A DNA stretch of 63,524 nucleotides, the filler included, from Olpidium bornovanus S191 (lineage: Eukaryota > Fungi > Olpidiomycota), in the NCBI GenBank assembly GCA_017911155.1. It is 30 parts of 30 records of this genome, joined end to end, with 100 filler letters (N's around TTAATTAATTAA, not from the genome) between each part and the next. Parts side by side here need not be neighbours in the genome. Positions count along the whole stretch, not along the records: positions 48,577 to 50,089 come from JAEFCI010001260.1; 29 more parts are not named here. One strand, written 5' to 3'. The notes under the pieces are model-generated. The model worked only from the letters and a program-made list of their open reading frames with translations. It had not been told where the DNA came from and searched no databases. The position numbers and the translations under genes were made by a program. The number at the start of each line of letters is the position of its first letter. The first letter of the stretch is position 1. This document shows positions 1 through 63,524 of this stretch, in pieces.

Positions 1-49
1 CATGAGAAAACTTACAGTAAATCGTTCCGATCGCAAAACTTGGCCTCAC

Positions 50-1065
50 CATTAAGATCCGCTGTTTGAAGTCATCAGCGCCGCGCGGAGTATGACGAAG
101 ATTGCGGCAAATATTTCTGCCAATCAAATACAGGCGAGCAGCAACAAAGTACTGATTATTCTCCAGCGCACGATGAATCTGGAAAAAATTCGGACCATTG
201 ATCGTTCATTCGTCACGGGCCGGTGGGTCGGAGGCAATTACGGCCGCGATTCTCAACCCCTACCAGTTCCGGTATTTCTACAAGAATTTTCAGGTGTGCG
301 GCGAGCGAGAATAATCTTTTCTTAGACGCGCCTAGAACACCGGTTAGAAGGGAAGAAAAAGGGTGGAAAACGCGGCGGGGGGGGGGGGGGGGGGGGTTAG
401 CGAAGAACATTCGTTCAACGCGAAACCGAGGTCCCGGACCCGCCAGGTGCAACGTACTGTTTGCAGCACCACCGCTACGCGCTTTAAATTCATCGGAGCC
501 GCGCGCTATAAGCTTGGATGCATCGCATTCCACTGACAACTTTTTGAACATGCCCTCGATGTTAAGCGCCGAGGTGCGCATTGCGGTAATGCTGTCTGCT
601 GCGTCAATAAGGTCGCGGTATCGTTCGCTGTTCAACAGCAAATAATTGTCACAATGAGGTTAAGGTGGAAGGTCGAAACTTAACAACCCAACCCACAAGA
701 AAAACAGTCGAGATATCTCACCCGACCATGTATCGAAGGTCCTGCTTCTTGCTCTCTATAGCAGTTCTGCGTTGATGTATATGGATCAGCCCGCCTGCAG
801 CGCCGTATTTCACGTTCGCGGAACGAGCGACTAGCGCCCAACGGAACGAGATCATGCGTTCTCTTCCAACCGAGCGCGCTGCAAGCTGGTGCCAATTTTC
901 GCAGCGTCACTTTTTTGGTGCCGGCGAGAACGCCAACCCCTCTGTAGGCACCTGTTGCACGCTCGAACGGCGCGCGCAGTCGGGGGGTTGCGCACCTATA
1001 CTTCTGCTCCAGCAGGCGCAGCTCCGGGATGGAATACTGGACAAACAGGCTTTCGGGGTCGAAGT
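50..1065 (-). CDS. COG1: Conserved oligomeric Golgi complex subunit 1 (Vps51/COG1 family), N-terminal exons, partial
   Basis: Spliced exons read DPESLFVQYSIPELRLLEQKYR|TAIESKKQDLRYMVG|ERYRDLIDAADSITAMR...AAHLKILVEIPEL|IHRALENNQYFVAARLYL. This matches the COG1 signature (KKEELRQMVGERYRDLIEAAD; AAQIKLLLEIPE). GT-AG introns at 995-767 and 721-628 keep frame. Confidence 0.85.
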
Positions 1066-1569
1066 CTGCAGGAAGTCCAAAAATCCAGGCGGGAAACGGG
1101 CGTGGGACGCGACGCGGTTCTTGTCGTCAGCGGAGTGAGGAACCCGAGTGCGCGCGGCGACGCGGGCGGAGAAAAGGGGGCCGACACCGCACGCACCCTT
1201 GGCGGACGCCCGGCCGTGCTGCGCTGCTCCGGCGGCCGGGGCAGCGGGCCCGGGTGCGGCGGACGACTGGCGGTACATTCTCTCCGTTCAAATCCCCGCT
1301 CGCTTGCAGCCGAGGGAGGGTGTCGCTGCCTGACGAAGGGGGTTGGGGGCGGTCGGGTTCGAGCCTGTGCGGTGTGGGGGAGCGGGGGGGCGGTCTCTCG
1401 TTTCCCCCGGCACGTCTGTGAAGATGGTGAGGCGGCGCTCCCGTTTTGGACTCGGTTGGAGCAAAAATTGTCGAGTTGCTTTCTGGTGCACTCCATTTCC
1501 ATTTTGTTGCAAATAGACCAGAGTTTGATCATATGGCCTGTTGTTTTACTTTCGCATCACACGAGGAAA

Positions 1570-1800
1570 TAGCATCACATTTCTGTTCGAGCGCGAAGCG
1601 CGGACTCCTGTTGTAGATATGAACAGCGCACGACAGCGTTTCCGCCCAAACGGTATCCGGGGCCTGGTGGTGAAGTAGTATGCAGCGAGTCCGATCGAGC
1701 AACATTCTGTTCAACCGTTCAGCCAGACCATTTTGGCGCGGGGAATCCCGCGCAGAGATCCTCGTGCGCATCCCCGCCGCCGTCACGTAGTGTTTCCATG
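1570..1800 (-). mobile_element. Ty1/copia LTR-retrotransposon integrase remnant
   Basis: SPRQNGLAERLNRMLLDRTRCILLHHQAPDTVWAETLSCAVHIYNRSP matches the copia integrase motif PQQNGVAERxNRTL...WAEA...YxxNRSP. Truncated on both sides. Confidence 0.85.
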
Positions 1801-1900
1801 NNNNNNNNNNNNNNNNNNNNNNNNNNNNNNNNNNNNNNNNNNNNTTAATTAATTAANNNNNNNNNNNNNNNNNNNNNNNNNNNNNNNNNNNNNNNNNNNN
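1801..1900. other. Artificial contig linker (first of 29 identical 100-nt linkers)
   Basis: 44 N + TTAATTAATTAA (stops in all six frames) + 44 N. It recurs every 1-5 kb and explains the ORFs ending in XXXXLIN. Confidence 0.98.
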
Positions 1901-2123
1901 AAGTCGAGCTACGGAGCGGAAGGGACGCTATTTATACTCGACGTCGAGCGGAGGGCAGTTCGATGGCAAAGCCGTCCTTCGGCGTTGCGTCCGTCAACGC
2001 GGTGCGTCCGGTCCCTTCCTGCGCGGTTACCACGCGGGGCTCCGCGTTCTCGCGTGCCATGGGGTGCGGGGGCAGTCGGGGGGGGGGGGGGGGTGGGGTG
2101 GGGGGGGGGGCCCCGGGGGGGGG

Positions 2124-2159
<36 letters not shown>

Positions 2160-2345
2160 GGGAAGGTAGGCTTCGCGGGTCAAACCAAGACGGGGGGCCG
2201 GCCGGGCGCCGCCCCGTCTGGACTCCCGTCGTATCTCTGCTATCGTTTTTTCCCCTCCTTTTCTCTCCTCTTCCCTGCTTTTCCGCCTTCCCCCTTCCCC
2301 TCCCCCCCCGCCCCGAGCCCCCCTTTTTTTTCGAAAGCGACCCAC

Positions 2346-2475
2346 CGAGTGACGAGAGCGAGTTCCATGTCTCTGCGACGTACCGCGAGTGCAAGTAGTT
2401 CCGTTCGCACCAGTCGACGCTCGAGGTCGCGAGACCCCAGTAGGGCAGCACCGGGATCGTCGCCGCGCTGTGCAT
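2346..2475 (-). CDS. Alkaline ceramidase (YPC1/YDC1/ACER family), first exon only
   Basis: MHSAATIPVLPYWGLATSSVDWCERNYLHSRYVAETWNSLSSL matches the family motif YWG..TS.IDWCE.NY..S.YIAE..NTL. Followed by a GTGGGT donor. Confidence 0.8.
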
Positions 2476-3878
2476 GCCGCGGGGCTTTGAGCTCGGGGGG
2501 CGAAGGGCGGGCAGTTCAAGTCAGGGCGACGAGGAGGAAGGAAAAGAAGGAAGAAGGAGGAGAAGGAAAGAGGAGGAAGGAGGAGGAGGAGGAGGGCGGG
2601 GGCGCGTTTTGTGTTGTTGCGAGGAGGAGGACGACGAGGGGGAGTGGGGGGGAGTGCGGGGCGCGTGGGGCGCGCGGGGGGCGGCGCGTGTGGGGCGCGT
2701 GGGGAGCGCGGGGCGGCCGTGGGTCACGAGAGCCGGGGGGAGGAGGGAAAGAACGCGCCCTCCACCAAAAAATTTCGCTGAGAAAAAAAAAAAAAAAAAA
2801 AAAAAAAAAAACAACACCCTCCGCCACCACGACGGGACCAACAGCAAGAGCGGCCGCAGAAAAGGAACGCGCGCGCGGAAAGAGGAAGTGGGAGAAGGGG
2901 GAAAAAAAAAAAGAAGAGGAAGAGAGAGGGAAGAAAGAAGAAGAAAAAAAAAAAAAAGAAAAAATAAAAGAGGAAATAAGAAAGGAGAGGAATCCGGCGC
3001 ACCCGGGCTCCCTTGCGTGCGTGCACGCGTGTGTGTGTGCGTGTGCGTGTGCGTTGGGGAAGTCTCCTTGGCACCGCTTCCCAGCAGCGCGCGCGCGCGG
3101 AGAGACATCGCCCCCGCCTCCCCCCGCGCGCCACCCCCGCACTCCCCACCCCCTCCCCCCACCCCCCAATACACGCAGAGAGAGTGAGAGAGGGAGGGAG
3201 AGAGAGAAAGAAACAACAAGTGAAAAAAAAATAAAAAAAGCAGAGGAAAGCGGAGACGAACGCCGTCGCCTCTCCGCGCGTCTGCTGTTTGGGCGTTTGC
3301 CGCCGCCTTGCGCGCCCGACCCCGTTTTTTTTTTTTTTTTCNNNNNNNNNNNNNNNNNNNNNNNNNNNNNNNNNNNNNNNNNNNNTTAATTAATTAANNN
3401 NNNNNNNNNNNNNNNNNNNNNNNNNNNNNNNNNNNNNNNNNCATGGGATCGGAGCGAAGGGCGGCGGCGCGGCAGAGAGCGGGAGGCCCCGGGCCCGGTG
3501 CGCCGCCGGGTCCCACGGGACCAGCCGTCTGTTGCGCTTCGCCAAACGGGAGGAGTGAGGGTCGGCAGGGAGGCGCGCGGCGGGCGGCGGACGACACGTG
3601 TCATCCAGGTGAGAAGAAAGGCCGGAGGGGAAGGGAGTGCGGCGGGCGGCGGCGGGAGACGACGGACGGCGCCTGTTTTCCCTTATCGCGCGAAGAAAAT
3701 GTCGAAAATAAAGGGGGAGGCTGAGCAGCACGCGCACTGCGCACGCCAAAAAGCCCCTGTTCCCCCTTTGTAGAGTTTCTAATTTCCCGCCATACATAAA
3801 ACAGGCCTGGAGTAGATAGCGGCGCCACGCCCCGAATACAATCCTCTTCTTCTCCTTCGGCTTCGGGAATCATCAGAG

Positions 3879-3920
<42 letters not shown>

Positions 3921-4291
3921 AGACAACCCCCCCGGCCCGGCCCCCGCCCCCCCCCCCCCCCCCCCGGCGGAAACCCCCCCCCCCCCCCCCCCCCCCCCCC
4001 GCAGCCGGGCTGACCCGCGCGAAAAGAACGCCCGTGGGCCGCGCGCGCTCCTCCCGCAAAGTCCGTGCGGGGCCGCCTGTCAATGATCTCATCGACAGCC
4101 GGCCAGGCTCGCATCTTTCCTCCGCCCCCGGCGACAGCCCCGCGGCCGCGCCGTGCCGATCCCCGGGAGTCTCCTCCGCGCCCGCGTCGACGAGGGAGCC
4201 GCCCCGCCCCGCTCGCTCGGGGGCCAGCCGGCAGCGCATTGCGCCCGTCCCACTTACGCGAGCGGCGAGCGAGGGGAGCCTGCGCCGAAAC

Positions 4292-6442
4292 ATGCAACAC
4301 CTCCTCACCGACTTCGTCAGGAATTACTTGCAAACGAAGGTATGCCCCCCTCGTCGTCAGCGGAGGGCAAAAATGAAGAAAAAAAAAAAAAAAAAAAGCG
4401 CTGTTCGAGGTTCAGAAAGCCCGGCGTTCTATTGTTGTTGTTTTTTTTGTCTCCAGGCTTTCTTGTCTACCCGTCGCGCCGCGCTCTCTTCCCAGACGGT
4501 GACCCAGTGCGTCTGGGCCTCGCCGAAGGAGCGAATGGGGATAGGATCCGCCAGACGCTACCGCATCACCATCCGGTCGCAGCTGCCCTCGGACCCACTC
4601 ACGTTATCCAGCTGCGAGCTGTCGATATTCAACCGGACCCCCTGGGGGAAGATCGTCCTGCCGAGGTACACCCTGGCCGCCAGCTGCGTGCGGGCCCCGC
4701 GGCTGCGACGAAAACGGTCGGAGCCCTTCCAGGACGGCGACCGGGCCGGCAGCGACGGCAAGCGGCGACGGAGGAGGAGGCGCAACGCTGCGGTAGAGTG
4801 CGACGCGGTCGCCCATCCTGGGATCCTACCCGGCACGTCTTGGACCATCGTCCTGTTCCCGCCGAGCGGCGACCGGACCGGGCCTTTGGCTGACGGGGCT
4901 TGCCAGACGGCGGGCGGGGAGGACGGCGGCGGTGCGTCGAGCGGCGCGGCCGGCGGCGCGGAGGAAAGGCGGGCGAGCGACGGAAACCTCGGTCGCGCCG
5001 CGGAGGCCTCGGGCGCGGGGCCCGAGCGGCGGCCTTCTTGGGGATCGCTTGACCTCTCGACGAGCGGAAGCTCGGCGCCCACGTCCGAAGGCGAGCCGGA
5101 GCCGCCGGCGCGGAGGGCCGCGAAATGGGACGTAGATATTTATTCGGAGTACGTTTTCGACCCTTCGAACCACGTGGACATGGAGGTGGTGATCTCTGCG
5201 TCTTACACCGTGCGCGGCGACGCGGACCCGAAAGCCGTCGAGGAAACGGTGAGGTCGATGGCCTCCGTGGAGGTGATCCCGTTCAGTTCTCGAACTTCTC
5301 GCCTCGCCCGGGCGGCCGCGCAGCGGGGCGGCGGCCGCGGGGCCGCCGTGCCGGAGGAAGGACGTGCTGTGGCGCCGGGCCGGGCGGGGACGGATCGAGC
5401 GGGCGACGTCGGCGGCGGGGGGGACCGTGAGGCTGCTGGCGACCTCGGACACGTCGTAGTTATATCACACGGTTTGTACGGGAGCTTTCTGGATGTATTG
5501 TACATTAAGGGTAAGCGTTGCCAACGGCCTTTCGCGTGGCGTCTTTTTTTTTATTCTTACGTCCGGCTAATCGTCATACGGCTAAGCTAATTTCAGATGA
5601 GATCGAGCGGCGATACCCCGACCGACAGGACCTCCACATCCTCGCCATTGACGTTAACCACGGCGTGACGATTGATGGGGTGTCAGTACCGTGTGTGGGG
5701 TGAACACCTCAATTTTACCGTCCCCATTTGCTGACTTGACCAAACCCCCCCTTCCCCCCTCCTTTTCCGCGCGCCCGTCTACAGTGCGGCGGGCGGTGCT
5801 CGAGTAGCAGACTGCCTCCTTGAATTTATTGGATGGCACGAGAAGCCCGTCCCGGGCGAGGACCGGCCGAGCTTTGCCGAACTCGTCCGCTCGTCCACGG
5901 AGTACGCTTGCAGGCCCGCGGCGGCGGCGGCGGCGGCGCCGCCGAGACCTCCGGCCGGAGCCCGCCCGAAAGGGCGGATTTCGTTCATCGGCCATTCTCT
6001 CGGAGGGGTGTACAACCGCTACGCGATCGGCCTCCTCGAGTCCGTCGGACTGTTCGAGAACTTCGAGCCGACGCATTTCGTCACGCTCGCGACCCCGCAC
6101 CTCGGGATAGGCGACGGCTGGCGGATCGTGAAGTACTTCGTCTCCCAGGGCGTCGTCGGCCAGACCGGGAAGGACCTGGCCTTGCAGCCGCTCGGGAACG
6201 GAGCGCACGGCCGCGACGACCGGCGGTGCATCATGTACGCCATGACAGAGCCGTCGTCGCCCTTCATGTCGGGCCTGGGGAAGTTCCGGACCAGGACCGC
6301 GTACGCAAACATCATCAACGCCCTCGCCGTGGGATACAACACGGCGATCATCCTCCACTCTTCGTTCGACCGCGAGGCGTACATCAACTCGACGCGCGCT
6401 CGCATTGACGTCGCGGCCGCTCGCCTGAACATAACGCTTTTC
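4292..6442 (+). CDS. DUF676 putative lipase/serine esterase (Rog1-like) with long N-terminal region, partial
   Basis: HVVVISHGLYG, then ISFIGHSLGGVYNRYAIG (GxSxG nucleophile elbow), FVTLATPHLG, GQTGKDL and FRTRTAYAN. Introns at 4339-4456 and after 5510. Start codon uncertain because the frame is open upstream to about 4034. Confidence 0.8.
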
Positions 6443-7090
6443 NNNNNNNNNNNNNNNNNNNNNNNNNNNNNNNNNNNNNNNNNNNNTTAATTAATTAANN
6501 NNNNNNNNNNNNNNNNNNNNNNNNNNNNNNNNNNNNNNNNNNCATGGCGGACGAGTTGCCGTGCTTGTGATGGCCCAAACAAGTTACTGATAACAATGTT
6601 CACTTAATGTTAAGCCAGTGACCCCCGCGCAACAGGGCCCCTCAAATGCACCAGCAGACAAGCTCGGGCGTGCACGTTCCGCAGTAGAATGGAACTCTGC
6701 GGGAGTACGCAAATTGCGAACCCCGGCAGTAGAACCCCCCCATTTTGACACTGCACCCTCAAACCGCGGGTGATTTCTGTCCCGTCACAGATGGCTCCGG
6801 GGTTATCACCGGGTTCTGGTTCTGCCCCTGGCCTGGCGTGGAGTCTGGTCATCGCATCGGCCTTGGCATCCGCATTTTCACCTTTGCCACCACGTCTGCC
6901 TTCGCAATCTGTTTCTGCAATCTGCCCTCGCATCTCCCTCTCCATGTCTTCGTCCAGCTGGGACTGTCTGGCACGCGTGCCTGCCGTTGGTGCCAATAGC
7001 GCTGTTTAGTCACCAGCGCCCTGCCGCCCGCGAAACCCTCCTCCCTCACCCGCAAAGCTCCCACTGCAAACCACCCGAGTCTTTCACGCC

Positions 7091-8676
7091 ATGGAGCAAG
7101 CCGCAGGCGAGGTGGTACTTGTCACCGGTGAGCCGGAAAGAGGGAGAAAGGGGCGCGCGCGTGCGGGGGGTGCCCCGACAGTAGGGCGTGTGCGCCCCGG
7201 CGCGCAGCGAACACCCCGCGCGAGAGCGCTTCCCCGGGCGGACCGGCGCGCGCGCTTTCGTCCCTTCCTTTCGGTTCCCTCTCTCGCTCCCTTCGCGACG
7301 GAACGGCGGGCGCCGTGAACAGCGCAGCAAAGGCGCACGGTCTGCCAGCCTGTGCTGATCTCTCCCGCGCGCATCTATGACACGCCTCGCGGCTTTCGCG
7401 CGCAGGTGGCGATGGCTTTCTGGGCCGTTACATCGTAGAGGAGCTCCGGAAGAGGCCCGGTGTCAGCGTCCGGGTCTTCGACAGGCAGCAACGGTACGCC
7501 GACGTCCCGTACACAATCGGGGACGTCAACGACTACGCGTCGCTGCTGCCCGCTTTTGTCGGGGCATCCGCCGTGGTCCACACGGTCGCCCCAGTGCCTG
7601 GCGCGCGGGGCGACGTCCACTGGGCCGTCAGCGTACAGGGAACGCGCAACGTGATCAGGGCGTGCCTAGAGTCTGGGGTGAAAAAGCTTGTGTACACCAG
7701 CAGCTCAAGCGTCGTGTACTCTGGGAAGGATATCGTCAACGGCGACGAGTCGATGCCGTACGCCGAGAACCACGTTGACGAGTACACGAAGCACAAGGTC
7801 GTCTTCGCGTTTTTCTTCCTTCGAAAATTTGTTGAAATAAAGAGGGACGTTGCGGGAGCGAGCGACTTTACGACGGGAAGCGGCGGGAAAGATGGGAATA
7901 TGACCTGCCCCGTTTGCGGAACTTGTACCTGACCGTACGTCCCCGTCATGTCGAAACCTCGCCCTCCAGGCCGAAGCGGAACAACTGGTATTGGCGGCCA
8001 ACGGGAAGAACGGCCTGCTCACGTGCGCTTTGCGTCCCTGCGGGATGTTTGGTCCGCGTGACGCGCTTGCTACGGCGAAGATACTAAGTGCGGATGTTGT
8101 CGGTCGACCGGGGGTGCGGTTATTGCTCAGGGGCAGGGCGGCAACAAAGACACGTCGCAGGCTGATGATACCCAGTCGCGTCGTTTGCCCGCACGGGTAA
8201 CAGGGACGGCGGAGGCAGGCCGGATGCGGATCCAGATTGGCAACAACAAAAACCTTGTCGATTTTACCTACATCGAGAACGTCTCCTACGCGCACGTCCT
8301 AGCCCTCGGAAAGCTTTCCCCGGGTTCCCCGGCCTGCGGACAGGCCTTTAACATCACCAACGGAGAACCCATTGCCTTTTGGGACTTCCCGCGCGCGTTG
8401 TGGGCCAAGTGCGGGTTCCGCCCGGGAAAACCCATAGTGCTGCCGTACTGGGTAGGGTACCTCCTCGCTGCCCTCGCGGAACTCGTCGCCAGCCTGCTTT
8501 CTGTGGTCTCCGACCGCGTCGATCCCCCGACGTTCACGCGGTTACACGTCAAGTTCATGAAGGTCAACAGGTATTTCAGCATCCGCAAGGCCCGCGTCAT
8601 CCTCGGCTACGAGCCGCTTGTCCGCTTGGAGGAAGCTTTGGATAGGACCAGTGCGTGGTACAAGACCTCCAAAAGC
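7091..8676 (+). CDS. ERG26: Sterol-4-alpha-carboxylate 3-dehydrogenase (3-beta-HSD family, Erg26/NSDHL), nearly complete, runs into gap
   Basis: VLVTG|GDGFLG Rossmann motif across intron 7128-7405, LVYTSSSSVV, YxxxK (EYTKHK), CALRPCGMFGPRD, DFTYIENVSYAHVLA, GQAFNITNGEP, RYFSIRKARVILGYEP. Confidence 0.85.
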
Positions 8677-8786
8677 NNNNNNNNNNNNNNNNNNNNNNNN
8701 NNNNNNNNNNNNNNNNNNNNTTAATTAATTAANNNNNNNNNNNNNNNNNNNNNNNNNNNNNNNNNNNNNNNNNNNNCATGGCCAAG

Positions 8787-11428
8787 ATGCGGCAAAGGTA
8801 CCAACTGTGTGCGCCTCGCAAAAGAGTTCGGCCTTACCCATCTGTCGGTTGGCGATCTGCTGCGAGAAGAAGTTGCCACAGGCTCGAACCTTGGCAAAGA
8901 ACTCGAAACTATAATGAAGGAAGGGAATATCGTGCCGATGGTATTCACGACATTTGAGCTTTGAATGGACTTTTTCGGATCGTGCCACGGACGCTCACGT
9001 TGCTTGGCGAAAAAAAAAGGATACCACCCTTGGCCTGCTTCGCAAGGCGATGACGACGATAAAGGAAACCGACGGATACCTGATCGACGGGTTTCCTCGC
9101 CAGATGGATCAGGCAATCAAATTCGAAAAGCAGGTACGGGCACCCTACATGTAACCTGTTTTGTTCGATATCCGGGGTACGTGATGTAACGAGCCCCGTT
9201 TCGCCTTTGTTTTTTGTAAGGTCATGCCGTGCAAATTCGTCTTGTTTTTCGATTGTCCGGAATCGCTCATGGAACTTCGGCTGATCAAGCGAGGTGAAAC
9301 GTCCGGAAGGGCGGACGACAATGCCGAAACGATCCGCAAGCGCTTCAAAACATTCCAGCAGACGTCGATGCCCGTTATTGAGTATTTCGAGAAATCCGGC
9401 CGCGTGCGGAAGGTCTCCGCGGACGGCACGATGGACGAGGTGTACCGGCACGCCGCGGCGTGCTTCGAAGGGTTTGGTAACAACGCGCAACCGGCGGGCG
9501 TCGCGTACGGGATCCTGGAGAAACTGCCCTCAAAAACCATCGTTTTCGTGCTCGGGGGCCCCGGGTGAGCCGCTGCGACACTGCCAGATTGCTTTGTTAT
9601 CATGGTCAGTCAAGCACTGACAATCCTTCGGCCAGGTGCGGTAAGGGAACCAATTGCGCGAGGTTAGCTGTAGAGTTTGAGTTGAAGCACTTGTCCACCG
9701 GCGACCTGTTGCGGGCGGAAGTGGCGTCCGGGAATGAGCTCGGGAGGCAACTAGAGGCGACCATGAAGGAAGGAGCCATGGTGCCATTGGTGAGACGCGA
9801 CTGTACGGGAGTGGTGCGAGGTTCTTAAACCGGCTAATTAAACTTAATAACGCTGTGAGATCAGGAGATAACGTTGAAGCTGTTGAAGCAAGCGATGCTG
9901 AGCTCGGGTCCCACAAATGGCTACCTCATCGATGGTTTCCCACGTCAAATCGAGCAGGCCATGGAATTCGAAAAGCAGGTACGGGATTGCACGCGGCATT
10001 ATTTTTTTCTTTTAGTTTGCGGAGATACGCAAATGAAGGCGTCCTCACGGCCTGCCCTCTGTCGGTATTGGACTCAAAAGGTCGGGCCGCCAACAAGCGT
10101 CTTGTACTTTGAATGCCCAGAGGCGCTCATGATGGAACGCCTGGTCAAACGCGGGGAAACCAGCGGCCGTGCAGACGACAACGTAGAAACCATCAAAAAG
10201 CGCTTTGCGACTTTCATGCAAGAATCTCTACCGGTCGTCGAGCATTACAAGAAATTGAGGAAGATTGTAACTGTACGCGGAAAAAATTACGACGATCCGC
10301 CGTCGTTGATAACCAACACCCCCCCCCCCCAACCCCCTTTTCTGCGGGAGCTCGACGTCTTCTTTCCCTTGCTTCGTTATTTTATTTTTCTTTGGCGGAC
10401 GCTTGTGAAACCTCTCCACTACCCCCGCCCCCCTCCTCTCCCAACGTTTTGCCTCCCTGTAGGTATCATCTGCCGCTCCAAAGGAGGAGGTGTATATGGC
10501 TGCTCGCCTCCCATTTGTCGCGGCGAGTGGAATCTCAGTCACCAAGGGTAACGGGGCCGAGAGCGTAGGCGTTGACACCGGGCCGAACGTGGTTTTTGTT
10601 CTCGGAGGTCCAGGATCAGGAAAGGTGCGAACTGGGCGGGGCGGCACCCGGAAGCCCATCACTGTTCCATCGGCGAGATAAAAAAAAAAAATAGAAAAAA
10701 AGTTTACCCCGTCACCCCGCCGCGCTTTATGTGACCGTTCTCTAGGGAACGCAATGCGACAGAATTGTCAAGACTCTCGGATTCGCCCATCTTTCGACTG
10801 GCGATTTGCTGCGGGCAGAGGTGGCCAAGGGTACGGAGATGGGACAGATGTTGGAAGCAACAATGAAAGAGGGCAAAATGGTGCGTGGATTGTTTTTCCG
10901 TTTTGTAAGATGTCATCCCTGACGGCTTTTGCAACGCGTTAAACTTGTCACCCGGCAAATTCCCCAGGTGTCATTGGTACTGGTTGGATATCGCACGACG
11001 GTGTCGCGAGATCACCGGAAGCGTTTGTTATGTCGATGTCTTATATAATGCTTTTCTCGCACCGGTAACGGTCGGCGCGCATTCTTCGCGCACAATGTTC
11101 CGGGCCGTAGAACACCACGTTGACGCTGTTAACGAACGCAGTCAAGTCGCGGGCGGCTGAGGTGCCGTCTCCGAGGGGATTCCTCGTCGACGGCTTCCCG
11201 CGCACCGTCGAACAGGCGGAGGCGTTCGAGAAGTCTGTCGGCTGCGGACGCTTCGCCCTCTTCTTCACTTGCCCCGCCGAAGTACTGGTCAACCGTCTGC
11301 TCAAACGCGGTGAAACGTCGGGGCGTGCGGACGACAACCTGGAGAGCATCAAGAAGAGGATCGACACGTTCAACGACGTCACGATGCCGGTCGCCGAGTA
11401 CTTCAAACGGGATGGACGACTGAAAGAG
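8787..11428 (+). CDS. Multi-domain adenylate/UMP-CMP kinase with at least three tandem short-LID AK domains, partial
   Basis: Three repeats of GGPGxGKGT(N/Q)C, HLSxGDLLR, (Y/F)L(I/V)DGFPR and [11 protein letters not shown]. In-frame linkers join the domains ([17 protein letters not shown]; [20 protein letters not shown]). Confidence 0.9.
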
Positions 11429-11662
11429 GTACGGGCTGGAACATGCAAGGCCCTCCGGGGCCCGATTCTCGGGCGAAAACCACATCGGGATTCTGCTGAT
11501 GCACGAATCAACATCGGTAAACGCTTGCCGTTTGTGTTTCACTTGATACAGATTAACTCCGANNNNNNNNNNNNNNNNNNNNNNNNNNNNNNNNNNNNNN
11601 NNNNNNTTAATTAATTAANNNNNNNNNNNNNNNNNNNNNNNNNNNNNNNNNNNNNNNNNNNN

Positions 11663-11751
11663 ACGAAATCATCATTGAGGGCAGTATCACGCCGCACGGC
11701 AAGCCTATCTACCACCAGTGCGAAGCTGAGCTCGCCGAGCTGCGTCGCCAG
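11663..11751 (+). mobile_element. Ty3/gypsy reverse-transcriptase N-terminal remnant
   Basis: EIIIEGSITPHGKPIYHQCEAELAELRRQ is a diverged paralogue of HEIAIEAGAKPHSQPIYHLSEAELAELRRQ in the gypsy fragment at 44180-44270. It ends in a poly-T tract. Confidence 0.65.
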
Positions 11752-12430
11752 GTTTTTTTTTTATTGACGTAGCGTTTCATGCAATTAAACCGTCGTGATC
11801 CGAAATTCGATAAACGCATGAAGTAGCCTGAGCGTTTGCGGGCGTTAATTAACCGCAGACCGTCCGAACCAGCGTCGGCCCTCCAGCTTTTTTTGCGATC
11901 TGACAGGGCGACGTACGCGTCCCAGGACGGGGCCGCAGACGTTCGGGGGCGTTCGTCGCGTCAAGCAGGTCCAGTGCGCGGAACAACCAAGCCGATGTGA
12001 TCGTGTTTGGGGAATGCTTCGCGCCGCCTTCCACCGGCGCCTGCTCGCCTCCGCCTCCCGGCGCGCCGCCTTCCCGCGCCTGGCCGCCGCCGCCGCCGGC
12101 ACCACCACCGCAGATTCCAACCGGCCGAAAAAGCGGACCGCTGCTGCTGCTGCTGAGGCCGATCATGGCTTCCCCCCACGCTCTCGGCGGGCCCCGCGGA
12201 GCCGCCGCACCGCCAGGGGCCGCCGCAGCCGCCGCCTCAGCAGCCGTTTGCGCCACGCCGTCGCCCGCACCTGCGGACCCGTCGCCTGGATGCCACCACG
12301 AATCCGGCGTCCCCTGCCGGCTCGCTCGGCAACCCAAGAACCGGACTGGCGGCGGCGAGCAAGACCGGAAGTCTGTAGTTGAGATGGAAGGCGTCGCGCA
12401 CATGCCGGACGCGTTCATTTCAGTAAGGTA

Positions 12431-12491
<61 letters not shown>

Positions 12492-12492
12492 A

Positions 12493-12550
<58 letters not shown>

Positions 12551-13105
12551 CGTTTCGTCGAGACGGAAAAAAATTAATTAAAAAAAGGTGGGGATGTCCC
12601 TTTTTACGTACGTTATTCTGATTTCCATTCTTCCCCTCCCTTGCCGGGTCCTGACCGGAAAACAAAANNNNNNNNNNNNNNNNNNNNNNNNNNNNNNNNN
12701 NNNNNNNNNNNTTAATTAATTAANNNNNNNNNNNNNNNNNNNNNNNNNNNNNNNNNNNNNNNNNNNNCATGCCTTGCGGACCTGGAAGCTGATCTGTTTA
12801 GATCGGGCCGTTCCTGTGTTTTATGTTGCTCTTTCAACCTCCACACTCCTTTTGGAGGTAATCTGGTCTTATACCCCTCCCCGCTCCCACCCCCCACACC
12901 CTTTTAGTTCAATTGTAAAAACCCTTTTAGTCCAATTGTAAAAAGGCTTGACAAGCCGGTAGCAAAAAAAAGTACGAGTTCCGTTCTTTGAAACTGTATT
13001 TTTTCCATTTCGTTCGTACCTTCCCCACTTAATTCTCAAGCTGTATTGAGTAAACTTCTCCACCCACTAGAAAAGAGAGGCACGGGAGAAAGCGGGAATA
13101 TAATA

Positions 13106-13281
13106 CAGTCGTCCCTCTCATACTTTATAGTCCCCGTTCCGGATGAAATGTATAAGGTATCAGAGGTTATAAAGTAGTGGATTATAGAGCTCCGCCATAG
13201 AACGATGTCGGTGGAAGCCGAAACGTATAAAGTAGCAGAGGTTATTAAGTATTGGGATATAAAGTATGAGAGGGACGACTG
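13106..13281. mobile_element. pogo/Tigger-like (Tc1-mariner superfamily) MITE, 176 bp
   Basis: TA|CAGTCGTCCCTCTCATACTTTATAGTCCC ... GGGATATAAAGTATGAGAGGGACGACTG|TA. About 29-bp near-perfect TIRs starting CAGT, TA target-site duplication, internal direct repeat (GTATAAxGTAxCAGAGGTTATxAAGTA) and no coding capacity. Confidence 0.85.
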
Positions 13282-13659
13282 TATAAAAAAAAGTATCATT
13301 TACAATCGTTTTGAACAACCTGCTTTTTGCCCGCGGACACGTCCCGCGACATATCCCGCACATAAGCACACCGACGACAGGTAACGTCCGGCTAGCTGCT
13401 GAGCTCACTGCGTGCGAGAATGTCATGTGATCCAAAAAAAGGCATGGAGAAAAACTTCGGGCCACCCAATCAAAGGAGAAAGTCTTTTTTTGGTTTTGTT
13501 TTTGCTTCGCAAGCCGGGAGAGCAGACGAAGTCGCCGGCGCATCTTCCAACTTCGTCCCCGTTTGTTGCGGCTGGGACAACAGGCAGCAAAAAACCGAGC
13601 GCGGTTCGCATCAACAGGGCCGGTCTGCACCGGCAGCGAACTTGCCTAGGGCTCGTGCG

Positions 13660-14633
13660 TGCAAAGCTCAAACGGGTTAGGGTTAGGGTCAGGCCCGGTT
13701 GGGGAACTGCGCCAGGCCCTCACAGCCATGGGCATCCGCTCGGCCCTCATACCGGAAATCCTAACGTGGGCCAGTCCCTCGCCGCGCTCTGGTTATATGC
13801 CGATGCTGCTGATACGGTCAAGACCAGGCTCACAGACTTCGACATCCCCCTGGAGGACTTCAACCCTCCAGATCCGCAGACTCCTTGCGCGCCCGCCTCG
13901 AATGGCCTCAGCCGGGACGCCCTGCAGACCCGGGCCAAGAGAATCTTCGCCGGACGGCTTACATCGCTGGTGGCCAAATGTCGCAACGGCGACGTCCGCG
14001 CGGCCGCCTCCCGCCTGCTAGCCAAGCTGTCTAGCAAGAGCGCTAGGCGAGAGGCGAGAGCAAGAGCGAATCGACGAAGCATACGACATTATTCTCACGA
14101 TCCTCAAAATTCGAGGCCACGGCCATTTCTGGACTACAAGACCTTTGGGAACCGGCGGCACGCCCAGTGCCGTATCAGTAGCCCACCTTGCGGTCCGCTG
14201 CCATATTCGCGGAGGCGCCATGACGCACCTTGCCCCTCGGGTCCTGGCCGAACCTCAACCTCCACGCGGCCCTGCTTGCAGCCGAACTCGAAGCCAACTG
14301 GACAGCCCTTTTGGTTGGCCACAATCGGACCTCCCGCCGACCCTCTCCCCCGCCCAACATCCGTCCTGGAGCCGGCTCCAAAACGCCCTTTCCCCTCCTG
14401 ATCGTCGAGGATTTCCTGCGGAACCTCCCCCTGGGCAAGGCGGTCGGCCCCGACTGTATTTTGGGGAGCTCCTGCACGCCACCCCCCGCCCCCACGCGTT
14501 GTGGGTCAAGGCCATGTTTGAGTGGTTCTGGGTAGAGGGCCTCGTGCAGTCCCTCTGGCGGATCGCCAAAGTCTCCCTCGTTTATGCCGGTCCCTGTTTA
14601 TTGGCTACGCGACCGCCGTTAAGATAATTCCCG
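13660..14633 (+). mobile_element. Degenerate non-LTR (LINE-like) retrotransposon, region preceding and entering the RT domain
   Basis: PFPLLIVEDFLRNLPLGKAVGPDCI, then after a frameshift ELLHA...WVKAMFEWFWVEGLVQSLWRIAKVSLVY. This matches LINE RT domain 0 (L..GKAPGPDGI..ELL...G..P..W..A.V.LI). Confidence 0.7.
13674..13693 (+). repeat. Short interstitial telomere-like repeat
   Basis: GGG TTAGGG TTAGGG TCAGG. Confidence 0.45.
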
Positions 14634-14733
14634 NNNNNNNNNNNNNNNNNNNNNNNNNNNNNNNNNNNNNNNNNNNNTTAATTAATTAANNNNNNNNNNN
14701 NNNNNNNNNNNNNNNNNNNNNNNNNNNNNNNNN

Positions 14734-16817
14734 CATGCCAATATTTGAAAGTGTTCAGGATTCCGGCGAAGTGTATGTACGCGGCGACGACTGCAGAAAC
14801 GGTTCACTTAGCAAGTCAGAAAGATAAGGTTACGCACGTTCGCCGAGCGGAGTTCAAGACAAAAATTGCAGGGAATGATTGCTCACCAACGCAGCAGTGG
14901 AAAATCTGATGTGAATGGAACTGATAACGTGTGCCAAGGACCCGGACGCGAATTCACGGCAAAAATCAGCACGGAGGGCCCACCGGTCAGAATGGTGCCC
15001 AAAGCGTAGCAGAAAGACTTCAATTGCCACCGTCGCTTACCCAAATGTCAAACCTGCCTGGCGCCAGGCTCTCTGGGATCCGGCTAGCGTAGATCAGGGC
15101 GCCTACAATGTAAACCGTTCCCATCGCGAGCAAGTGCTTAAGAGACACTGCCTCTACCGCGAGAGACAGCTTTACGTATCGTCGCGGACGATTTCTGGCA
15201 ATGTAAGCACAAATGAACGCCGCCTTCTCCAGCCTTTATATACACCCTGCATATTGTCAAGGGAAAGCCAATTCAACACTCACACCATAAAGGTATACCC
15301 CGTGTCCCACCGGGATAATGCCGGCGGCGCCGAGGGCGATAAAGAGGCCCGTCCGCATCCACCGGAATTCCGGTGTCCGGAACCTGAGAGAAGCACACAT
15401 TACCACCTGCAAGCGGAGACGACCGGGCCAATTGTTTACAGGTTGAGCCGTTTGCCGTTGATTTTCCACGGCTGCGGGGCCTATCGGTGAATAAAAAAAG
15501 AACGAACGCACCGTGGCTGCGCCCAAGGATGTAATGCTCGCCAGATAGACCAGCTTAAATACAGGGTGGCAGAAGAAACCTGACCAATCATCGAAAATAA
15601 ACAAGTTATAATGTCCGCGGACGGTAGATGATTCGAAATACGTCCACGCACACTCACCGTAATATACAGCCGGGTAGAAAGAGCCCACAATAAGAAATAC
15701 GATTCCGATATCTAGAGATGCCTCCACCTCTCAGTACCGGCATATATTGGCTTTTGCGCAGTCCGCACTGCAAGGTGGTGACCAGGCAAACTTACGTACA
15801 GTCGCATCTGTTGAGATGACGACACACCTGTCGTAAAAAATGTTGACAGTGTTGGCTTCGGACAAAGAAACGAAACGAATATGCACACCGGAACTGTTGA
15901 ACGGAATGCGTTTTCGTACAGGTTCGGAATGGCAGCTCATAAGGTGGAAATAACCGGAGCACCCCATGCAGAGGATGGCTCCCGCCATAAAAACGTATAT
16001 TACGGCGATGTCTGCTCGGAGAAAACCGGGTCGAATCGGCGGAACATGGGGAAGGCGCGCTCACGGTGCAATGATGCAAACAACGTACCGGACCATATGA
16101 CGGTCTTGGTGTCGGGCAGAACACTAAGACCTGCGTGCACGGCGAGGAAAACAAAGAAGAGAGCTCCTAGGACTTTGCACAAGCAGTAGTCCACCGGGCA
16201 GGCCATAAGTTCAGCTTACCAAGCAGAGCCCCGGAAAACAGGGTTTCTGCGGCCCGCGTGGGATTTCGAGCTTTTACGCACAGTGCGAGTAGATGTTCCC
16301 GGTCTCGTTATGGAGGAAGAGAAGCGTTCGCGCGGCGAGCGAGTAGGAAAACGTCGGACAGCGGTACCCCGTCTTGATGTCTTGGTTGTCCTGCAAAACC
16401 GCGGCTCCCGTCAGCGGACGGTTGCGCCAACCGCCAAGCTTCCCGCGGCAGAAACGCTGAGGCCGCCTTCCGACAGCACCAAGGTCCCCAACTCCCGCCC
16501 CGCGCTACCGGCCCGACCTTCATCCAGTCAGGAATCTCGTCGAAAGTTAGCAGCTTGCGGGGGTCTCTGGCCCACGCGGCCTTCTTTTCCTCCTCCGCCT
16601 TCGACTCGCTTCTCCGCCTCCGTTGCCCCGCGGTCGCCACGTCCAGCCGGACCTGCTCCGGCGTCCGGTGCTCGACCTCCCGCAAGGAGCCAACTACTGC
16701 CGCCGCGCCGTCGTGCACGCCGTTTTCGCGCCGGCCGGCGCCGCCCTTGGAGAAGCAGTCGGCGGGGCCGTCGCCGGCGCCGGCGCCGGCATGGCGGTGC
16801 CTGAAGGCGCCGGTCAT
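14734..16817 (-). CDS. PAQR/IZH (adiponectin-receptor/hemolysin-III) family membrane protein, nearly complete
   Basis: LLTFDEIPDWM, SGYFHLMSCHSE, LDIGIVFLIVGSFYPAVYYG, FRTPEFRWMRTGLFIALG, YIVGALIYASRIPESLAPGRFDIW and HSHQIFHCC (SHQIFH metal-binding motif), over multiple GT-AG introns. Confidence 0.9.
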
Positions 16818-17020
16818 GTGTGGATCCCCGGACGATGCAGGGGAAGAGATTGCCAAGCGGAAGAAGAAAAAGCGGGAAAGGAGCGCCTGCTGGCGAGGCC
16901 GGCGCGTTCGCGACACGGTCTTCTTCTTTCCGGGGCGCCCTCCGCCTCGGCCTGCTGCGGCGCGCGTTGGGCGGAGAGGAGGAGAATGCCGGGCGCGCCG
17001 ATGAGAGAAAGGCCGGCGCA

Positions 17021-17052
<32 letters not shown>

Positions 17053-17166
17053 AAAAGCCGCGCCCCNNNNNNNNNNNNNNNNNNNNNNNNNNNNNNNNNN
17101 NNNNNNNNNNTTAATTAATTAANNNNNNNNNNNNNNNNNNNNNNNNNNNNNNNNNNNNNNNNNNNN

Positions 17167-17849
<683 letters not shown>

Positions 17850-19079
17850 GGCTGCTCGCGCGACTTTTTCCTTCCTTGGTGTGTGGCTAGTGCGTCTGTG
17901 CCAGCCGACACTGTCCTCCGCCGCGGAAACTTGCCTCCAGGGTGGGGACGGGAGGACAAATCCCTTGCGGTCTAGGGGCAAGCCTCGGGCTTAGCACGAG
18001 CGAAGCCCGAAATCCGTGTTCTTGTCCGTTCCACGGCGGGGTCAGCTTTCGCACAGGAAGAAGCGTCGTCTTGTTCGTGGCGAGGATAGGTTTTATTTCG
18101 CGGTCGGCCTTCGTCTTGCAGGAATCGGCCCTCCGCCTCCGACCTTCGTCGTCCCGGCGTTTCACCTGCCCTCTTACCCCGTCTCCGTCCTCCTCGCCCT
18201 CCGTCCTCTCGCCCTCCTCGCCCTCCGTCGTCTCGTCTTCCTCGTCGCTTCTGTTCCTCGTCGAATCCTCCTTTCGCCCTCGTCACGTCGCTTTGTCTGG
18301 TTTCTTCTCCGTTGTCATTCAAGATAAAAAAAATCTCTCTCACGCTCTCAGCCTCTCCGCGTCTTCCCCCTTCTCCACCCCGTCTCGGCCTCGTCTCGTC
18401 CAATAAAACGCTTTTGGATCGCGCAAAACCCGCCGCCTTCCGCCTTCCGCCGCCTGGCCCGCGCAACGCCACCTAAATCTCCCACTCCTTGACCTCGTCA
18501 GCCGTGTCGGAGGCCCCTCGGCTGTCTACTAGAAAAATGTTGCTGTGATGCAGTAACTTTTTGACCCAATTGTCAGAGCCATATGCAAGTCAAAGCCTAT
18601 GCTATACAGCCAACCTTCCCCTTCTTCTGGAGCTCTCACGCCGACGTTAAATGCCTCGACGTGGTCCCTCCGTCCCGACAACCGCACGCTTCGTTGCCGC
18701 ATCGAAAGACGTTTGATATGATCCTGTGGGGCAAAAAGTCGCGGAATGGGCTTGCCGGTGCTCTCTTCCGTCGTGCGGATCACGTCCTTTGCGCCGGTCG
18801 GATCTGCAAGCGCTTTTGCGAAGAGCAGCATTCAGAAGACGTGGTGCAATATCTATCGCATGGCTTTTTGTGACATCTTGTCAAGCGTGAACCTGGTCTC
18901 GTCGGGCGGCACAATTAGTTCGTCGTGGCCTTTCACTGGAAGAAGTTTCATCTGTTGGCGCCATTTCCGAACCATTCCANNNNNNNNNNNNNNNNNNNNN
19001 NNNNNNNNNNNNNNNNNNNNNNNTTAATTAATTAANNNNNNNNNNNNNNNNNNNNNNNNNNNNNNNNNNNNNNNNNNNN

Positions 19080-20432
19080 CCATGATCGTGTCGAGGTCGA
19101 GGGTGTCCAGGAGCAGCTTGGGCAGCGCCTCGACGAGGACCACCTTGCGCAGGGCGACGTTGTCCCACAGCGTGGTCCGCTGGAGCTCCTCGTTGAGCTT
19201 GACGATCGCGTAGCTGAGCTCGTCTGACAGGATCGCCCGGGCCTTCCCGGTGCGCGCGTGCTCGCGCCAGATGCACTCGAACTCCAGCTCTGCGTTCTTC
19301 TCGATGACGGCGTGCACCGAGCTGACGTAGTCGCGGTAGAACGCCGGCGGGTTCGCCGCGTCCCGCACCATCATGTGCTTCGCGAACTCGTCGTCCGAGA
19401 AAGACAGGGCGGCCAGCACCTCCAGCGAGGACGACGTCACGCCCCCCTTGTTCGCCGACGCGTCCTTGCAGATGATCGCGCCCGCCTTCTCCAGCCTCAT
19501 CCTGGCCTCCTGCGTGAAGAAGAGATTGGCGCCCTCGACGATGTACTTGAACCGCGGGTTGCCTTCCGCGTCGAGCAAGCGGTGGACGTTTCCAAGGTCG
19601 ACTGCCTCGGGGCGGCCGCCGCAAGGCACGAACAGGTCGGCCGACGCTTCCAGGTGGAACTCGTTGCGGAAAGTCAGGCCGTTGTCAATGATTCTGCCGT
19701 CTGCAAGCGAAATCGACGCGGCGGTTGCGAGTCGTCAGGGAGGAATCGGCGCGCGAACATTTCCTGCGGCGACCCGCGTCGCCCCGCTCAAAAATTCTCC
19801 GGCACGGCACCTGGAAGCTTCACGTTTTTCTCGTCAACCAACACGCGGAATCCCTTTTCGCTGAGCTTCGACACGTCGAACTGGTTGATCATCTGCCGCT
19901 TAGAGGCCAGCTTTCGGAGCTCTTCGCGGTCAATGCCCTTCGGATCGTAGAGGACGCCGGAGCCGTCGACGATGCCGATCGTCTTGTCCTTCGAAATTAA
20001 AATCTCGTTGGATCCGAGGTCGCCGTCCGGGCCGCCGGTCTGGAACTTGGTGATGTTCTCCTCCTTTATGTTCAGCTTCCGGAGGATGCCGAGGACGTAC
20101 TGGTGCACGGAGCGGGTGGTCATCCCGAAGACGTCGTGCGGGATGCCGCCGATGGACTGCGACTTTCCGGTGGTAAACGCTTTCCAGAAGAACGCGCCCC
20201 GGGCCCGGGCGTGGCTCGAGGCCCAGTCCATGTACTCGGCCGTGCCCTCGTCGGGTCCGAAAAACAGAATCTCGGGCTTCCCGTACAGGTCGACGATTTT
20301 CTGCGCGGCTCGGCGGGGGGGCGGGGCGGATGCAGTTTCAGAGCAATCTTGGTTCGCCCGCACGTAAAGCGCAGCGGGGCTTCACCCTCACCTCCTTAAT
20401 GCCGGGCGTGTTTCCGTCTATCAGAAGGTCCA
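19080..20432 (-). CDS. GDH2: NAD-specific glutamate dehydrogenase (large fungal type), internal/C-terminal fragment
   Basis: FFGPDEGTA, FTTGKS..IGGIPHD.FGMTTRSV, KFQTGGPDGDLGSNEI, FVPCGGRPEA, IVEGANLFFTQEAR, KDASANKGGVTSSSLEVL. Confidence 0.95.
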
Positions 20433-22029
20433 NNNNNNNNNNNNNNNNNNNNNNNNNNNNNNNNNNNNNNNNNNNNTTAATTAATTAANNNNNNNNNNNN
20501 NNNNNNNNNNNNNNNNNNNNNNNNNNNNNNNNAGCTCCCCCGCCTCCCGTCGCCTCCGCCGGCCGGCAACCCCAGCGGCCATGCAGTTTCGGTTGTTAGG
20601 GCCCCGAGTGTTCCCCCTTGCCCCCCCCCCCGCGGCCCCCCCCCCCCCCCCCCCTCCCTCCTTTTCCCCCCGTGCGAACCCGGCCCCCCCCAATCGGGGG
20701 GGGGGGGGGAAGGGGGGGTGCGCTTTTCAATTTTTTTTTTTTTTTTTTTTTTGCTTCTTGCTTTTCCTTCTGCTTTGTTTTTGGCCCGGCCGTTCTCCCC
20801 GCGTCCGGCCGCCGGGGTGGTAAGAAGCGCAGGCAGGGGAAGCGGCGCGGACGACGGCGGCAGCCCCCGCAGATGCCCCGGCAGCAGCAGATAAGGCGAC
20901 GTTTTGCTTCCTTCTCCGGCTCCCGCACCCCGTCTCAAGCCGCCGCTGCTGCCGCGCATACACGGCACGTTCGTGCAGGGTCCCCGCCCCACCCCGCCCC
21001 GCTCCCGCACCCCGCCGTTCCCTCCTTTCCCCCTCTTCCGCGCGGCACCCACCGCGCGCTTTCCGACAGCCGCCGCCGCGGCGGAGAGAGACGTGTCGCA
21101 GGGACGCGTCCGGGTCGGCCCATCCTCGCCCCCGTTGAGAGAGGAATCGGCCGACAGGGGTAGCCTGCTGTTTTGCTCTGTTCGTCGACCTGGCCCCGCG
21201 TTCTCACCGGTGCTAAACCTGCACGAGCACAGGATTCCGTAATTACGTCCGTAAGTCGTCCGACGCAGGTGACTCTGTTCCTTTCTTTTGCCCATTGCGC
21301 CCTTCTGCGCGCTGCGCAAGGGCGGAGAGCAACGGGGATGGTTCAAGCGGAACGCCGTCTCGCGATGGATCCAATCCCCCCGCAGAGCCGCGTCGTGGGA
21401 AAAAAAAAACGCAGCTGCCACACGAACCTGTGACGGGAAACGCGCAGAGGAAGCAGAAACACGGCAGAACGGCGCTCTTACGGTTACAACGCCTCCAAGG
21501 GGCAGACCCCGCGAAAGTTCAAACGGGCGCCGTCTCGTCCCCGAGGAGGGCGTCTGCTGGCGCCGCAGCGGGAGAGCCCGTGAGAGCGGTCGTCCCGCGG
21601 GCCAGACGCTCCCCCTCCACGCGGCCCTCTCCTTCTCCGTTTCCCTCTCCTTTCCGCGCGCACCAAGGCCCTGTTTTTCCCCTTGTAGAACCCCTGTTTG
21701 AATCCAGTCTGCACAAACGCCTGAAGCAGATGGAGACGCCACACAGATCCGAACGCAGCGTTTCCTTTCCGCCTTTATTTTTTTTTCTCGCGGGGCTCGC
21801 TGCCTGCTTGCGTCCTCTCTCCTTCGCTGCCTCCGCTGTCTCCTTCGAAAGGCCCGCTCGTCTCAAAAAGCGACGCGGCCGGCTCCGGCAAAACGCCCAC
21901 CCCCCTCCCGGTGGCGCGAGCTTTCGCGACTAAAAAAAAAAAAAAAAAAAAAAAAGGAACCCGCGCCGCCCCCCCCCCCCCCCCCCCTCCCCCTCCCCCC
22001 CCCCCACCCCCCCCCCCCCCCCCGGGGTT

Positions 22030-22060
<31 letters not shown>

Positions 22061-22190
22061 CTTCTTGTCAATTTCTCAGGCANNNNNNNNNNNNNNNNNN
22101 NNNNNNNNNNNNNNNNNNNNNNNNNNTTAATTAATTAANNNNNNNNNNNNNNNNNNNNNNNNNNNNNNNNNNNNNNNNNNNNGCGGAGCC

Positions 22191-22239
<49 letters not shown>

Positions 22240-22342
22240 CCGCCGCCCGTCTCTCGCTCGCGCAGGAAAGCGGGCGACCAGCTTCCCCGCGTTAGGTGTT
22301 ACAGCAGCCCGCCGACCCCCCGAACCGCCCGCCGCGCGAGGA

Positions 22343-23850
22343 ATGTCTCGGCCAGAACGCGCCGCCGTCCGCGCCACCGTCACCCGGCGGAGCACCGCGG
22401 GCGGCGCAGCGGCGGACGCGTACCCGCTGGCAAAGCTGCTGGCTCCGGAGATCACCGAAGTGCGCCCTCGCCACTCCCGGCCCCCCCCCCCCTTCCCGGC
22501 CGCACCTTACTTCGCGGCGAGAAATAAAGAGAAAGAGGGAGGGAGAGAGAGGAGGGAGTTGTTTTTTTTTTCGGCCCGTTTTGCAGCGCCTTTCTTTTGG
22601 CGCGGGACTAAGCGTTCAAAAGCGCCCATCCCACGCTCGGCTCGGCTTTGCCTGATACTAGGACGACCGCGGGATTCGGTTTGGGAAACTTACGGCTGCA
22701 CAACAAGGGAAACTGTGGAACGGGCTGGAGGTTTTGGTGTCCAACGCGCTGCGCGCCCTGAATATAACGGTGGAGGAGGACGCCGCAGAACAAGCAGACA
22801 AAGAGAACGTCAGCGGCACCGCTGCCGATTGCGAAAATGTCCGTGTGAGGAACACGGCCCTTTGATTTGCTCTTCGTACAGTGGCAAGCCCGCTTTTTGC
22901 CGATTTCGCCACTCTAACCTAGATCGCACGACGGTTCGCACGAAAACCGCAGTTCACCGCAGACCGCTTAATCAGAGGCGCGATAGAACTTATCGACGCC
23001 GCACTCCAAGCGGAGGGAGTCGAGCTCGGCAGCGATCTCCTCCGCGCAATACAACGTTTTCATGGTGTGCAAACAAGCTGGATTTTGTCTGCAGGAGCGA
23101 AATTTTTCTTGTTCACGGCCTGACGTTTTGAGGGCGGAACGGGTCGGGCGTGGGGGGTGGTTTCCCGATATCCCTGCTTGCAGACGTGTTATTGCGCATC
23201 CCGGACGAGCAGTTTTCTTGGAGAATCCGGGATAAGGTTGCGGCGCTGTGCGAGAGCTGGCACACCGCGGGACGGGAAGGGAGGGAGCTCCTGTCGCCGC
23301 AGACGATCACGTACCTGCTGATGAGGTCGCTTGTCAGCGAAGCGAAAGCCGCAGGTTAGAATTGAAAAAAATGGCCGATTGCGTTCTGGCTGGTTCCCGT
23401 GTATAACATGTCGGGAGCGATGACGAGTCTCGACACGTCCGGCGGGCCCGCTAGATGTCAAACACGTCTACCGTATGCGGGAAGCGCTGCTCTCTTTGGA
23501 CTTCGCGGACCAGAGGTGAAAGTGCCGTCAAGTGCGGTGAAAAACCGGTTGCGGGGTCCAAGGCCCACCCCCCCCCCTCCTCCCCGCTCTCTCAATCAAG
23601 CACTCAACCTTTTCAGTATTTCGCCAGCTGCGACTCTCTGAAGGAGCTCATCCTCTACGCCTTTTCATCGCCTCTGTACATGAAAACGGCCGAGGGGCGC
23701 AAATTGCTCGTGTATTTTTTCGGTCTCCACCCGACGTTCATCACGAGCATTCACGCGGAGATCAAGAATCAGATTCCCCGGGCGTCCAAGTCACACCTCG
23801 TCGTGTACGGGGAGATCTTCTTCAAAGCGTGGAAGTGCGCAAGTGCAACA
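22343..23850 (+). CDS. NCAPG2: Condensin II complex subunit G2 (CAP-G2), N-terminal half
   Basis: Exons give LWNGLEVLVSNAL; IRDKVAALCESW; LLMRSL..AKAADVKHVYRMREALLSLDF; SLKELILYAFSSPLYMKTAEGRKLLVYFFGLHPTFITSIHAEIKNQIP..KSHLVVYGEIFFKAWK. These are colinear with metazoan CAP-G2 (ADVCRLWRIHQALYCFD; EGRRFL..LF....FIKMIHGTIKNQ; EIYFRAWK). Confidence 0.85.
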
Positions 23851-24439
23851 NNNNNNNNNNNNNNNNNNNNNNNNNNNNNNNNNNNNNNNNNNNNTTAATT
23901 AATTAANNNNNNNNNNNNNNNNNNNNNNNNNNNNNNNNNNNNNNNNNNNNAAAACGCCCGCCGAAAACCGACGGGGGCCGTTTCTCCAAAAGCAAAACAA
24001 AACAAAACAAAACAAAACAAAAAAAAAGAAATCGTGCGTCTGTTTTTCCGATCTAAGTCGACTTGTGAGAGGGAGAGGAATGGGGAAATCGGAAGAAAAA
24101 AAACCTTTGCGGGGAATGAAAAAAAAAAGCAAAATGTAAAACGGAGAAAGCGGGACGGGGGTAAATGGCGATGGGAAATAAGATCTTTATGAAGGGGCCC
24201 CTCGGTATCAGGTAAAAAAAAATGTGTGTGTGTGTGTGTGTGTGTCTGTGTGTGTCTGTGAGAGAAAGCTGGGCGGAAAAGGAAAAAAAGCCGAAATGCG
24301 TCGCGCGAGCAAAAAGAAAAAAAACAAAAAAAAAAAAAAAAGAGAAAGAGAGAGAGCAAAAAGAGAAGAGGGGGGGGGGGGAGGGGGACCGACGAAAAAT
24401 CCGACGGTCAAAAGGTTTGGGGGCGATCGCGTGCGGAAC

Positions 24440-24482
<43 letters not shown>

Positions 24483-24485
24483 TAG

Positions 24486-24520
<35 letters not shown>

Positions 24521-25389
24521 AAAAAAACAAAAGCCGACAAGCACCGCGGGAATGCCTTTGCCCGCGCGCGTCTGTATGCAGCGCACGCACGCCCCATTTT
24601 TTCTTTCTTTCTGCTTGGCACCTGCATTTTCCTTTTGAGATTTGCGGCCTAATTTTCTTCCTTCGTCCTCTGCGCCGCTCTCTGTGTTCTAGCGCGCGCC
24701 CCCCCCCATCACCTACGCCCTGTTCGCCTGCTTACCGGGTGACGGCCGCGGGAGCGCTGCTCATTTCTCCGTTTTTCGAATCATTAATGGATTTGCAATT
24801 ACTGAACGAATCACTCGTTGCGACGGGGGGGGGGAAAGGCAAAGAAAAAAAAAAAAAAAAAAAAAGGGAATGTTTTTGGGTGGGGTGGGTGCCGGCGGCG
24901 GCGGGAAGGGTGCGTCGAACGCGAGCCTTTGTTTTGCGTTTGGCAGGAGGGAGACGGGAAAGTTCCTCGCATGCACGCTAAAAGGGATTTTATTTGCACT
25001 CATGCGATTTCCCTTGTAAAAAGTGTCGATCTGAACCAGCACAACGTATCTAACAGCCCTCCCCTTCCCCTCACGCCCGCCTCCACAAACGAGGAAGCCC
25101 TTGATCACGTAGAAAGTGAGGGATGCTAAGCGTAGAGATTTCTGTACCGCAGTGCCGCCCCGTGCCCTGTGGCCTCGCCCTGGGAGTGATGGGAAAAAAA
25201 ACTTCGAGTTGATCAGAGCTTGGAGCAGCAGGTCAGGTGATCAGTGATGATCAAAGACCGTGATGGACGCGGAAGAGTCCAAGCCCATGNNNNNNNNNNN
25301 NNNNNNNNNNNNNNNNNNNNNNNNNNNNNNNNNTTAATTAATTAANNNNNNNNNNNNNNNNNNNNNNNNNNNNNNNNNNNNNNNNNNNN

Positions 25390-26098
25390 CATGACGTAGT
25401 GGGTGTGGCCCTCGAAAACCCGGGCGCGGCTGAACCCCTTGTCCCAGTCCCAGAGCTTGATCGTCATGTCGTCCGCGGACGACAGGATGTACGGCTGCGT
25501 GGGGTGAACCGCGATGCAGCGGATGTAGTCGGTGTGCGCCTCGAACGAGTTCACCTTCTCGTGGGTGTTGTAGTTGTACACGCGGATTTGCAGGTCGTCC
25601 GAGCCGGTCACGACCCAGCTCTTCCGGGCCACGAACTTGGCCGTCCGAACCGGCAGGTCCGTGACCTCGAAAGTCTTCACCAAGGCCTGATCGGTTTACC
25701 CCCACGGCGCAACGACGGACGCGTCAGCAGGGGCCGGTATTAGAAAAAAAAAAGGAAGGGGGCTTTTGACGACGCGGGGAGCGAGTCCGCGGAACGCGCG
25801 GGCGGACGCGGCCCGACGCCACGCCTCTCCGTTCTTCCCCCGGGCCCCACACGCACTTCCCCCACCTGCGTTTCATAGTTCCACACGTAGACGTTCCCGT
25901 TGTACAGACTCGCGAGAACCCACGGCTCCGTCGGGTGCAGGTCCACGGATTTGACTCGGTCGGACCGGGTCAAAAGCTTGCGCTGCTCCGAAGTTTGGGC
26001 GGGGTGGGTGGTCGGGGCGTCAGTTTCCGACACGCCGGGAAACTTCAGAAGTGCGAACGGCGGCGTTTTTTCGGACGCACCTTGACACCCAAGCGCAT
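25390..26098 (-). CDS. SEC27: Coatomer subunit beta-prime, N-terminal WD40 region
   Basis: MRLGVK|[39 protein letters not shown]|..[57 protein letters not shown]. First exon is 18 nt (26098-26081). Confidence 0.95.
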
Positions 26099-28554
26099 CC
26101 CCTTCCGAAACCCGTGGCCAGGGAACAAGAAATTTTTTTTTTTCCGGTTAATACTTCCGGCGTTAAAAGATCTGTTTCGTCCAGCCGAGCGCAGAAACCC
26201 CGCGCGCGGGGGGAAGGGTTTCCGGGGAGGGGCGTGGGCCGACTCCCGCCGTCGTTTCTCAGGAACGGACGACGAAGTCTTCCCAGCTCGCGGCCCGCAT
26301 TCCCGGCGAAATATGCGCGATGAGCGCCTCCGCGCGGCGGCCCCCCCCCCCGTGCAGACCTCCCGAGCGGCTCACGCCCGCCGCATCGAAGCGCGCATTC
26401 TGCGACGGCCGCAGGACTCGGGATGGGGGAAAGGAAGGAAGGGGGGGGGGGNNNNNNNNNNNNNNNNNNNNNNNNNNNNNNNNNNNNNNNNNNNNTTAAT
26501 TAATTAANNNNNNNNNNNNNNNNNNNNNNNNNNNNNNNNNNNNNNNNNNNNCATGAGCTAGGAAGGCGAATAAAACGCCAGGGCTAGGACGCCGAAACTG
26601 GGGCGAGAAGCGCGTTATCCTCGTAAAATTTCAGCCGGATGATGCACATCTCAAAAAACCTGTCTGAGGTATACGGTTTCCGTTAAGCTTGTAAAAGGGA
26701 AATGTCTCTCTGACAATTCATTTTAATTTTCATTGGTCTATTCTTAAGGACGGTCTCTTTCCAGGGTGCATCCACGGTGCTTTGGAGGAGAGTGCCCTAT
26801 CTGGTATGCCATCCGTTTGCGCTTCGAAAGGGGATAGGTTCCGTTGCGCTAAAGGAAGAAGGAAAAAAAAAAAGAATCCGGCAAATGCATCAGAATAAAG
26901 GAGAAGTAACAGAAAAAACTAAAGAAGAGAATCCGGCGAACTACGCCAATAAAAAAAAGGGAGAAAACCCGAGGGAACCCCGCAAATCCCGCAGAAAAAA
27001 AAAAAAGGAAGAAAGAAAGAGAGAAAGAGAGAGAGAGAGAGTTTCCCGCAAATCTGGCAAAAAAAAAAGAATCCCGGAAATCTCGCAAAAAAAAAAAAAA
27101 AAAAATTAATATCTCAGCAAAAAAAAAGAAACGCAGAGGAGAGAATTGCAAACGAAAAGAAGAGAGAATTGCACGAAACCCTCACACACCCCCTTCCCTC
27201 ACCAAAAAGAAAAGAAAAAAAAAGAGAAGATCTCGGGCCAAATAAAGAAGAAAAAAATAGTGAGAATCCCGCGCATCCCGCGAAAAGAAAGGAAAAAGGT
27301 TTTTCTTGCGAATCCAACCATAACATAAAAATAGAAAAAACGAGAAAAAAGAAAAGAATTCGAAAGAGAATAGCTTACTTAGCGGTTGGTCAGGGCACCT
27401 GAATTTTTGACGCCGTGGAATGTGAAGGAAGGAAGGAAAGGAGGAGGTCGAGGGAAGAGAAGCGCCGCGTGGTGCCCCTTTTTGCGGTCGACGGCGGGGG
27501 TGTGACGCCGGTTGTTGTGTGTGCCTCGCCAAACCCACTGGGCCGCTGCCTCCCAGCCGCGCATTTGCCGCGATTGCCCCACAAATACATGANNNNNNNN
27601 NNNNNNNNNNNNNNNNNNNNNNNNNNNNNNNNNNNNTTAATTAATTAANNNNNNNNNNNNNNNNNNNNNNNNNNNNNNNNNNNNNNNNNNNNATCAATAA
27701 TCTTCCGGCCGAAAGACGGACTCGCAGAACCTGTGAGCGCCCGCGATATGTCAGATCAAAAAAAAAAACTATTTACCGCGGATCGGACGTGGAAAAAATC
27801 TTGGCGAGCATGCGCATAAGGTAGTTTTTTTTTTTTTTTTCCTCTTTCCCCGCCTCCTTTCCCCCCCTCCCTCCTGTTTTTCCGTCCCCCTGACTTTTCC
27901 GCCTCTCCCTCTTCCCCTGCAGAGATACAAAAGGGAGAGGGAGGGGCCGGTCGACCCCCCCCCCCCCATCCTCCTCCCCTGGGCGCAACAGCGTCTTTTT
28001 CAGACCGCAGCAGCTAAAACAACCCTTTCCCCGCGAGTCCTCCCCCCCCCCCCCCCCCCCCCCCCCCCCGGGTGTTTTTTTTTTTTTTTTTTTCTTTTTC
28101 CCCCCCCCCCCTTCCCCCCCCCCCCCAACGCACCCGCACGAGGAACCCGCCCGCCGGTGGCGTGGCGGCTCGCGGAAACGACCGAGGACCGACGTCATCA
28201 AGAAGAACGTCATCAAGAAGAAGAGGAGGGGAACAACGGGGTCCCGCACGCCAGAAACACAGCAGCGTCCGCGGTTGCCCTTGCCTCGGGCTGCCGGCTT
28301 CGGCGGTAGTGGCTGACGACGAGCAGCCAGGAACAGTGGCTCCCGCCAAGGGCGCCCGCGGAGCGGGCGGAGGAGCCCTACTCCTCCCGCTGGCATTCCC
28401 GTCGCCGCCCTCGTCGCCGCCCTCGTCGCCGGCGCTCGATGACCGCCGCCTAGACGTCACCGGCGCGGCGGATCGAGGCTCGGCAAAGGAGTGCTGCGGC
28501 GACTCGGGGGGCGACGAATCCGCGCTGGGTGCCGCGAGGGCCCTCCTGAGCCGG

Positions 28555-30525
28555 ATGAAGCGGAAGCTGGGCCCTGCTTTTTACATCGTAACGTGGTTTC
28601 TCTTCTCGACGACGCTCATCTTCAGCAACCGATACATCCTGGTCGACCGGACGTTCCCCTTCCCGCTCTGCCTCACAACGTACCACCTGGGCATCGCGAC
28701 CGTCGCCACCAGGCTGCTGCGACGCTTCACCAACCTGATGCCCGCCGTCTCCGCGGCCGATAGCCGTCTCACCTGGGACAAATGGGCCCGCAGAGTGCTG
28801 CCGATCGGCGTTCTTTTCTCGCTGACGCTGGCATGCGGGAACTACGCTTGTACGTCGCCCGCGGTCCGCCTTGCGAACATAACCCCTGCTTGGACGCTTT
28901 TGTCCCCGCCCTACCCCTGACCGGAGGGTTGGGAGTGGTTGTGCCCGTGTTAACGTCGGGGCGACACCTATCGCAGATCTTTTTTTGTCCGTGGCATTCA
29001 TCCAGGTGCTCAAGTCTGGAACACCCGTGGCCATCCTGGTTGCCTCCTGGATCTTTGGTGTCGAAAAGCCGAACGCGTCCTTGTTCTTCAACATCGTCTT
29101 CATCGCCTTGGGCGTCGGCATCGCATCTGTCGGTCGTTACGCTTCGTGAATTCTCCACGAGCGCGTGAATTGCCTGGTTGCGCGATCACAAGACTTACGT
29201 GGGCCGCTGACATTTTCCCTCGTCCCGCACTCTGGCCCAACCCGCGTCGCAGTTTGGCGAAATCCGATTCGTCTTTGTCGGATTTGTGCTCATGGTCAGT
29301 GACGGCGAATTACACCCGGCTCTGAGGGTCCGCTACGCGGTCGATGGCCTCTTCGCTTATCCCGAACTGCTTTCTTCATAGCTGGCGGGGATTTCTTTCG
29401 ACGCCGTTCGATTGGTTATGATTCAGAAACTTTTGAAGAGCGAATCCATACAGATGGATTCTCTGACGACGCTGTACTACATCGCGCCGGTATCGGCCGT
29501 TTGCAGCATGCTGATCAGCATCATTTTAGAGTCCTCTTCGATGCACCTGGACAAGATCCTCAATGTCGGCCTCTGGCCTTTTTTTCTTAGCGGGATAGGT
29601 AGGTTCGTTTGGCATCAGCGTGGCAATTCGATATTTACTTTCACTGTTGCTTTATTTGCACGGATTGGGACCGGGCGGACGAGCCCCCCGCATATTGGCG
29701 AGTAGTCGTCGTGTGACGACCGCCAGCCTTACCCGTCATTCTCGTTTTGTGTACGGTGTAGTTTCCTTTGGCCTCAACGTGGCCGCTGTCTCTGTGGTGA
29801 AGAACACCTCCACGTTAACGCTTGGCCTGGCGGGCGTTCTGAAGGACATCCTCATCGTTGGCATGGCGATGCTGTTCTACGGCACGCCGATGACCTGGCT
29901 TCAGGCGTTCGGATACACCATGGCAATGACGGGACTGATGTATTACAAGAGTGGCAAAAACATCTTCGGGTTGTGCTCCGGCGGGTTCGCGAGATCGACA
30001 GCGCGCCATTGCCGCCGGTTCGCCCAAATTGGCCTGCTTTCAATGGTCGTCGCCTCGTGCGTGCTGCTGTACCGCATCAAGGACGAGGCTTGGTACTTCG
30101 ATCAGGCTGCGTCGTGCGCAAACAACATCGTGCAATTGGCAGTCGTTCAGGAGGCTCCCGTCGTCACGGCAATTCCGGAGGGCTTCCCGATTTCTGATAA
30201 AGTCGCCGTGATTGTTGAGCCGAGGACCCTGCCGTCGCTGGTCCCCCTGATAATGCATTTTGCCGGCGTGCTAGCTTGGGACTGGAACTGTTAAGTTTCT
30301 CGATGCCCCCGCCCGTCCAGTGTCGGCGTCTTGCGCGTTTTAGTCTGGTGATGCGGAGAGCAATCCTGCGATTTGACTGTCACTGAAATTCCGGGATTAT
30401 TGACTGATGTGTCCCGGATCGTCTATTCCGTACTAGTCCATATATTTTACAGCGATGCGAACAGCCGGATGTTATGGAACTCGATTCAGATTCGACGTTT
30501 GGTCGAAGTCGGAAAGCTGAACATG
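28555..30525 (+). CDS. Triose-phosphate/nucleotide-sugar transporter (TPT/SLC35 family) fused to a C-terminal DUF5672-like domain, partial
   Basis: FSTTLIFSNRYIL..FPFPLCLTTYHL, VLPIGVLFSLTLACGN, LKSGTPVAIL, FDAVRLVMIQKLL, LTTLYYIAPV, TSTLTLGLAGVLKDIL. The same exon then continues through an extra hydrophobic helix to KVAVIVEPRTLPSLVPLIMHFAGVLAWDWN|FHIFYSDANSRML..IRRLVEVGKLN. The frame is also open upstream of the ATG. Confidence 0.8.
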
Positions 30526-30646
30526 NNNNNNNNNNNNNNNNNNNNNNNNNNNNNNNNNNNNNNNNNNNNTTAATTAATTAANNNNNNNNNNNNNNNNNNN
30601 NNNNNNNNNNNNNNNNNNNNNNNNNCCCGCGTGAGTCGACGACATG

Positions 30647-30653
30647 TATAAAT
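30647..30653 (+). promoter_or_regulatory. Putative TATA box of the carbonic anhydrase gene
   Basis: TATAAAT about 140 nt upstream of the ATG at 30791, followed by a pyrimidine-rich leader. Confidence 0.5.
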
Positions 30654-30790
30654 CCCCCCGCCCCTCACCTTCCCGACTCCCACCACTCCAATAAACCCTC
30701 CCCATCTCTCACAATTCGCTGCGCGAATTCAATAATCCTACCCTTAAACATACATTCCAGCCCTTTCGACGTTCATTTGCGTACTCCATC

Positions 30791-31818
30791 ATGTTGCAGT
30801 CCGTCCTCTTCCTTGCGCTGGTCGCTTCTTCCGCCCTCGCTGGGCCCCTCTCCTTCGCTGAGCGACAGGAGAAGGTCGATTTCGGCTACGAGGGCAACTC
30901 TGGCCCGAACCTCTGGCCCGGCGACTGCCAGCTCACCGGCGCCGGACAGGTACGCTAGGAGGCGAGGATGATTTTTTCTTTTTCCGTTATTGTCCCCGTC
31001 TTCCTGACGCCCTTTCCCATTTTTTGCCCTTTACAGTCCCCCATCAACATCAGGGAAGGTTCTGCAGATGCCCAGACGTTACCGCTACCGGCGGACCTCG
31101 TCGCGCAGCCGGGCTCTAAGCTATCCAATACCGGCCACTCCCTGGATATCGCCTTCGACCCCGCGGCGCCCAAAGCTTCCTTTGTTCCGGCAGGCCAGAC
31201 CGAGCCATTCGAGGTACAAGGTGTCCACTTCCATTCACCGAGCGAGCACCGCGTCAACGGCAAGTACTTCGACGCCGAGATGCACATTGTTGCCAAATCC
31301 CCCGCCGGCACCATTTCCGTTCTCGGCGTTTTCTTTGAAATCAGCGAGAACCCGCAGCCGAACGCCCTCCTGTCGGCGTTGACCGCCAAGGTAGCCCTCT
31401 CTTCTCCCCCTTCGTTCTCGTCCGGCGTGTCACCCCCCGAGAGGTCGAAAGGAGACAAATTTTGACCGGAAAAAAATTTCGCCTTTTCTTTCTCTCGCCC
31501 CTTTGTTCCCCGCAGCTGCCACTCAACGGAGCCCCAGCGACCGTCGACGTTGACTTCGACTCCATCGTTCAGGGGACAAACCTGCTCACTGGCTTCCACT
31601 CGTACACCGGCTCCCTCACCACCCCGCCGTGCACCACCGGCGTGCTGTGGAACGTTATGGACACCCCGATTCCCATGAGCGTCGCGGAGGCCCTCGCCAT
31701 CCGGAATGAGATCGGCTTCTCCGCCCGTTTCACTCAGGTCGCCCGGGACCAGGAGCCCGTATTCAGTCCCCCGAACGAGGGCTTGTACGTATTCAACCCC
31801 TTGAAAGAGGTCGTGTAG
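30791..31818 (+). CDS. Secreted alpha-carbonic anhydrase, complete (3 exons, 271 aa)
   Basis: Exons 30791-30949, 31037-31390 and 31516-31818. Signal peptide MLQSVLFLALVASSALA; QSPINI; NTGHS (His64 equivalent); HFHSPSEH and EMH (three Zn histidines); GSLTTPPC; two Cys placed for the conserved disulfide. Confidence 0.93.
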
Positions 31819-31957
31819 AGGGCGCTTCGTCTTCCCACTGGTTCTCTTCCCGCCAGGGCCTGGTATTTTAACCGGGCCGCCACCCGCCCGCGTTTTCATT
31901 TGTTAAACGCAATCGGGAAAATCAGCAGCTGGTGCCCCACCCCACCTGTAGACCGTT

Positions 31958-32026
31958 GCACTGTAACCCCTCGACCTGGCTGCAGTGTAACCCTAGACCT
32001 GGCTGCATGCAGTGTAACCCTAGACT
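31958..32026. repeat. Three-copy 23-27-bp tandem repeat
   Basis: GCAGTGTAACCCTAGACCTGGCT-like units between the CA and SKI2 genes. Confidence 0.75.
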
Positions 32027-32341
32027 CAATATGATTTCCTTCGGGAATTTTTTTTTTGTGCATACGTGTACGCCGTTGGCGAAGCATGCTCCCGGGACAA
32101 GACAGTCAGTTCGTACGGGCGCCAGAATGCCTGCCTAAAGGCATCTGTGGGTTCGCCTGGTGTTGGGCCGCCGGCGGGGAACCGCGCGCGGGCAGCGTGT
32201 CGCGTGTGGCGCCACCCCCCGTCCTCCTCCCGCCTCCCCCGCCCGGCGCTTGTCTCCCCCAACCTCCCAAAAGGCAACCGCGCAGAGGAGACGGAGACGC
32301 ATTGCGGCGGCGGCGGGGACCGCGCGGGAGCGTCGCTTTGG

Positions 32342-35235
32342 ATGCCACAAAACGACGGCCGAACGGCCTCGGCCGGCGGAGGTTTACATAGCGGCGCCCC
32401 AGTCGACGCTTTTGCGGGCAGCGCGCTCTTGGAACTGACGCGGCTTTCTCGCCAGCACGCCGGCGGCGAAGGCGGCGCGGAGCGTGTTCCCGTGCCGGAC
32501 GCGCGGCAGCAGCAGCAACCGCGAACGGCCTTTGACGAGAACTGGCTGAAGGAGCTCCAAAAGTGCGTGCTCTCTGGGAATCGACGGGGTCCTTCGCAAA
32601 AACTTCTGCGGATGGGCGCTTGCCGCCAAAAGAAAATGGCGCCGCTTAACTCGCCTCGGTAAACAGGGGCGTCGAGGAAGGCGAGCCGGACTACGATTCC
32701 CTTCTGGTGCCGCGCCCCTCTAAACCGAGGACAACGCTATCGTTTCCGCGGTCCGGAATTGAAGGGGAAATTACGGGCGTAGAGGAGGTACGCCAGCCGC
32801 GAACTCGTTAAACTGTTGCCCGAGGGGATCGGGTACACCGTGATTAACGCCGCGCGTGCCTGTACGAACGGGCAAAAAAAAGGTGCCCTTGCCTGAAACG
32901 ATTCTGAACGCCAAGAATTCCACCTCGTTGCAACGACAGCCCGGTACGCGCGACGATTTCGTTCGTGGGCGGACGGGTTACTATCCATTCGCGCCTGGAG
33001 GTCTGGAGAATGGGGTCTTGAACGCTGCGGACGACATTGCCGCTGTTGCGCAGGAGATCCAGGAGTACCTCAAGCTGGACGATGGTGCGGCTGAAACTTT
33101 TTGGATCTGCAAAAAAAAAAAAAAAAAAAAAAAACAAAACCTGAAACTCGAGCACAATTGGAACCCCACCCTATGCTACATCCGCGTGTTTCTGAATCTT
33201 TGAAATTTCTGGCAGGCGAACTGGAGACAGTGCCTCCCGGGTTCGAGCGCGGGCTTTCTCTGTCCACAGCGGACGCTGATGACGGCTCGCTCAGTCACGA
33301 CGTCGCTGGTAATATTTTCGATATCAAGGCCATTTTCTCAGGTGAAGCCGACAGTGATCTGGGAATAGACGAGGGCGAGGAAAATGAGAGTTTGGAGCGG
33401 CCAGATGAACTTGCGACGGGAAGCCATCTGTTGGATATGGCCGCGGAGTCTCATGAGCGTGAGCGCGCTGAAGTGGATGAGCTTCTCCCGGAAAAGGTGC
33501 AAAGCTACTGTCTACGTTTGCGCGCGTTTATCCAAAATGCGGGAAACAGCTCTAAAACGAGCCGTCCGCTTCTTTCGATTTTGCAGCCGCTTCTCGCGAG
33601 TGCGCCGGCACTGAACAAACGGTCTACTCCGGCGCCGAAGCGGGAATGGGCGCACGTGGTCGACGTCAACGCGGACTTCCCGGATTTCCACGAGCTTGTA
33701 CCGGACATGGCCTTCAAGGTTCGGCATGCTGCCTGACCGCCTGCGTGTGCCGCTCGGTTCACGGTGGATGCTGATTTTTCGCCAAACCGGCTTGCCCCAG
33801 TACCCCTTCGAGCTGGACGTGTTCCAAAAGCGTGCGGTCTATCACCTTGAAAAAGGCGACTCGACGTTCGTTGCGGCGCACACGTCGGCGGGCAAGACGG
33901 CGGTGGCCGAGTACGCCATCGCGCTGGCACAGCGCCACATGACGCGAACTATCTACACGTCGCCGATCAAGGCGCTGTCGAACCAGAAGTTCCGCGACTT
34001 CCGTGACACGTTCGATGATGTCGGTATACTCACCGGCGACGTCCAGATTCGGCCAGAAGCGTCGTGCCTCATCATGACTACCGAGATTCTGCGCAGTATG
34101 CTGTACCGAGGAGCCGACCTCATTCGGGACGTCGAATTCGTCATTTTTGATGAGGTGCACTACGTCAATGATGCGGAGGTACGTTGCCAGAAATGTCGCT
34201 TTACGATAATCCGCGGAAACTAGTGCTAAAGTTTTTTTTGTTGTATTGCGCAGCGAGGGGTTGTCTGGGAGGAAGTCATTATCATGTTGCCTGCCCACGT
34301 CAACTTGATTCTTTTGTCGGCTACTGTGCCAAACACGAAGGAATTTGCGGATTGGGTCGGGTGGGTATTTTCGAGCGCGCTTTCTATAGTTTCTCGTTTA
34401 CCGTCGCTCTTCTACCGACTCTTGCCGTTATTTGTTTAGCCGAACAAAGAAGAAGGACATTTACGTGATCAGCACTCCGAAACGGCCCGTTCCACTGGAA
34501 CACTACCTTTACGCACGCGGCGAAATCCACAAGATTGTCGATGCGCGGAAAAAGTTCATTCAGTCCGGGTACAGTGGAGTGTCGAATCAGATCCAACTGA
34601 GCCGCATTATTTCACTGCTGTTTTCACGAAGGCCACTGACTATCCCGTCCGATAAACGGCTCAGCTACAAGCAGGCGGTGGACTCGAATTCGGCTTTGCA
34701 AAAGAAGGAGGAGTTGAAGCCTTTTCAACGCGGCGGTCGGGGAGGCGGCCAGCGCGGAGGTTATTCCCGTGGCGGAGGTGCCGCAGGGTCCAACCGTCCG
34801 TCCTCTTCTTCGGGGACCGGCTCGGGACCGAACGCAGGATGTCACACGGCGACCGCGCGCAACATGTACATTGAGCTTGTTTCGATGCTCAAGAAGAAGA
34901 ATCTTCTTCCGACAGTCATTTTCACATTTTCGAAAAAGAAATGCGAGGAGTATGCTGCCGGCCTCAGCAAGGTCGCGCTCACGTCCGCCGCCGAGAAGAG
35001 CGAGGTGCATGTGTTCATAGAGAAGAGCCTGACGAGATTGCAAGGTGGAGGGTACTGCGCCTAGGTCCCGGTTCAGCGTGAATTGTCGTTGCTAACGGTT
35101 GAATAGTTTTTGCGCATGCGCTAATATGCGGGTACAGGCACAGACAAGGAGCTTCCGCAAATTCTTCGCATGAAAGATTTGCTTGGACGCGGGATAGCAG
35201 TCCACCACGGAGGGTTGCTGCCCATAATCAAGGAG
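32342..35235 (+). CDS. SKI2: Ski2 antiviral/exosome RNA helicase, N-terminal two-thirds
   Basis: [16 protein letters not shown] (Ski2 N-terminal motif), [85 protein letters not shown]. Start position approximate. Confidence 0.95.
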
Positions 35236-35764
35236 GTCGGTTATGCAATAAACATTCTGTGCAATCGATATAAGCGAAGTATTTGTTAANNNNNNNNNNN
35301 NNNNNNNNNNNNNNNNNNNNNNNNNNNNNNNNNTTAATTAATTAANNNNNNNNNNNNNNNNNNNNNNNNNNNNNNNNNNNNNNNNNNNNGGGTCACGGTC
35401 GCACGGCGTCCGGACCAAACGTTCGCTGCCCGCTCGAAGGTCCCTTCGTTTGTTTATTATTTTTCTTGTGTGGGTGTCGCGGGCAGGGTTTTTTTTGTTT
35501 ACAACGAGAGGGGGGGGGGGGGAACCAAAAAGCTCCGTGCGGGCGCCCCGGTCCTCAGGGCAAGAAATTGCCGACAGCGTGTCGACGGAACGTTCGAAGA
35601 GGTCGTCGGAGGTAAGTACGGTCCCGCGCCAAGTGTCGAGTACCTCCTCTTACTCCCTCGGGGAAGAACCGCCCTGTCGCGAGAGCACCACCGCGCAGCA
35701 AGGGCCCCCGCCATCCCGTCTCCCCTGCCATCCTTACCAAGAGGGGCTTGTACTCTCGACAGCG

Positions 35765-36125
35765 GGCAGCCGGAGGCGGCGGCGATGGCGCGGCGAGCGG
35801 ATGGATGCGGCGCAGATGGCGGAGGCGGCGCGGCGGGCGGGCGGAGGCGGCGCGGCAAGCGTCCGGAGGCGGCGGAGATGGTGCGGCGCGCGGATGGAGG
35901 CGGCGCAGATGGCGCGGCGAGCGGATGGATGCGGCGCAGATGGCGGAGGCGGCGCGGCGGGTGGCCGGAGGCGGCGGAGATGGCGCGGCGCGCAGATGGA
36001 GGCAGCGCAGATGGCGCGGCGGGCGGCCGCAGGCGGCGGAGGCGGTGTGGCGAGCGGATTGAGGCGGCGCAGATGGCGCGGCGGGCGGCCGCAGGCGGCG
36101 GAGGCGGCGCGGCGATATGATGGAG
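35765..36125. repeat. GC-rich degenerate minisatellite
   Basis: Interleaved units such as GGAGGCGGCGCAGATGGCGCGGCG and GCGGATGGA(T/G)GCGGCGCAGATGGC. The ORFs over it are repeat translations. Confidence 0.8.
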
Positions 36126-36490
36126 TCGGCGCAGGCGGCGCTGAAGTAGAAAAATCAGACTTCTAGGTGACGTCATTCGATTGAATCCGGCGTGCCAATT
36201 TACCGCGCCGAGGTGCCAATTTACCGTCTCAAGATGCCAGAAGAGAGGGAGGGGATGCCGACGGTTGCGCGGGCAAGCGGCGTTGAAGGCTGCGACGGTG
36301 CCGGCATAAGGTCGTCAAGTAATTTACTTAATGGGTCGAAAGCCAATTAAGGAGGGCAGCCCGAGGGAGGACACGTGAAGTGCTGCCAATTCAGCGAGTC
36401 GAATGGCCACGGATCACAGGCGGGGAGCCACCATATACCTGACGCGCCGCACCGCACACATGGGGGAGGGGAAAAAATTATAACCTGTAC

Positions 36491-36568
36491 CTTGCCGTCA
36501 ACCAGCAGCGAGTTCGTCACCATCACCGATACGAACAGTACCGATGTCTCGTAAACGTTGAAGAACAG
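36491..36568 (-). CDS. Single exon resembling a vacuolar Ca2+/H+ exchanger (Vcx1/CAX) C-terminal region
   Basis: CAG|LFFNVYETSVLFVSVMVTNSLLVDGK|GTACAG resembles L.F..FET..LF..V...N.L..DG(K/E)SNWLEG. The expected following SNWLEG exon is not visible on this contig. Confidence 0.5.
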
Positions 36569-36679
36569 CTGTGAAGGACNNNNNNNNNNNNNNNNNNNNN
36601 NNNNNNNNNNNNNNNNNNNNNNNTTAATTAATTAANNNNNNNNNNNNNNNNNNNNNNNNNNNNNNNNNNNNNNNNNNNN

Positions 36680-37969
36680 CCTCGATCCACTGCTTGGCCC
36701 GCGAGATGCTCGGGAGCGCTTACAAGGAAGGAGTTCTGGAACTTAACGCGTCCGACGACAGGTGAGTCGGCGGCGCTTCCGCGTTTTTTTCCTTCCTTTC
36801 TCCGGGCGAGCTCGAACAATTGCAGTGCGCTGTTCGCCTCCCCCGTGACGCGCCGTCCTCTCGATCCGGCGGGCTTTGCTGCTTTGTTCGCGAAAGAGGT
36901 ATCGACGTTGTGCGTAACCGGATAAAGATGTTTGCCCAGAAGAAGGTTACGCTGCCGCCGGGGAAGCATAAGATTATCATTCTGGACGAGGCAGACAGGT
37001 TTGGCCAAATCGCCGCCGGGCTCGTCCCTCTTTCCCCCCCCCCCCGGCGAGGACCGCATTTGACCCCGCGCGTTTACTTTCTTTCTCCTCGGCAAATTCC
37101 ATTCCGGCCCGCAGCATGACCGCGGGCGCGCAGCAGGCTCTGCGCCGTACCATGGAGATTTACTCGAACACCACGCGGTTTGCGCTGGCGTGCAACATGT
37201 CAAACAAAATCATCGAGCCGATTCAGAGCCGGTGTGCCATCCTTCGATTCATGAAGCTGACGGATAAGCAGGTCACGACGCGGCTATTGGCGGTTATAGA
37301 GGCGGAAAAAGTACGCCTTCCGTACTTTGCTCGGGGGTTGTTGTTCAATTCGCACCTAAACCCCACGTTGCTCTTCAGGTGAAGTACAACCCCGAGGGCC
37401 TGGAAGCCTTGGTGTTCACCGCCGAAGGCGACATGCGGCAGGCGATCAACAACTTGCAGTCCACGTTCACGGGCTTCGGGTTTGTGAATTCCGAGAACGT
37501 GTTCAAGGTGTGCGACCAACCGCACCCGCTGGTGATCATCGGAATTCTAGAGAGCTGCCTCCGCGGTGACGTTGAGGCTGCCGCGGACTCGGCCACGGCA
37601 CTCTGGAGGCTGGGTTACAGTGCATTGGACATCATCACGACCGTGTTCCGTGTCGTCAAGGTGTTCGACGGCATGGAAGAGTCCATGAAATTGCAGTTCA
37701 TAAAGGTACGGCAGCTTGCGCTATCCCACACCTTCCCCCCCCCCCGGTCCCCCCCTCAACGCCGCATTTTGAGGATTACGTAACTCCGGAAGGTGACTGG
37801 GGTAAGAGGGGCGGTACCGCCTCGCTGACGGAGTAGATCTGCGTGGTGACGATGCGCCCAGGAAATCGGCATGACTCACATGCGCATCCTCGAGGGCGTC
37901 CAAACTCTTGTGCAAATAACTGGACTTTTTGCACGCCTGTCGAGCCTCAACGTTAAGCCTTTCAAGTAA
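36680..37969 (+). CDS. RFC4: Replication factor C small subunit (yeast Rfc4 / human RFC2), 5' truncated
   Basis: VLELNASDD|[34 protein letters not shown]|[70 protein letters not shown]. Stop at 37967-37969. Confidence 0.95.
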
Positions 37970-38219
37970 CCGAAGTGCTGGAGAAATTTTACATGAGACC
38001 GATCCGACTCTCGGCCCGAAGGGCTCCGCGTCTTACGCGCCATAACGAGCCGCGGTAAAATTTGCCCTCTATCCCCCCCGCCCGCGGGTGTTTGTGTGGT
38101 ATGCGGGATTGANNNNNNNNNNNNNNNNNNNNNNNNNNNNNNNNNNNNNNNNNNNNTTAATTAATTAANNNNNNNNNNNNNNNNNNNNNNNNNNNNNNNN
38201 NNNNNNNNNNNNAGGTTGA

Positions 38220-38257
<38 letters not shown>

Positions 38258-38263
38258 GGGGCG

Positions 38264-38301
<38 letters not shown>

Positions 38302-38786
38302 GCGCGGGTCGCCGCACCAGGTTGATCCCGCCCCCCCCCCTTTTTCTTTCGTCTGCCAAAAGCCGGCATTGGCCGGTGGAAAACAAGGGGGGGGGAAAGG
38401 GGGGAGGAGGAAAAGGTAGCGATTTGAATGAAGCCCCGGGCGAACGGTTTTAAACCGGCTTCGCGGCGAAAAACCAGCAGGAACGTTTGACCCGTTTCAC
38501 GTGTTCCAAGGTGAATAATTGAGAGGAGTGGTTTTAAACGGCACTCCAGCTCTGCCAGCAGTTTTTCAAGAGGGGCGCACCATACCTGGGAAACCCGAAC
38601 CTTTTGTTCGGCTGTATAGACCGGGCGCGGACACGGCAGAGGCGGCTGACTTTATTTGGCCTTCCGCGCATTCTCACCGCCGCCGCACACAATGGCGCGC
38701 AAGGACGCGGAAATTGCATTTTTTTTTTTCGTAACTATTTTTTTTTCTCTTCTTTTTTTTTTTCTCTCTTTTTCTCTTAGCCGTCC

Positions 38787-39646
38787 TCAGAAATCCTCAA
38801 CGCAATCCTCAACCACATCTCGGTGCAATCCGCCCTCGTGGTCGCCGCCGCCGCTCCGGGCGCTGACGCATCTGGTCGTCCTGGTCGCCGACAGGGAGGC
38901 GGACCTCGCGCCGCCTCCGGCGCCGCCGCCGGCGCTCGCGCGGAGTTCCGGGGCGCGGGGTTTGCGGACGGCCTCGCTGCGCGAGCTCGCGCCGGTCGAG
39001 GGCCTGGAGGCCGCCGCCGCCTTCGCCCCCGTCGGCACCCCGCGCGCGCCGGGTTCGGCCGACGCCGGACGGTCCGCCAGCAGGGAGTCGAACGCGCGGC
39101 CGACCGAAATCTTGTCCTGCATCGTTTCGCCCAGCCGCCGCTCCGGCGCGGTGACCTCCGGCGCGTAGCCCCGCGACCGCAGCGCCGACGCCGGGACGTA
39201 GTGCGTTCGGTGCTGCCGCTCGAAGCGGTACGTGACTACGGGTCCGTCGCCGCCGCGTTCTGGAGGCCCCGCCTTGCGAGAAAAAGCGCGCGGATCGGGT
39301 CGAAAAATTTACACCACCCTTGCCCGTGAGGCGTCGCCCCATCTCGACCGGCGCCTCTTCCCGTTGCGAGAGGGAGGGACAAAAAAAAAACAAAAAGAAT
39401 CCCTTTCCTCCATACATCTCCGTACGTGAACAAGATCCCCGCCGTCGTCCTGCCCACCGGCTCCTCCTTCGTCGGCCTGTTCCACGTCGTCAGATAGCTC
39501 ACGGTGCCGGTTGCCGGGTTTGTTCCTCTGTACTCGGTGTGGCGGAACCAGCCGGCGTCCTGCGTCATGGACGGCCACTTCGCCAGCAGCGCCTCGATCA
39601 CCCCCAACCCCTCTGCTTCCCTCGGTCCAACACGCGTGGTCTCCAA
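38787..39646 (-). CDS. AKAP14/AKAP28-like (ciliary A-kinase anchor) domain protein, 5' truncated
   Basis: Spliced at 39415-39273 in phase 0: GLGVIEALLAKW...YLTTWNRPTKEEPVGRTTAGILFTYGD|AGPPERGGDGPVVTYRFERQHRTH...MQDKISV. This resembles the AKAP28 pattern W..PT...P....TA...F...V.Y.FE...H. Confidence 0.55.
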
Positions 39647-39657
39647 CTGCGCTTAAC

Positions 39658-39688
<31 letters not shown>

Positions 39689-39906
39689 GNNNNNNNNNNN
39701 NNNNNNNNNNNNNNNNNNNNNNNNNNNNNNNNNTTAATTAATTAANNNNNNNNNNNNNNNNNNNNNNNNNNNNNNNNNNNNNNNNNNNNAACTTCTCAGA
39801 GGACGGTACGCATTTAACGGTGCTCATTGCTCGCTCGACCGAACAGAACCTCCCAAAACCTTTGCACCAGACGGATTGATCGTGCTATAGCAGAAACCAG
39901 GCCGGC

Positions 39907-42900
39907 ATGTCGAGGCATGACGAGTCCAACCTGCCAAATGCCGTCCAGGACGACGACCAAGACCAGGCGCCAAGAGACGATGCCCAGCAGCCGCGAATCC
40001 ACTTCCAGGGCGGCGCGCCGTCCTCGCCGATACCGGTCCACCTGCCGCCTCTTAAAGGCGGTGCACGTCAGCATCCCTCGGGCCCCACAAATGATCCTGG
40101 CGCGACGTTGCCCAAGACGAGCCGGCCCCCCGGCGCGGCGGTGCCCGGGTCCGAATCCCATTCGCCGCCGCAGGCCGCGGGCGGAGCGGCGCGCGCCTCC
40201 GCGCCGGCGGCGACAAGCGACGGCGTAAACTCGCGTCGCGGCTCCGTTGCCGTCGGCCACGGGCGAGGCCAGCGAGGGTCCTTTTCGTCGGGCCAGGGCA
40301 GGGCCAAGTTCTCGTCGATTTCCGGGGAGAGCCAAAGGTCCGATCCGTCTGCGCCCCTGCGGCCGTTCTCTCCCAACAGGCGGGCGGGCATCGCTCGAGA
40401 AGTCCTCAATTCCATCAAGCACCACGGCTCGGCGTTCCGCAGGCAGCAGCGCCAGCCGGACGGCCAGGAAATTTCCGCCCAGCACACCGCCCCGTCGGTG
40501 GTGTTCGGAGTCACCGCGGACGATCTCTCTGCGCTGGTCAGTTTCGACCATCGCGACGGCGAGGCTCTCGAGAAACAGCTCGCGATGCTTGCGGCGGCAC
40601 CTTTCAACGGCATCTGCGGCCTTGCCGAGGCCCTCCGCACGGATCCCGTCTTCGGACTGCCGCTGGCCTCCGAGGTCCCCACCAGGTCGTTACAAGGGAT
40701 GAAAGAACTGAGCTTGTCTTCCGGCATCCTTAACGTCAGCCCGGTAGACGGCGGTGGAGCGACGACGACCGTAACCCAGCTGCTTGACGTGGCATACGCT
40801 GAGGAACGCAGGGCGGCTTTTGGCATAAACCTTATTCCGGCGCCGCCTTCGGAAACCATCCTTCAAATGGTGTGGGGCACCATTGTGGAGGATCCCATCC
40901 TTAAGATATTGATAGCCGGCGCCACCGTCACTCTCATCGTCGGTATAGCCACCAGCCCTGAGCATGGCTGGGTCGACGGCTTTGCCATTCTGGTAGCCGT
41001 TGTGATAGTTTTGACTGTCACCGCCGGAAATGACTACTCGAAGGAAAAAAAGTTTAAGAAGTTACTGTTGCTCAGCTCCGACAAGAAGACGAAGGTGACC
41101 CGTTCACTGACCCCACTTGCCATTACGGAAATCGCACTGGGAGCGCGAGCTTAACAACCTGCCCGCCCGTCCACATTTCCAGATCGTGAGAGGTGGAAGG
41201 CGCGACCAAATATCATCATGGGATCTTCTCGCCGGCGACTTGGTCGAGTTGGCCATCGGTGACGAGATTCCCGCAGACGGCATCTACGTCAGAGGCAACC
41301 GCCTCGTCGTGGACGAGTCCCCCCTAACGGGCGAATCGATACCCGTCAAGAAATCAGAGTCGGCGCCTTTCATGTTCTCGGGATGCCAGGTGTCGGAAGG
41401 GACGGCGGAGATGCTGGTGACGGGCGTCGGCCCCCGGTCTACCGGCGGCAAGATTCAGGAGCTCCTCAGCGAGACGCAGAAGGAGGAGACTCCGCTCCAG
41501 CTGAAGCTAAAGGACGTCGCGGTGCTCATCGGAAAAGTCGGCTTCCCCGCCGGCATCGCCACCTTCATCGCTTTGATCATCCGATGGGCCATAAACTTGG
41601 GCACGGGGCGCGTCGTCTGGGAAACGATGCGGCTGAAAGAGCTGATCGACTTCTTTGTGGTCGCCGTGACTGTGGTCGTCGTGGCCGTGCCGGAGGGTTT
41701 GCCCCTCGCGGTCACCATCTCGCTCGCATTTTCCATGTTCAAAATGGTCAGTGAGCGATGCTTCGTCCGGCATCTCGCCGCTTCAGAGACCATGGGGCAG
41801 GCAACCTGCATCTGCACAGGTAATCCGACCAAAACGGGAGTAACATTTCTTGTTTTTTTTTTTTATTTTCGCCGCCCAGCGGCGGGTCGGTGGAGTACGC
41901 CGTTCGACGTTCCGTGCCGGCTAACGCCAAGGCGTTACATTTTTCCTGCAGACAAGACGGGGACGCTTACCGAAAATCGAATGACGGTGGTCAAGGTCTT
42001 GGCCGGGGATTTTCATTTCGCCGGAGAAGGGGCGGGCACTCACATCGACTCGCAGTTCACGAGCGACACGTTCCCCGCGAGCGTGCGCGACCTGCTCTGC
42101 GAGAGCATCTGCCTGAACAGCTCGTGCTTCTTGAAATACGTCGCCGGGAAGACCGTCTTCGTCGGCAGCCCGACCGAGGGGGCGCTGCTGCTCTTCTCGG
42201 AAAAGCTCGGGGTAGAGTACCAGCGGGCGCGGGACTCGGTCAAAACCATCCCGTCGGCGTCGATCGCTTTCGACTCCGGGCGCAAGCGCATGTCGACGAC
42301 CGTCCGCCCCGTCGCCTGCGCCCCGGAGGGGCCGTCGGAGTACCGGCTGTACGTCAAGGGCGCATCGGAGATCGTTTTCGCGCTGTGCAAGCGCATCATC
42401 GTCGCCGCCGATCCCCTGCAAGTCCGGGCCCTCACCGAGGAAGACACGCAGCGGATACACCAGACGATCAAAGACTGGGCCGCCGAGGGCCTGCGGACGA
42501 TCGTCACGGCGTACAAGAACATGGACCAGTACAAAACGGACGAGGACATGGATTTCGACCTGACGTTTATCAGCTTGATGGGCGTCAAGGACCCCGTGCG
42601 CGCCGAAGTCCCCGATGCCGTCGCGAGGTGCCAGCGGGCGGGGATTGTCGTGCGGATGGTCACGGGCGACAACATCCTGACGGCTTCCAAGATCGCCCGG
42701 GAGTGCGGCATCCTCAACGAGTTCGGCGCGGCCCTGGAGGGACCGGTCTTCCGGGCCATGTCCCCCCGGGAGCGCGCAGACGTCATTCCCCGCCTGCAAG
42801 TTCTGGCGCGGAGTTCCCCTCACGACAAGCTCATCCTGGTGCACGCTCTGCGCAGTATGGGCGAAGTCGTCGCCGTGACCGGGGACGGAACCAACGACGC

Positions 42901-43751
42901 TCCGGCCTTGAAAGAGGCGGACGTTGGGTTTGCGATGGGCATATCGGGTACCCAGATTGCCATGAACGCATGCGACATCATCTTGCTAGACGACAACTTT
43001 GCCACAATCGTCTCCGCCCTCCGGTACGTTTTTCGGGCCTCGTTTGTATTTCAGAAAGGTGGGAACCTGCGCGTTGTCAGTTCCCAGGGCCAAAAAAAAA
43101 TTGTTTTGTTATTCGCGCTCCAGATGGGGCCGGAATGTTCTCAACTGCGTACGAAAGTTCCTGCAATTCCAACTGTCGGTCAACCTCGTCGCGATAAGCA
43201 TCACGTTCGTTGGTTCGGTGGCGATCGGCGAGTCGCCACTTTCGGCGGTAGAGCTGCTTTGGGTGAACCTTATCATGGACACACTCGGCGCGCTTGCCCT
43301 CGCCAGCGAAGAGCCGGACCCGGACATCCTGGTCAAGACCCCGCACAGCCGGTCCGAGAAACTGATCAACAAAAACATGTTCATATTCATCGCGGCGCAG
43401 ACCACGTACCAGATGGCGGCGCTGCTGACGCTGCTGGGGGCCGGCAACGACATTGTCCCGGTCACGGAAGGGAAATTCGCCGGCGAAGAGGATATGGACA
43501 GGCGGCTCCGGTCGCTAATTTTCAGCACCTTCGTGTTCCTCCAGGTGGTGAACGAGTTTTGCGCCCGCCACCTTTACCACCAGCTGAACCCCTTCGCGGG
43601 AATCACCCGCAGCCGGCTCTTCACCGCCATCATGGTGTTCATCCTTTTGATCCAGGTCCTGATGGTGCAGTTTGCGAGCGGCTTCGTGGGATCGATGGAG
43701 CTCGACTGGCAGGAGTGGCTGTGCTGCGCGTTCATAGCCGTTCTGGACCTC
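39907..43751 (+). CDS. PMC1: P2B-type (PMCA/Pmc1) Ca2+-transporting ATPase, 3' truncated
   Basis: DESPLTGES, VVAVPEGLPLAVT, CT|DKTGTLT phosphorylation site (split by intron), FDSGRKRM, KGASE, GVKDPVR, MVTGDN, ARSSPHDK, TGDGTNDAPALK, KFLQFQLSVN, LLWVNLIMDT. Confidence 0.95.
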
Positions 43752-43851
43752 NNNNNNNNNNNNNNNNNNNNNNNNNNNNNNNNNNNNNNNNNNNNTTAAT
43801 TAATTAANNNNNNNNNNNNNNNNNNNNNNNNNNNNNNNNNNNNNNNNNNNN

Positions 43852-44530
43852 GCACCTTAGAAGCCTTAGTGGCCCCCGTCAAGTCCGACCTCCTGTTAGG
43901 GCTACGCTGGCTGCGCCAGGAAAACCCAATAATAGATTGAACGGCAGGCACCGTCCAGCTAGGCGAAGACACGATCTTGTCTAAGCACCAGCTATGAAAG
44001 GCGCTGAAACAAAGAGAAGTGGTAGCCGTCGCAACTGTAGTTGAAGAGCCCGTCAAGGACTTAGAAGGCCCTCCAGACGTCGACTTACGGTTCGCCAAGA
44101 TCATAAGGGAATACCAGGACGTATTGCCGGCTACCCTACCTCCCGTTAACGCCCTCCGGACTCGTGCGAAGAAGATTGTCCACGAGATCGCCATAGAGGC
44201 TGGTGCCAAGCCGCATAGCCAGCCGATATACCACCTCTCAGAAGCTGAGCTTGCAGAGCTTAGGCGCCAGCTGAAGGAGCTCCTCGAAGCCGGCCACATT
44301 AGACCGTCCAAGTCTCCCTGGGAAGCCCCCATACTCTTCGTTAAGAAGAAGGGGTCAGACAAACTGCGGATGTGCATAGACTATTGCCGCCTAAACGCAG
44401 TCATTATCAAGGATGCCACCCCATTGGTCCTTCCCGAGGAGATGAGACATAGGTTCGCCGGCGCGAAGTACTTCTCGGCCCTCGACCATACCCAGGGATA
44501 TTACCAGATCCCTGTGGCCAAGAAGTGTTG
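43852..44530 (+). mobile_element. Ty3/gypsy pol fragment (protease end plus RT start), inactivated and truncated
   Basis: DLLLGLRWLRQENPIID* (premature TGA where Trp is expected), then IRPSKSPWEAPILFVKKKGSDKLRMCIDYCRLNAV...AKYFSALDHTQGYYQIPV. Homology stops abruptly at about 44525. Confidence 0.92.
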
Positions 44531-44654
44531 GTACTCAAGCTCTCACTGCCCTCAAAGTAGTAACCGCCCGAACCCAAAATAAACCAAACAGAACAAAACC
44601 AAACCACAGGTTATGAGCCCAACGGCGCCCTGCCCGTGAACCATCCTCCCGTTA

Positions 44655-44900
44655 ACGCTCCCGAAGAGCGCAACCCCGGCGCCGCCGCGCCATCCTTCGT
44701 GAACGCTCCCGAAGAGCGTGAACCAGCCTTCTTCTGCGCTCCCGAAGAGCGCAACCATCTTTCGCGCCGCCGCCTTCCGCCTTCCGCGCAGCCCCGCCGC
44801 CTTTGGCTGCTGCGCGCCCGCCATCGCCGCGCAGCACCCGCCGCCTTCCGCGCAGCACCCGCCGCCTTCCGCGCAGCGCCCGCCGCCAACGCCGCTGCGC
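44655..44900. repeat. Three CGCTC-CCGAA-GAGCG hairpin repeats plus 21-bp GC-rich tandem repeats
   Basis: Hairpin copies at 44656-44670, 44703-44719 and 44735-44753; (CCGCCGCCTTCCGCGCAGCAC)n at about 44825-44890. Confidence 0.7.
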
Positions 44901-45327
44901 GCCTGCCGCCGCGCGCCCGCCGCGCCCGCAACTGCCATCCTCTGCGCCGCCGCGCAGCAACCATCCTTGCGCCGCTGCACAGCAGCTCGCCATCCAAGCA
45001 AAGAAGCACCAAAAAAAAAAAAAAGAAATGATGACCAGAACGCCGCCGCTGCAGAACGCGCAAAGCTCCGGACAAGCAACTGCTGAAACTGCTGGGCAGC
45101 ACATCCCCAGGGCCGGGGAAGACTCAAAGGTAAGAAGCCAGCGCGGANNNNNNNNNNNNNNNNNNNNNNNNNNNNNNNNNNNNNNNNNNNNTTAATTAAT
45201 TAANNNNNNNNNNNNNNNNNNNNNNNNNNNNNNNNNNNNNNNNNNNNCTCTCTTTTTCCCGCGTTTCTTTCTTCCCTCCGGCGCCGGCGCGGGGGCGGAA
45301 AAGGCGAGAGAAAAAAAAAAAAAAAGG

Positions 45328-45362
<35 letters not shown>

Positions 45363-45989
45363 GCCGGGTACAAAACGAAGGGGGCGGCGCGGAGCGCGAC
45401 GGCCTGTTAGGGTTCGGGTTTGGGGGGACCGACTAGATCTTTTATACACAAACTGGACAGGCTGCAAATTTGAAGAGAGAGAGAGAAGGGCGAGAGAGAC
45501 GGGGTGGGGGGGGGGAGGGGATAATCTTTGAAACGCAAATTTTTCCCCCGAAGTTTAATACCCAGCAGAACGGAAAACGGAAAACGGAAAAAGGACGAAA
45601 AAAACAGGCAAAATAGAAATGGAAAACGGAGAGAAAAAGGGACAGGATTGGGGTAAAGAAAAAAGAACAAAAGAACATCAAATATGCCGGTTTTGTTGCG
45701 ATTAAAAAGCCGGGAGGGAGCAAGTGTGGGGTGGGGGTGGGGTGGTGTTAAAGTCAGAGCAAGGAGGGACAAGGCTATTACAGAGCAAACTCACGGCCTG
45801 CAAAAGAGGTATTACAAACTAATGTGAAAAACAGAGGAGGCTGTGTGCAGCGAAGAAAAAAAAAAAAGGGGGGGGGGGGGGGGGGGGGGGGGTGAATGAG
45901 AAATGGGAGAAACGGGAGCGGAGGCGGAAAGGTTGCATAATACATCAACTTTTTTTGGATGCATGACGGGGTTGTAGCCCAAAAAAAAC

Positions 45990-46764
45990 TCGCTATGCCG
46001 TTGTCTCCGCAGAATCCTCATCAGCCTTCTCGCTTCGTTCCGAGTCGCCGTTGTCCGCTTCCCCAGCGAATGGCGTGCCCCCACGATCTCTTGATGCACC
46101 CTTTCGTTTTTCGCGCGAGCGTGCACGAAGTGCCGGGCGTAAGTTTTTTGAGAACGTGGAGTGTTTGTGTGTGTGTGTGTGTGTGGGGGGGAGGTGGGTT
46201 TGATGGGGGGCAGGTCAGCGTAAGCGGGGGTCGTAAGCGGCCGTGTCAAGCAAGACCACGCGGCGGCCGCACTCCTGTTTCGCCACAAAATGCGCGGGCT
46301 CCCTACCTCGGTTGCAAAGCCAACTTCCACATCCGAGAGCTTCATCCGGCTAAAGTCGGATTCGAAGCCGCCGGTGATCTCCGCTGCGGTCGCGGTGAAC
46401 GTGTCCGCCACCACAAGCGGTTCCGCGCCACCGTCGCTCGCGTCGTCGGCCGCACCCGGAATTTGCGGCGTCGAAGTGACGGCTCCGCCGCCGACATCGA
46501 AGCCGACGCCGCCGCCGATGCCGAAGTCGAGGTCTCGGCCGAACGACCGCTCAAAGTCAGCGTTCCAGTCAGCCACCGTCAGCTTCTCCTGCGGCGCTTC
46601 GGCCGCAAATTGCGCCATCGTCGGCGGCGCATCTGTGTTCGACCATGCGGTCGCGTTCTGGTGACGCAGAGTCTGCGTCAGGGGGATCATATTTTAAATG
46701 TTGCGGCCGGAATCCGATCTTCCTCCGTTACGCACATCCTCTTCATCATCACTGTCATCAAAAC
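45990..46764 (-). CDS. Acidic low-complexity C-terminal exons of an unidentified gene
   Basis: FDDSDDEED, then MAQFAAEAPQEKLTVADWNADFERSFG...GFATE with a GTAGGG donor, and an acidic terminal stretch. No family recognised. Confidence 0.3.
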
Positions 46765-48576
46765 NNNNNNNNNNNNNNNNNNNNNNNNNNNNNNNNNNNN
46801 NNNNNNNNTTAATTAATTAANNNNNNNNNNNNNNNNNNNNNNNNNNNNNNNNNNNNNNNNNNNNCATGGCGCCGGCTGACTGCGCCAGCAGGCCTACTTC
46901 ACCTCTGCGTGAACGCCCTTTCGTCGACGCGGGACGTGCAGTAAACGCCAGACGCAGCCAAGTCAGCAGGGTTAGGGCCGTTTTCCTTGATTTCTTCGTC
47001 AGAATGATTAAGTTCTCGCTTCCTAAAGGTTTTTGGTTTTTTTGGAGTAATATTGAGAAAGGTCCCAGCCGTGCAATAAACTTCCTCGGCTGGTGCGGTG
47101 TTCTCGGTCTGGATGGTGGCAGCATCAGAGACAATGCAGCATCGGCGTTAACGCCGGCGTTGCTGCCCATCTGTGTAAGAACTTGTATATCCTACAGATG
47201 AAGCTTGGCGGATTGAGGCCTTCCGCGGCTCCGAAACCTGCTTTTAGACTTGTGGTCATAGCAGAGAAAGGGGCTTGGCAATTTAGCGTGACGACACAGT
47301 ACGCGGATGACTGGGCAATGGCGGGCGGCGGGACGACGTGCGGCGCTGTTGTGGGAAAAAGACGCAAATGAAAGCGTCGGAGGGCAGAGGGGGTTCCAAA
47401 AACAACGACAAAAATCCAAAACTAAGGCATAGAATTCCAATGCCAGGGTAAATCATTCGGCCCCCTCCTCAACGCGTTGCAGGCTGGCCGCGTCGAGACT
47501 CTTCCCCACTCACCCCCCCTTCTTTTCGGAAACTCTTCCCAGGGCACTATTGTGAAGAAGAGAAGAAGAGGCAAACGTGGAAGCGGAATTCCAGAATTAC
47601 GTGACAAAAAGTGTTGGGTTTTGAAGGGAGCTCCGAGAAGCTTCTGTATTCCGCCAATCCACCCGGTTTTATAGAGAGGATTTCAAAGTGAATCCTGAAG
47701 GGATTCAAGGTTTGGATGTGCGCAGTGCTACCCCTGCGCCACTCCCGCCTTGCTAACAGAAAGAAAGACGGCTCCCCACTTCTTCCCCTTTCCCCCCCCC
47801 CCCTCCCCTCTCCCCCCGACGAGAATTCCTCTCACGCATCCCTTCTTTTTCAACAAAACATAAAAATGAATAGGCGTGGAAATGTAAAGACAAAGAGACG
47901 GCAAGTTCGGCAGATTTTGGGACGTTCGAGATGGAAACAGACTACGAGTTAACGGCCAGGAGCCGTCCTGTGAACTGCCTCTTGTCCTGCTATAGTTGGC
48001 GCTCCCTGGCAGGAGAGTCATTTGTAGAGCGAAGCGCAATGACGGCTGTGTGCGAGAAAATGACGACGGATACAACGAGACGGCGACGGAGACCGGCGAA
48101 CGCAGCGATTCGAGAAATAGCCCAACCACGACAGCTACGTGTGAGAGCGACGACGGCTACGACATACTTGACGGCGACGACGAGTGGCGGGCGCAACAAT
48201 GATATCAGCGCGTGAGAGCGGTGACAACAATGGCAACTACAACAACGAAGGGGACTCGGGTTGGAGATTCGACTTGGCGTGAACAACCCACTTTGGCGTC
48301 GGACAAGGAGGAATACCTCGAGTTGACTGGGGGATAAGTAGAGTGATCTCTATCTAAGAGTAGAGTTTTCAGTCAAGTGCCCCAAAACCTCGCTGTCCAT
48401 TTCAGAGTGGCTGGACCATTCCTACCAATATGTCAAACAAGTTGAGTTGGATTACGCAATGGCGCCGCAAGACATGNNNNNNNNNNNNNNNNNNNNNNNN
48501 NNNNNNNNNNNNNNNNNNNNTTAATTAATTAANNNNNNNNNNNNNNNNNNNNNNNNNNNNNNNNNNNNNNNNNNNN

Positions 48577-48648
48577 CTCGCGCGACTTGTTTCGCCCCAA
48601 CTCGCGCGACTTGTTTCGCCCCAACTCGCGCGACTTGTTTTGCCCCGA
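48577..48648 (+). repeat. 24-bp tandem repeat array 1 (inside presumed intron)
   Basis: (CTCGCGCGACTTGTTTCGCCCCAA)x3, third copy variant, running off the contig start. Confidence 0.95.
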
Positions 48649-48683
48649 TTCCCGATGTTGACATCGCGTTTCCTTCCGCGAAG

Positions 48684-50089
48684 AGATAGTAACGAGGGCT
48701 CTTCAACAAGCGATCGATCGCGCGGATCCGTTGGCGATCGCGATGGAAGCACGAGAGCGTGCTGTCGTAACCGGCGACGTTTCTCGCCACCAGTGCACGG
48801 GGGTCGATATCGCGGTGTACTCTAGCAACCGCATGATGCGCGTCTGCGGTGCTTCAAAGGCCGTGTGGGCTCCGGGCCAAGGACCATTCATGCCCGCTCC
48901 CCCTCGCTTCCTTCGTCCATCCTTGATAACGGGTTGGTGGTCGAGCAAGGGACTGGTGGCGCATCGCTTCCTTGTGCCAGCCGAACTTGACGCGGGCGTC
49001 CCGAGTCTGGCAGCCAGGCAGGCGTGGTTCCGCGCCTCCGTTATGTGCGGACGAGCCCTGCAACCCTGCACGATCCCGCCTCTCCCCACGGACTCGCCCC
49101 TCCTAAAGTCAACGCTCCGCCTCTTGGACGAGGATCTCCAGAGCGACGGGCACCAGTCCCGGCAAGACGTGACGGCCGTCAGCCCATGGTGGCGCGACGA
49201 TCTTCGTTGCATCCAATACGCGCGAGCTTCGAAGTCGCCGTCTCCGGCGACTCTGCCGACGGGCCATCAGCGGCCCTTTTCAAAACGTCCGCGCCCCTCG
49301 CCGTTCGAGAAGAGCGGCTCCACCCGCTCGTGCTTCGTTTTTGACGAAGACGTTGAAGGATTGATCCCGCGATGCTACAGGGACGACGGATCAGGGTGGA
49401 TCGAGGTCTTTCCGGGAGGGCACCGGCGCGTCGCGGGAGCAGAAGCTGACCGGGTGGAAATCGAGTATTGCACACGTGCCGTCAGCGCGGACCCGCCGCA
49501 CATCCAGTATGTGCGAGCAATGATGGTCTTGCGCGAGCTTGATTTCCGGTACCGATTGCTGGTACGTCCTTGACTTCGGTTCCGCGAGGTGTTTCGCCCC
49601 AACTCGCCCACTCGCCCGAGGGCGAGGACGCGCGACTTGTTTCGCCCCAACTCGCGCGACTTGTTTCGCCCCACCTCGCGCGACTAACTCGCGCGACTTG
49701 TTTCGCCCCAACTCGCGGATTCATAGGCGCCCGACATCGACCCTGAGTCGCGCGCTGGACTCGAACAGTCCCACGCTACTCTCTTGCGCGAGCTGCGCTC
49801 ACTGCGGGACCGAGGATGGACCTCTGTCGCCGGAATGTCCGACGAAGCATGTCGGGCGATGTTCTCGGACTCGGTTGTCACGTACGTTATCCCCGAGTTT
49901 CCCGTTTACGACGCCCTCGCCGGGAGATACGTCCGGCTAGCGGACGTGAATCAAAAGACAATTGTATACTGCCCCCGCCACGAAACGACCGGGGAGCACA
50001 GCCCGTCGGCATTCGTCGCGCAACTGGAGTCCGGGCGACGATTCATATACTGCTCGGTCTGCTCGCCGGCGGCTGGGCGAGGGCGCATA
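48684..50089 (+). CDS. Archaeo-eukaryotic primase (PrimPol/viral-type) fragment with C-terminal CHC2-like zinc finger, partial at both ends
   Basis: VDIAVYSSNRMMRVCGASK (48803-48859) fits AEP motif III (human PrimPol VDLGVYTRNRNFRLYKSSK). A phase-0 intron at 49562-49726 joins it to CPRHETTGEHSPSAFVAQLESGRRFIYCSVC (49970-50062; CPxH..PSxxV..YCxxC). Confidence 0.65.
49589..49716 (+). repeat. 24-bp tandem repeat array 2 (inside intron 49562-49726)
   Basis: Same unit as array 1: three full copies, one partial copy and one 13-bp deletion variant (GCGCGACTAACTC). Confidence 0.95.
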
Positions 50090-50189
50090 NNNNNNNNNNN
50101 NNNNNNNNNNNNNNNNNNNNNNNNNNNNNNNNNTTAATTAATTAANNNNNNNNNNNNNNNNNNNNNNNNNNNNNNNNNNNNNNNNNNNN

Positions 50190-50890
50190 CATGCGGCAAT
50201 CCAATTTTCGGTCCGTGGCGTCGGAGAAATCTTGAACATACGGAGTGGAATGTACCTGCAGGTTCAGGCCACACGGAAATTAAGTGAACGGACTCACGCT
50301 GTCTGACAACCCATCATTGGCACTCCGGCGACGCATCCCCTCATACCCATTATGAGCTGCTGTCTGTTACTTGTTCCGATCAGCGAATCTAGCCGTTCTG
50401 CCAGTTCGTTGGCCGCCTGTAACATAGACCACGAGTCATTTCCGGTTATCAAACTACGATACCGGAGTTGATGCTGCGTGTCGATACCTTGTTCGTGAAG
50501 GTAACGGCGCATATTGATTTTGGCTGTATCTGCCGTCGTTTCACAAGGTCGGCGATCTGTCCATGACACGGATCAGAACGTTGCCGCAACCTACACCTTC
50601 TTCGCAGCCCGTCCGGCTATTTCACTGACACTCACTCGACGCGTAAGAACGGACGTTTTTCCTGGAAAGTCGGACGTTTGCGTCAGCGGAGCTGCAACCG
50701 GATCCGCTTCGGACGGCGCCGCTCGCGCAGCAGCCCGCCAACCGGGAGAAGAGAGCGGAGAATGCCACGAACCACATCCGGGACCCGCGACGACATGCAG
50801 AACAGGGCGCTCAGACGTGACGGCGGCTAACTGCTCTTCTGATAGGCCGTGCAGGTGGTCTCTGTCTGAGCAAGTGGCGTCGGCGTTCAT
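50190..50890 (-). CDS. UvrD/Rep/Srs2-family DNA helicase, N-terminal exons
   Basis: LHGLSEEQLAAVTSERPVLHVVAGPGCG|KTSVLTRR|IADLVKRRQIQPKSICAVTFTNK|AANELAERL..IMG|TFHSVCSRFLRRHG..IGL. These are UvrD motifs Q, I, Ia and Ib, joined over four GT-AG introns. Start uncertain. Confidence 0.9.
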
Positions 50891-52130
50891 GGTTCGTCGG
50901 CCTGCGCGACGTGCAGCCTTTGTAAGCTCGCGGCGTGTTGGAGGGCCAGCGGACGTCTTAAATGTTTCCGCGCGCTGCGCTCGATGATGACGGGCCCCCA
51001 CGGGAAAAGTGAATCTCAGCTGAACCGCAGCCGGAACCCCGCACACGGAAACGAAACACGTCGCGTGCGACAAAAACGTCGTCCGCCGGAGCCAAATTTT
51101 TGCGTGCAGCAAGTAAAAGATACGTCGTGTTTTCCGGTGCGCGTGGTTGGGACACAGGTGGGGGAGGTACGGGGACACGAAGGCGTGATTCGGCAAACTG
51201 ACCCGCAATTCCTTCGCGTCGCTGCCGGTTCGACCGCACAACACCGAAAACAAAATCAAAGTGCCCTGTGTCCGGAGAACGCCCCTATTGGCGGCCTGGA
51301 TCGTCCAACCAGAAGCTGGTGAGCGCCGCCCGGTTGCGTAGCGGAGAGGTTGTCGACGGGATCTCCCTCTACCCTACTCCGTGCGCCCGGCGAAAAGGGC
51401 GTCGCCGCGTAAACGCCGCTGAGCTCCCCAATAAGGCTTGCAGGAAGCAACGAGAATCAGAACTCAATAGCACTAGTGGAGCAAGGGAAGGGTCTGCCAG
51501 CCCTCGAGCGCGACCAAGAAGCAGCAGATGAGACGGGAGCAACGGCATCAGGAGATCGGGACAGCACGTCTCCAACCAGACAGCAAACACGGCGCCTGGA
51601 AATAGTAACGGCACGCCAGCAACAGGGAGATTACGACGCAACCATAATGCCCCTCACTGGTCGTGCTATCGTCACTCGAAACGAAAGCGTAAGGAGTGGA
51701 TACTGCGGTGGAGTGTTGCATGTTTCCAAAACGCATTTGGATAATAGCCGTCAGTTTCCCAGCAGGAGCTGTCAGTTTTCTTAGCGTTTTTTAGCATTTT
51801 TTCTTGATATTATTTAGACTTCACCTCACAACTTCACTCNNNNNNNNNNNNNNNNNNNNNNNNNNNNNNNNNNNNNNNNNNNNTTAATTAATTAANNNNN
51901 NNNNNNNNNNNNNNNNNNNNNNNNNNNNNNNNNNNNNNNCATGAATTGTACGCAGAACCACAAGTCAACGGATAAGTGCAGAGACGTTTACGCTGTCTCC
52001 TGGAATGTAACAATGATGCAAAAACAGTTTAGACCACCCCAGGACTCTTTGGTATAAACGCAAGGTTACAATTGCAATTTAGTTGCTGTCTGCTTACTGA
52101 ATAAGACGAAACGTTCCAGCAACGCGGCAC

Positions 52131-52853
52131 GGAATCAAGAGCTACATCAAGTGGGAAGGTTACGAATCCAGCAAAGCAACCTGGAAACACGGCAAACGGA
52201 CTTTGGAAGAATTTGACACTTGATTTGAATTCAATGTATTTTTTCCCGACGACGTTCCTGATGTCCCTGACGCCGGTCTCAAGGTTCCGGACGTTTCTGA
52301 TGTCCCCGACGCCGGTCTCGACATACCCGACGTCCCCAACGGCGGTCTCGACGTTCTTGACGTTCCTGACGTCCCCGACGCCGGTCTCGACGGTCCCGAC
52401 GTCTCAGACACCGGTCTCGACGTTTCTGACGCCGGTCTCGACGTTTCCGACGTCTCTGACACCGGTCTCGACGTTCCTGACGCCGGTCTCAACGTTTGTG
52501 ACCTTCCTGACGTTCCCGACGGCGGTTTCGACGTTCCTGACGGCGGTCTCGACGTACCTGACATTCCCGAAATCCCCGATAGCGGTCTCAACGTTCCTGA
52601 CGCTCCTGACGTTCCTGACGTTTCTGACGTTCCTGAAACGTCCCCGACGGCGGTCTCGACGGTCCCAACGACGGTCCCCAACGGCGGTCTCGACATTCTC
52701 GACGTCTCCGACACCGGTGTCGACGTTCCTGACGCCGGTCTCGACGTTCGCGACCTTCCTGACGTTCTCGCCTGCGGTCTCGACATTCCCAATGTCTCCG
52801 ACGCCGGTCTCGACGCTCCGGACATTTCTGACATTAGCCGCGAAGCATGTTAA
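52131..52853 (+). pseudogene. Chromodomain-like fragment followed in frame by an acidic (Asp-Val-Pro / Asp-Ala-Gly-Leu) repeat
   Basis: GIKSYIKWEGYESSKATWKH..LEEFDT, one TGA at 52221, then FEFNVFFPDDVPDVPDAGLKVPDVSDVPDAGLDIPD... open to TAA at 52851. Not listed in the ORF track because it has no start codon. Confidence 0.55.
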
Positions 52854-53080
52854 TGTGAACGCTTAGCCGCGAAGCATGATAATGTGAACGCTTAGCCGCG
52901 GATTACGTTTTAATGTGACCCCCTGGCCCCGCCGGCCGCGAGGCGGATTACGTTTTAATGTGACTTAGCCGCGAAGCATGTTAATGTGAACGCTTAGCCG
53001 CGAAGCATGTTAACGTGAACGCTAAGCCGCGAAGCATGTTAATGTGAACGCTTAGCCGCGAAGCATGTTAATGTGAACGC
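52834..53080. repeat. 29-bp tandem array with nested interruption
   Basis: TTAGCCGCGAAGCATGTTAATGTGAACGC in six full copies and one partial. It is interrupted at about 52898-52964 by two copies of GCGGATTACGTTTTAATGTGAC around a GC-rich core. Confidence 0.95.
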
Positions 53081-53407
53081 TCCCCACCAGTAGGTGCGCC
53101 ACTGCCACCTGACTCGTACAGCGACAGTGACATACTCAACTTTGTCCACAGTTGCATCAAAACACGATTGGATTTCGAAGAAGCGCCCGTAACTTTTGCG
53201 ATGGCAATGATAACCATCTTCGGCCGTCGCGTGTCCGTTGTGACACCCTCAGCCAAGTCGACATGGTTCCCGGTTCCGAAGGAGTCCTTGATAAAGCCAT
53301 AGACCTCGGCGGGGACGCCGAGAGAGCAGTACGTTCCCATGTAGGTTCCATCCCAGGACCTGCCTCCACGGCTGTAGGTCTTCCTGACACCGACCGTAGA
53401 ACGGTCG

Positions 53408-53466
53408 ACTCAACGCCCAACTCAACACCCAACTCAACACCCAACTCAACACCCAACACCCAACAC
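53408..53466. repeat. 12-bp tandem repeat
   Basis: (ACTCAACACCCA)x4 plus a decaying tail; a related inverted copy lies at about 53612-53642. Confidence 0.85.
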
Positions 53467-55170
53467 AAGCTAATTACCACCCTCTAACCCCCAGGAAAGC
53501 TAGAAAAAAGGAGAAACATGTCTTGGGCGTGACAGGGGAATCTCTGTTATAGCTGGGGGGGGGGGGGTTGGTTTTAGGGCAAGCAAATTAGCGCCGGCGT
53601 GCAGCTGCCCTGGGAGTTTGGGGTTGAGTCGGGTGTTGGGTGATGTGGTGCGAGGAAGAAAGGTTCGGGTGCGGTGTCGAGTCCGCCGCCGCAGTCGTGG
53701 CGAGTCGCCTGTGATTGGCCAGGAAGGATGACAGACGGACAGACGGGATGTTCATCACGCCAGACACTGGGTTTAACCCTACCGGGCTCACCCAGCACTT
53801 CAGAGATGTCCCTTTCTGGTGTGCCTCCATTGCCCTTCGAACAAAGGGGGGTTCCGTTCTGGCGTGTGCCCCTGGTGATTTGAATGGGGGTGTCCCCGTC
53901 CGGCCTCGCTTCTGGGGCCCCGATGTCGATGGTCGATTGTCGATGGTGGCGTCGACGCCCGGAATCTGCATACTACAACACTCCCACTCGCTCGAGGGTG
54001 CCATGACAACGGGCAACTACTTCGGAGATTTTCCTTTTTGGGGGGCAAAAGATGTTTGAACCAAGAGCGGCAACATTAGAACTGTCTGGACGCAACCCCA
54101 CTCCACCAAATAACGCGTTTTTTTTGGTCCGGCCCACCGCAATAATCCAATTGAGCCGCCAGTCGACGGCAGCCTCAAGCGTCTTGTCGGCTGGTGAGTC
54201 GACCAGGCGTTCTCGGGCATGGCTCACCGTTGGTTGTCAAGCTGATGCGCGCAAGACGGCCTTTTGGTGAGGGTGCGCCGCCTTGCACTTGCGGCGTGCC
54301 CGAGGAAAGTGTCAAATTTTACGGGGAGCGGTATATTGGGGTTGTCCGCGGTTAAATAGACTCGGGCACTTATCCCTGCCGTCCCCTATACTAATTCATG
54401 AAAACAAAACCAGTCAGACCCTGCAAAAAGTCACCTTCCGCCACCATGCATGGCGCAACCTACCCACTCCCCTCATCCTTCTTTTCCTTTTTTCATTTCC
54501 TTTTCCCTTATCGCATTCCGGGACAGCTCCGGGCGGAGAGCCCGGCAGGACCCGGTCAGCCGCCACACGGCCCCGCTGCAGCCTATACTAGTTCAGTGGC
54601 ACTTTCCGCCGCCACCCCTCACTTCCAGCGACCGCAAAAAAAGGAAACGTTCGGCGGCACTGCCGTGCATATTATGTCGTGGTTTCATTGTTCTGTGTAA
54701 TTCTCCTACAAACATGACTAAGAGCCTACAATTTAAAAACAAAAAGTATAGTGCGTAATCTAAGCTTGAATTCATCGGCGGAAAAAAACAAAAGAAAAAA
54801 AAAATTGAATCGCCCGGTGCACCGTAGGTTTGCAAAAAAAAAAAGCTTTGCGAGCCACGACTGGACACGCTACGCTGCCAGCGGCACCTCTGCCGCACTC
54901 GTGTGGATGGCATGTCTTGCCATTCAAATTGCTTTACAGAAGACTGGCCGGCCACCGCTTTCCATTATGAAACCAGTCAATGCTGAGTTTGCAAAAAACC
55001 TCGACAATTATATCATGTGAACCAACTCGACCGGCGTCGCCGACAACCTTGGCAACCGACGTCCTAGACAAGACGTAAAACTCCCTTCGGCGACCGACCG
55101 CGCCGAGACAGGGACCCCGGTAGGTCCTTAAAACTGCCTGCGACTCCCTGACAAGGAGCCGTGACTGGCG

Positions 55171-55306
55171 ACCTCGGCATGTCGAAAAACTGCCCCAACT
55201 CGAAGCTACCTCGGCAGGTCGTAAAACTGCCCCAACTCGAAGCAACCTCGGCAGGTCGTAAAACTGCCCCAGCTCGAAGCGACCCTGGCAGGTCGAAAAA
55301 CTGCCT
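55171..55306. repeat. 37-bp tandem array
   Basis: ACCTCGGCAGGTCGTAAAACTGCCCCAACTCGAAGC(A/T/G) units start at 55171, 55208, 55245 and 55282; a degenerate copy lies at about 55120. Confidence 0.9.
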
Positions 55307-55999
55307 CGACCATCCAGGCGGCGACAGGGGGACAGACGTTTTCTGCGAGTCTGAACCCCCCCCCCCCCCGTTTTCTGCTAGTCTGAACCCCCCCGCGACG
55401 TCGAACCAACGAGACTGCGGCCGAGCCCAATGGCTCCTCCCTCCTGGGCTGTCTGGAGACGGCAAGTACTCCAGGCATCGACCACCCGGCGCTCCAGGGG
55501 TTGGAAGACGACGCGCCGCGACAAGACTTTCCGCAGGCGGAAAGTACGGGGGGTGTGCTGTAGCACGGCCCTCAAACCGCCCGTCGACCGACGCCACGGA
55601 AGGCGGGCGGCGGGCGAAGGGCGGCGGGCGAAGGGCGCAGGACAAAGGGCGAGAGGCGGTCGAAGGGCGGAGGCGGCGGCGGGATCGAGGGCAGGGCAGC
55701 CCCCGAACCCGGGGGCCGACCCATAGAATAACCCCCTTCGAAGCCCGCCAATCGAAGAGCTCTCTCTCCTTCCCCCAGCGCCACACGCGGAAGCTCCCCG
55801 CCAACCATCGTTCCCCCCCCTGGGTGAACGATACTGCCCGCCAACCATTGTTCNNNNNNNNNNNNNNNNNNNNNNNNNNNNNNNNNNNNNNNNNNNNTTA
55901 ATTAATTAANNNNNNNNNNNNNNNNNNNNNNNNNNNNNNNNNNNNNNNNNNNNCATGATTCGGCGGGCCTTTCCCCCACGAACAAAATAATACCTATGT

Positions 56000-56073
56000 T
56001 GCTCCTTGTGAGGATTGAACTCACGACCTCAGGATTATGAGACCTGCGCAACTACCAACTGTGCTAAAGAAGC
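56000..56073 (-). tRNA. tRNA-Met (CAT), elongator type, intronless
   Basis: GCTTCTTTAGCACAGTTGGTAGTTGCGCAGGTCTCATAATCCTGAGGTCGTGAGTTCAATCCTCACAAGGAGCA. Acceptor stem GCTTCTT/AAGGAGC, anticodon loop CTCATAA, T-loop TTCAATC, TTTT tract downstream. Confidence 0.95.
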
Positions 56074-56385
56074 TCCGGTGCTCCCTACCGTCCTCCTGCT
56101 TATTTTAGCCCGTACTGTCGCGGACCTCCCCCATTGCCTCGTGAGCTCTTCTTTTTTTTTTTCCTTTTTTTTTAAAAAAAGGCAGAAAAAATGTCCCTAT
56201 TGCAAAAAGGAATCGACGTTTTCCCCCCCGGCGTAGTGTTTTTGATTTTAAACATTGTGGTTTTATCCAAGAACCGGCTCCGTTTTGAACACTTCCTCCT
56301 CGAGATAATCTATAGGACGTCGACGCATTACGAACGAATACGGATCTGGTCCCGCGGGCCGTTACGCAGCGGCTATACCGTCCAA

Positions 56386-56421
<36 letters not shown>

Positions 56422-56501
56422 GACGGTTCCGTGCCCTTGGTAAAACGGTGCGGAGCTCTTGCCTCGCTGGAAAGACGTTGCCGGATCAATTGAACCCTTC
56501 G

Positions 56502-56532
<31 letters not shown>

Positions 56533-57091
56533 CGGCCGGCGTTTGTGATTCGACGGATGACGCAGTCGGAAAACACGACGAGCAGCCGCGCACGCTCCTA
56601 TTGAAGGAGAGCGTGGCTCCTCCTCAAGATTAACCTTACCGCGAATTCTGTACACGAGGTTGCGCACGCCGAACATTTCCGCGCGGTTCTGTGATTGACG
56701 GAGGTCAGCAAAGTGGTGGTGGTGGTGAAAGGGGGGGATCGCTTCGCGGAGCGGGTGCCGGTGCAGGGGGGGAAGAACCCGGCCCCCCCCCCCCCCTCCT
56801 CTCGCCCCCGCCTAACCTGTCGTGTCCGCGGCCGCCCGCGCGCCCCACGGTTTCCCCGTACAAATCCCCACACGGGGGAGAACCGGACAGAGCCCGCCGG
56901 CGCGGCGCTCACCTTCCTCCGCCACAACCTTCCTCACGCCACGCAAACGCGCCTGCACAGAGAGAAACCCCACCGGCAAACAGGCAGGCAGGCACACGGG
57001 AAGGGGGGGGCGAGTGGGGAAAATATGCCATTTAGACAAAAGACAAAAAAAAAACCGTGGGATTTTTTTTTTGCGCGCCAGAGTGAGAAGA

Positions 57092-57123
<32 letters not shown>

Positions 57124-57359
57124 GGGGGGAAACCTTAAATGATTCTTGGATCTAATAAAAAAAAAACGGAAGAAAGGCTTACGTAAATGTGCTTCGTGGG
57201 CGGGTGCGTTGTTTGTCCCTATGATATGAACTCGAGCAAAAAAAAGAAACAAACAAAAGGGCGGGAATGCAGGGGGGGGGGGTTTCTACTATGCTTCTGG
57301 GCGGGCGATATTGCCGGCGCGGGCGCGTCTCGGTTTTTTTCTTTTTTTTTTTTTCCCTC

Positions 57360-59269
57360 TCAAGAAGCTTGATGACGAAGATTAGGCGACGGACAGGGAG
57401 ATCGTCCGTGCTCCGAATGCGTGTACGTGTGCCGGAGCGGCGTAATGTTTAGCAAGATGTCGGGCGGCTGCAGGGTCATCAGCGGGACCTGCTGGTGATG
57501 TTGAAACGGGGGGGGATGCAGCAAGAACGGCGGCGAGTCGCGACCCGCCGGCTGCCCCGCCGCTGCGCCGATGACGGGCGACGGGCACCGCGACGGGCAC
57601 CCCGACGGCGGGTTCGAGTCGAACCTCAGGGCCGACAGCGGCGGCAGCGTGACGCCCCCCGCGCTCGAGTCCCAGGGAAACTTGGGGTCGCGGTGCGGCC
57701 GGGACGGGGGCAGCGAGAACAGGTGGTGTGCCGGCGGCCGCCGCAGCGGCAGGGGCGCCAGGAGCTCCGGGAGCTGGAGCATGGACTTGCCGGGGTTCTG
57801 GGCCCCTTTCGGGAAGGGCCGCTGCCGCAGGGGGTCCGACGCGTGTTCGGGCGTCGCGGCGCTTTTGCCCGCGTCGACCGCCGCCGCCGCGGCCGCGTAC
57901 AGCCGCTCGCTCACCGAGGAGGCGCATTCGGTCTTGAACTTGGTGTCCCACGGCGGGTTTCGGTGCGACGACGACAGCGGGGAGGAGAGCCCCTCGTCCA
58001 CCTGCAGCATGTGGACGTCTGCACGCGCGCGGCTCTCGCCGTCTTCGCCGTCGCATTCGCGGTCGATGCCGAGTCGCTTCCTGAGAGAAACAATTTCCTT
58101 TTTCAAGTTCTGCGTGTGTCAAAGGCAGGAGCCCCGTCAGAGCCCGGTTTTGGGGGAGTGCAAGGGGGATAGTCTCAAAGCGGAAACCATCGAAGAGGAA
58201 GCTCACTGCCGCCCACGGGGTCTGACCCCGCACACCCACTTCGATGTATAAAATGGCGGTCTTTAACACGAGGCCCTTGTTCGGCTTCCTGCCACCCAGG
58301 TAGCGGGCCGGCAACGCGTGGGCAATGTCGTCGATCGTGTTGTTAATTGTATCGCGGCGCCTCCGTTCGACAACGTTGTGGTTCTCTCGACGCCTCCGCT
58401 GCCGGTCCAGCATGGCGTGCGCATCGAGCTGCTGGCGGGGATTCGGTCGGGCAAAGTCGGGCGAGGCAGGAGCGCTCACCGGCGACGGGTACTGAGGAGC
58501 GGCGGCGGGTTCGTAAGGCAGAGGCAGGGTTCCCTGAAAAAATCGGCAGTGGCGGTCGTCCGCGGCGTTTGCGGCAGCCGCCGCCTTTCGGCGTCGACGC
58601 GGCACGGATGAGCATCAAGCGGCGGCCGAAAACGAACGCAGGCCGGGGCCGACGCGCCGGGGGGGGGGCAAAAAAAAAAGCGACACAAACCTGGAAACCG
58701 GCGGCAGGCGTGTGGCTTTGGTAGTGGCGGACGCGCCACTCGTCCTCGGCTTCCCCGGGCACAGGAGACGGCGCGGACGACGAGGGGGTCGACGAGTCGT
58801 ACAGGCGGGCGCCGTGGTGATCGTCGCGGGAACAGTTCTGCTGCGCGGCGGCGGGGCAGGGCCCCGAGCAGCCCGCCGGGGGCGGAGAGGCGTGGACGGG
58901 ATTCTGGGGGCTGCAGGCGGCGGGCGCGTGGGCGCCGCAATCCTGGCCTTCCGTCCAAGCGGCGGGCAGCGACAGGGTGCGGACGACCGGCGGCTTTTCG
59001 GGCTGGGGCGCGACGGGGCTCCTCTCTGCGAAACTGCTGCACCGCGAGGAGACGTGCGGCCACCGGCAGCCGCGGTGGCGGTGGCGGTCGAGAACGTGCG
59101 GCGACGAAGGGCGCCCGAACGGCGGTGGCGTCCGGCGGCCGTCGCACTGGCCCGGAGCGGCCTCGGCGGCCGCGTAGGGCGGCGACGGCGGCGCCAACGG
59201 GTTCGGCCCGGGCGGGGGCCCCGCGCCGTGCTGCCGGGCCGCGTCGCCGTCGTGGTTGGCGCAGGCCAT
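57360..59269 (-). CDS. bHLH-leucine-zipper transcription factor (USF/MiT-TFE/Cbf1-like)
   Basis: RRRRENHNVVERRRRDTINNTIDDIAHALP..RKPNKGLVLKTAILYIE|NLKKEIVSLRKRLG: H-x3-E-x3-R E-box basic region with an intron before the zipper. Start (59269) and first intron are approximate. Confidence 0.85.
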
Positions 59270-59863
59270 GCGTGCGTGCGTGCGTTGCGCGCTTTGAGGG
59301 CGCGTTGACAACCCTGTGCTTCGTGTCCTGTGACGCCTCTCGGGAGCCCTCGTTTGCTCCGGCTTTTCGCGGACGCCGGCGGGGGCCCCGAAATCGACCA
59401 CACTCCGCGGGGGAGGAGAGAGTACGGCGGGGGGACGGCTCCGCCCGTCTGGCTGTCTCTCTGTCGTTTCTCTTCCGCGAGAAAGGGCGGCGTTGGCGGG
59501 GGAGCCGACGACGGAGAGTGACGAAAACGGCGGTGAGACGGGAAAGAGGCAGAGAGGACGAGCGGGGGAAGCGAAAAAAAAAAAAATCCTTTCTCGCCGC
59601 GGAGCGTCACCCGCCCGCCGCAGGGCGTGCACGACACACCCCGCACACAGCACAGCGCACGGCAGCCTCTCCGTCGCAGAACCCAGCTCTGTCAGAAAGA
59701 GCCGGGGGGGGGGGCCGACGCGTCGGGGGTCGAGGGCGGCGAAATCCGGCATTTTTTCATCGACGGAACTGCCGGTCGCGGTGCGCTGCCTGCGGAATCC
59801 CAATCCCGCTAAAATTCCGTTCTGCGAAATTGCGATTCTGAAACATCCTTCCGACGCCACTGC

Positions 59864-59927
<64 letters not shown>

Positions 59928-61185
59928 NNNNNNNNNNNNNNNNNNNNNNNNNNNNNNNNNNNNNNNNNNNNTTAATTAATTAANNNNNNNNNNNNNNNNN
60001 NNNNNNNNNNNNNNNNNNNNNNNNNNNCATGCTCGACAAGTTCACCAAGAACGGTGCGGCAAGTTGCAACTAACTTCTTTTTCAGTGATCCCTTTCTGCT
60101 TTTTCTGTGCTTTTTGTTGTTTGTTTTATGAAAATCCCTCCCCCCCCAAAATCATAAAATTAGAAAAACACAAAATGATATGTGCCCCCCCTCCCCCTCC
60201 CTTTCTTGTTCCGTGCTTTTTTAATTAGTGGATTAAAATTTAAGCTACAGGATATTACACTATTATACTTTATAATAATAACATTATTCAATACAACCAA
60301 TATAGGTTGCTTACCAATAATATCCCTTTCTTGTTCCGTGTTTTTCAAAAACGAAGAAAACCCAAAAAATCATAACATCACAAAAACACAAAAAGATATG
60401 TGCCCTTCCTTTTTTTGTTCTTTGTTTGTTTGTTTTCTTCGCTCTTTTTACAGAATACGACAAACTCCACGGCGACGCGGCACCGGAAGTCAGGACGAAG
60501 TGAAGTGACGGGGTCGGCCCAGCACCGTTGGGGTGCAGGTTGCCGTCTGACCCGCGTGGGCGTGCCTTCTTCTGTTGGAACGCGGGTTCGGGCGGAGAAT
60601 GGCTCCCACCTCACTGAACTTGATGAGGGCCCGGGTGTTGACCGCCGCAGCCAGGTCGGCCACCGAGGTGCAATCCGCTTTCTCCCTTTCGCTTCGCTGC
60701 GCCCAGGCCAGAGGCGTGGCGAAAGCATAAGTCGCCGATGATGAAGGAAAGTCGGATCAAATTATCTGATCTGAGGCGCACCATCTTTTTAATGCAGCCC
60801 CGGTGCTCTCATTTGAGCCCAGGACGGTCCCAAGCCCGTGTAAATGCAGAGGGAAAAGAGTATCTGGTTCTGTTTCGCGGGGGGGTTTTTTTGTTGAGGA
60901 AGGGCCGGGCCGGGTCCATCTGCACGTTTCTGTGCGGTGAAAAGGCGGGTGGGACGCGACGTTACTCCGCCTTCCGCCGCCCGTGTTTTCTTCCCGGCGT
61001 TTTTCTTTGTCACGAGGCAGCGATGCCACGGGGTGAGGGTGGAGGAAGGGGGGAAGGGCCGGCGGTGAGAAAATACCGGGCGTTGGATTCAAAAGGCTAG
61101 AGAGCGCCCTCCGCCGTCCGGCAGCGGAGAGAAAATTAAAGAGAGAACGAAAAGTCGCGGCCGTCGACGCACGCGTCGCTCCCGT

Positions 61186-61715
61186 TTGCAAATACTTGTG
61201 CTGGCACGTCGGGCCGAAAGAGCCGCGGGTGGAGCTCGTGCGGAACGCCGCGGAACGCGTTTTTACCCGGCACACGGGGCCGAAGACTTTTTTGAATTCA
61301 AGAAAGAATTCCTTGCGGCCATTGAAGCTTCACCAAATTTTGGCCCAAACATTGTCCAAGCCCTCTGTAGGAGCGCGGGGGAAGGGAAGCGCGCCACAGG
61401 ATCCTCTGTTCGTACAACAACGACACCTGCCCCTGTGGAACAGTCAGAGGAGGTCACCCAGAAGGAAAAGCAGATTCTGGCTTACTTACGCAGTGTCCTC
61501 GAAAAGGATGCCGTCACGGAATGGAGGCACTTACGTGAAGAGGGAAGAACATTATCCCTTGCGTCGGTTTGGTGCCACCTTGAAGCTCGCTTTGCTCGCA
61601 AGAAGAAAGACTCTGCAGCCCTCCGCAGACTCCTTGACGTTGAATGGCGGACAGGAGACACGCTCAATCGTCTTTACGACCGCGTCCGTCGCCGCGGCCG
61701 TGAGGCCAAAGAGCG
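61186..61715 (+). mobile_element. LTR-retrotransposon Gag-like fragment (copia-type)
   Basis: LASVWCHLEARFARKKKDSAALRRLLDVEWRTGDTLNRLYDRV resembles the Gag pattern A.EVW..L..RF....L...L....G..V..Y..R. Intronless; runs into the gap. Confidence 0.5.
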
Positions 61716-62824
61716 NNNNNNNNNNNNNNNNNNNNNNNNNNNNNNNNNNNNNNNNNNNNTTAATTAATTAANNNNNNNNNNNNNNNNNNNNNNNNNNNNN
61801 NNNNNNNNNNNNNNNCATGGAAGGCGGACCCCGCTGCATCGAACACCGTCGCGAGGGGGTGTCAGCTACCCTTTCCGGTTGGAGCTTTCGAACCGGCGGA
61901 GAAGGGGGAGGTGCACATTCGCCCAGACTTGGCCACCGAAGCGATCATTCGGGGGGACGTGACAGACGGATTAGAACCGGGAGGCGCCGATTCGGCCCGT
62001 CCGCGGCGAGCGCCCCAGTCGACGGCGTCCGAGATCGTCGCCGCAGCGGAAATGGACGCCGCCGCGTCTCGGTATCCGCTGAAGGGCGCGGAAGCCGACA
62101 CGGAGCGGGAAGCGTCGGAAGAGGTGAGCACTCCCTCTACGGGAGCCGGAACAGGGGCTGCCGCCCTGGCGCCAGGTGCGGAACGGTCCAATCATCCGCG
62201 ACCGGATTGGCCGGTGCAAGCGGGCTACCGCGCCGGCAAATCGGAACCCAAAATCTGGCCTGCCGGAGAGGATTTTAAGATCCGGGTTTGTCCTGTCGCC
62301 GAGCGGCCGGAACGGCGGCCGTGCACCGGACCGGACGAAATCCCGGTGACGGCTAAGATCTGCCTCTCTCTACCCTCAGAGGGGTTCACCGCCGCCGCCG
62401 GTGGCGGCACGAGCGGCCCTGAAGGTCACGTGCGGTCGTGGGTGGCAGGCGTCGCGGCGGTTTTGGGTCCCACGCCGTCGGCGCTACCGGGCGAAGACGG
62501 CGACGTTTTGTCCTTTTAGTGGCGACAGGAGAAAAAAAAATTACGGAAATTTCAGCATTAAAAACCTTCCCTTGCCACGCATTTTTTATACCCCTTTCAT
62601 ATTTTCCTTTTCTTTAATCCAACCAGCAACTCTTTCCACCACCCCTCCTCCCCGAGCCCTCATCGCAACATGGTGGGGGGAGGGGGAGGGAGGGCTGGGG
62701 GGAAGGCCAGAAAAGTTAAAGCTCCACACTTCCGGCACCATTGGATGAAAATCCGCGCATTTATTTTATATAGCCTTCCGGGTGGTTCCCGAAAGAACAA
62801 ATTCGGAAGGCGGCGATTGCGCCC

Positions 62825-62864
<40 letters not shown>

Positions 62865-62875
62865 TTTTTTTTTGG

Positions 62876-62925
<50 letters not shown>

Positions 62926-63524
62926 CGCGTTAAGGCACTGCGTTTGGGGAACCATGCAGCGGCCGGACCATCACAACCAATTGAGCTGGCGGGAAACTGC
63001 CTGGCGTGAGCGATGCACGCCAAGTTTTACTTGGTTGGCCGCGAAGGTGGAAGCAGCAGTCGCCACCCCTAGATCGACGTTGCTCAGGCCACGCCGTCGT
63101 TCTCATCTGGACACTAAGTGTTTGCCGCGAATATCTTAGTCAACCACCTGAACCCAAAGTTTCTGGCTCATTATATCCCCAAAAAGGACCTTAACTGCCC
63201 GCTGGACAGTGCCAAAAGCTCAGTTTGACAATTGCGTGGTGGTGCTCCTCCCGCCGGCAAATGGCACGAGTGGCTGATATTGTGGACAATAAGTTTGGGG
63301 CGTTTTGCAGTGTGCGTGATGCAGAGTCCTACCAGATACATTATGATTTTCCATTCCTGAAAAGAGAAAGTTGCTGAAGGTGAGATAACGAAAAGATTTT
63401 GACTGTGCTATCGGTGGATATTTTGTCAGCCTTGCCTCTAATTCACCAGCAGGGGTAGCGGAGTAATCAGGAGCTGCCCGCCCGCGTGGGAAAGAACTTC
63501 GAGTCCCACCTAACGAACGCCATG

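What the first reader, a model, noticed from the sequence alone, without database searches (positions are those of the whole stretch)
29755..30525. Nucleotide-sugar transporter fused to a DUF5672-like putative glycosyltransferase
Seen: the last transporter helices (…GYTMAMTGLMYYK) run without stop or intron into a basic linker, one extra hydrophobic helix (FAQIGLLSMVVASCVLLY), a stem-like region and KVAVIVEPRTLPSLVPLIMHF..LAWDWN|FHIFYS..N...IRRLVE.GKL. I recognise the latter as the start of fungal DUF5672 proteins. Inference: TPT/SLC35 transporters end in the cytosol, so the extra helix would put the second domain in the Golgi lumen like a type II glycosyltransferase. One polypeptide could then import an activated sugar and use it (substrate channelling), possibly for a lineage-specific wall or surface glycan. 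I know of no described example of this fusion. Because the junction lies within one exon, it is not a gene-model artefact.
Basis: partly seen in the sequence, partly recalled or inferred. Interest (0 to 1): 0.75.

Follow-up and report, generated by a model that had tools for sequence, protein, structure and literature searches.

The report
Sugar transporter fused to glycosyltransferase-like domain
A gene of the zoosporic fungus Olpidium bornovanus encodes, in one transcribed and conserved reading frame, a Golgi-type nucleotide-sugar transporter joined through an eleventh membrane helix to a glycosyltransferase-fold domain of unknown function, a natural "import and use" fusion that I could not find described in the literature.

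Summary
The piece, a 2,833-nt Olpidium bornovanus contig, carries a six-exon gene on the + strand. Exons 1-5 encode a 10-helix TPT/SLC35-type transporter. Exon 5 (29762-30289) runs on without a stop into a basic linker, an 11th hydrophobic helix, a stem and the first strand and helix of the DUF5672 catalytic domain. Exon 6 continues that domain to the piece's edge.

- **Transcript:** Spliced RNA contigs from two independent studies confirm all five introns. One contig spans exons 3-6 and beyond, without any indel.
- **Conservation:** A second Olpidium copy has the same fusion with a complete DUF5672 domain. dN/dS between the two copies is below 1 in every segment. The chytrid Borealophlyctis has the same fusion with the intron at the same site and phase. 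A divergent environmental family also has it.
- **Fold:** A confident DUF5672 model is a GT-A glycosyltransferase fold.
- **Transporter clade:** It includes the Aspergillus UDP-galactofuranose transporter GlfB/UgtA, called the only nucleotide-sugar transporter with 11 helices. Other members of the clade carry DUF3431, or a third domain, after the same helix.

Lumenal orientation, substrate and coupled action are inferred. The architecture sits unremarked in databases, and I found no description of it.

The parts
28140..28554 (+). Transcribed 5' leader (at least this long).
   Evidence: It is covered by spliced RNA contigs X1 record 1 and X3 record 5. There is no in-frame ATG upstream of 28555 within the open frame that starts at 28072.
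28555..28849 (+). Exon 1: start codon and TPT helices 1-3.
   Evidence: Pfam TPT profile 4-52. Hydropathy. Joint 28849>28977 in RNA contigs.
28977..29128 (+). Exon 2: TPT helices 3 (end) to 5.
   Evidence: Pfam TPT profile 90-136 and EamA. Joints with GT..AG ends.
29253..29294 (+). Exon 3: 14 codons, start of helix 6.
   Evidence: RNA joints 29128>29253 and 29293/4>29381/2. It is missing from the deposited gene model P0001.
29382..29598 (+). Exon 4: TPT helices 6-8.
   Evidence: RNA joints. It aligns to P0004 aa 151-241. dN/dS against the second copy is 0.12.
29762..29949 (+). Exon 5, first part: TPT helices 8 (end), 9 and 10, ending in ...MYYK.
   Evidence: Pfam TPT profile 233-290 of 291. 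dN/dS 0.008.
29950..30015 (+). Exon 5: basic cytosolic linker of 22 codons.
   Evidence: It is rich in K, R and H. The second copy has a 2-codon in-frame indel here. dN/dS 0.34.
30016..30075 (+). Exon 5: 11th transmembrane helix (RFAQIGLLSMVVASCVLLYR).
   Evidence: Hydropathy peak 2.35. dN/dS 0.35. A helix occurs at the same offset in GlfB/UgtA-type stand-alone transporters and in all the fusions.
30076..30192 (+). Exon 5: stem region of 39 codons.
   Evidence: It is the least conserved part, with dN/dS 0.50. It ends in the EGFP motif shared with the stand-alone DUF5672 protein P0110.
30193..30289 (+). Exon 5, end: first strand and helix of the DUF5672-type GT-A domain (SDKVAVIVEPR...LAWDWN).
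   Evidence: Domain profile positions 6-37, 19 bits. The invariant Glu and the near-invariant Arg and Trp of alignment A2 are present. dN/dS 0.12.
30290..30436 (+). Intron 5: 147 nt, phase 1, GT..AG.
   Evidence: Joint 30289>30437 in both RNA runs. The site and phase are the same in the second Olpidium copy and in Borealophlyctis. Intron identity is only 62% against about 80% for the flanking exons.
30437..30525 (+). Exon 6: second strand and helix of the domain, cut off by the piece's edge.
   Evidence: RNA contigs continue 599-656 nt beyond it. dN/dS 0.12. The corresponding exon of the second copy matches domain profile positions 40-98.

Best explanation
The gene encodes one polypeptide with two parts. 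The N-terminal part is a 10-helix TPT/SLC35-type nucleotide-sugar transporter, from the fungal clade that contains the UDP-galactofuranose transporter GlfB/UgtA. An 11th helix, which that clade has in general, carries the chain back across the Golgi/ER membrane. After a short stem it presents a DUF5672 domain in the lumen. That domain has the GT-A nucleotide-sugar glycosyltransferase fold.

The likely working is that the transporter half imports an activated sugar in exchange for the nucleoside monophosphate. The tethered lumenal domain then uses that sugar at the pore's exit to modify a glycan, glycoprotein or glycolipid.

- **Shown:** the continuous frame, the splicing and transcription, conservation under purifying selection, family membership of both halves, and the GT-A fold of the family.
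- **Inferred:** lumenal orientation, transferase activity, the identity of the sugar, and functional coupling.
For: **Gene and transcript**
- Frame and exon structure.
- Spliced RNA contigs from two studies show all five GT..AG joints. One contig spans exons 3-6 without an indel and runs 656 nt further, which fits about 480 nt of remaining coding sequence plus a 3' UTR as judged from the second copy.

**Second Olpidium copy (L002/P0003, 77% identical)**
- It has the same junction and the same intron.
- dN/dS: transporter 0.008, linker 0.34, TM11 0.35, stem 0.50, domain start 0.12, exon 6 0.12.
- Its downstream exons give a complete domain with the family's conserved motifs FQxDS, YDYVGAPW, GNGGLSLR, EDxYF and FSVE. 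Pfam DUF5672 scores 61 bits.

**Other organisms**
- Borealophlyctis KAJ3284807.1 has a full TPT, TM11 and the same domain start, with a phase-1 intron at the same codon.
- About 14 environmental proteins of 506-768 aa combine a divergent TPT (hhalign probability 99.8%, E 3e-30) with TM11 and DUF5672.

**Fold of DUF5672**
- AlphaFold2 model: pLDDT 89.5.
- Foldseek: E 1e-8 to glycogenin, GT6 and UGGT.
- VIA: Z 11-13 over about 190-225 residues to LARGE1, Kre2/Mnt1, GlyE, LgtC and GT6. All 50 rows listed are glycosyltransferases, which I recognise as GT-A fold families.

**Orientation**
- Stand-alone DUF5672 proteins begin with a basic tail, one TM and a stem, that is, they are type II.
- In P0004 the segment before TM11 has net charge +8. 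The window's linker is K/R-rich and its post-TM11 flank (RIKDE) carries acidic residues.

**Transporter clade and sister fusions**
- P0004 is 45% identical to the Aspergillus proteins that NCBI names UDP-galactofuranose transporter. Its alignment runs through TM11.
- PMC4630932 states that GlfB/UgtA is the only NST predicted with 11 helices.
- Sister fusions carry DUF3431, also GT-A-like but on weaker evidence, or a third DDD-motif domain after the same helix.
Against: - Only about 60 residues of the second domain lie inside the piece. The catalytic motifs of this copy are beyond the edge and were not seen; they are inferred from the RNA contig's length and from the 77% copy.
- Pfam DUF5672 does not hit the window itself.
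- DUF5672 has Q-x-D rather than a canonical D-x-D, has no sequence relative in the PDB, and no member has been assayed.
- The RNA evidence is assembled contigs. They cannot show transcript ends, an internal start site or protein processing. The two raw-read RNA runs gave no reads.
- The sugar is unknown. 45% identity to GlfB does not fix specificity.
Confidence: 0.75

Rival explanations
1. Artefact: two neighbouring genes (a transporter and a type II DUF5672 protein) appear joined because of misassembly, a lost stop codon or read-through transcription.
For: The contig is short (2,833 nt), comes from a metagenome-derived assembly and has long homopolymer runs at its 5' end. The deposited gene model P0001 is clearly wrong elsewhere. 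Contigs across two genes do not prove one transcript (caveat printed).
Against: - No in-frame stop exists between the two parts.
- RNA assemblies of two other studies give the identical sequence without an indel.
- The same open junction occurs in a second copy with an in-frame 2-codon indel and dN/dS below 1, in Borealophlyctis and in environmental relatives.
- There is no ATG that could start a full signal anchor. The only one lies inside the helix.
Confidence: 0.04
2. The fusion is real, but it is not an import-and-transfer machine. One option is that the GT-A-fold domain has another activity or role: sugar-phosphate transfer, hydrolysis of the donor, or a non-catalytic lectin-like or regulatory role. 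The other option is that the transporter half serves mainly as a membrane anchor or targeting device.
For: - QxD stands in place of DxD.
- There is no sequence link to any CAZy family in the PDB.
- One source names a relative 'related to MNN4'.
- In the divergent environmental family the transporter half is so changed that Pfam no longer finds it.
- A shared fold shows no function (note).
Against: - The transporter half of the Olpidium copies is under very strong purifying selection (dN/dS 0.008) and is a canonical TPT.
- All top structural matches are nucleotide-sugar transferases.
- DUF5672 is repeatedly fused to GT1, GT10 and GT17 domains.
- Three different lumenal domains sit on the same transporter clade. 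Two of them are shown to be GT-A-like and the third is only suspected from a DDD motif.
Confidence: 0.15
3. The two parts are made from one gene but act as separate proteins. This could happen through proteolytic cleavage in the linker or stem, or through an internal start site that gives a stand-alone type II enzyme alongside the transporter.
For: - The stem and linker are the least constrained parts (dN/dS 0.34-0.50).
- Contigs cannot reveal internal transcript starts.
- Stand-alone versions of both halves exist in other fungi.
Against: - No stop codon would end a transporter-only product unless intron 5 is retained.
- No suitable start codon precedes TM11.
- Conservation of the single frame over large distances argues for a joined product at least at synthesis.
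Confidence: 0.06

Closest known systems
UDP-galactofuranose transporter GlfB/UgtA of Aspergillus (TPT family, PF03151; PMC4630932)
   Same: - It belongs to the same transporter clade. The Borealophlyctis fusion is 45% identical to it, and the clade has SH-aLRT 96 in a quick tree.
- It shares the unusual 11th helix about 24-30 residues after helix 10.
   Different: - GlfB/UgtA ends about 23 residues after the 11th helix. Here a whole GT-A-fold domain follows.
- The substrate of the Olpidium protein is unknown.
- Genomic linkage to a UDP-galactopyranose mutase was not examined.
Stand-alone type II DUF5672 proteins of Ascomycota (for example Glarea lozoyensis EHL02042.1 and the Oculimacula yallundae protein modelled here)
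   Same: The signal-anchor helix, the stem and the catalytic domain are the same. The domain starts with the same ...AVIVE.R... strand and has the same conserved motifs.
   Different: They have a short cytosolic tail instead of a 10-helix transporter. None has been characterised.
TPT-DUF3431 fusion proteins (Ascobolus immersus, Ascodesmis nigricans, Gaertneriomyces semiglobifer, Dinochytrium kinnereticum, Chytridium lagenaria, Irineochytrium annulatum KAJ3143798.1)
   Same: The transporter clade is the same, and so is the layout: transporter, basic linker, TM11, stem, lumenal domain.
   Different: The lumenal domain is DUF3431. Its model resembles GT-A enzymes more weakly (Foldseek E 1e-4, TM 0.3-0.4). 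These fusions are also undescribed in the papers I could search.
Non-covalent Golgi assemblies of nucleotide-sugar transporters with glycosyltransferases (for example SLC35A3 with MGATs; PMC6453868)
   Same: The idea is the same: donor import is placed next to the transferase that consumes the donor.
   Different: Those are separate polypeptides that associate. Here the two are one chain, which needs the extra helix to reach the lumen.

Membership tests
TPT / drug-metabolite-transporter type nucleotide-sugar or sugar-phosphate transporter (Pfam PF03151) | Sequence match to the family profile over the whole domain. | tested here: met
   The exons were tested one by one. Profile positions 4-52, 90-136 and 233-290 of 291 were hit (E 5e-4, 0.016 and 3e-6). 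Each is below the whole-protein cut-off because each is a fragment. The full-length Borealophlyctis relative P0004 scores 94 bits on profile 4-290 and matches solved TPT 5Y78.
TPT / drug-metabolite-transporter type nucleotide-sugar or sugar-phosphate transporter (Pfam PF03151) | Ten transmembrane helices. | tested here: met
   Hydropathy per exon, together with alignment to P0004, gives helices 1-10 in exons 1-5. The deposited model P0001 lacks exons 3-4, but the RNA contigs include them.
TPT / drug-metabolite-transporter type nucleotide-sugar or sugar-phosphate transporter (Pfam PF03151) | Antiport of a nucleotide sugar against the nucleoside monophosphate. | not testable with these tools
   This needs proteoliposome or yeast-vesicle assays.
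GlfB/UgtA-type 11-helix transporters | An extra C-terminal helix after helix 10. | tested here: met
   In the window TM11 is exon 5 aa 85-104, 24 residues after ...MYY. In the Aspergillus, Podospora, Cordyceps and other members it lies at +30.
GlfB/UgtA-type 11-helix transporters | UDP-galactofuranose specificity and linkage to a UDP-galactopyranose mutase gene. | not tested
   The contig holds no neighbouring gene. I did not search the Olpidium assembly for a mutase.
DUF5672 (Pfam PF18922) | Match to the Pfam profile above its gathering score. | tested here: inconclusive
   The window itself gives no hit, because the Pfam profile starts about at the piece's edge. The 77% identical second copy P0003 scores 61.4 bits against a cut-off of 24.4. 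A profile of the full structural domain hits window exon 5 aa 144-175 with 19 bits.
DUF5672 (Pfam PF18922) | Conserved motifs FQxDS, YDYVGAPW, GNGGLSLR, EDxYF and FSVE. | tested here: inconclusive
   All are present in the second copy's exons. For the window's copy they lie beyond position 30525. Of the conserved positions inside the piece, the Glu and Arg of AVIVEPR and the Trp of WDW are present.
GT-A fold glycosyltransferases | A Rossmann-like alpha/beta/alpha fold superposable on solved GT-A enzymes. | tested here: met
   This was tested on a family representative, not on the window protein. pLDDT is 89.5. Foldseek gives probability 1.00 and E 1e-8. VIA gives Z 11-13 with 190-225 residues aligned.
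GT-A fold glycosyltransferases | A DxD metal and nucleotide-sugar binding motif after strand 4. | tested here: inconclusive
   The family has a conserved Q-x-D (Gln nearly invariant, Asp invariant) at the end of strand 100-104 of the model. This is a variant rather than canonical DxD. Some GT-A enzymes, such as the GT6 entry 4ayl, are metal-independent (title).
GT-A fold glycosyltransferases | Glycosyl transfer activity. | not testable with these tools
   I found no assayed member.

The most novel reading that the evidence does not exclude
Early-diverging fungi carry a modular set of covalent 'transporter-transferase' machines. An 11-helix GlfB-type nucleotide-sugar transporter serves as a platform, and its last helix delivers interchangeable lumenal GT-A-like domains (DUF5672, DUF3431 and a third DDD-motif domain). 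Each glycan-building step would then be fed directly by its own donor pore. On this reading, the puzzling 11th helix and short tail of the Aspergillus UDP-galactofuranose transporter is either the stump or the seed of such a fusion. The fusions also act as Rosetta stones that assign DUF5672 and DUF3431 to lumenal nucleotide-sugar-dependent glycan synthesis.
Probability: 0.45. Interest if true: 0.75.

Novelty: new variant of a known kind. Interest (0 to 1): 0.62.

Why it matters
Whether Golgi glycosyltransferases receive their donors directly from a dedicated transporter is a long-running question. So far it has been approached only through weak, non-covalent complexes. A natural single-chain transporter-transferase, conserved from Olpidium to chytrids, offers three things.

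- **A test object for channelling.** One can express the fusion, split it, and compare glycan output.
- **Function for two orphan families.** It gives a functional context, lumenal nucleotide-sugar use, to DUF5672 and DUF3431.
- **An explanation for an oddity.** It offers an evolutionary reason for the odd 11-helix topology of the UDP-galactofuranose transporters of Aspergillus.

It also shows that the deposited gene model for this locus is wrong.

Tried and rejected
- **Raw RNA-seq runs X21 and X24** gave no reads on the locus, so transcript ends, strand and level could not be read. Those runs probably lack the organism.
- **ESM Atlas feature search** of exon 5 recognised only the transporter part.
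- **Pfam on the window's C-terminal fragments** found nothing.
- **Profile of the DUF5672 domain against PDB sequences** gave no hit, so only fold comparison links it to glycosyltransferases.
- **Third lumenal domain of Geranomyces P0092** had no PDB sequence match.
- **Profile of the divergent family's transporter half against PDB** was borderline (E 0.09 to a GDP-mannose transporter). The hhalign comparison settled it.
- **Taxon of the divergent environmental family** could not be determined. There were no named members, and no DNA was available for the longest contig.
- **Literature searches** found no paper on a natural transporter-transferase fusion, on DUF5672 function or on DUF3431 function.
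- **The CobW_C hit at the end of P0003** was rejected as a gene-model artefact. The second copy's domain ends at a stop at L002 2120.
- **Rejected readings** are misassembly, read-through of two genes, and a chance open frame. See the rival explanations.
Full report
**1. What is in the sequence**

The piece 27693-30525 is a whole short contig. The exact product of its deposited gene model (P0001, 468 aa, 100% identical over exon 5) is named by NCBI as a partial hypothetical protein of an Olpidium bornovanus metagenome-derived assembly, on a contig of 2,833 nt.

Reading the DNA, the ORF list and exon-wise translations gives a six-exon gene on the + strand:
- Exons: E1 28555-28849, E2 28977-29128, E3 29253-29294, E4 29382-29598, E5 29762-30289, and E6 30437 to the piece's edge.
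- All five introns are GT..AG.
- E5 holds the end of the transporter (…GYTMAMTGLMYYK), a 22-residue K/R-rich linker, a hydrophobic helix (FAQIGLLSMVVASCVLLY), a 39-residue stem, and SDKVAVIVEPR…LAWDWN.
- After a 147-nt phase-1 intron the frame continues F-HIFYSDANS…VGKLNM.

**2. Is the junction real?**

I laid two sets of assembled contigs and two raw RNA runs on 28140-30525.
- The contigs of X1 and X3 come from different studies, dated 2025 and 2022, so they are not the source assembly. They skip exactly the five introns and therefore derive from spliced RNA.
- One 1,532-nt contig covers E3-E4-E5-E6 and continues 656 nt beyond the piece.
- No insertion or deletion was seen. The only difference in E5 is a synonymous T>C at 30195.
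- A minor unspliced contig over intron 5 also exists in X3.
- The two raw-read runs held no reads of this organism, so transcript ends and levels remain unknown.
- The deposited model P0001 is wrong. It translates parts of introns and omits E3 and E4.

**3. The transporter half**

- Pfam TPT (PF03151) hits E1, E2 and E5 at colinear profile positions, ending at 290 of 291 at …YYK.
- The best full-length relative is Borealophlyctis nickersoniae KAJ3284807.1 (P0004). It scores 94 bits on TPT and matches the solved plastid TPT 5Y78.
- Hydropathy gives ten helices in E1 to early E5, plus one more.

**4. The C-terminal half**

An exhaustive HMMER search with E5 found 362 relatives. Almost all match only the transporter part. 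Five cover the whole exon: P0001, P0002, P0003, P0004 and P0005.

P0003 is a second Olpidium copy, on contig JAEFCI010006315.1 (my L002), and is 77% identical. Pfam finds DUF5672 in it at 61 bits.

Reading L002 directly shows:
- the same E5;
- the same phase-1 intron after …WDW(H/N);
- the same next exon (FHIFYSDANS…KLNMTLIPP…);
- a further exon with FQADS, YDYVGAPW, GNGGLSLR, EDVYF and FSVE, ending at a stop at L002 2120.

Against a profile of the whole structural domain built from 48 homologues (A2), the three L002 exons cover positions 6-37, 40-98 and 97-223 colinearly. The last exon scores 136 bits. The window's E5 end covers positions 6-37 with 19 bits.

Pfam's own DUF5672 model starts only at about …LNMTLIP. 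That is why Pfam is silent on the window.

**5. Selection**

Codon comparison of the window with L002 gives these values:

| Segment | dN/dS |
|---|---|
| Transporter part of E5 | 0.008 |
| E4 | 0.12 |
| Linker (with an in-frame 2-codon indel) | 0.34 |
| TM11 | 0.35 |
| Stem | 0.50 |
| Domain start | 0.12 |
| E6 | 0.12 |

dS is about 0.3-1.6 across the segments. Intron 5 is only 62% identical. Both copies have therefore kept the whole frame, junction included, under purifying selection.

**6. Other organisms**

- **Borealophlyctis (a chytrid).** It has a full TPT, TM11, a stem and …AVIIERDP…LGADWN. Its DNA then shows GTACGC…CACAG and continues F-RIFH before the contig ends. That is the same intron site and phase as in Olpidium.
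- **P0005.** This fragment from an AT-rich metagenome has the same layout.
- **P0102 and its family.** P0102 and about 14 relatives of 506-768 aa, from Logan, JGI and ENA assemblies, carry DUF5672 (E down to 1e-35) after a multi-helix region that Pfam does not recognise. Profile-profile comparison shows that region to be a divergent TPT across all ten helices (probability 99.8%, E 3e-30). For P0102 the first TPT exon lies upstream of an intron on a eukaryotic contig. The taxon of this family is unknown.

**7. Fold of the domain**

- An AlphaFold2 model of the Oculimacula stand-alone protein, built with alignment A2, is confident (pLDDT 89.5, pTM 0.90). It is an alpha/beta/alpha sandwich.
- Foldseek's best matches are glycogenin (GT8), a bacterial GT6 and UGGT (GT24), at E 1e-8 to 1e-6.
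- VIA gives Z 11-13 over 190-225 residues to LARGE1, Kre2/Mnt1, GlyE, LgtC, GT6, B3GalT and the PBCV-1 glycosyltransferase. Every one of the 50 rows is a glycosyltransferase, and I recognise these families as GT-A fold.
- No sequence-level link to a solved structure exists.
- The family conserves Q-x-D where GT-A enzymes have DxD, after the fourth strand.
- DUF5672 is elsewhere fused to GT1, GT10 and GT17 domains.

'Putative glycosyltransferase' is therefore a well-founded fold-level statement. It is not a shown activity.

**8. Topology and the 11th helix**

- Stand-alone DUF5672 proteins begin with an Arg-rich tail, one helix and a stem, so they are type II.
- The window's linker is K/R-rich and its post-helix flank (RIKDE) carries acidic residues. 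Net charges were computed on relatives; for example, the pre-helix segment of P0004 is +8.
- The transporter clade concerned includes the Aspergillus proteins that NCBI names UDP-galactofuranose transporter. These are 45% identical to P0004, and the alignment runs through the 11th helix.
- PMC4630932 states that all nucleotide-sugar transporters are predicted with an even helix number and cytosolic ends. The only exception is GlfB/UgtA, which has an extra helix at residues 358-378.
- I find that helix at +30 after helix 10 in stand-alone ascomycete members, followed by only about 23 residues. It lies at +19 to +35 in all the fusions.
- A quick maximum-likelihood tree of 36 transporter domains places the GlfB-type proteins, the DUF3431 fusions and the DUF5672 fusions in one clade (SH-aLRT 96).
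- Within that clade, the transporters of the DUF5672 fusions group together with two chytrid stand-alones (SH-aLRT 100). The divergent family sits on a very long branch, so this grouping needs a careful tree.

**9. Sister fusions**

- Many of the closest transporters are fused, after the same helix, to DUF3431 (PF11913). These occur in Irineochytrium, Gaertneriomyces, Dinochytrium and Chytridium, and in the Pezizomycetes Ascobolus, Ascodesmis and Geopyxis.
- A confident model of that domain (pLDDT 92.4) gives weaker matches to GT-A enzymes: SpsA, GfsA, ArnC and glycogenin, at E 1e-4 and TM 0.3-0.4.
- Geranomyces KAJ3167415.1 carries a third domain with an …IDDDVVF… motif.
- DUF5672 and DUF3431 also occur together in some proteins.

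**10. Mechanism, with status**

- **Shown:** one transcribed, conserved frame encodes a TPT, TM11 and a DUF5672-type domain. The domain family has a GT-A fold.
- **Inferred from established knowledge of NST topology and from the type II relatives:** the domain is lumenal.
- **Inferred:** the transporter imports the donor that the domain uses. The covalent link then ensures co-localisation, 1:1 stoichiometry and a short diffusion path.
- **Unknown:** the sugar. Clade membership makes a UDP-sugar, possibly UDP-Galf, a reasonable first guess only.

**11. Novelty**

- Full-text searches found one unrelated paper mentioning DUF5672 and nothing functional on DUF3431. They found no report of a natural transporter-glycosyltransferase fusion. 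A recent review of nucleotide-sugar delivery mentions only engineered chimeras.
- The architecture is, however, already visible in public protein sets. P0003 carries PF03151 and PF18922 and is auto-named 'GDP-mannose transporter'.
- Both domain families are known.
- I therefore rate it a new variant of a known kind, of good but not extreme interest.

**12. Step left out**

All searches were made exon by exon or on stored relatives.

Noticed in passing
window 28555-30294 (deposited model P0001): The public gene model for this contig (BJ554DRAFT_6519, 468 aa) is mis-spliced. It reads into introns 1 and 2, drops exons 3 and 4 (helices 6-8), and ends at the stop inside intron 5. RNA contigs support the six-exon model given here.
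   Followed up: yes
L002 (Olpidium contig JAEFCI010006315.1) 273-2120: This is a second copy of the fusion gene, 77% identical in protein with dS about 0.6. It could be a paralogue, or it could come from a second Olpidium genome in the metagenome. A 91% identical fragment (P0002) exists in another public run. The deposited model P0003 retains intron 5 and runs on past the true stop into an unrelated CobW_C-like region.
   Followed up: partly
P0025, P0019, P0096, P0296-P0303: Transporters of the same clade are fused after TM11 to DUF3431 in chytrids and Pezizomycetes. A confident model of DUF3431 resembles GT-A enzymes weakly. DUF3431 and DUF5672 also co-occur in single proteins (P0158, P0161).
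   Followed up: partly
P0092 = Geranomyces variabilis KAJ3167415.1: This is a third kind of fusion on the same transporter clade: TM11 followed by about 360 residues with an IDDDVVF motif. It has no Pfam or PDB sequence match.
   Followed up: partly
P0352, P0356, P0319, P0372 and others: The 11th helix of GlfB/UgtA-type UDP-galactofuranose transporters is shared with all these fusions, at the same offset. The short tail in Dikarya may be a remnant of a lost lumenal domain, or its precursor.
   Followed up: partly
window 27760-28130: The upstream region is made of long C, T and G/A homopolymer and low-complexity runs, for example more than 25 C followed by more than 20 T near 28040-28095. This is either promoter low complexity or poor assembly. 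I did not lay reads on it.
   Followed up: no
window 30260-30466 (X3 record 7): An unspliced contig across intron 5, with two intron differences (30347 G>C, 30365 C>T), coexists with the spliced form in one run. It could be pre-mRNA, intron retention or a second allele. Retention would end the protein at ...WDWNC.
   Followed up: no
one search run table: Partial matches to the locus turn up in soil and root metagenomes and metatranscriptomes. The RNA contigs carry a species label whose own raw RNA runs lack the locus. This fits Olpidium transcripts hidden in root samples of a host plant.
   Followed up: no

What the first reader, a model, noticed from the sequence alone, without database searches (positions are those of the whole stretch)
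48577..49726. Two introns of one gene are made of the same 24-bp repeat, and a deletion in one unit creates the branch point
Intron 49562-49726 has a GTACGT donor and TAG acceptor and preserves frame (phase 0, 277 codons in from 48731). It is mostly GCGCGACT-TGTTTCGCCCC-AACTC units. One unit lacks the middle 11 nt, giving GCGCGACT-AACTC and hence GACTAAC, a consensus fungal branch point 39 nt from the 3' splice site. The same repeat fills the sequence upstream of the preceding exon (48577-48648), ahead of an in-frame TGA, a TTGAC and a pyrimidine-AAG acceptor. Inference: a repeat array, either iteron-like primase/origin binding sites or a small mobile unit, invaded the gene at least twice and was neutralised by becoming introns. 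This would be a visible route to intron gain and would let cis-acting replication repeats sit inside the replicase gene. Each unit has the palindrome TCGCGCGA.
Basis: partly seen in the sequence, partly recalled or inferred. Interest (0 to 1): 0.85.

Follow-up and report, generated by a model that had tools for sequence, protein, structure and literature searches.

The report
Repeat-filled introns in viral-type primase gene
A fragment of a virus-type DNA-replication gene in a fungus-like genome carries the same 24-base repeat in two stretches that are likely introns, and an 11-base deletion in one repeat copy spells out a textbook splicing signal, which would be a rare snapshot of a repeat and an intron shaping each other; splicing itself has not been seen.

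Summary
The sequence is as described, but it lies on a 1,513-nt contig that begins inside the first array, so only the 3' end of the upstream 'intron' is visible. Both flanking ORFs match, in order, one family of unbroken ~1,420-1,450-aa primase (AEP)-zinc finger-UL9-like helicase proteins. Removing 49562-49726 brings the spacing close to that of 5 of 5 homologues (292 vs 263-269 aa; 347 unspliced). The donor equals an RNA-verified donor of this genome. Only 4 of 552 possible deletions in the array give an RCTRAC branch site, and the observed one does. No RNA contig spans either predicted junction in spliced form; one spans the upstream acceptor unspliced. Donor and acceptor lie outside the repeat, and the insert already needed splicing before the deletion. 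So the repeat most likely spread between and expanded within introns, with the deletion improving the branch point. Repeat-first intron birth and iteron function remain open and untested. The scan has not reported this sequence on other DNA; only loosely similar repeat-intron themes in other fungi.

The parts
48577..48649 (+). Upstream array: three 24-bp units (third with 3 mismatches), cut by the contig start
   Evidence: junction to the exon also in an independent run, X3 record 8, 48617-48738
48650..48689 (+). Likely 3' end of the upstream intron: in-frame TGA 48659-61, TTGAC branch-like site (A 48661), pyrimidine tract, acceptor AAG 48683 or TAG 48689
   Evidence: sequence; homologues have about 250 aa with AEP motifs I and II upstream of this point
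48690..49561 (+). Exon: AEP motif III region (GVDIAVYSSNRMMR) and linker of a primase-helicase
   Evidence: 3 hits; E 3e-13 to P0005 259-336; E 1.9e-14; AEP_C962R-like, 0.93; covered by contigs of RNA run X1 at 48683-49080 and 49099-49479
49562..49726 (+). Predicted 165-nt phase-0 GT-AG intron, about 69% repeat-derived, three in-frame stops
   Evidence: not seen spliced
49562..49579 (+). Non-repeat 18-nt leader with donor GTACGT and in-frame TGA 49571
   Evidence: same donor hexamer as the RNA-verified host intron 43024-43123
49580..49717 (+). Intronic array: degenerate unit, 24-nt non-unit segment, two units, truncated unit, unit, 5-nt partial unit
49676..49688 (+). Unit lacking 11 nt, creating GACTAAC (predicted branch A 49687); first AG downstream is the TAG at 49725-26
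   Evidence: 4 of 552 deletions give RCTRAC; 96 of 2000 shuffles
49727..50089 (+). Exon: zinc-finger region (CPRH...C-x2-C), cut by the contig end before the expected helicase
   Evidence: E 1e-11 to P0005 556-602; 4e-11 to P0004 290-362; E 1.3e-18

Best explanation
This is a fragment of a virus-type primase-zinc finger gene (predicted to continue into a UL9-like helicase) that has likely gained at least two spliceosomal introns in a eukaryotic nucleus, and a 24-bp minisatellite was likely copied from one intron to the other and expanded there because splicing would hide it from the protein. Shown: the repeat in both places, the splice-type signals, homology of both exons in order to one unbroken protein family, and the deletion that spells GACTAAC. 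Inferred: splicing at 49561/49727; gain of the introns; copying by local template switching, gene conversion or intron duplication, then slippage; and retention of the 11-nt deletion because it gave the repeat-filled intron a consensus branch point in place of the weak CCCAAC of the intact unit. The deletion most likely improved an intron that was already spliced and did not create it.
For: Both ORFs hit the same protein P0005 in order and are the only 2 window ORFs above the inclusion threshold of the family profile. Anchor spacing T.WW to CP.H is 263-269 aa in 5 of 5 homologues, 292 spliced, 347 unspliced. 4 of 4 full-length homologues carry AEP motifs I-III, the zinc finger and Walker A. 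Pfam Herpes_ori_bp passes its cut-off in 3 of 5 and the profile finds herpesvirus origin-binding protein structures at E 0.004-0.006. A modest model of the homologue's N-terminus (pLDDT 52) matches Ostreid herpesvirus 1 primase (E 9e-5) and human PrimPol (Z 8.3, rmsd 5.3, 150 aligned). RNA runs X1, X3, X5 of the same organism splice 3 GT-AG introns of a neighbouring-contig ATPase gene, one with the same GTACGT donor. GTRHGT occurs about once per kb (126 in 121,944) and one of 2 in the ORF sits in phase 0, 9 nt before its first stop. The branch site is followed by no AG before the acceptor. Both exons keep a coding pattern (GC by codon position 0.66/0.54/0.70 and 0.65/0.53/0.72); 2 of 3 listed X1 differences are synonymous. 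Splice sites lie outside the unit. Without the repeats about 50 nt of unique sequence remains.
Against: No spliced joint in 4 of 4 runs laid; one contig of RNA run X3 crosses the predicted upstream acceptor unspliced (48617-48738, depth 2.8). Local profile scores do not pick this junction: it ranks 38 of 70 candidates and the unspliced read-through ranks 40. The spliced product is still 23-29 aa longer than the homologues between anchors, and the alignment across the junction is of low identity. Homologues are only about 30-40% identical and come from gene calls that favour unbroken ORFs, so 'gain' is not polarised by close relatives. The upstream intron has no visible donor. The predicted fold pairs the donor's +4 to +11 bases. 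No genome is held, so copy number and other places of the repeat are unknown.
Confidence: 0.55

Rival explanations
1. Repeat-first intron birth: the 24-mer grew in or was inserted into the coding sequence, and cryptic GT and AG sites in neighbouring sequence plus the deletion-made branch point turned the arrays into introns.
For: 2 of 2 inferred introns seen hold the repeat, and homologues are unbroken. The unit is 3n and stop-free in 6 of 6 frames, and both arrays read SRDLFRPN in the gene's frame. Exon 1 has a gapped likeness to about 1.4 units at 49192-49228 (P 0.011, 0.014, 0.022 and 0 of 1000 under four nulls; 1 of 154 other stretches); GCGCGA[CG] occurs 4 times in the exons against 1.1 expected (P 0.016); a 13-nt exact repeat flanks the intron (P 0.016-0.024). 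Intron formation from internal tandem repeats is described in human paralogues (PMC2812944, passages).
Against: The tests were post hoc, use cheap gaps and are correlated; 3 of 4 short-motif counts were not significant. 3n length, no stops and shared frame are each common by chance. Before the deletion the insert would be 176 nt with a stop in the non-repeat leader. The unit has no AGGT or AG. No terminal inverted repeat or target duplication.
Confidence: 0.2
2. The gene is dead or unspliced here: repeats broke an integrated viral-type gene and the splice-like signals are relics or chance.
For: No spliced joint seen; an unspliced contig crosses the upstream acceptor in RNA run X3. X1 pieces differ from the window at 4 of 860 nt against 2 of 3,576 nt for the ATPase gene, so the transcripts may come from another copy.
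Against: 300 and 121 codons stay open right up to the donor region and from the acceptor; the deletion outcome has a 0.7-2% chance; codon-position GC pattern persists.
Confidence: 0.12
3. The arrays are cis-acting replication sites (iteron or origin boxes) for the encoded primase-helicase, kept inside its own gene and hidden by splicing.
For: The family carries a UL9-like origin-binding helicase domain; units are near-identical in two arrays 1 kb apart; the unit holds a palindrome; variants of the 24-mer occur in two other runs (X3, X4).
Against: No binding test. The UL9 match covers only the helicase part, while origin recognition in HSV-1 UL9 lies in its C-terminal SAP subdomain (PMC13483431, passages). 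The likeness of TTCGCCCCAA to the flank of the oriS boxes printed there is at chance level (hand estimate about 0.2 expected matches, no call). One unit lost its middle 11 nt. No DNA around any homologue could be fetched, so conservation of arrays was not testable.
Confidence: 0.08
4. The 24-mer is a genome-wide satellite or telomere-type repeat, or the arrays are assembly artefacts, with no special link to this gene or its introns.
For: The contig starts inside the array with the C-rich strand (CCCCAA) first; a variant unit forms a deeper contig (19 vs 3) in RNA run X3; array length in a short-read assembly is uncertain.
Against: The unit is absent from the other 29 contigs (about 59 kb) of the window; an independent contig links array and exon; an intron-type 3' end lies between array and exon; no exact match in viral, metagenome or prokaryote collections.
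Confidence: 0.05

Closest known systems
Same-gene intron duplications (SGD) and repeats inserted in regular introns in fungi (Collemare et al. 2013, PMC3609843, section 4 read)
   Same: Two introns of one gene share sequence; the paper reports 82 such introns in 24 fungi, and near-identical introns that are repeats inserted inside ordinary introns.
   Different: Here only an internal tandem unit is shared, the visible 3' ends differ, exons are not duplicated, and the repeat supplies the predicted branch point through a deletion.
Introners and introner-like elements, including those in integrated viral elements (PMC3609843; PMC12166617, abstract; PMC12768974, passages)
   Same: Sequence-similar introns at new positions in a viral-type gene; the intron folds more stably than shuffles (z -3.4).
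   Different: No shared ends, terminal inverted repeats or target duplication; only two copies seen; similarity is a tandem minisatellite. Under the loose definition used for mirusviruses (two similar introns in one genome) the pair might count as a candidate introner.
Intron gain from tandem repeats: AGGT tandem duplication and internal-tandem-repeat introns (PMC3443670 and PMC2812944, passages)
   Same: A minisatellite fills a young intron.
   Different: The unit carries neither donor nor acceptor; two separate arrays share the unit.
AEP-SF2 (UL9-like) primase-helicases: mimivirus R8, ASFV F1055L, Ostreid herpesvirus 1, mriyavirus SF2_hel (10.1101/2024.02.29.582850, passages)
   Same: The homologues have AEP motifs, then a UL9-like SF2 helicase; fold hits include the Ostreid herpesvirus primase and F1055L.
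   Different: A separate, sparse family (singleton clusters) with a zinc-finger-like module between the domains; no relative found in IMG/VR by pattern search; in the window only motif III and the zinc finger are present.
Spliceosomal introns in endogenous giant-virus genes (punuivirus, 10.64898/2026.10.09.758095, passages)
   Same: Host-type GT-AG introns of about this length (mean 176 bp there) in a viral-type gene in a eukaryotic genome.
   Different: No repeat-built introns were mentioned in the passages seen; here the element and its extent are unknown.

Membership tests
U2 spliceosomal intron (49562-49726) | Donor like those the host uses | tested here: met
   GTACGT is the donor of 1 of 3 RNA-verified host introns
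U2 spliceosomal intron (49562-49726) | Branch consensus followed by the first AG as acceptor | tested here: met
   GACTAAC, 39 nt, no AG between; host distances are 27 and 28 nt, and 1 of 3 host introns has no YTRAY
U2 spliceosomal intron (49562-49726) | Removal restores one ORF collinear with homologues | tested here: met
   exact junction not singled out by profile score
U2 spliceosomal intron (49562-49726) | Removed from RNA | tested here: inconclusive
   0 joints in 4 runs; no contig covers the junction
U2 spliceosomal intron (upstream array) | Donor and upstream exon | not testable with these tools
   contig begins in the array; no genome held
Introner / introner-like element | Near-identity along the whole intron including its ends | tested here: not met
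   3' ends share only GATTC; the upstream 5' end is missing
Introner / introner-like element | Many copies in unrelated genes | not testable with these tools
   no genome held; 0 copies in the other 29 contigs of the window
Introner / introner-like element | Terminal inverted repeats or target-site duplication at splice sites (DNA-transposon type; feature recalled) | tested here: not met
   none at the intron ends (sequence)
Introner / introner-like element | Stable predicted RNA structure | tested here: inconclusive
   z -3.4, but palindromic tandem units fold well by themselves
Tandem genomic duplication (AGGT) intron | Duplicated unit contains AGGT that gives both splice sites | tested here: not met
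   unit has no AG on the sense strand; splice sites are outside it
Same-gene intron duplication | Similar introns within one gene | tested here: inconclusive
   shared internal repeat only; upstream intron half seen
AEP-SF2 (UL9-like) primase-helicase | AEP catalytic motifs and fold | tested here: met
   in homologues: motifs I-III in 4 of 4 full-length proteins, fold hits; the window holds the motif III region only
AEP-SF2 (UL9-like) primase-helicase | C-terminal UL9-like SF2 helicase in this gene copy | not testable with these tools
   contig ends after the zinc finger; present in homologues
Iteron / origin box array | Specific binding by the cognate initiator and need for replication | not testable with these tools
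   needs binding and replication assays

The most novel reading that the evidence does not exclude
A self-replicating nuclear element of a fungus-like host keeps the binding or priming repeats of its own primase-helicase inside that gene by converting them into spliceosomal introns; the repeat itself supplies the branch point through an 11-nt deletion and seeds new introns wherever it lands.
Probability: 0.1. Interest if true: 0.82.

Novelty: new variant of a known kind. Interest (0 to 1): 0.42.

Why it matters
Most new introns have no traceable source. If splicing is confirmed, this is a case where the history of one core splice signal can be read from the sequence: intact units flank the one unit whose deletion makes the branch point, so the effect can be tested by restoring the unit in a minigene. 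It also points to a little-known family of primase-helicase elements that likely lives in eukaryotic nuclei and acquires host-type introns. As it stands it is a 1.5-kb fragment without junction reads, and repeats inside introns are common.

Tried and rejected
No whole genome is held, so no genome-wide count. RNA: the run search listed no holder on record as RNA; X1, X3, X5 were shown to be spliced RNA of this organism only by laying them on the ATPase gene. No contig covers 49480-49809, so the junction is neither shown nor excluded. X1's first contig stops at 48683, the G of the AAG acceptor, with no loose end; one run at depth 4, so I give it no weight. Depth ratios were not used as copy numbers. 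Exact 24-mer: 0 hits in viral, metagenome and prokaryote collections. A spaced 9-mer pattern gave 13 viral loci, none within 6 mismatches of the unit and none with the gene. Word-index protein searches with exon 1 found nothing. Locus searches found no relatives, so no gene neighbourhood is known. Phage collection: 2 weak helicase hits only. Pfam gave no real hit for either exon; Atlas hits for exon 2 were under 0.9. Rfam: 0 matches. The model of exon 1 was too poor to search (pLDDT 41). Foldseek against PDB had no match at E 0.001 or better. Profile score could not choose among splice sites. The alternative donor GTATGT 49507 keeps frame only with GAG acceptors that skip the first AG after the branch site; rejected. 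The 15-bp stem pairing 49565-49579 with 49615-49629 is near chance by hand estimate; not taken as a terminal inverted repeat. Resemblance to HSV-1 oriS box flanks: chance level by hand estimate. Telomere reading: no support beyond orientation. Paper searches for a branch point made by deletion in a minisatellite unit found no such case in the listings (one search gave 0 papers); the library lacks most subscription papers, and no supplements were read.

Full report
Setting. The window is 30 short contigs joined by 100-nt spacers, so neighbours carry no linkage. The finding fills one contig, 48577-50089 (1,513 nt), which begins inside the upstream array and ends inside an ORF. No genome is held. 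The host is a eukaryote with GT-AG introns: RNA runs X1, X3 and X5 each give one contig that skips three introns of a P-type ATPase gene on another contig (Pfam). Those introns are 88, 132 and 100 nt, begin GTGACC, GTAATC and GTACGT, and 2 of 3 have a branch motif 27-28 nt from the acceptor.

Observation. The 24-mer TCGCGCGACTTGTTTCGCCCCAAC occurs 7 times at up to 6 mismatches, all in this contig, plus one 13-nt unit. The candidate intron reads: 18-nt unique leader with GTACGT, a unit with 4 mismatches, a 24-nt non-unit segment, two units, the truncated unit, a unit, and TCGCGGATTCATAG. It is 165 nt, phase 0, with stops at 49571, 49685 and 49724, and the next ORF opens right after the TAG. The truncated unit gives GACTAAC with the branch A 39 nt from the end and no AG between. 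Of 552 single deletions possible in such an array, 4 create RCTRAC and 12 create YTRAY; the observed one is among the 4. Of 2000 dinucleotide shuffles of the intron, 96 have a CTRAC so placed. The palindrome is in 6 of 8 units. Upstream, three units are followed by TGA, TTGAC, a pyrimidine tract and two in-phase acceptors, AAG 48683 and TAG 48689.

The gene. Pfam does not recognise either exon and two word-index searches were blank. A full HMMER scan found 3 relatives, and one of them, P0005, led to 3 more. P0005-P0008 are unbroken 1,419-1,453-aa proteins from environmental contigs, each a singleton cluster. All 4 carry AEP motifs I-III, a CP.H zinc-finger-like module and Walker A. Pfam Herpes_ori_bp passes its cut-off in P0004, P0006 and P0007, not in P0005 or P0008. 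The profile finds herpesvirus origin-binding protein structures at E 0.004-0.006. A model of the P0005 N-terminus (pLDDT 52) matches Ostreid herpesvirus 1 primase at E 9e-5 and human PrimPol at Z 8.3, rmsd 5.3, 150 aligned; Foldseek on PDB reached only E 1.3e-3. This is the AEP plus UL9-like SF2 helicase layout of mimivirus R8, ASFV F1055L and mriyavirus SF2_hel (10.1101/2024.02.29.582850, passages). Exon 1 matches P0005 259-336 (E 3e-13) and exon 2 matches 556-602 (E 1e-11). About 250 aa with motifs I and II must lie upstream of this contig, or have been lost, and the helicase downstream.

Is the insert an intron? Between anchors T.WW and CP.H the 5 homologues span 263-269 aa, the spliced product 292 and the read-through 347. 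So the 165 nt are extra, though 23-29 aa remain unexplained and the alignment at the junction is weak. Profile scores do not choose the junction: rank 38 of 70, read-through rank 40. The junction rests on the splice signals. Donor-like hexamers occur about once per kb; one of 2 in the ORF lies in phase 0, 9 nt before its first stop, and equals an RNA-verified host donor. I put the chance that this is a real intron at about 0.8.

RNA and independent DNA (4 of 5 listed runs laid). X1 contigs cover 48683-49080, 49099-49479 and 50009-50089 at depth 4-7, with 4 differences in 860 nt against 2 in 3,576 nt on the ATPase gene. The transcripts may come from another copy; 2 of the 3 listed differences are synonymous. 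No joint was seen in any run. X3 has a 124-nt contig across 48617-48738, unspliced. This confirms that array and exon are physically joined and counts mildly against efficient splicing upstream (pre-mRNA or DNA carry-over would also give it). X3 and X4 hold 54-nt contigs of the repeat, which I read as one 24-nt cycle in a 31-mer assembly; two are variant units (3 and 5 differences), so the repeat family is wider than this contig. X2, coded as another organism and without a close ATPase piece, holds two exon pieces (2 differences in 111 nt, 1 in 206 nt), a weak hint of a multi-copy or shared element.

Which came first? Donor and acceptor are outside the unit, which has no AG. Adding the 11 nt back gives 176 nt, out of frame, with a stop in the unique leader, so the insert needed splicing before the deletion unless the copy was broken for a time. 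The host splices an intron with no consensus branch motif, and the intact unit has CCCAAC, one change from CTAAC. The simplest reading is an existing intron, a repeat copied in and expanded, and a deletion kept because it improved the branch point. The two 3' ends share only GATTC and there is no terminal repeat or target duplication, so this is not a classic introner. For the opposite order: both inferred introns hold the repeat; the unit is 3n and stop-free in 6 of 6 frames; both arrays are in the gene's frame; exon 1 has a gapped likeness to about 1.4 units (P about 0.01-0.02 under three nulls, 0 of 1000 under a synonymous shuffle), and a 13-nt repeat flanks the intron (P about 0.02). These tests were post hoc and correlated. 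They keep an exonic origin of the unit alive but do not show it.

Iteron idea. It fits a UL9-like protein, but the match covers the helicase part only, while HSV-1 UL9 recognises origins through a C-terminal subdomain (PMC13483431, passages). No DNA around any homologue could be fetched. The unit has no exact match in three collections.

What is known. Similar introns within one fungal gene, and repeats inserted in ordinary introns, are described (PMC3609843, passages and section 4). Intron formation from tandem repeats is described (PMC2812944, outline and passages; PMC3443670, passages). Host-type introns in viral genes are described (10.64898/2026.10.09.758095, passages; PMC12768974, passages; PMC12166617, abstract). 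Giant-virus integrations in zoosporic fungi are described, with low intron density (PMC13533422, passages). I saw no report of a branch point made by a deletion in a minisatellite unit in the listings; the library is partial. Earlier scan notes hold no look-alike of this protein and one unrelated DNA hit; one search listed 8 of 15 notes on other repeat-intron arrangements in fungi.

Verdict. A real and tidy feature: a likely intron filled with a repeat that is shared with a second, half-seen likely intron, in a viral-type primase gene, with a branch point of visible origin. Splicing, intron birth from the repeat and any replication role are unproven. New variant of a known kind; interest 0.42.

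Noticed in passing
P0005-P0008: A sparse, mostly unnamed family of 1,419-1,453-aa AEP-zinc finger-UL9-like helicase proteins; P0005 lies on a 32-kb contig; P0007 has an extra cysteine-rich insertion inside the helicase.
   Followed up: partly
window 55171-55305: A 37-bp tandem repeat on another contig shares the 11-mer GCCCCAACTCG with the 24-mer; an 11-mer match somewhere in the window is expected by chance.
   Followed up: partly
window 39790-43751: P-type (calcium-pump-like) ATPase gene with three RNA-verified introns (41095-41182, 41820-41951, 43024-43123); RNA contigs diverge from the window upstream of 39856, suggesting a further 5' exon or a contig-end error.
   Followed up: partly
window 49052: Run X2 has a contig that matches exon 1 from 49052 on but carries 49 unrelated letters before it: a possible truncated or rearranged copy.
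   Followed up: no
window 49527-49539 and 49782-49794: Exact 13-nt direct repeat TCTTGCGCGAGCT in the exons on both sides of the intron, same frame (LREL), resembling the start of the unit.
   Followed up: partly
window 43998-44540: ORF that looks by eye like a Ty3/gypsy reverse-transcriptase fragment (label recalled); Pfam gave no hit on 43998-44489.
   Followed up: no
window 52250-53081: Complex 9/21/30-bp repeat region followed by a 29-bp tandem array.
   Followed up: no
window 55995-56072 (- strand): tRNA-like sequence seen by eye; not run through a tRNA finder.
   Followed up: no
window 58290-58440 (- strand): Stretch that reads by eye like a basic helix-loop-helix motif (label recalled).
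   Followed up: no
whole window: All 29 spacers are 100 nt of N around TTAATTAATTAA, and many contigs begin or end with CATG; apparent gene neighbourhoods in this window are artificial.
   Followed up: yes

What the first reader, a model, noticed from the sequence alone, without database searches (positions are those of the whole stretch)
48684..50089. Virus/plasmid-type primase (AEP motif III + CHC2 zinc finger) with spliceosomal introns
The AEP motif III-like segment is followed by a Pro/Ser-rich linker with an NLS-like KRPRP and a CPxH...PSAFV...YCxxC finger. That finger is DnaG/phage CHC2-like, not the UL52-type finger of cellular PrimPol. Established: AEP primases with accessory Zn fingers and helicases are typical of large DNA viruses, Polinton-like viruses and plasmids. 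Inference: this is an endogenised or self-replicating DNA element, or a domesticated viral primase, now processed by the host spliceosome. Catalytic motifs I/II and any helicase would lie off-contig.
Basis: partly seen in the sequence, partly recalled or inferred. Interest (0 to 1): 0.8.

Follow-up and report, generated by a model that had tools for sequence, protein, structure and literature searches.

The report
Virus-type primase gene fragment with introns
This 1.5-kb piece holds the middle of a gene for a rare virus-type DNA primase-helicase, and both stretches that interrupt or precede its coding sequence look like spliceosomal introns built from the same 24-base repeat; it is a new member of a known kind of gene, not a new kind.

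Summary
One + strand frame is open for 303 codons, then again for 121 codons to the piece's edge. It contains the motif-III-like segment, a Pro/Ser-rich linker with KRPRP, and a C-x2-H...C-x2-C finger.

Both stretches match a very rare protein family: about 9 proteins among roughly 15 billion. A profile of six relatives scores E 2e-20 for the first stretch and 7e-23 for the second. The hits are colinear.

The full-length relatives (1420-1450 aa) carry:
- an N-terminal part with primase-like (AEP) motifs;
- the same zinc finger;
- a helicase that passes Pfam's cut-off for the herpesvirus origin-binding protein family.

They lie, without introns, on AT-rich contigs beside a Pol-delta-like polymerase and an RPA-like gene. 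This fused primase-helicase architecture is already described for mimivirus R8 and similar proteins.

Between the two open stretches lie 165 nt with GT-AG ends. Taking them out fits the relatives' spacing (170 vs 176 residues). This stretch shares 57 nt at 98% with the intron-like stretch at the piece's 5' end, so both look introner-like.

Not shown:
- No AEP profile or fold hit.
- The DnaG-type reading of the finger is below threshold (E 0.13).
- Splicing is not demonstrated.
- Whether the piece is endogenous or from a free virus cannot be told.

Interest is moderate to low.

The parts
48684..50089 (+). Middle part of a primase-helicase-like gene. Both ends are cut: upstream exons and everything after the zinc finger lie off the piece.
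   Evidence: Frame open 48662-49570 and 49727-50089. Family profile hits at E 2e-20 and 7e-23, colinear. BLASTP to P0003 at 3e-13 and 1e-11. No stop or frameshift inside either open stretch.
48577..48683 (+). 3' part of a candidate upstream intron, cut by the piece's edge. It has a pyrimidine run and four AGs at 48683-48696, so the acceptor is not fixed.
   Evidence: Sequence. AG list and a TTGAC branch-like motif. An in-frame stop precedes 48662. Homology to relatives starts only downstream. Shares 57 nt at 98% with the complete intron candidate.
48577..48646 (.). Tandem array, 24-nt unit CTCGCGCGACTTGTTTCGCCCCAA, 2.9 copies
   Evidence: Tandem Repeats Finder, score 133, 97% matches; repeat family D1.
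48764..49075 (+). Conserved block shared with the family. It holds the motif-III-like hairpin (48800-48859: D49, Y53, R60, G63, K66 invariant in 7 sequences) and PRFLRPSLITGWW (48902-48940).
   Evidence: Profile positions 241-335, E 2e-20. Invariant columns. Alignment block. Coordinates.
49076..49561 (+). Lineage-specific middle region, including the Pro/Ser-rich linker 49226-49321 with KRPRP at 49283-49297
   Evidence: No similarity to the AT-rich relatives. Its first third is similar to the GC-rich relative P0001: window residues 83-181, E 5e-15. Codon-position GC stays coding-like.
49562..49726 (+). Candidate spliceosomal intron, 165 nt: GTACGT donor, ACTAAC 39 nt before the acceptor, CATAG acceptor. 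It holds 3 in-frame stops.
   Evidence: Signals. Best donor and first AG after the branch motif among 49 frame-keeping GT..AG pairs. Spacing between the two profile hits is 170 residues without it and 225 with it, against 176 profile positions.
49629..49685 (.). Second array of the same 24-nt unit, 2.4 copies, with further partial units up to about 49716
   Evidence: Tandem Repeats Finder, score 107, 96% matches; family D1; blastn against the first array, 57 nt at 98%, E 7e-27.
49820..50068 (+). Conserved block with the zinc finger. The ligand candidates C82, H85, C109 and C112 of the second open stretch (49970-50062) are invariant in 7 sequences, together with P83, S94-A95-F96 and G103.
   Evidence: Profile positions 512-595, E 7e-23. 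Invariant columns. AlphaFold2 pLDDT 72-89 over residues 51-115, strand-rich.

Best explanation
The piece is the middle of an intact-looking gene for a virus-type replication protein.

Shown: the piece carries the last catalytic motif of a primase-like domain, and about 300 residues further on a four-ligand zinc finger. Both are homologous and colinear with a rare family of 1420-1450-residue proteins. In those proteins the same two blocks are preceded by D-x-E and s-x-H motifs and followed by a UL9-like SF2 helicase.

Inferred from the families involved: the primase domain would make primers, the separate finger would hold the single-stranded template as in UL52 and PrimPol, and the helicase would open and unwind DNA.

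Inferred from signals and spacing: the coding sequence here is interrupted by GT-AG introns built from one 24-nt repeat-bearing element (introner-like). The gene must then be transcribed where a spliceosome works, in a nucleus.

Most likely the gene sits in the nuclear genome of a GC-rich eukaryote as an endogenous virus-derived element. A nucleus-replicating virus is the main alternative.
For: Homology:
- HMMER over 1.84 billion representatives found only 3 relatives of the first stretch. A profile of six relatives gives E 2e-20 and 7e-23, colinear.
- The motif-III residues and all four finger ligands are invariant across 7 sequences, the window included.

Architecture of the relatives:
- D-x-E, s-x-H and D...R.hR.xG..K patterns are visible in P0003-P0007 and in the upstream ORF of L003.
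- PF02399 scores above its cut-off and PDB UL9 is hit; phrog_4913 'replication' scores 1e-8 to 1e-15.
- The AEP plus UL9-like SF2 fusion is described for mimivirus R8 and related proteins (preprint 10.1101/2024.02.29.582850).

Virus-like context of the relatives:
- Their genes are uninterrupted, beside a delta-like PolB and an RPA-like gene on three contigs, among ORFs with no Pfam hit.

Intron:
- GTACGT / ACTAAC / CATAG signals, length divisible by 3, best of 49 possible pairs, and a fit to the spacing.
- The two intron candidates share 57 nt at 98% (E 7e-27). That meets the introner-candidate criterion used in PMC12768974.
- The piece starts inside the repeat, as contigs do at dispersed repeats (inference).

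Precedent: introners in endogenous viral elements (PMC12166617) and intron-rich nuclear viruses (PMC12768974).
Against: - No Pfam, NCBIfam, PHROG or PDB profile recognises an AEP domain in the window or in any relative.
- The AlphaFold2 model of the first stretch is unusable (pLDDT 41). The finger model finds no structural neighbour (best E 1.4 in PDB and 0.45 in BFVD).
- Motifs I and II and the helicase are off the piece, so this copy may lack them.
- Residues 139-300 of the first stretch show no similarity to the AT-rich relatives.
- There is no RNA evidence of splicing.
- The repeat was found nowhere else, so 'dispersed element' is unproven.
- Nothing on the piece says whether the flanks are host or viral.
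Confidence: 0.55

Rival explanations
1. The gene is as described but lies on the genome of a free, nucleus-replicating large DNA virus or episome that carries spliceosomal introns, not in a host chromosome.
For: Mirusviruses carry tens of thousands of GT-AG introns, include high-GC genomes, and have candidate introners defined exactly as here (PMC12768974). The two exons are free of stops and keep every invariant residue. That fits a working gene.
Against: No relative of this family was found in IMG/VR. Every full-length relative is uninterrupted. No capsid or other virion gene is on the piece or in the 17.6 kb read of L001. The intron-rich mirusvirus orders are reported to lack replication genes.
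Confidence: 0.2
2. It is a decaying endogenous viral fragment. On this reading the 165-nt stretch is a minisatellite or small-transposon insertion that breaks the gene and is not spliced out, and the GT and AG ends are fortuitous.
For: The stretch is mostly tandem repeat and holds 3 in-frame stops. 49 frame-keeping GT..AG pairs exist, so some pair is expected by chance. The middle of the first stretch has lost similarity to the family. The only GC-rich relative (L002) gives a single significant segment. Introns and transposons in endogenous giant-virus genes are taken as signs of decay (discussion of PMC12768974).
Against: The donor is the best on offer (5 of 6 to GTAAGT). The acceptor is the first AG after an ACTAAC. 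Removal restores both the frame and the family's spacing. There are no stops or frameshifts in 421 codons of exon. All invariant residues are kept.
Confidence: 0.17
3. It is the host's own vertically inherited PrimPol-type gene (primase domain plus UL52-like finger, no helicase).
For: The layout, a primase domain followed by a separate downstream finger, is that of PrimPol and UL52 (PMC4538821). The gene has introns and GC-rich codon use.
Against: No hit to any PrimPol or UL52 family or structure. The only relatives in two searches of billions of proteins are helicase fusions. If the gene were widespread and cellular, many hits would be expected.
Confidence: 0.04
4. It is no gene at all, only chance open frames in GC-rich DNA.
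For: The ORF length alone is only marginally unusual (p about 0.05).
Against: Profile E-values of 2e-20 and 7e-23 in the same frame and in the right order.
Confidence: 0.01

Closest known systems
AEP plus UL9-like SF2 helicase fusion proteins of large DNA viruses (mimivirus R8, ASFV pF1055L, the Ostreid herpesvirus 1 homologue, the 'SF2_hel' proteins of some Yaraviridae), as described in preprint 10.1101/2024.02.29.582850
   Same: In the window's relatives: an N-terminal domain with primase catalytic motifs followed by a helicase of the herpesvirus origin-binding-protein family. The window aligns to the primase motif III and the pre-helicase finger of those relatives.
   Different: No named member of that group came back from any search, so direct homology to R8 or F1055L is not shown here. 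The relatives are longer (1420-1450 aa) with about 400 further C-terminal residues. The window copy is GC-rich, interrupted by intron candidates, and its helicase, if any, is off the piece.
Herpesvirus UL52 primase and eukaryotic PrimPol (NCLDV-herpesvirus clade of AEPs)
   Same: Primase domain followed by a separate, strand-rich four-ligand (Cys/His) zinc finger far downstream (PMC4538821; model secondary structure).
   Different: No sequence or fold match to either. The ligand knuckles are C-x2-H and C-x2-C. The relatives carry a fused helicase, which those two lack.
DnaG-type CHC2 zinc ribbon (Pfam PF01807) and phage 'DNA primase' fingers (phrog_360, phrog_18097, phrog_6088)
   Same: Same ligand pattern. 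PF01807 is the only Pfam family listed for the window's finger (E 0.13), and phage primase profiles recur among family members (E 7e-4 to 0.2).
   Different: The Pfam score is below its cut-off (12.6 bits against 24.9) and the PHROG hits are mostly weak, found in only 1 or 2 of 5 members each. No TOPRIM domain follows. The profile search of the PDB found no DnaG or T7 primase finger.
Introners, meaning intron-generating repeated elements, including those found inside endogenous viral elements (PMC12166617) and in mirusvirus genes (PMC12768974)
   Same: Two intron candidates of one gene share near-identical sequence that does not extend into the exons. Both have canonical GT-AG or AG signals.
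   Different: Only two copies are seen, both on this piece. No terminal inverted repeats or target-site duplication were established. The shared part is a 24-nt tandem array. No match in any public collection searched.

Membership tests
Archaeo-eukaryotic primase (AEP) superfamily | Catalytic motif III (acidic residue on a strand, followed by the conserved basic and small residues) | tested here: inconclusive
   The pattern is present and invariant with the relatives (D49, Y53, R60, G63, K66). The AF2 model draws a hairpin there, but at pLDDT below 50. This is pattern-level evidence only.
Archaeo-eukaryotic primase (AEP) superfamily | Catalytic motifs I (D-x-D/E) and II (s-x-H) upstream of motif III | not testable with these tools
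   Off the piece. In the relatives, D-x-E and S-F-H patterns stand at the expected places.
Archaeo-eukaryotic primase (AEP) superfamily | Significant match to an AEP sequence profile or an AEP fold | tested here: not met
   No AEP family in Pfam, NCBIfam or PHROGs for the window or for P0002-P0007, nor for three N-terminal fragments. No AEP chain in the PDB by sequence or profile. The N-terminal halves of the relatives could not be folded within the tools' limits.
AEP plus UL9-like SF2 helicase fusion (R8 / F1055L type) | C-terminal helicase of the Herpes_ori_bp family (PF02399) | not testable with these tools
   The piece ends 9 codons after the finger. In the relatives the feature is met: 32.4, 27.2 and 24.1 bits against a cut-off of 20, and PDB UL9 at E 0.008.
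AEP plus UL9-like SF2 helicase fusion (R8 / F1055L type) | Homology of the window's product to proteins with that architecture | tested here: met
   Database-wide E-values of 1.5e-4 and 3.5e-4 to P0002 and P0003. Pairwise 3e-13 and 1e-11. Family profile 2e-20 and 7e-23, colinear.
DnaG-type CHC2 zinc ribbon (PF01807) | C-x2-H ... C-x2-C ligand pattern | tested here: met
   Present at 49970-50062. The ligands are invariant in 7 sequences.
DnaG-type CHC2 zinc ribbon (PF01807) | Score at or above Pfam's gathering cut-off (24.9 bits) | tested here: not met
   12.6 bits, E 0.13 for the window's finger. 2 of 5 family fingers match, the best at E 0.059.
PrimPol / UL52-type primase | Match to PrimPol or UL52 profiles or structures, and no fused helicase | tested here: not met
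   No such hit. All full-length relatives carry a helicase.
Spliceosomal (U2-type) intron | GT donor, branch-site motif, AG acceptor, and removal keeps the frame and the protein colinear with relatives | tested here: met
   GTACGT, ACTAAC at -39, CATAG, 165 nt. Spacing of 170 against 176.
Spliceosomal (U2-type) intron | Spliced transcripts | not testable with these tools
   No expression data for the source.
Introner | At least two introns of one genome with high sequence similarity that is confined to the introns | tested here: met
   57 nt at 98%, E 7e-27. Repeat family D1 lies only in the two intron candidates.
Introner | Many dispersed copies in the genome; transposon hallmarks | not testable with these tools
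   The source genome is not available. The repeat is absent from JGI metagenomes, IMG/VR, GTDB genomes and the paper library.

The most novel reading that the evidence does not exclude
The window and its relatives may represent an undescribed lineage of nucleus-dependent DNA elements or viruses of eukaryotes. They would carry their own replication module: a primase/zinc-finger/UL9-like helicase protein, an RPA-like protein, and a polymerase nearly as close to cellular Pol delta as Pol delta orthologues are to each other. On this reading the GC-rich copy in the window was caught while being colonised by an intron-generating repeat, a direct example of introner traffic between such elements and host genomes.
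Probability: 0.15. Interest if true: 0.6.

Novelty: new member of a known kind. Interest (0 to 1): 0.35.

Why it matters
If the reading is right, the piece adds a divergent, GC-rich, intron-bearing member to a very small family of primase-helicase genes, otherwise known only from about nine metagenomic or draft-genome proteins. It also gives one more case of the same repeat forming two introns in a virus-derived gene. That bears on the current question of whether large DNA viruses and their endogenous copies carry intron-generating elements between eukaryotes.

The piece is too short to settle either point. The protein architecture and the intron phenomenon are both already described.

Tried and rejected
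Searches of the window's own products that found nothing significant:
- Pfam, NCBIfam, PHROGs and PDB sequence searches of both open stretches.
- The word-indexed protein search with the first stretch.
- Exact look-up of four ORF variants.

Searches for related DNA that found nothing:
- IMG/VR, with both stretches and with the family alignment.
- JGI metagenomes, by a family peptide pattern.
- GTDB genomes.
- The 24-nt repeat in JGI metagenomes, IMG/VR, GTDB genomes, the fetched loci and the paper library.
- Rfam: no RNA family on the piece.

Structure:
- The first stretch folded with 8 sequences gave pLDDT 41, so I did not search with it.
- The second stretch gave pLDDT 69, but Foldseek against the PDB and BFVD gave nothing below E 0.4.

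Other dead ends:
- A finger-only profile against the PDB found no primase.
- I tried to reach a recognisable AEP through phage proteins that share the helicase. The N-terminal 450 residues of the Pseudoalteromonas phage KB12-38 protein also have no Pfam hit.
- The middle of the first stretch against the family profile: nothing, even at E 100.
- Accession numbers of the source samples are not in the paper library.

Rejected readings: PrimPol orthologue, chance ORF, bacterial gene.

Full report
**What is on the piece.** The piece 48577-50089 is 1513 nt and about 62% G+C. One + strand frame is open from 48662 to 49570 (303 codons), and again from 49727 to the edge at 50089 (121 codons). Codon-position G+C in that frame looks coding throughout: position 2 is lowest and position 3 highest.
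- a motif-III-like segment at 48800-48859;
- a 32-residue linker that is 44% Pro+Ser (49226-49321), with KRPRP at 49283-49297;
- a C-x2-H-x23-C-x2-C finger at 49970-50062.

ORF length alone is weak evidence at this G+C: 4.7% of shuffles reach 303 codons.

**Is it a gene, and of what family.** Direct family and structure searches of the two products gave nothing significant. The word-indexed protein search also gave nothing.

A full HMMER pass of the first stretch over 1.84 billion cluster representatives found three proteins:
- P0001: 128 aa, GC-rich contig, E 4e-7.
- P0002: 616 aa, E 1.5e-4.
- P0003: 1419 aa, E 3.5e-4.

The second stretch, which was not used in that search, matches P0003 and P0002 just where their zinc finger lies (BLASTP 1e-11 and 4e-11). 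Searches from P0003 added P0004 to P0009.

A profile I built from six relatives hits the first stretch at residues 35-138 (profile 241-335, E 2e-20). It hits the second at residues 32-114 (profile 512-595, E 7e-23). The two hits are in the same frame and in the right order. Residues D49, Y53, R60, G63 and K66 of the first stretch are invariant across seven sequences. So are C82, P83, H85, S94, A95, F96, G103, C109 and C112 of the second. The gene is real.

**What the relatives are.**
- The full-length members (1419-1453 aa) begin with a domain that shows a D-x-E pattern, an S-F-H pattern and the motif-III pattern in the order expected of an archaeo-eukaryotic primase.
- The finger follows, and then a helicase.
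- The helicase passes Pfam's cut-off for the herpesvirus origin-binding-protein family in three members (32.4, 27.2 and 24.1 bits against 20).
- It also matches solved HSV-1 UL9 chains (E 0.008) and phrog_4913 'replication' (1e-8 to 1e-15).
- JGI names P0005 'Origin of replication binding protein'.

No tool recognised the N-terminal domain as a primase. That identification rests on the motif patterns and on the literature. The Mriyavirus preprint (10.1101/2024.02.29.582850) describes exactly this fusion, an intact AEP domain ahead of a UL9-related SF2 helicase. It reports the fusion in mimivirus R8, ASFV pF1055L, an Ostreid herpesvirus 1 protein and some Yaraviridae. None of those named proteins came back from my searches, so I file the window beside that group, not inside it.

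**Context of the relatives.**
- On L001 (the first 17.6 kb of a 32-kb ENA contig) and on L004 (JGI), the gene is uninterrupted and lies head-to-head with an RPA-like OB-fold gene.
- A family-B polymerase lies nearby on L001, on L004 and on the contig of P0009.
- The other neighbouring ORFs have no Pfam hit.
- The L001 polymerase is remarkably close to cellular Pol delta (E 1e-250 to yeast, 1e-241 to human, against 1e-70 to HSV UL30). The RPA-like protein is too divergent to hit any solved structure.
- One member is an NCBI hypothetical protein of the fungus Jimgerdemannia flammicorona, alone on a 5.8-kb contig.
- The family is absent from IMG/VR.

This is a conserved replication module on gene-dense DNA that is otherwise full of ORFs with no Pfam hit. 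That is virus-like or element-like, but no virion gene was seen.

**Breaks in the relatives** (counts only). L003 carries the gene in two reading-frame pieces, one break, which may be a sequencing error. L001, L004, L005 and L006 carry it in one frame. L002 gives a single significant segment.

**The intron candidates.** Between the two open stretches lie 165 nt with 3 in-frame stops.
- They begin with GTACGT and end with CATAG.
- An ACTAAC lies 39 nt before the end.
- Of the 49 GT..AG pairs that would keep the frame and take out all stops, this one has the best donor and uses the first AG after the branch-like motif.
- Without the stretch the two profile hits are 170 residues apart, and with it 225. 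The profile has 176 positions between them.

Most of the stretch is a tandem array of a 24-nt unit. The same array, 2.9 copies, opens the piece and is followed by a pyrimidine run and four AGs just before homology begins. The two stretches share 57 nt at 98% (E 7e-27), and the similarity does not enter the exons. That is the operational definition of a candidate introner used for mirusvirus genomes (PMC12768974).

Published precedents exist for both settings. Introners populate a quarter of the endogenous viral elements in dinoflagellate genomes (PMC12166617). Mirusviruses carry tens of thousands of spliceosomal introns.

No dedicated predictor was available, and the stretch could equally be an insertion. 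All searches and folds used the two stretches apart.

**The zinc finger.**
- Its ligand pattern is of the DnaG CHC2 type.
- PF01807 is the only Pfam family listed for the window's finger, but far below its cut-off (E 0.13). 2 of 5 family fingers match it, the best at 0.059.
- Phage 'DNA primase' PHROGs recur (7e-4, 0.09, 0.2).
- A finger-only profile finds no primase among solved structures.
- The AlphaFold2 model (pLDDT 72-89 over the finger, strand-rich) has no structural neighbour.
- The overall layout, a primase domain and then a separate strand-rich finger that primase activity needs, is the one described for UL52 and PrimPol (PMC4538821).

**What remains open.**
- The middle of the first stretch (residues 139-300) has no similarity to the AT-rich relatives. 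Its first third is shared with the GC-rich P0001 (E 5e-15). It may be a fast-evolving linker or the start of decay.
- Nothing tells whether the flanks are host or viral, whether the gene is expressed, or whether this copy has the catalytic motifs I and II and a helicase.
- The repeat occurs in none of the collections I could scan.

**Verdict.** This is a genuine fragment of a rare virus-type primase-helicase-like gene with introner-like intron candidates. It is most likely an endogenous element in a GC-rich eukaryote (0.55). The main alternatives are a free nuclear virus (0.2) or a dead copy with an unspliced insertion (0.17). It is a new member of a known kind, and interest is moderate to low.

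- The output shows per-frame hit coordinates for the relative L002. I do not repeat either here.

Noticed in passing
L001 1-12531; L004 1-7836; contig of P0009 (no DNA held): The relatives share a replication module: the primase-like/finger/UL9-like helicase gene, an RPA-like OB-fold gene, and a family-B polymerase as close to yeast and human Pol delta (E 1e-250 and 1e-241) as cellular orthologues are to each other. The module sits among ORFs with no Pfam hit. Gene order differs between contigs. No capsid gene was seen and the family is absent from IMG/VR. The kind of element is unknown.
   Followed up: partly
L005 746-5246 (GCA_003990745.1, RBNI01014350.1): A full-length family member is annotated as hypothetical protein BC936DRAFT_139146 of the fungus Jimgerdemannia flammicorona. 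It sits alone on a 5.8-kb contig of 36% G+C. The reading frame is continuous, although the deposited gene model is longer than the protein needs. Whether it is integrated, episomal or a contaminant cannot be told.
   Followed up: partly
L003 1-2528: In this Logan contig the family gene is in two reading-frame pieces (one break). The first piece carries the D-x-E and S-F-H motifs. This could be a sequencing error or a real defect.
   Followed up: no
L002 1-921: This is the only GC-rich relative (55.7% G+C, Logan ERR11554255). Just one segment is significantly similar to the window (E 5e-15), and the PRFLRP...WW motif is degenerate there. It is possibly a decayed copy.
   Followed up: partly
window 49676-49692: The ACTAAC branch-site-like motif of the complete intron candidate arises where one 24-nt repeat unit is truncated. 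The repeat array itself supplies the splicing signal.
   Followed up: no
L007 2645-6136 (MF098558.1, ASV44003.1): A Pseudoalteromonas phage protein of 1163 aa has the same UL9-like helicase (PF02399, 37 bits). The helicase is preceded by about 450 residues with no Pfam hit, so it may be a bacterial-virus counterpart of the same two-part layout.
   Followed up: partly
window 48703-49212 (- strand): An antisense ORF of 169 codons overlaps the coding region. This is expected by chance at 62% G+C, and I did not search with it.
   Followed up: no
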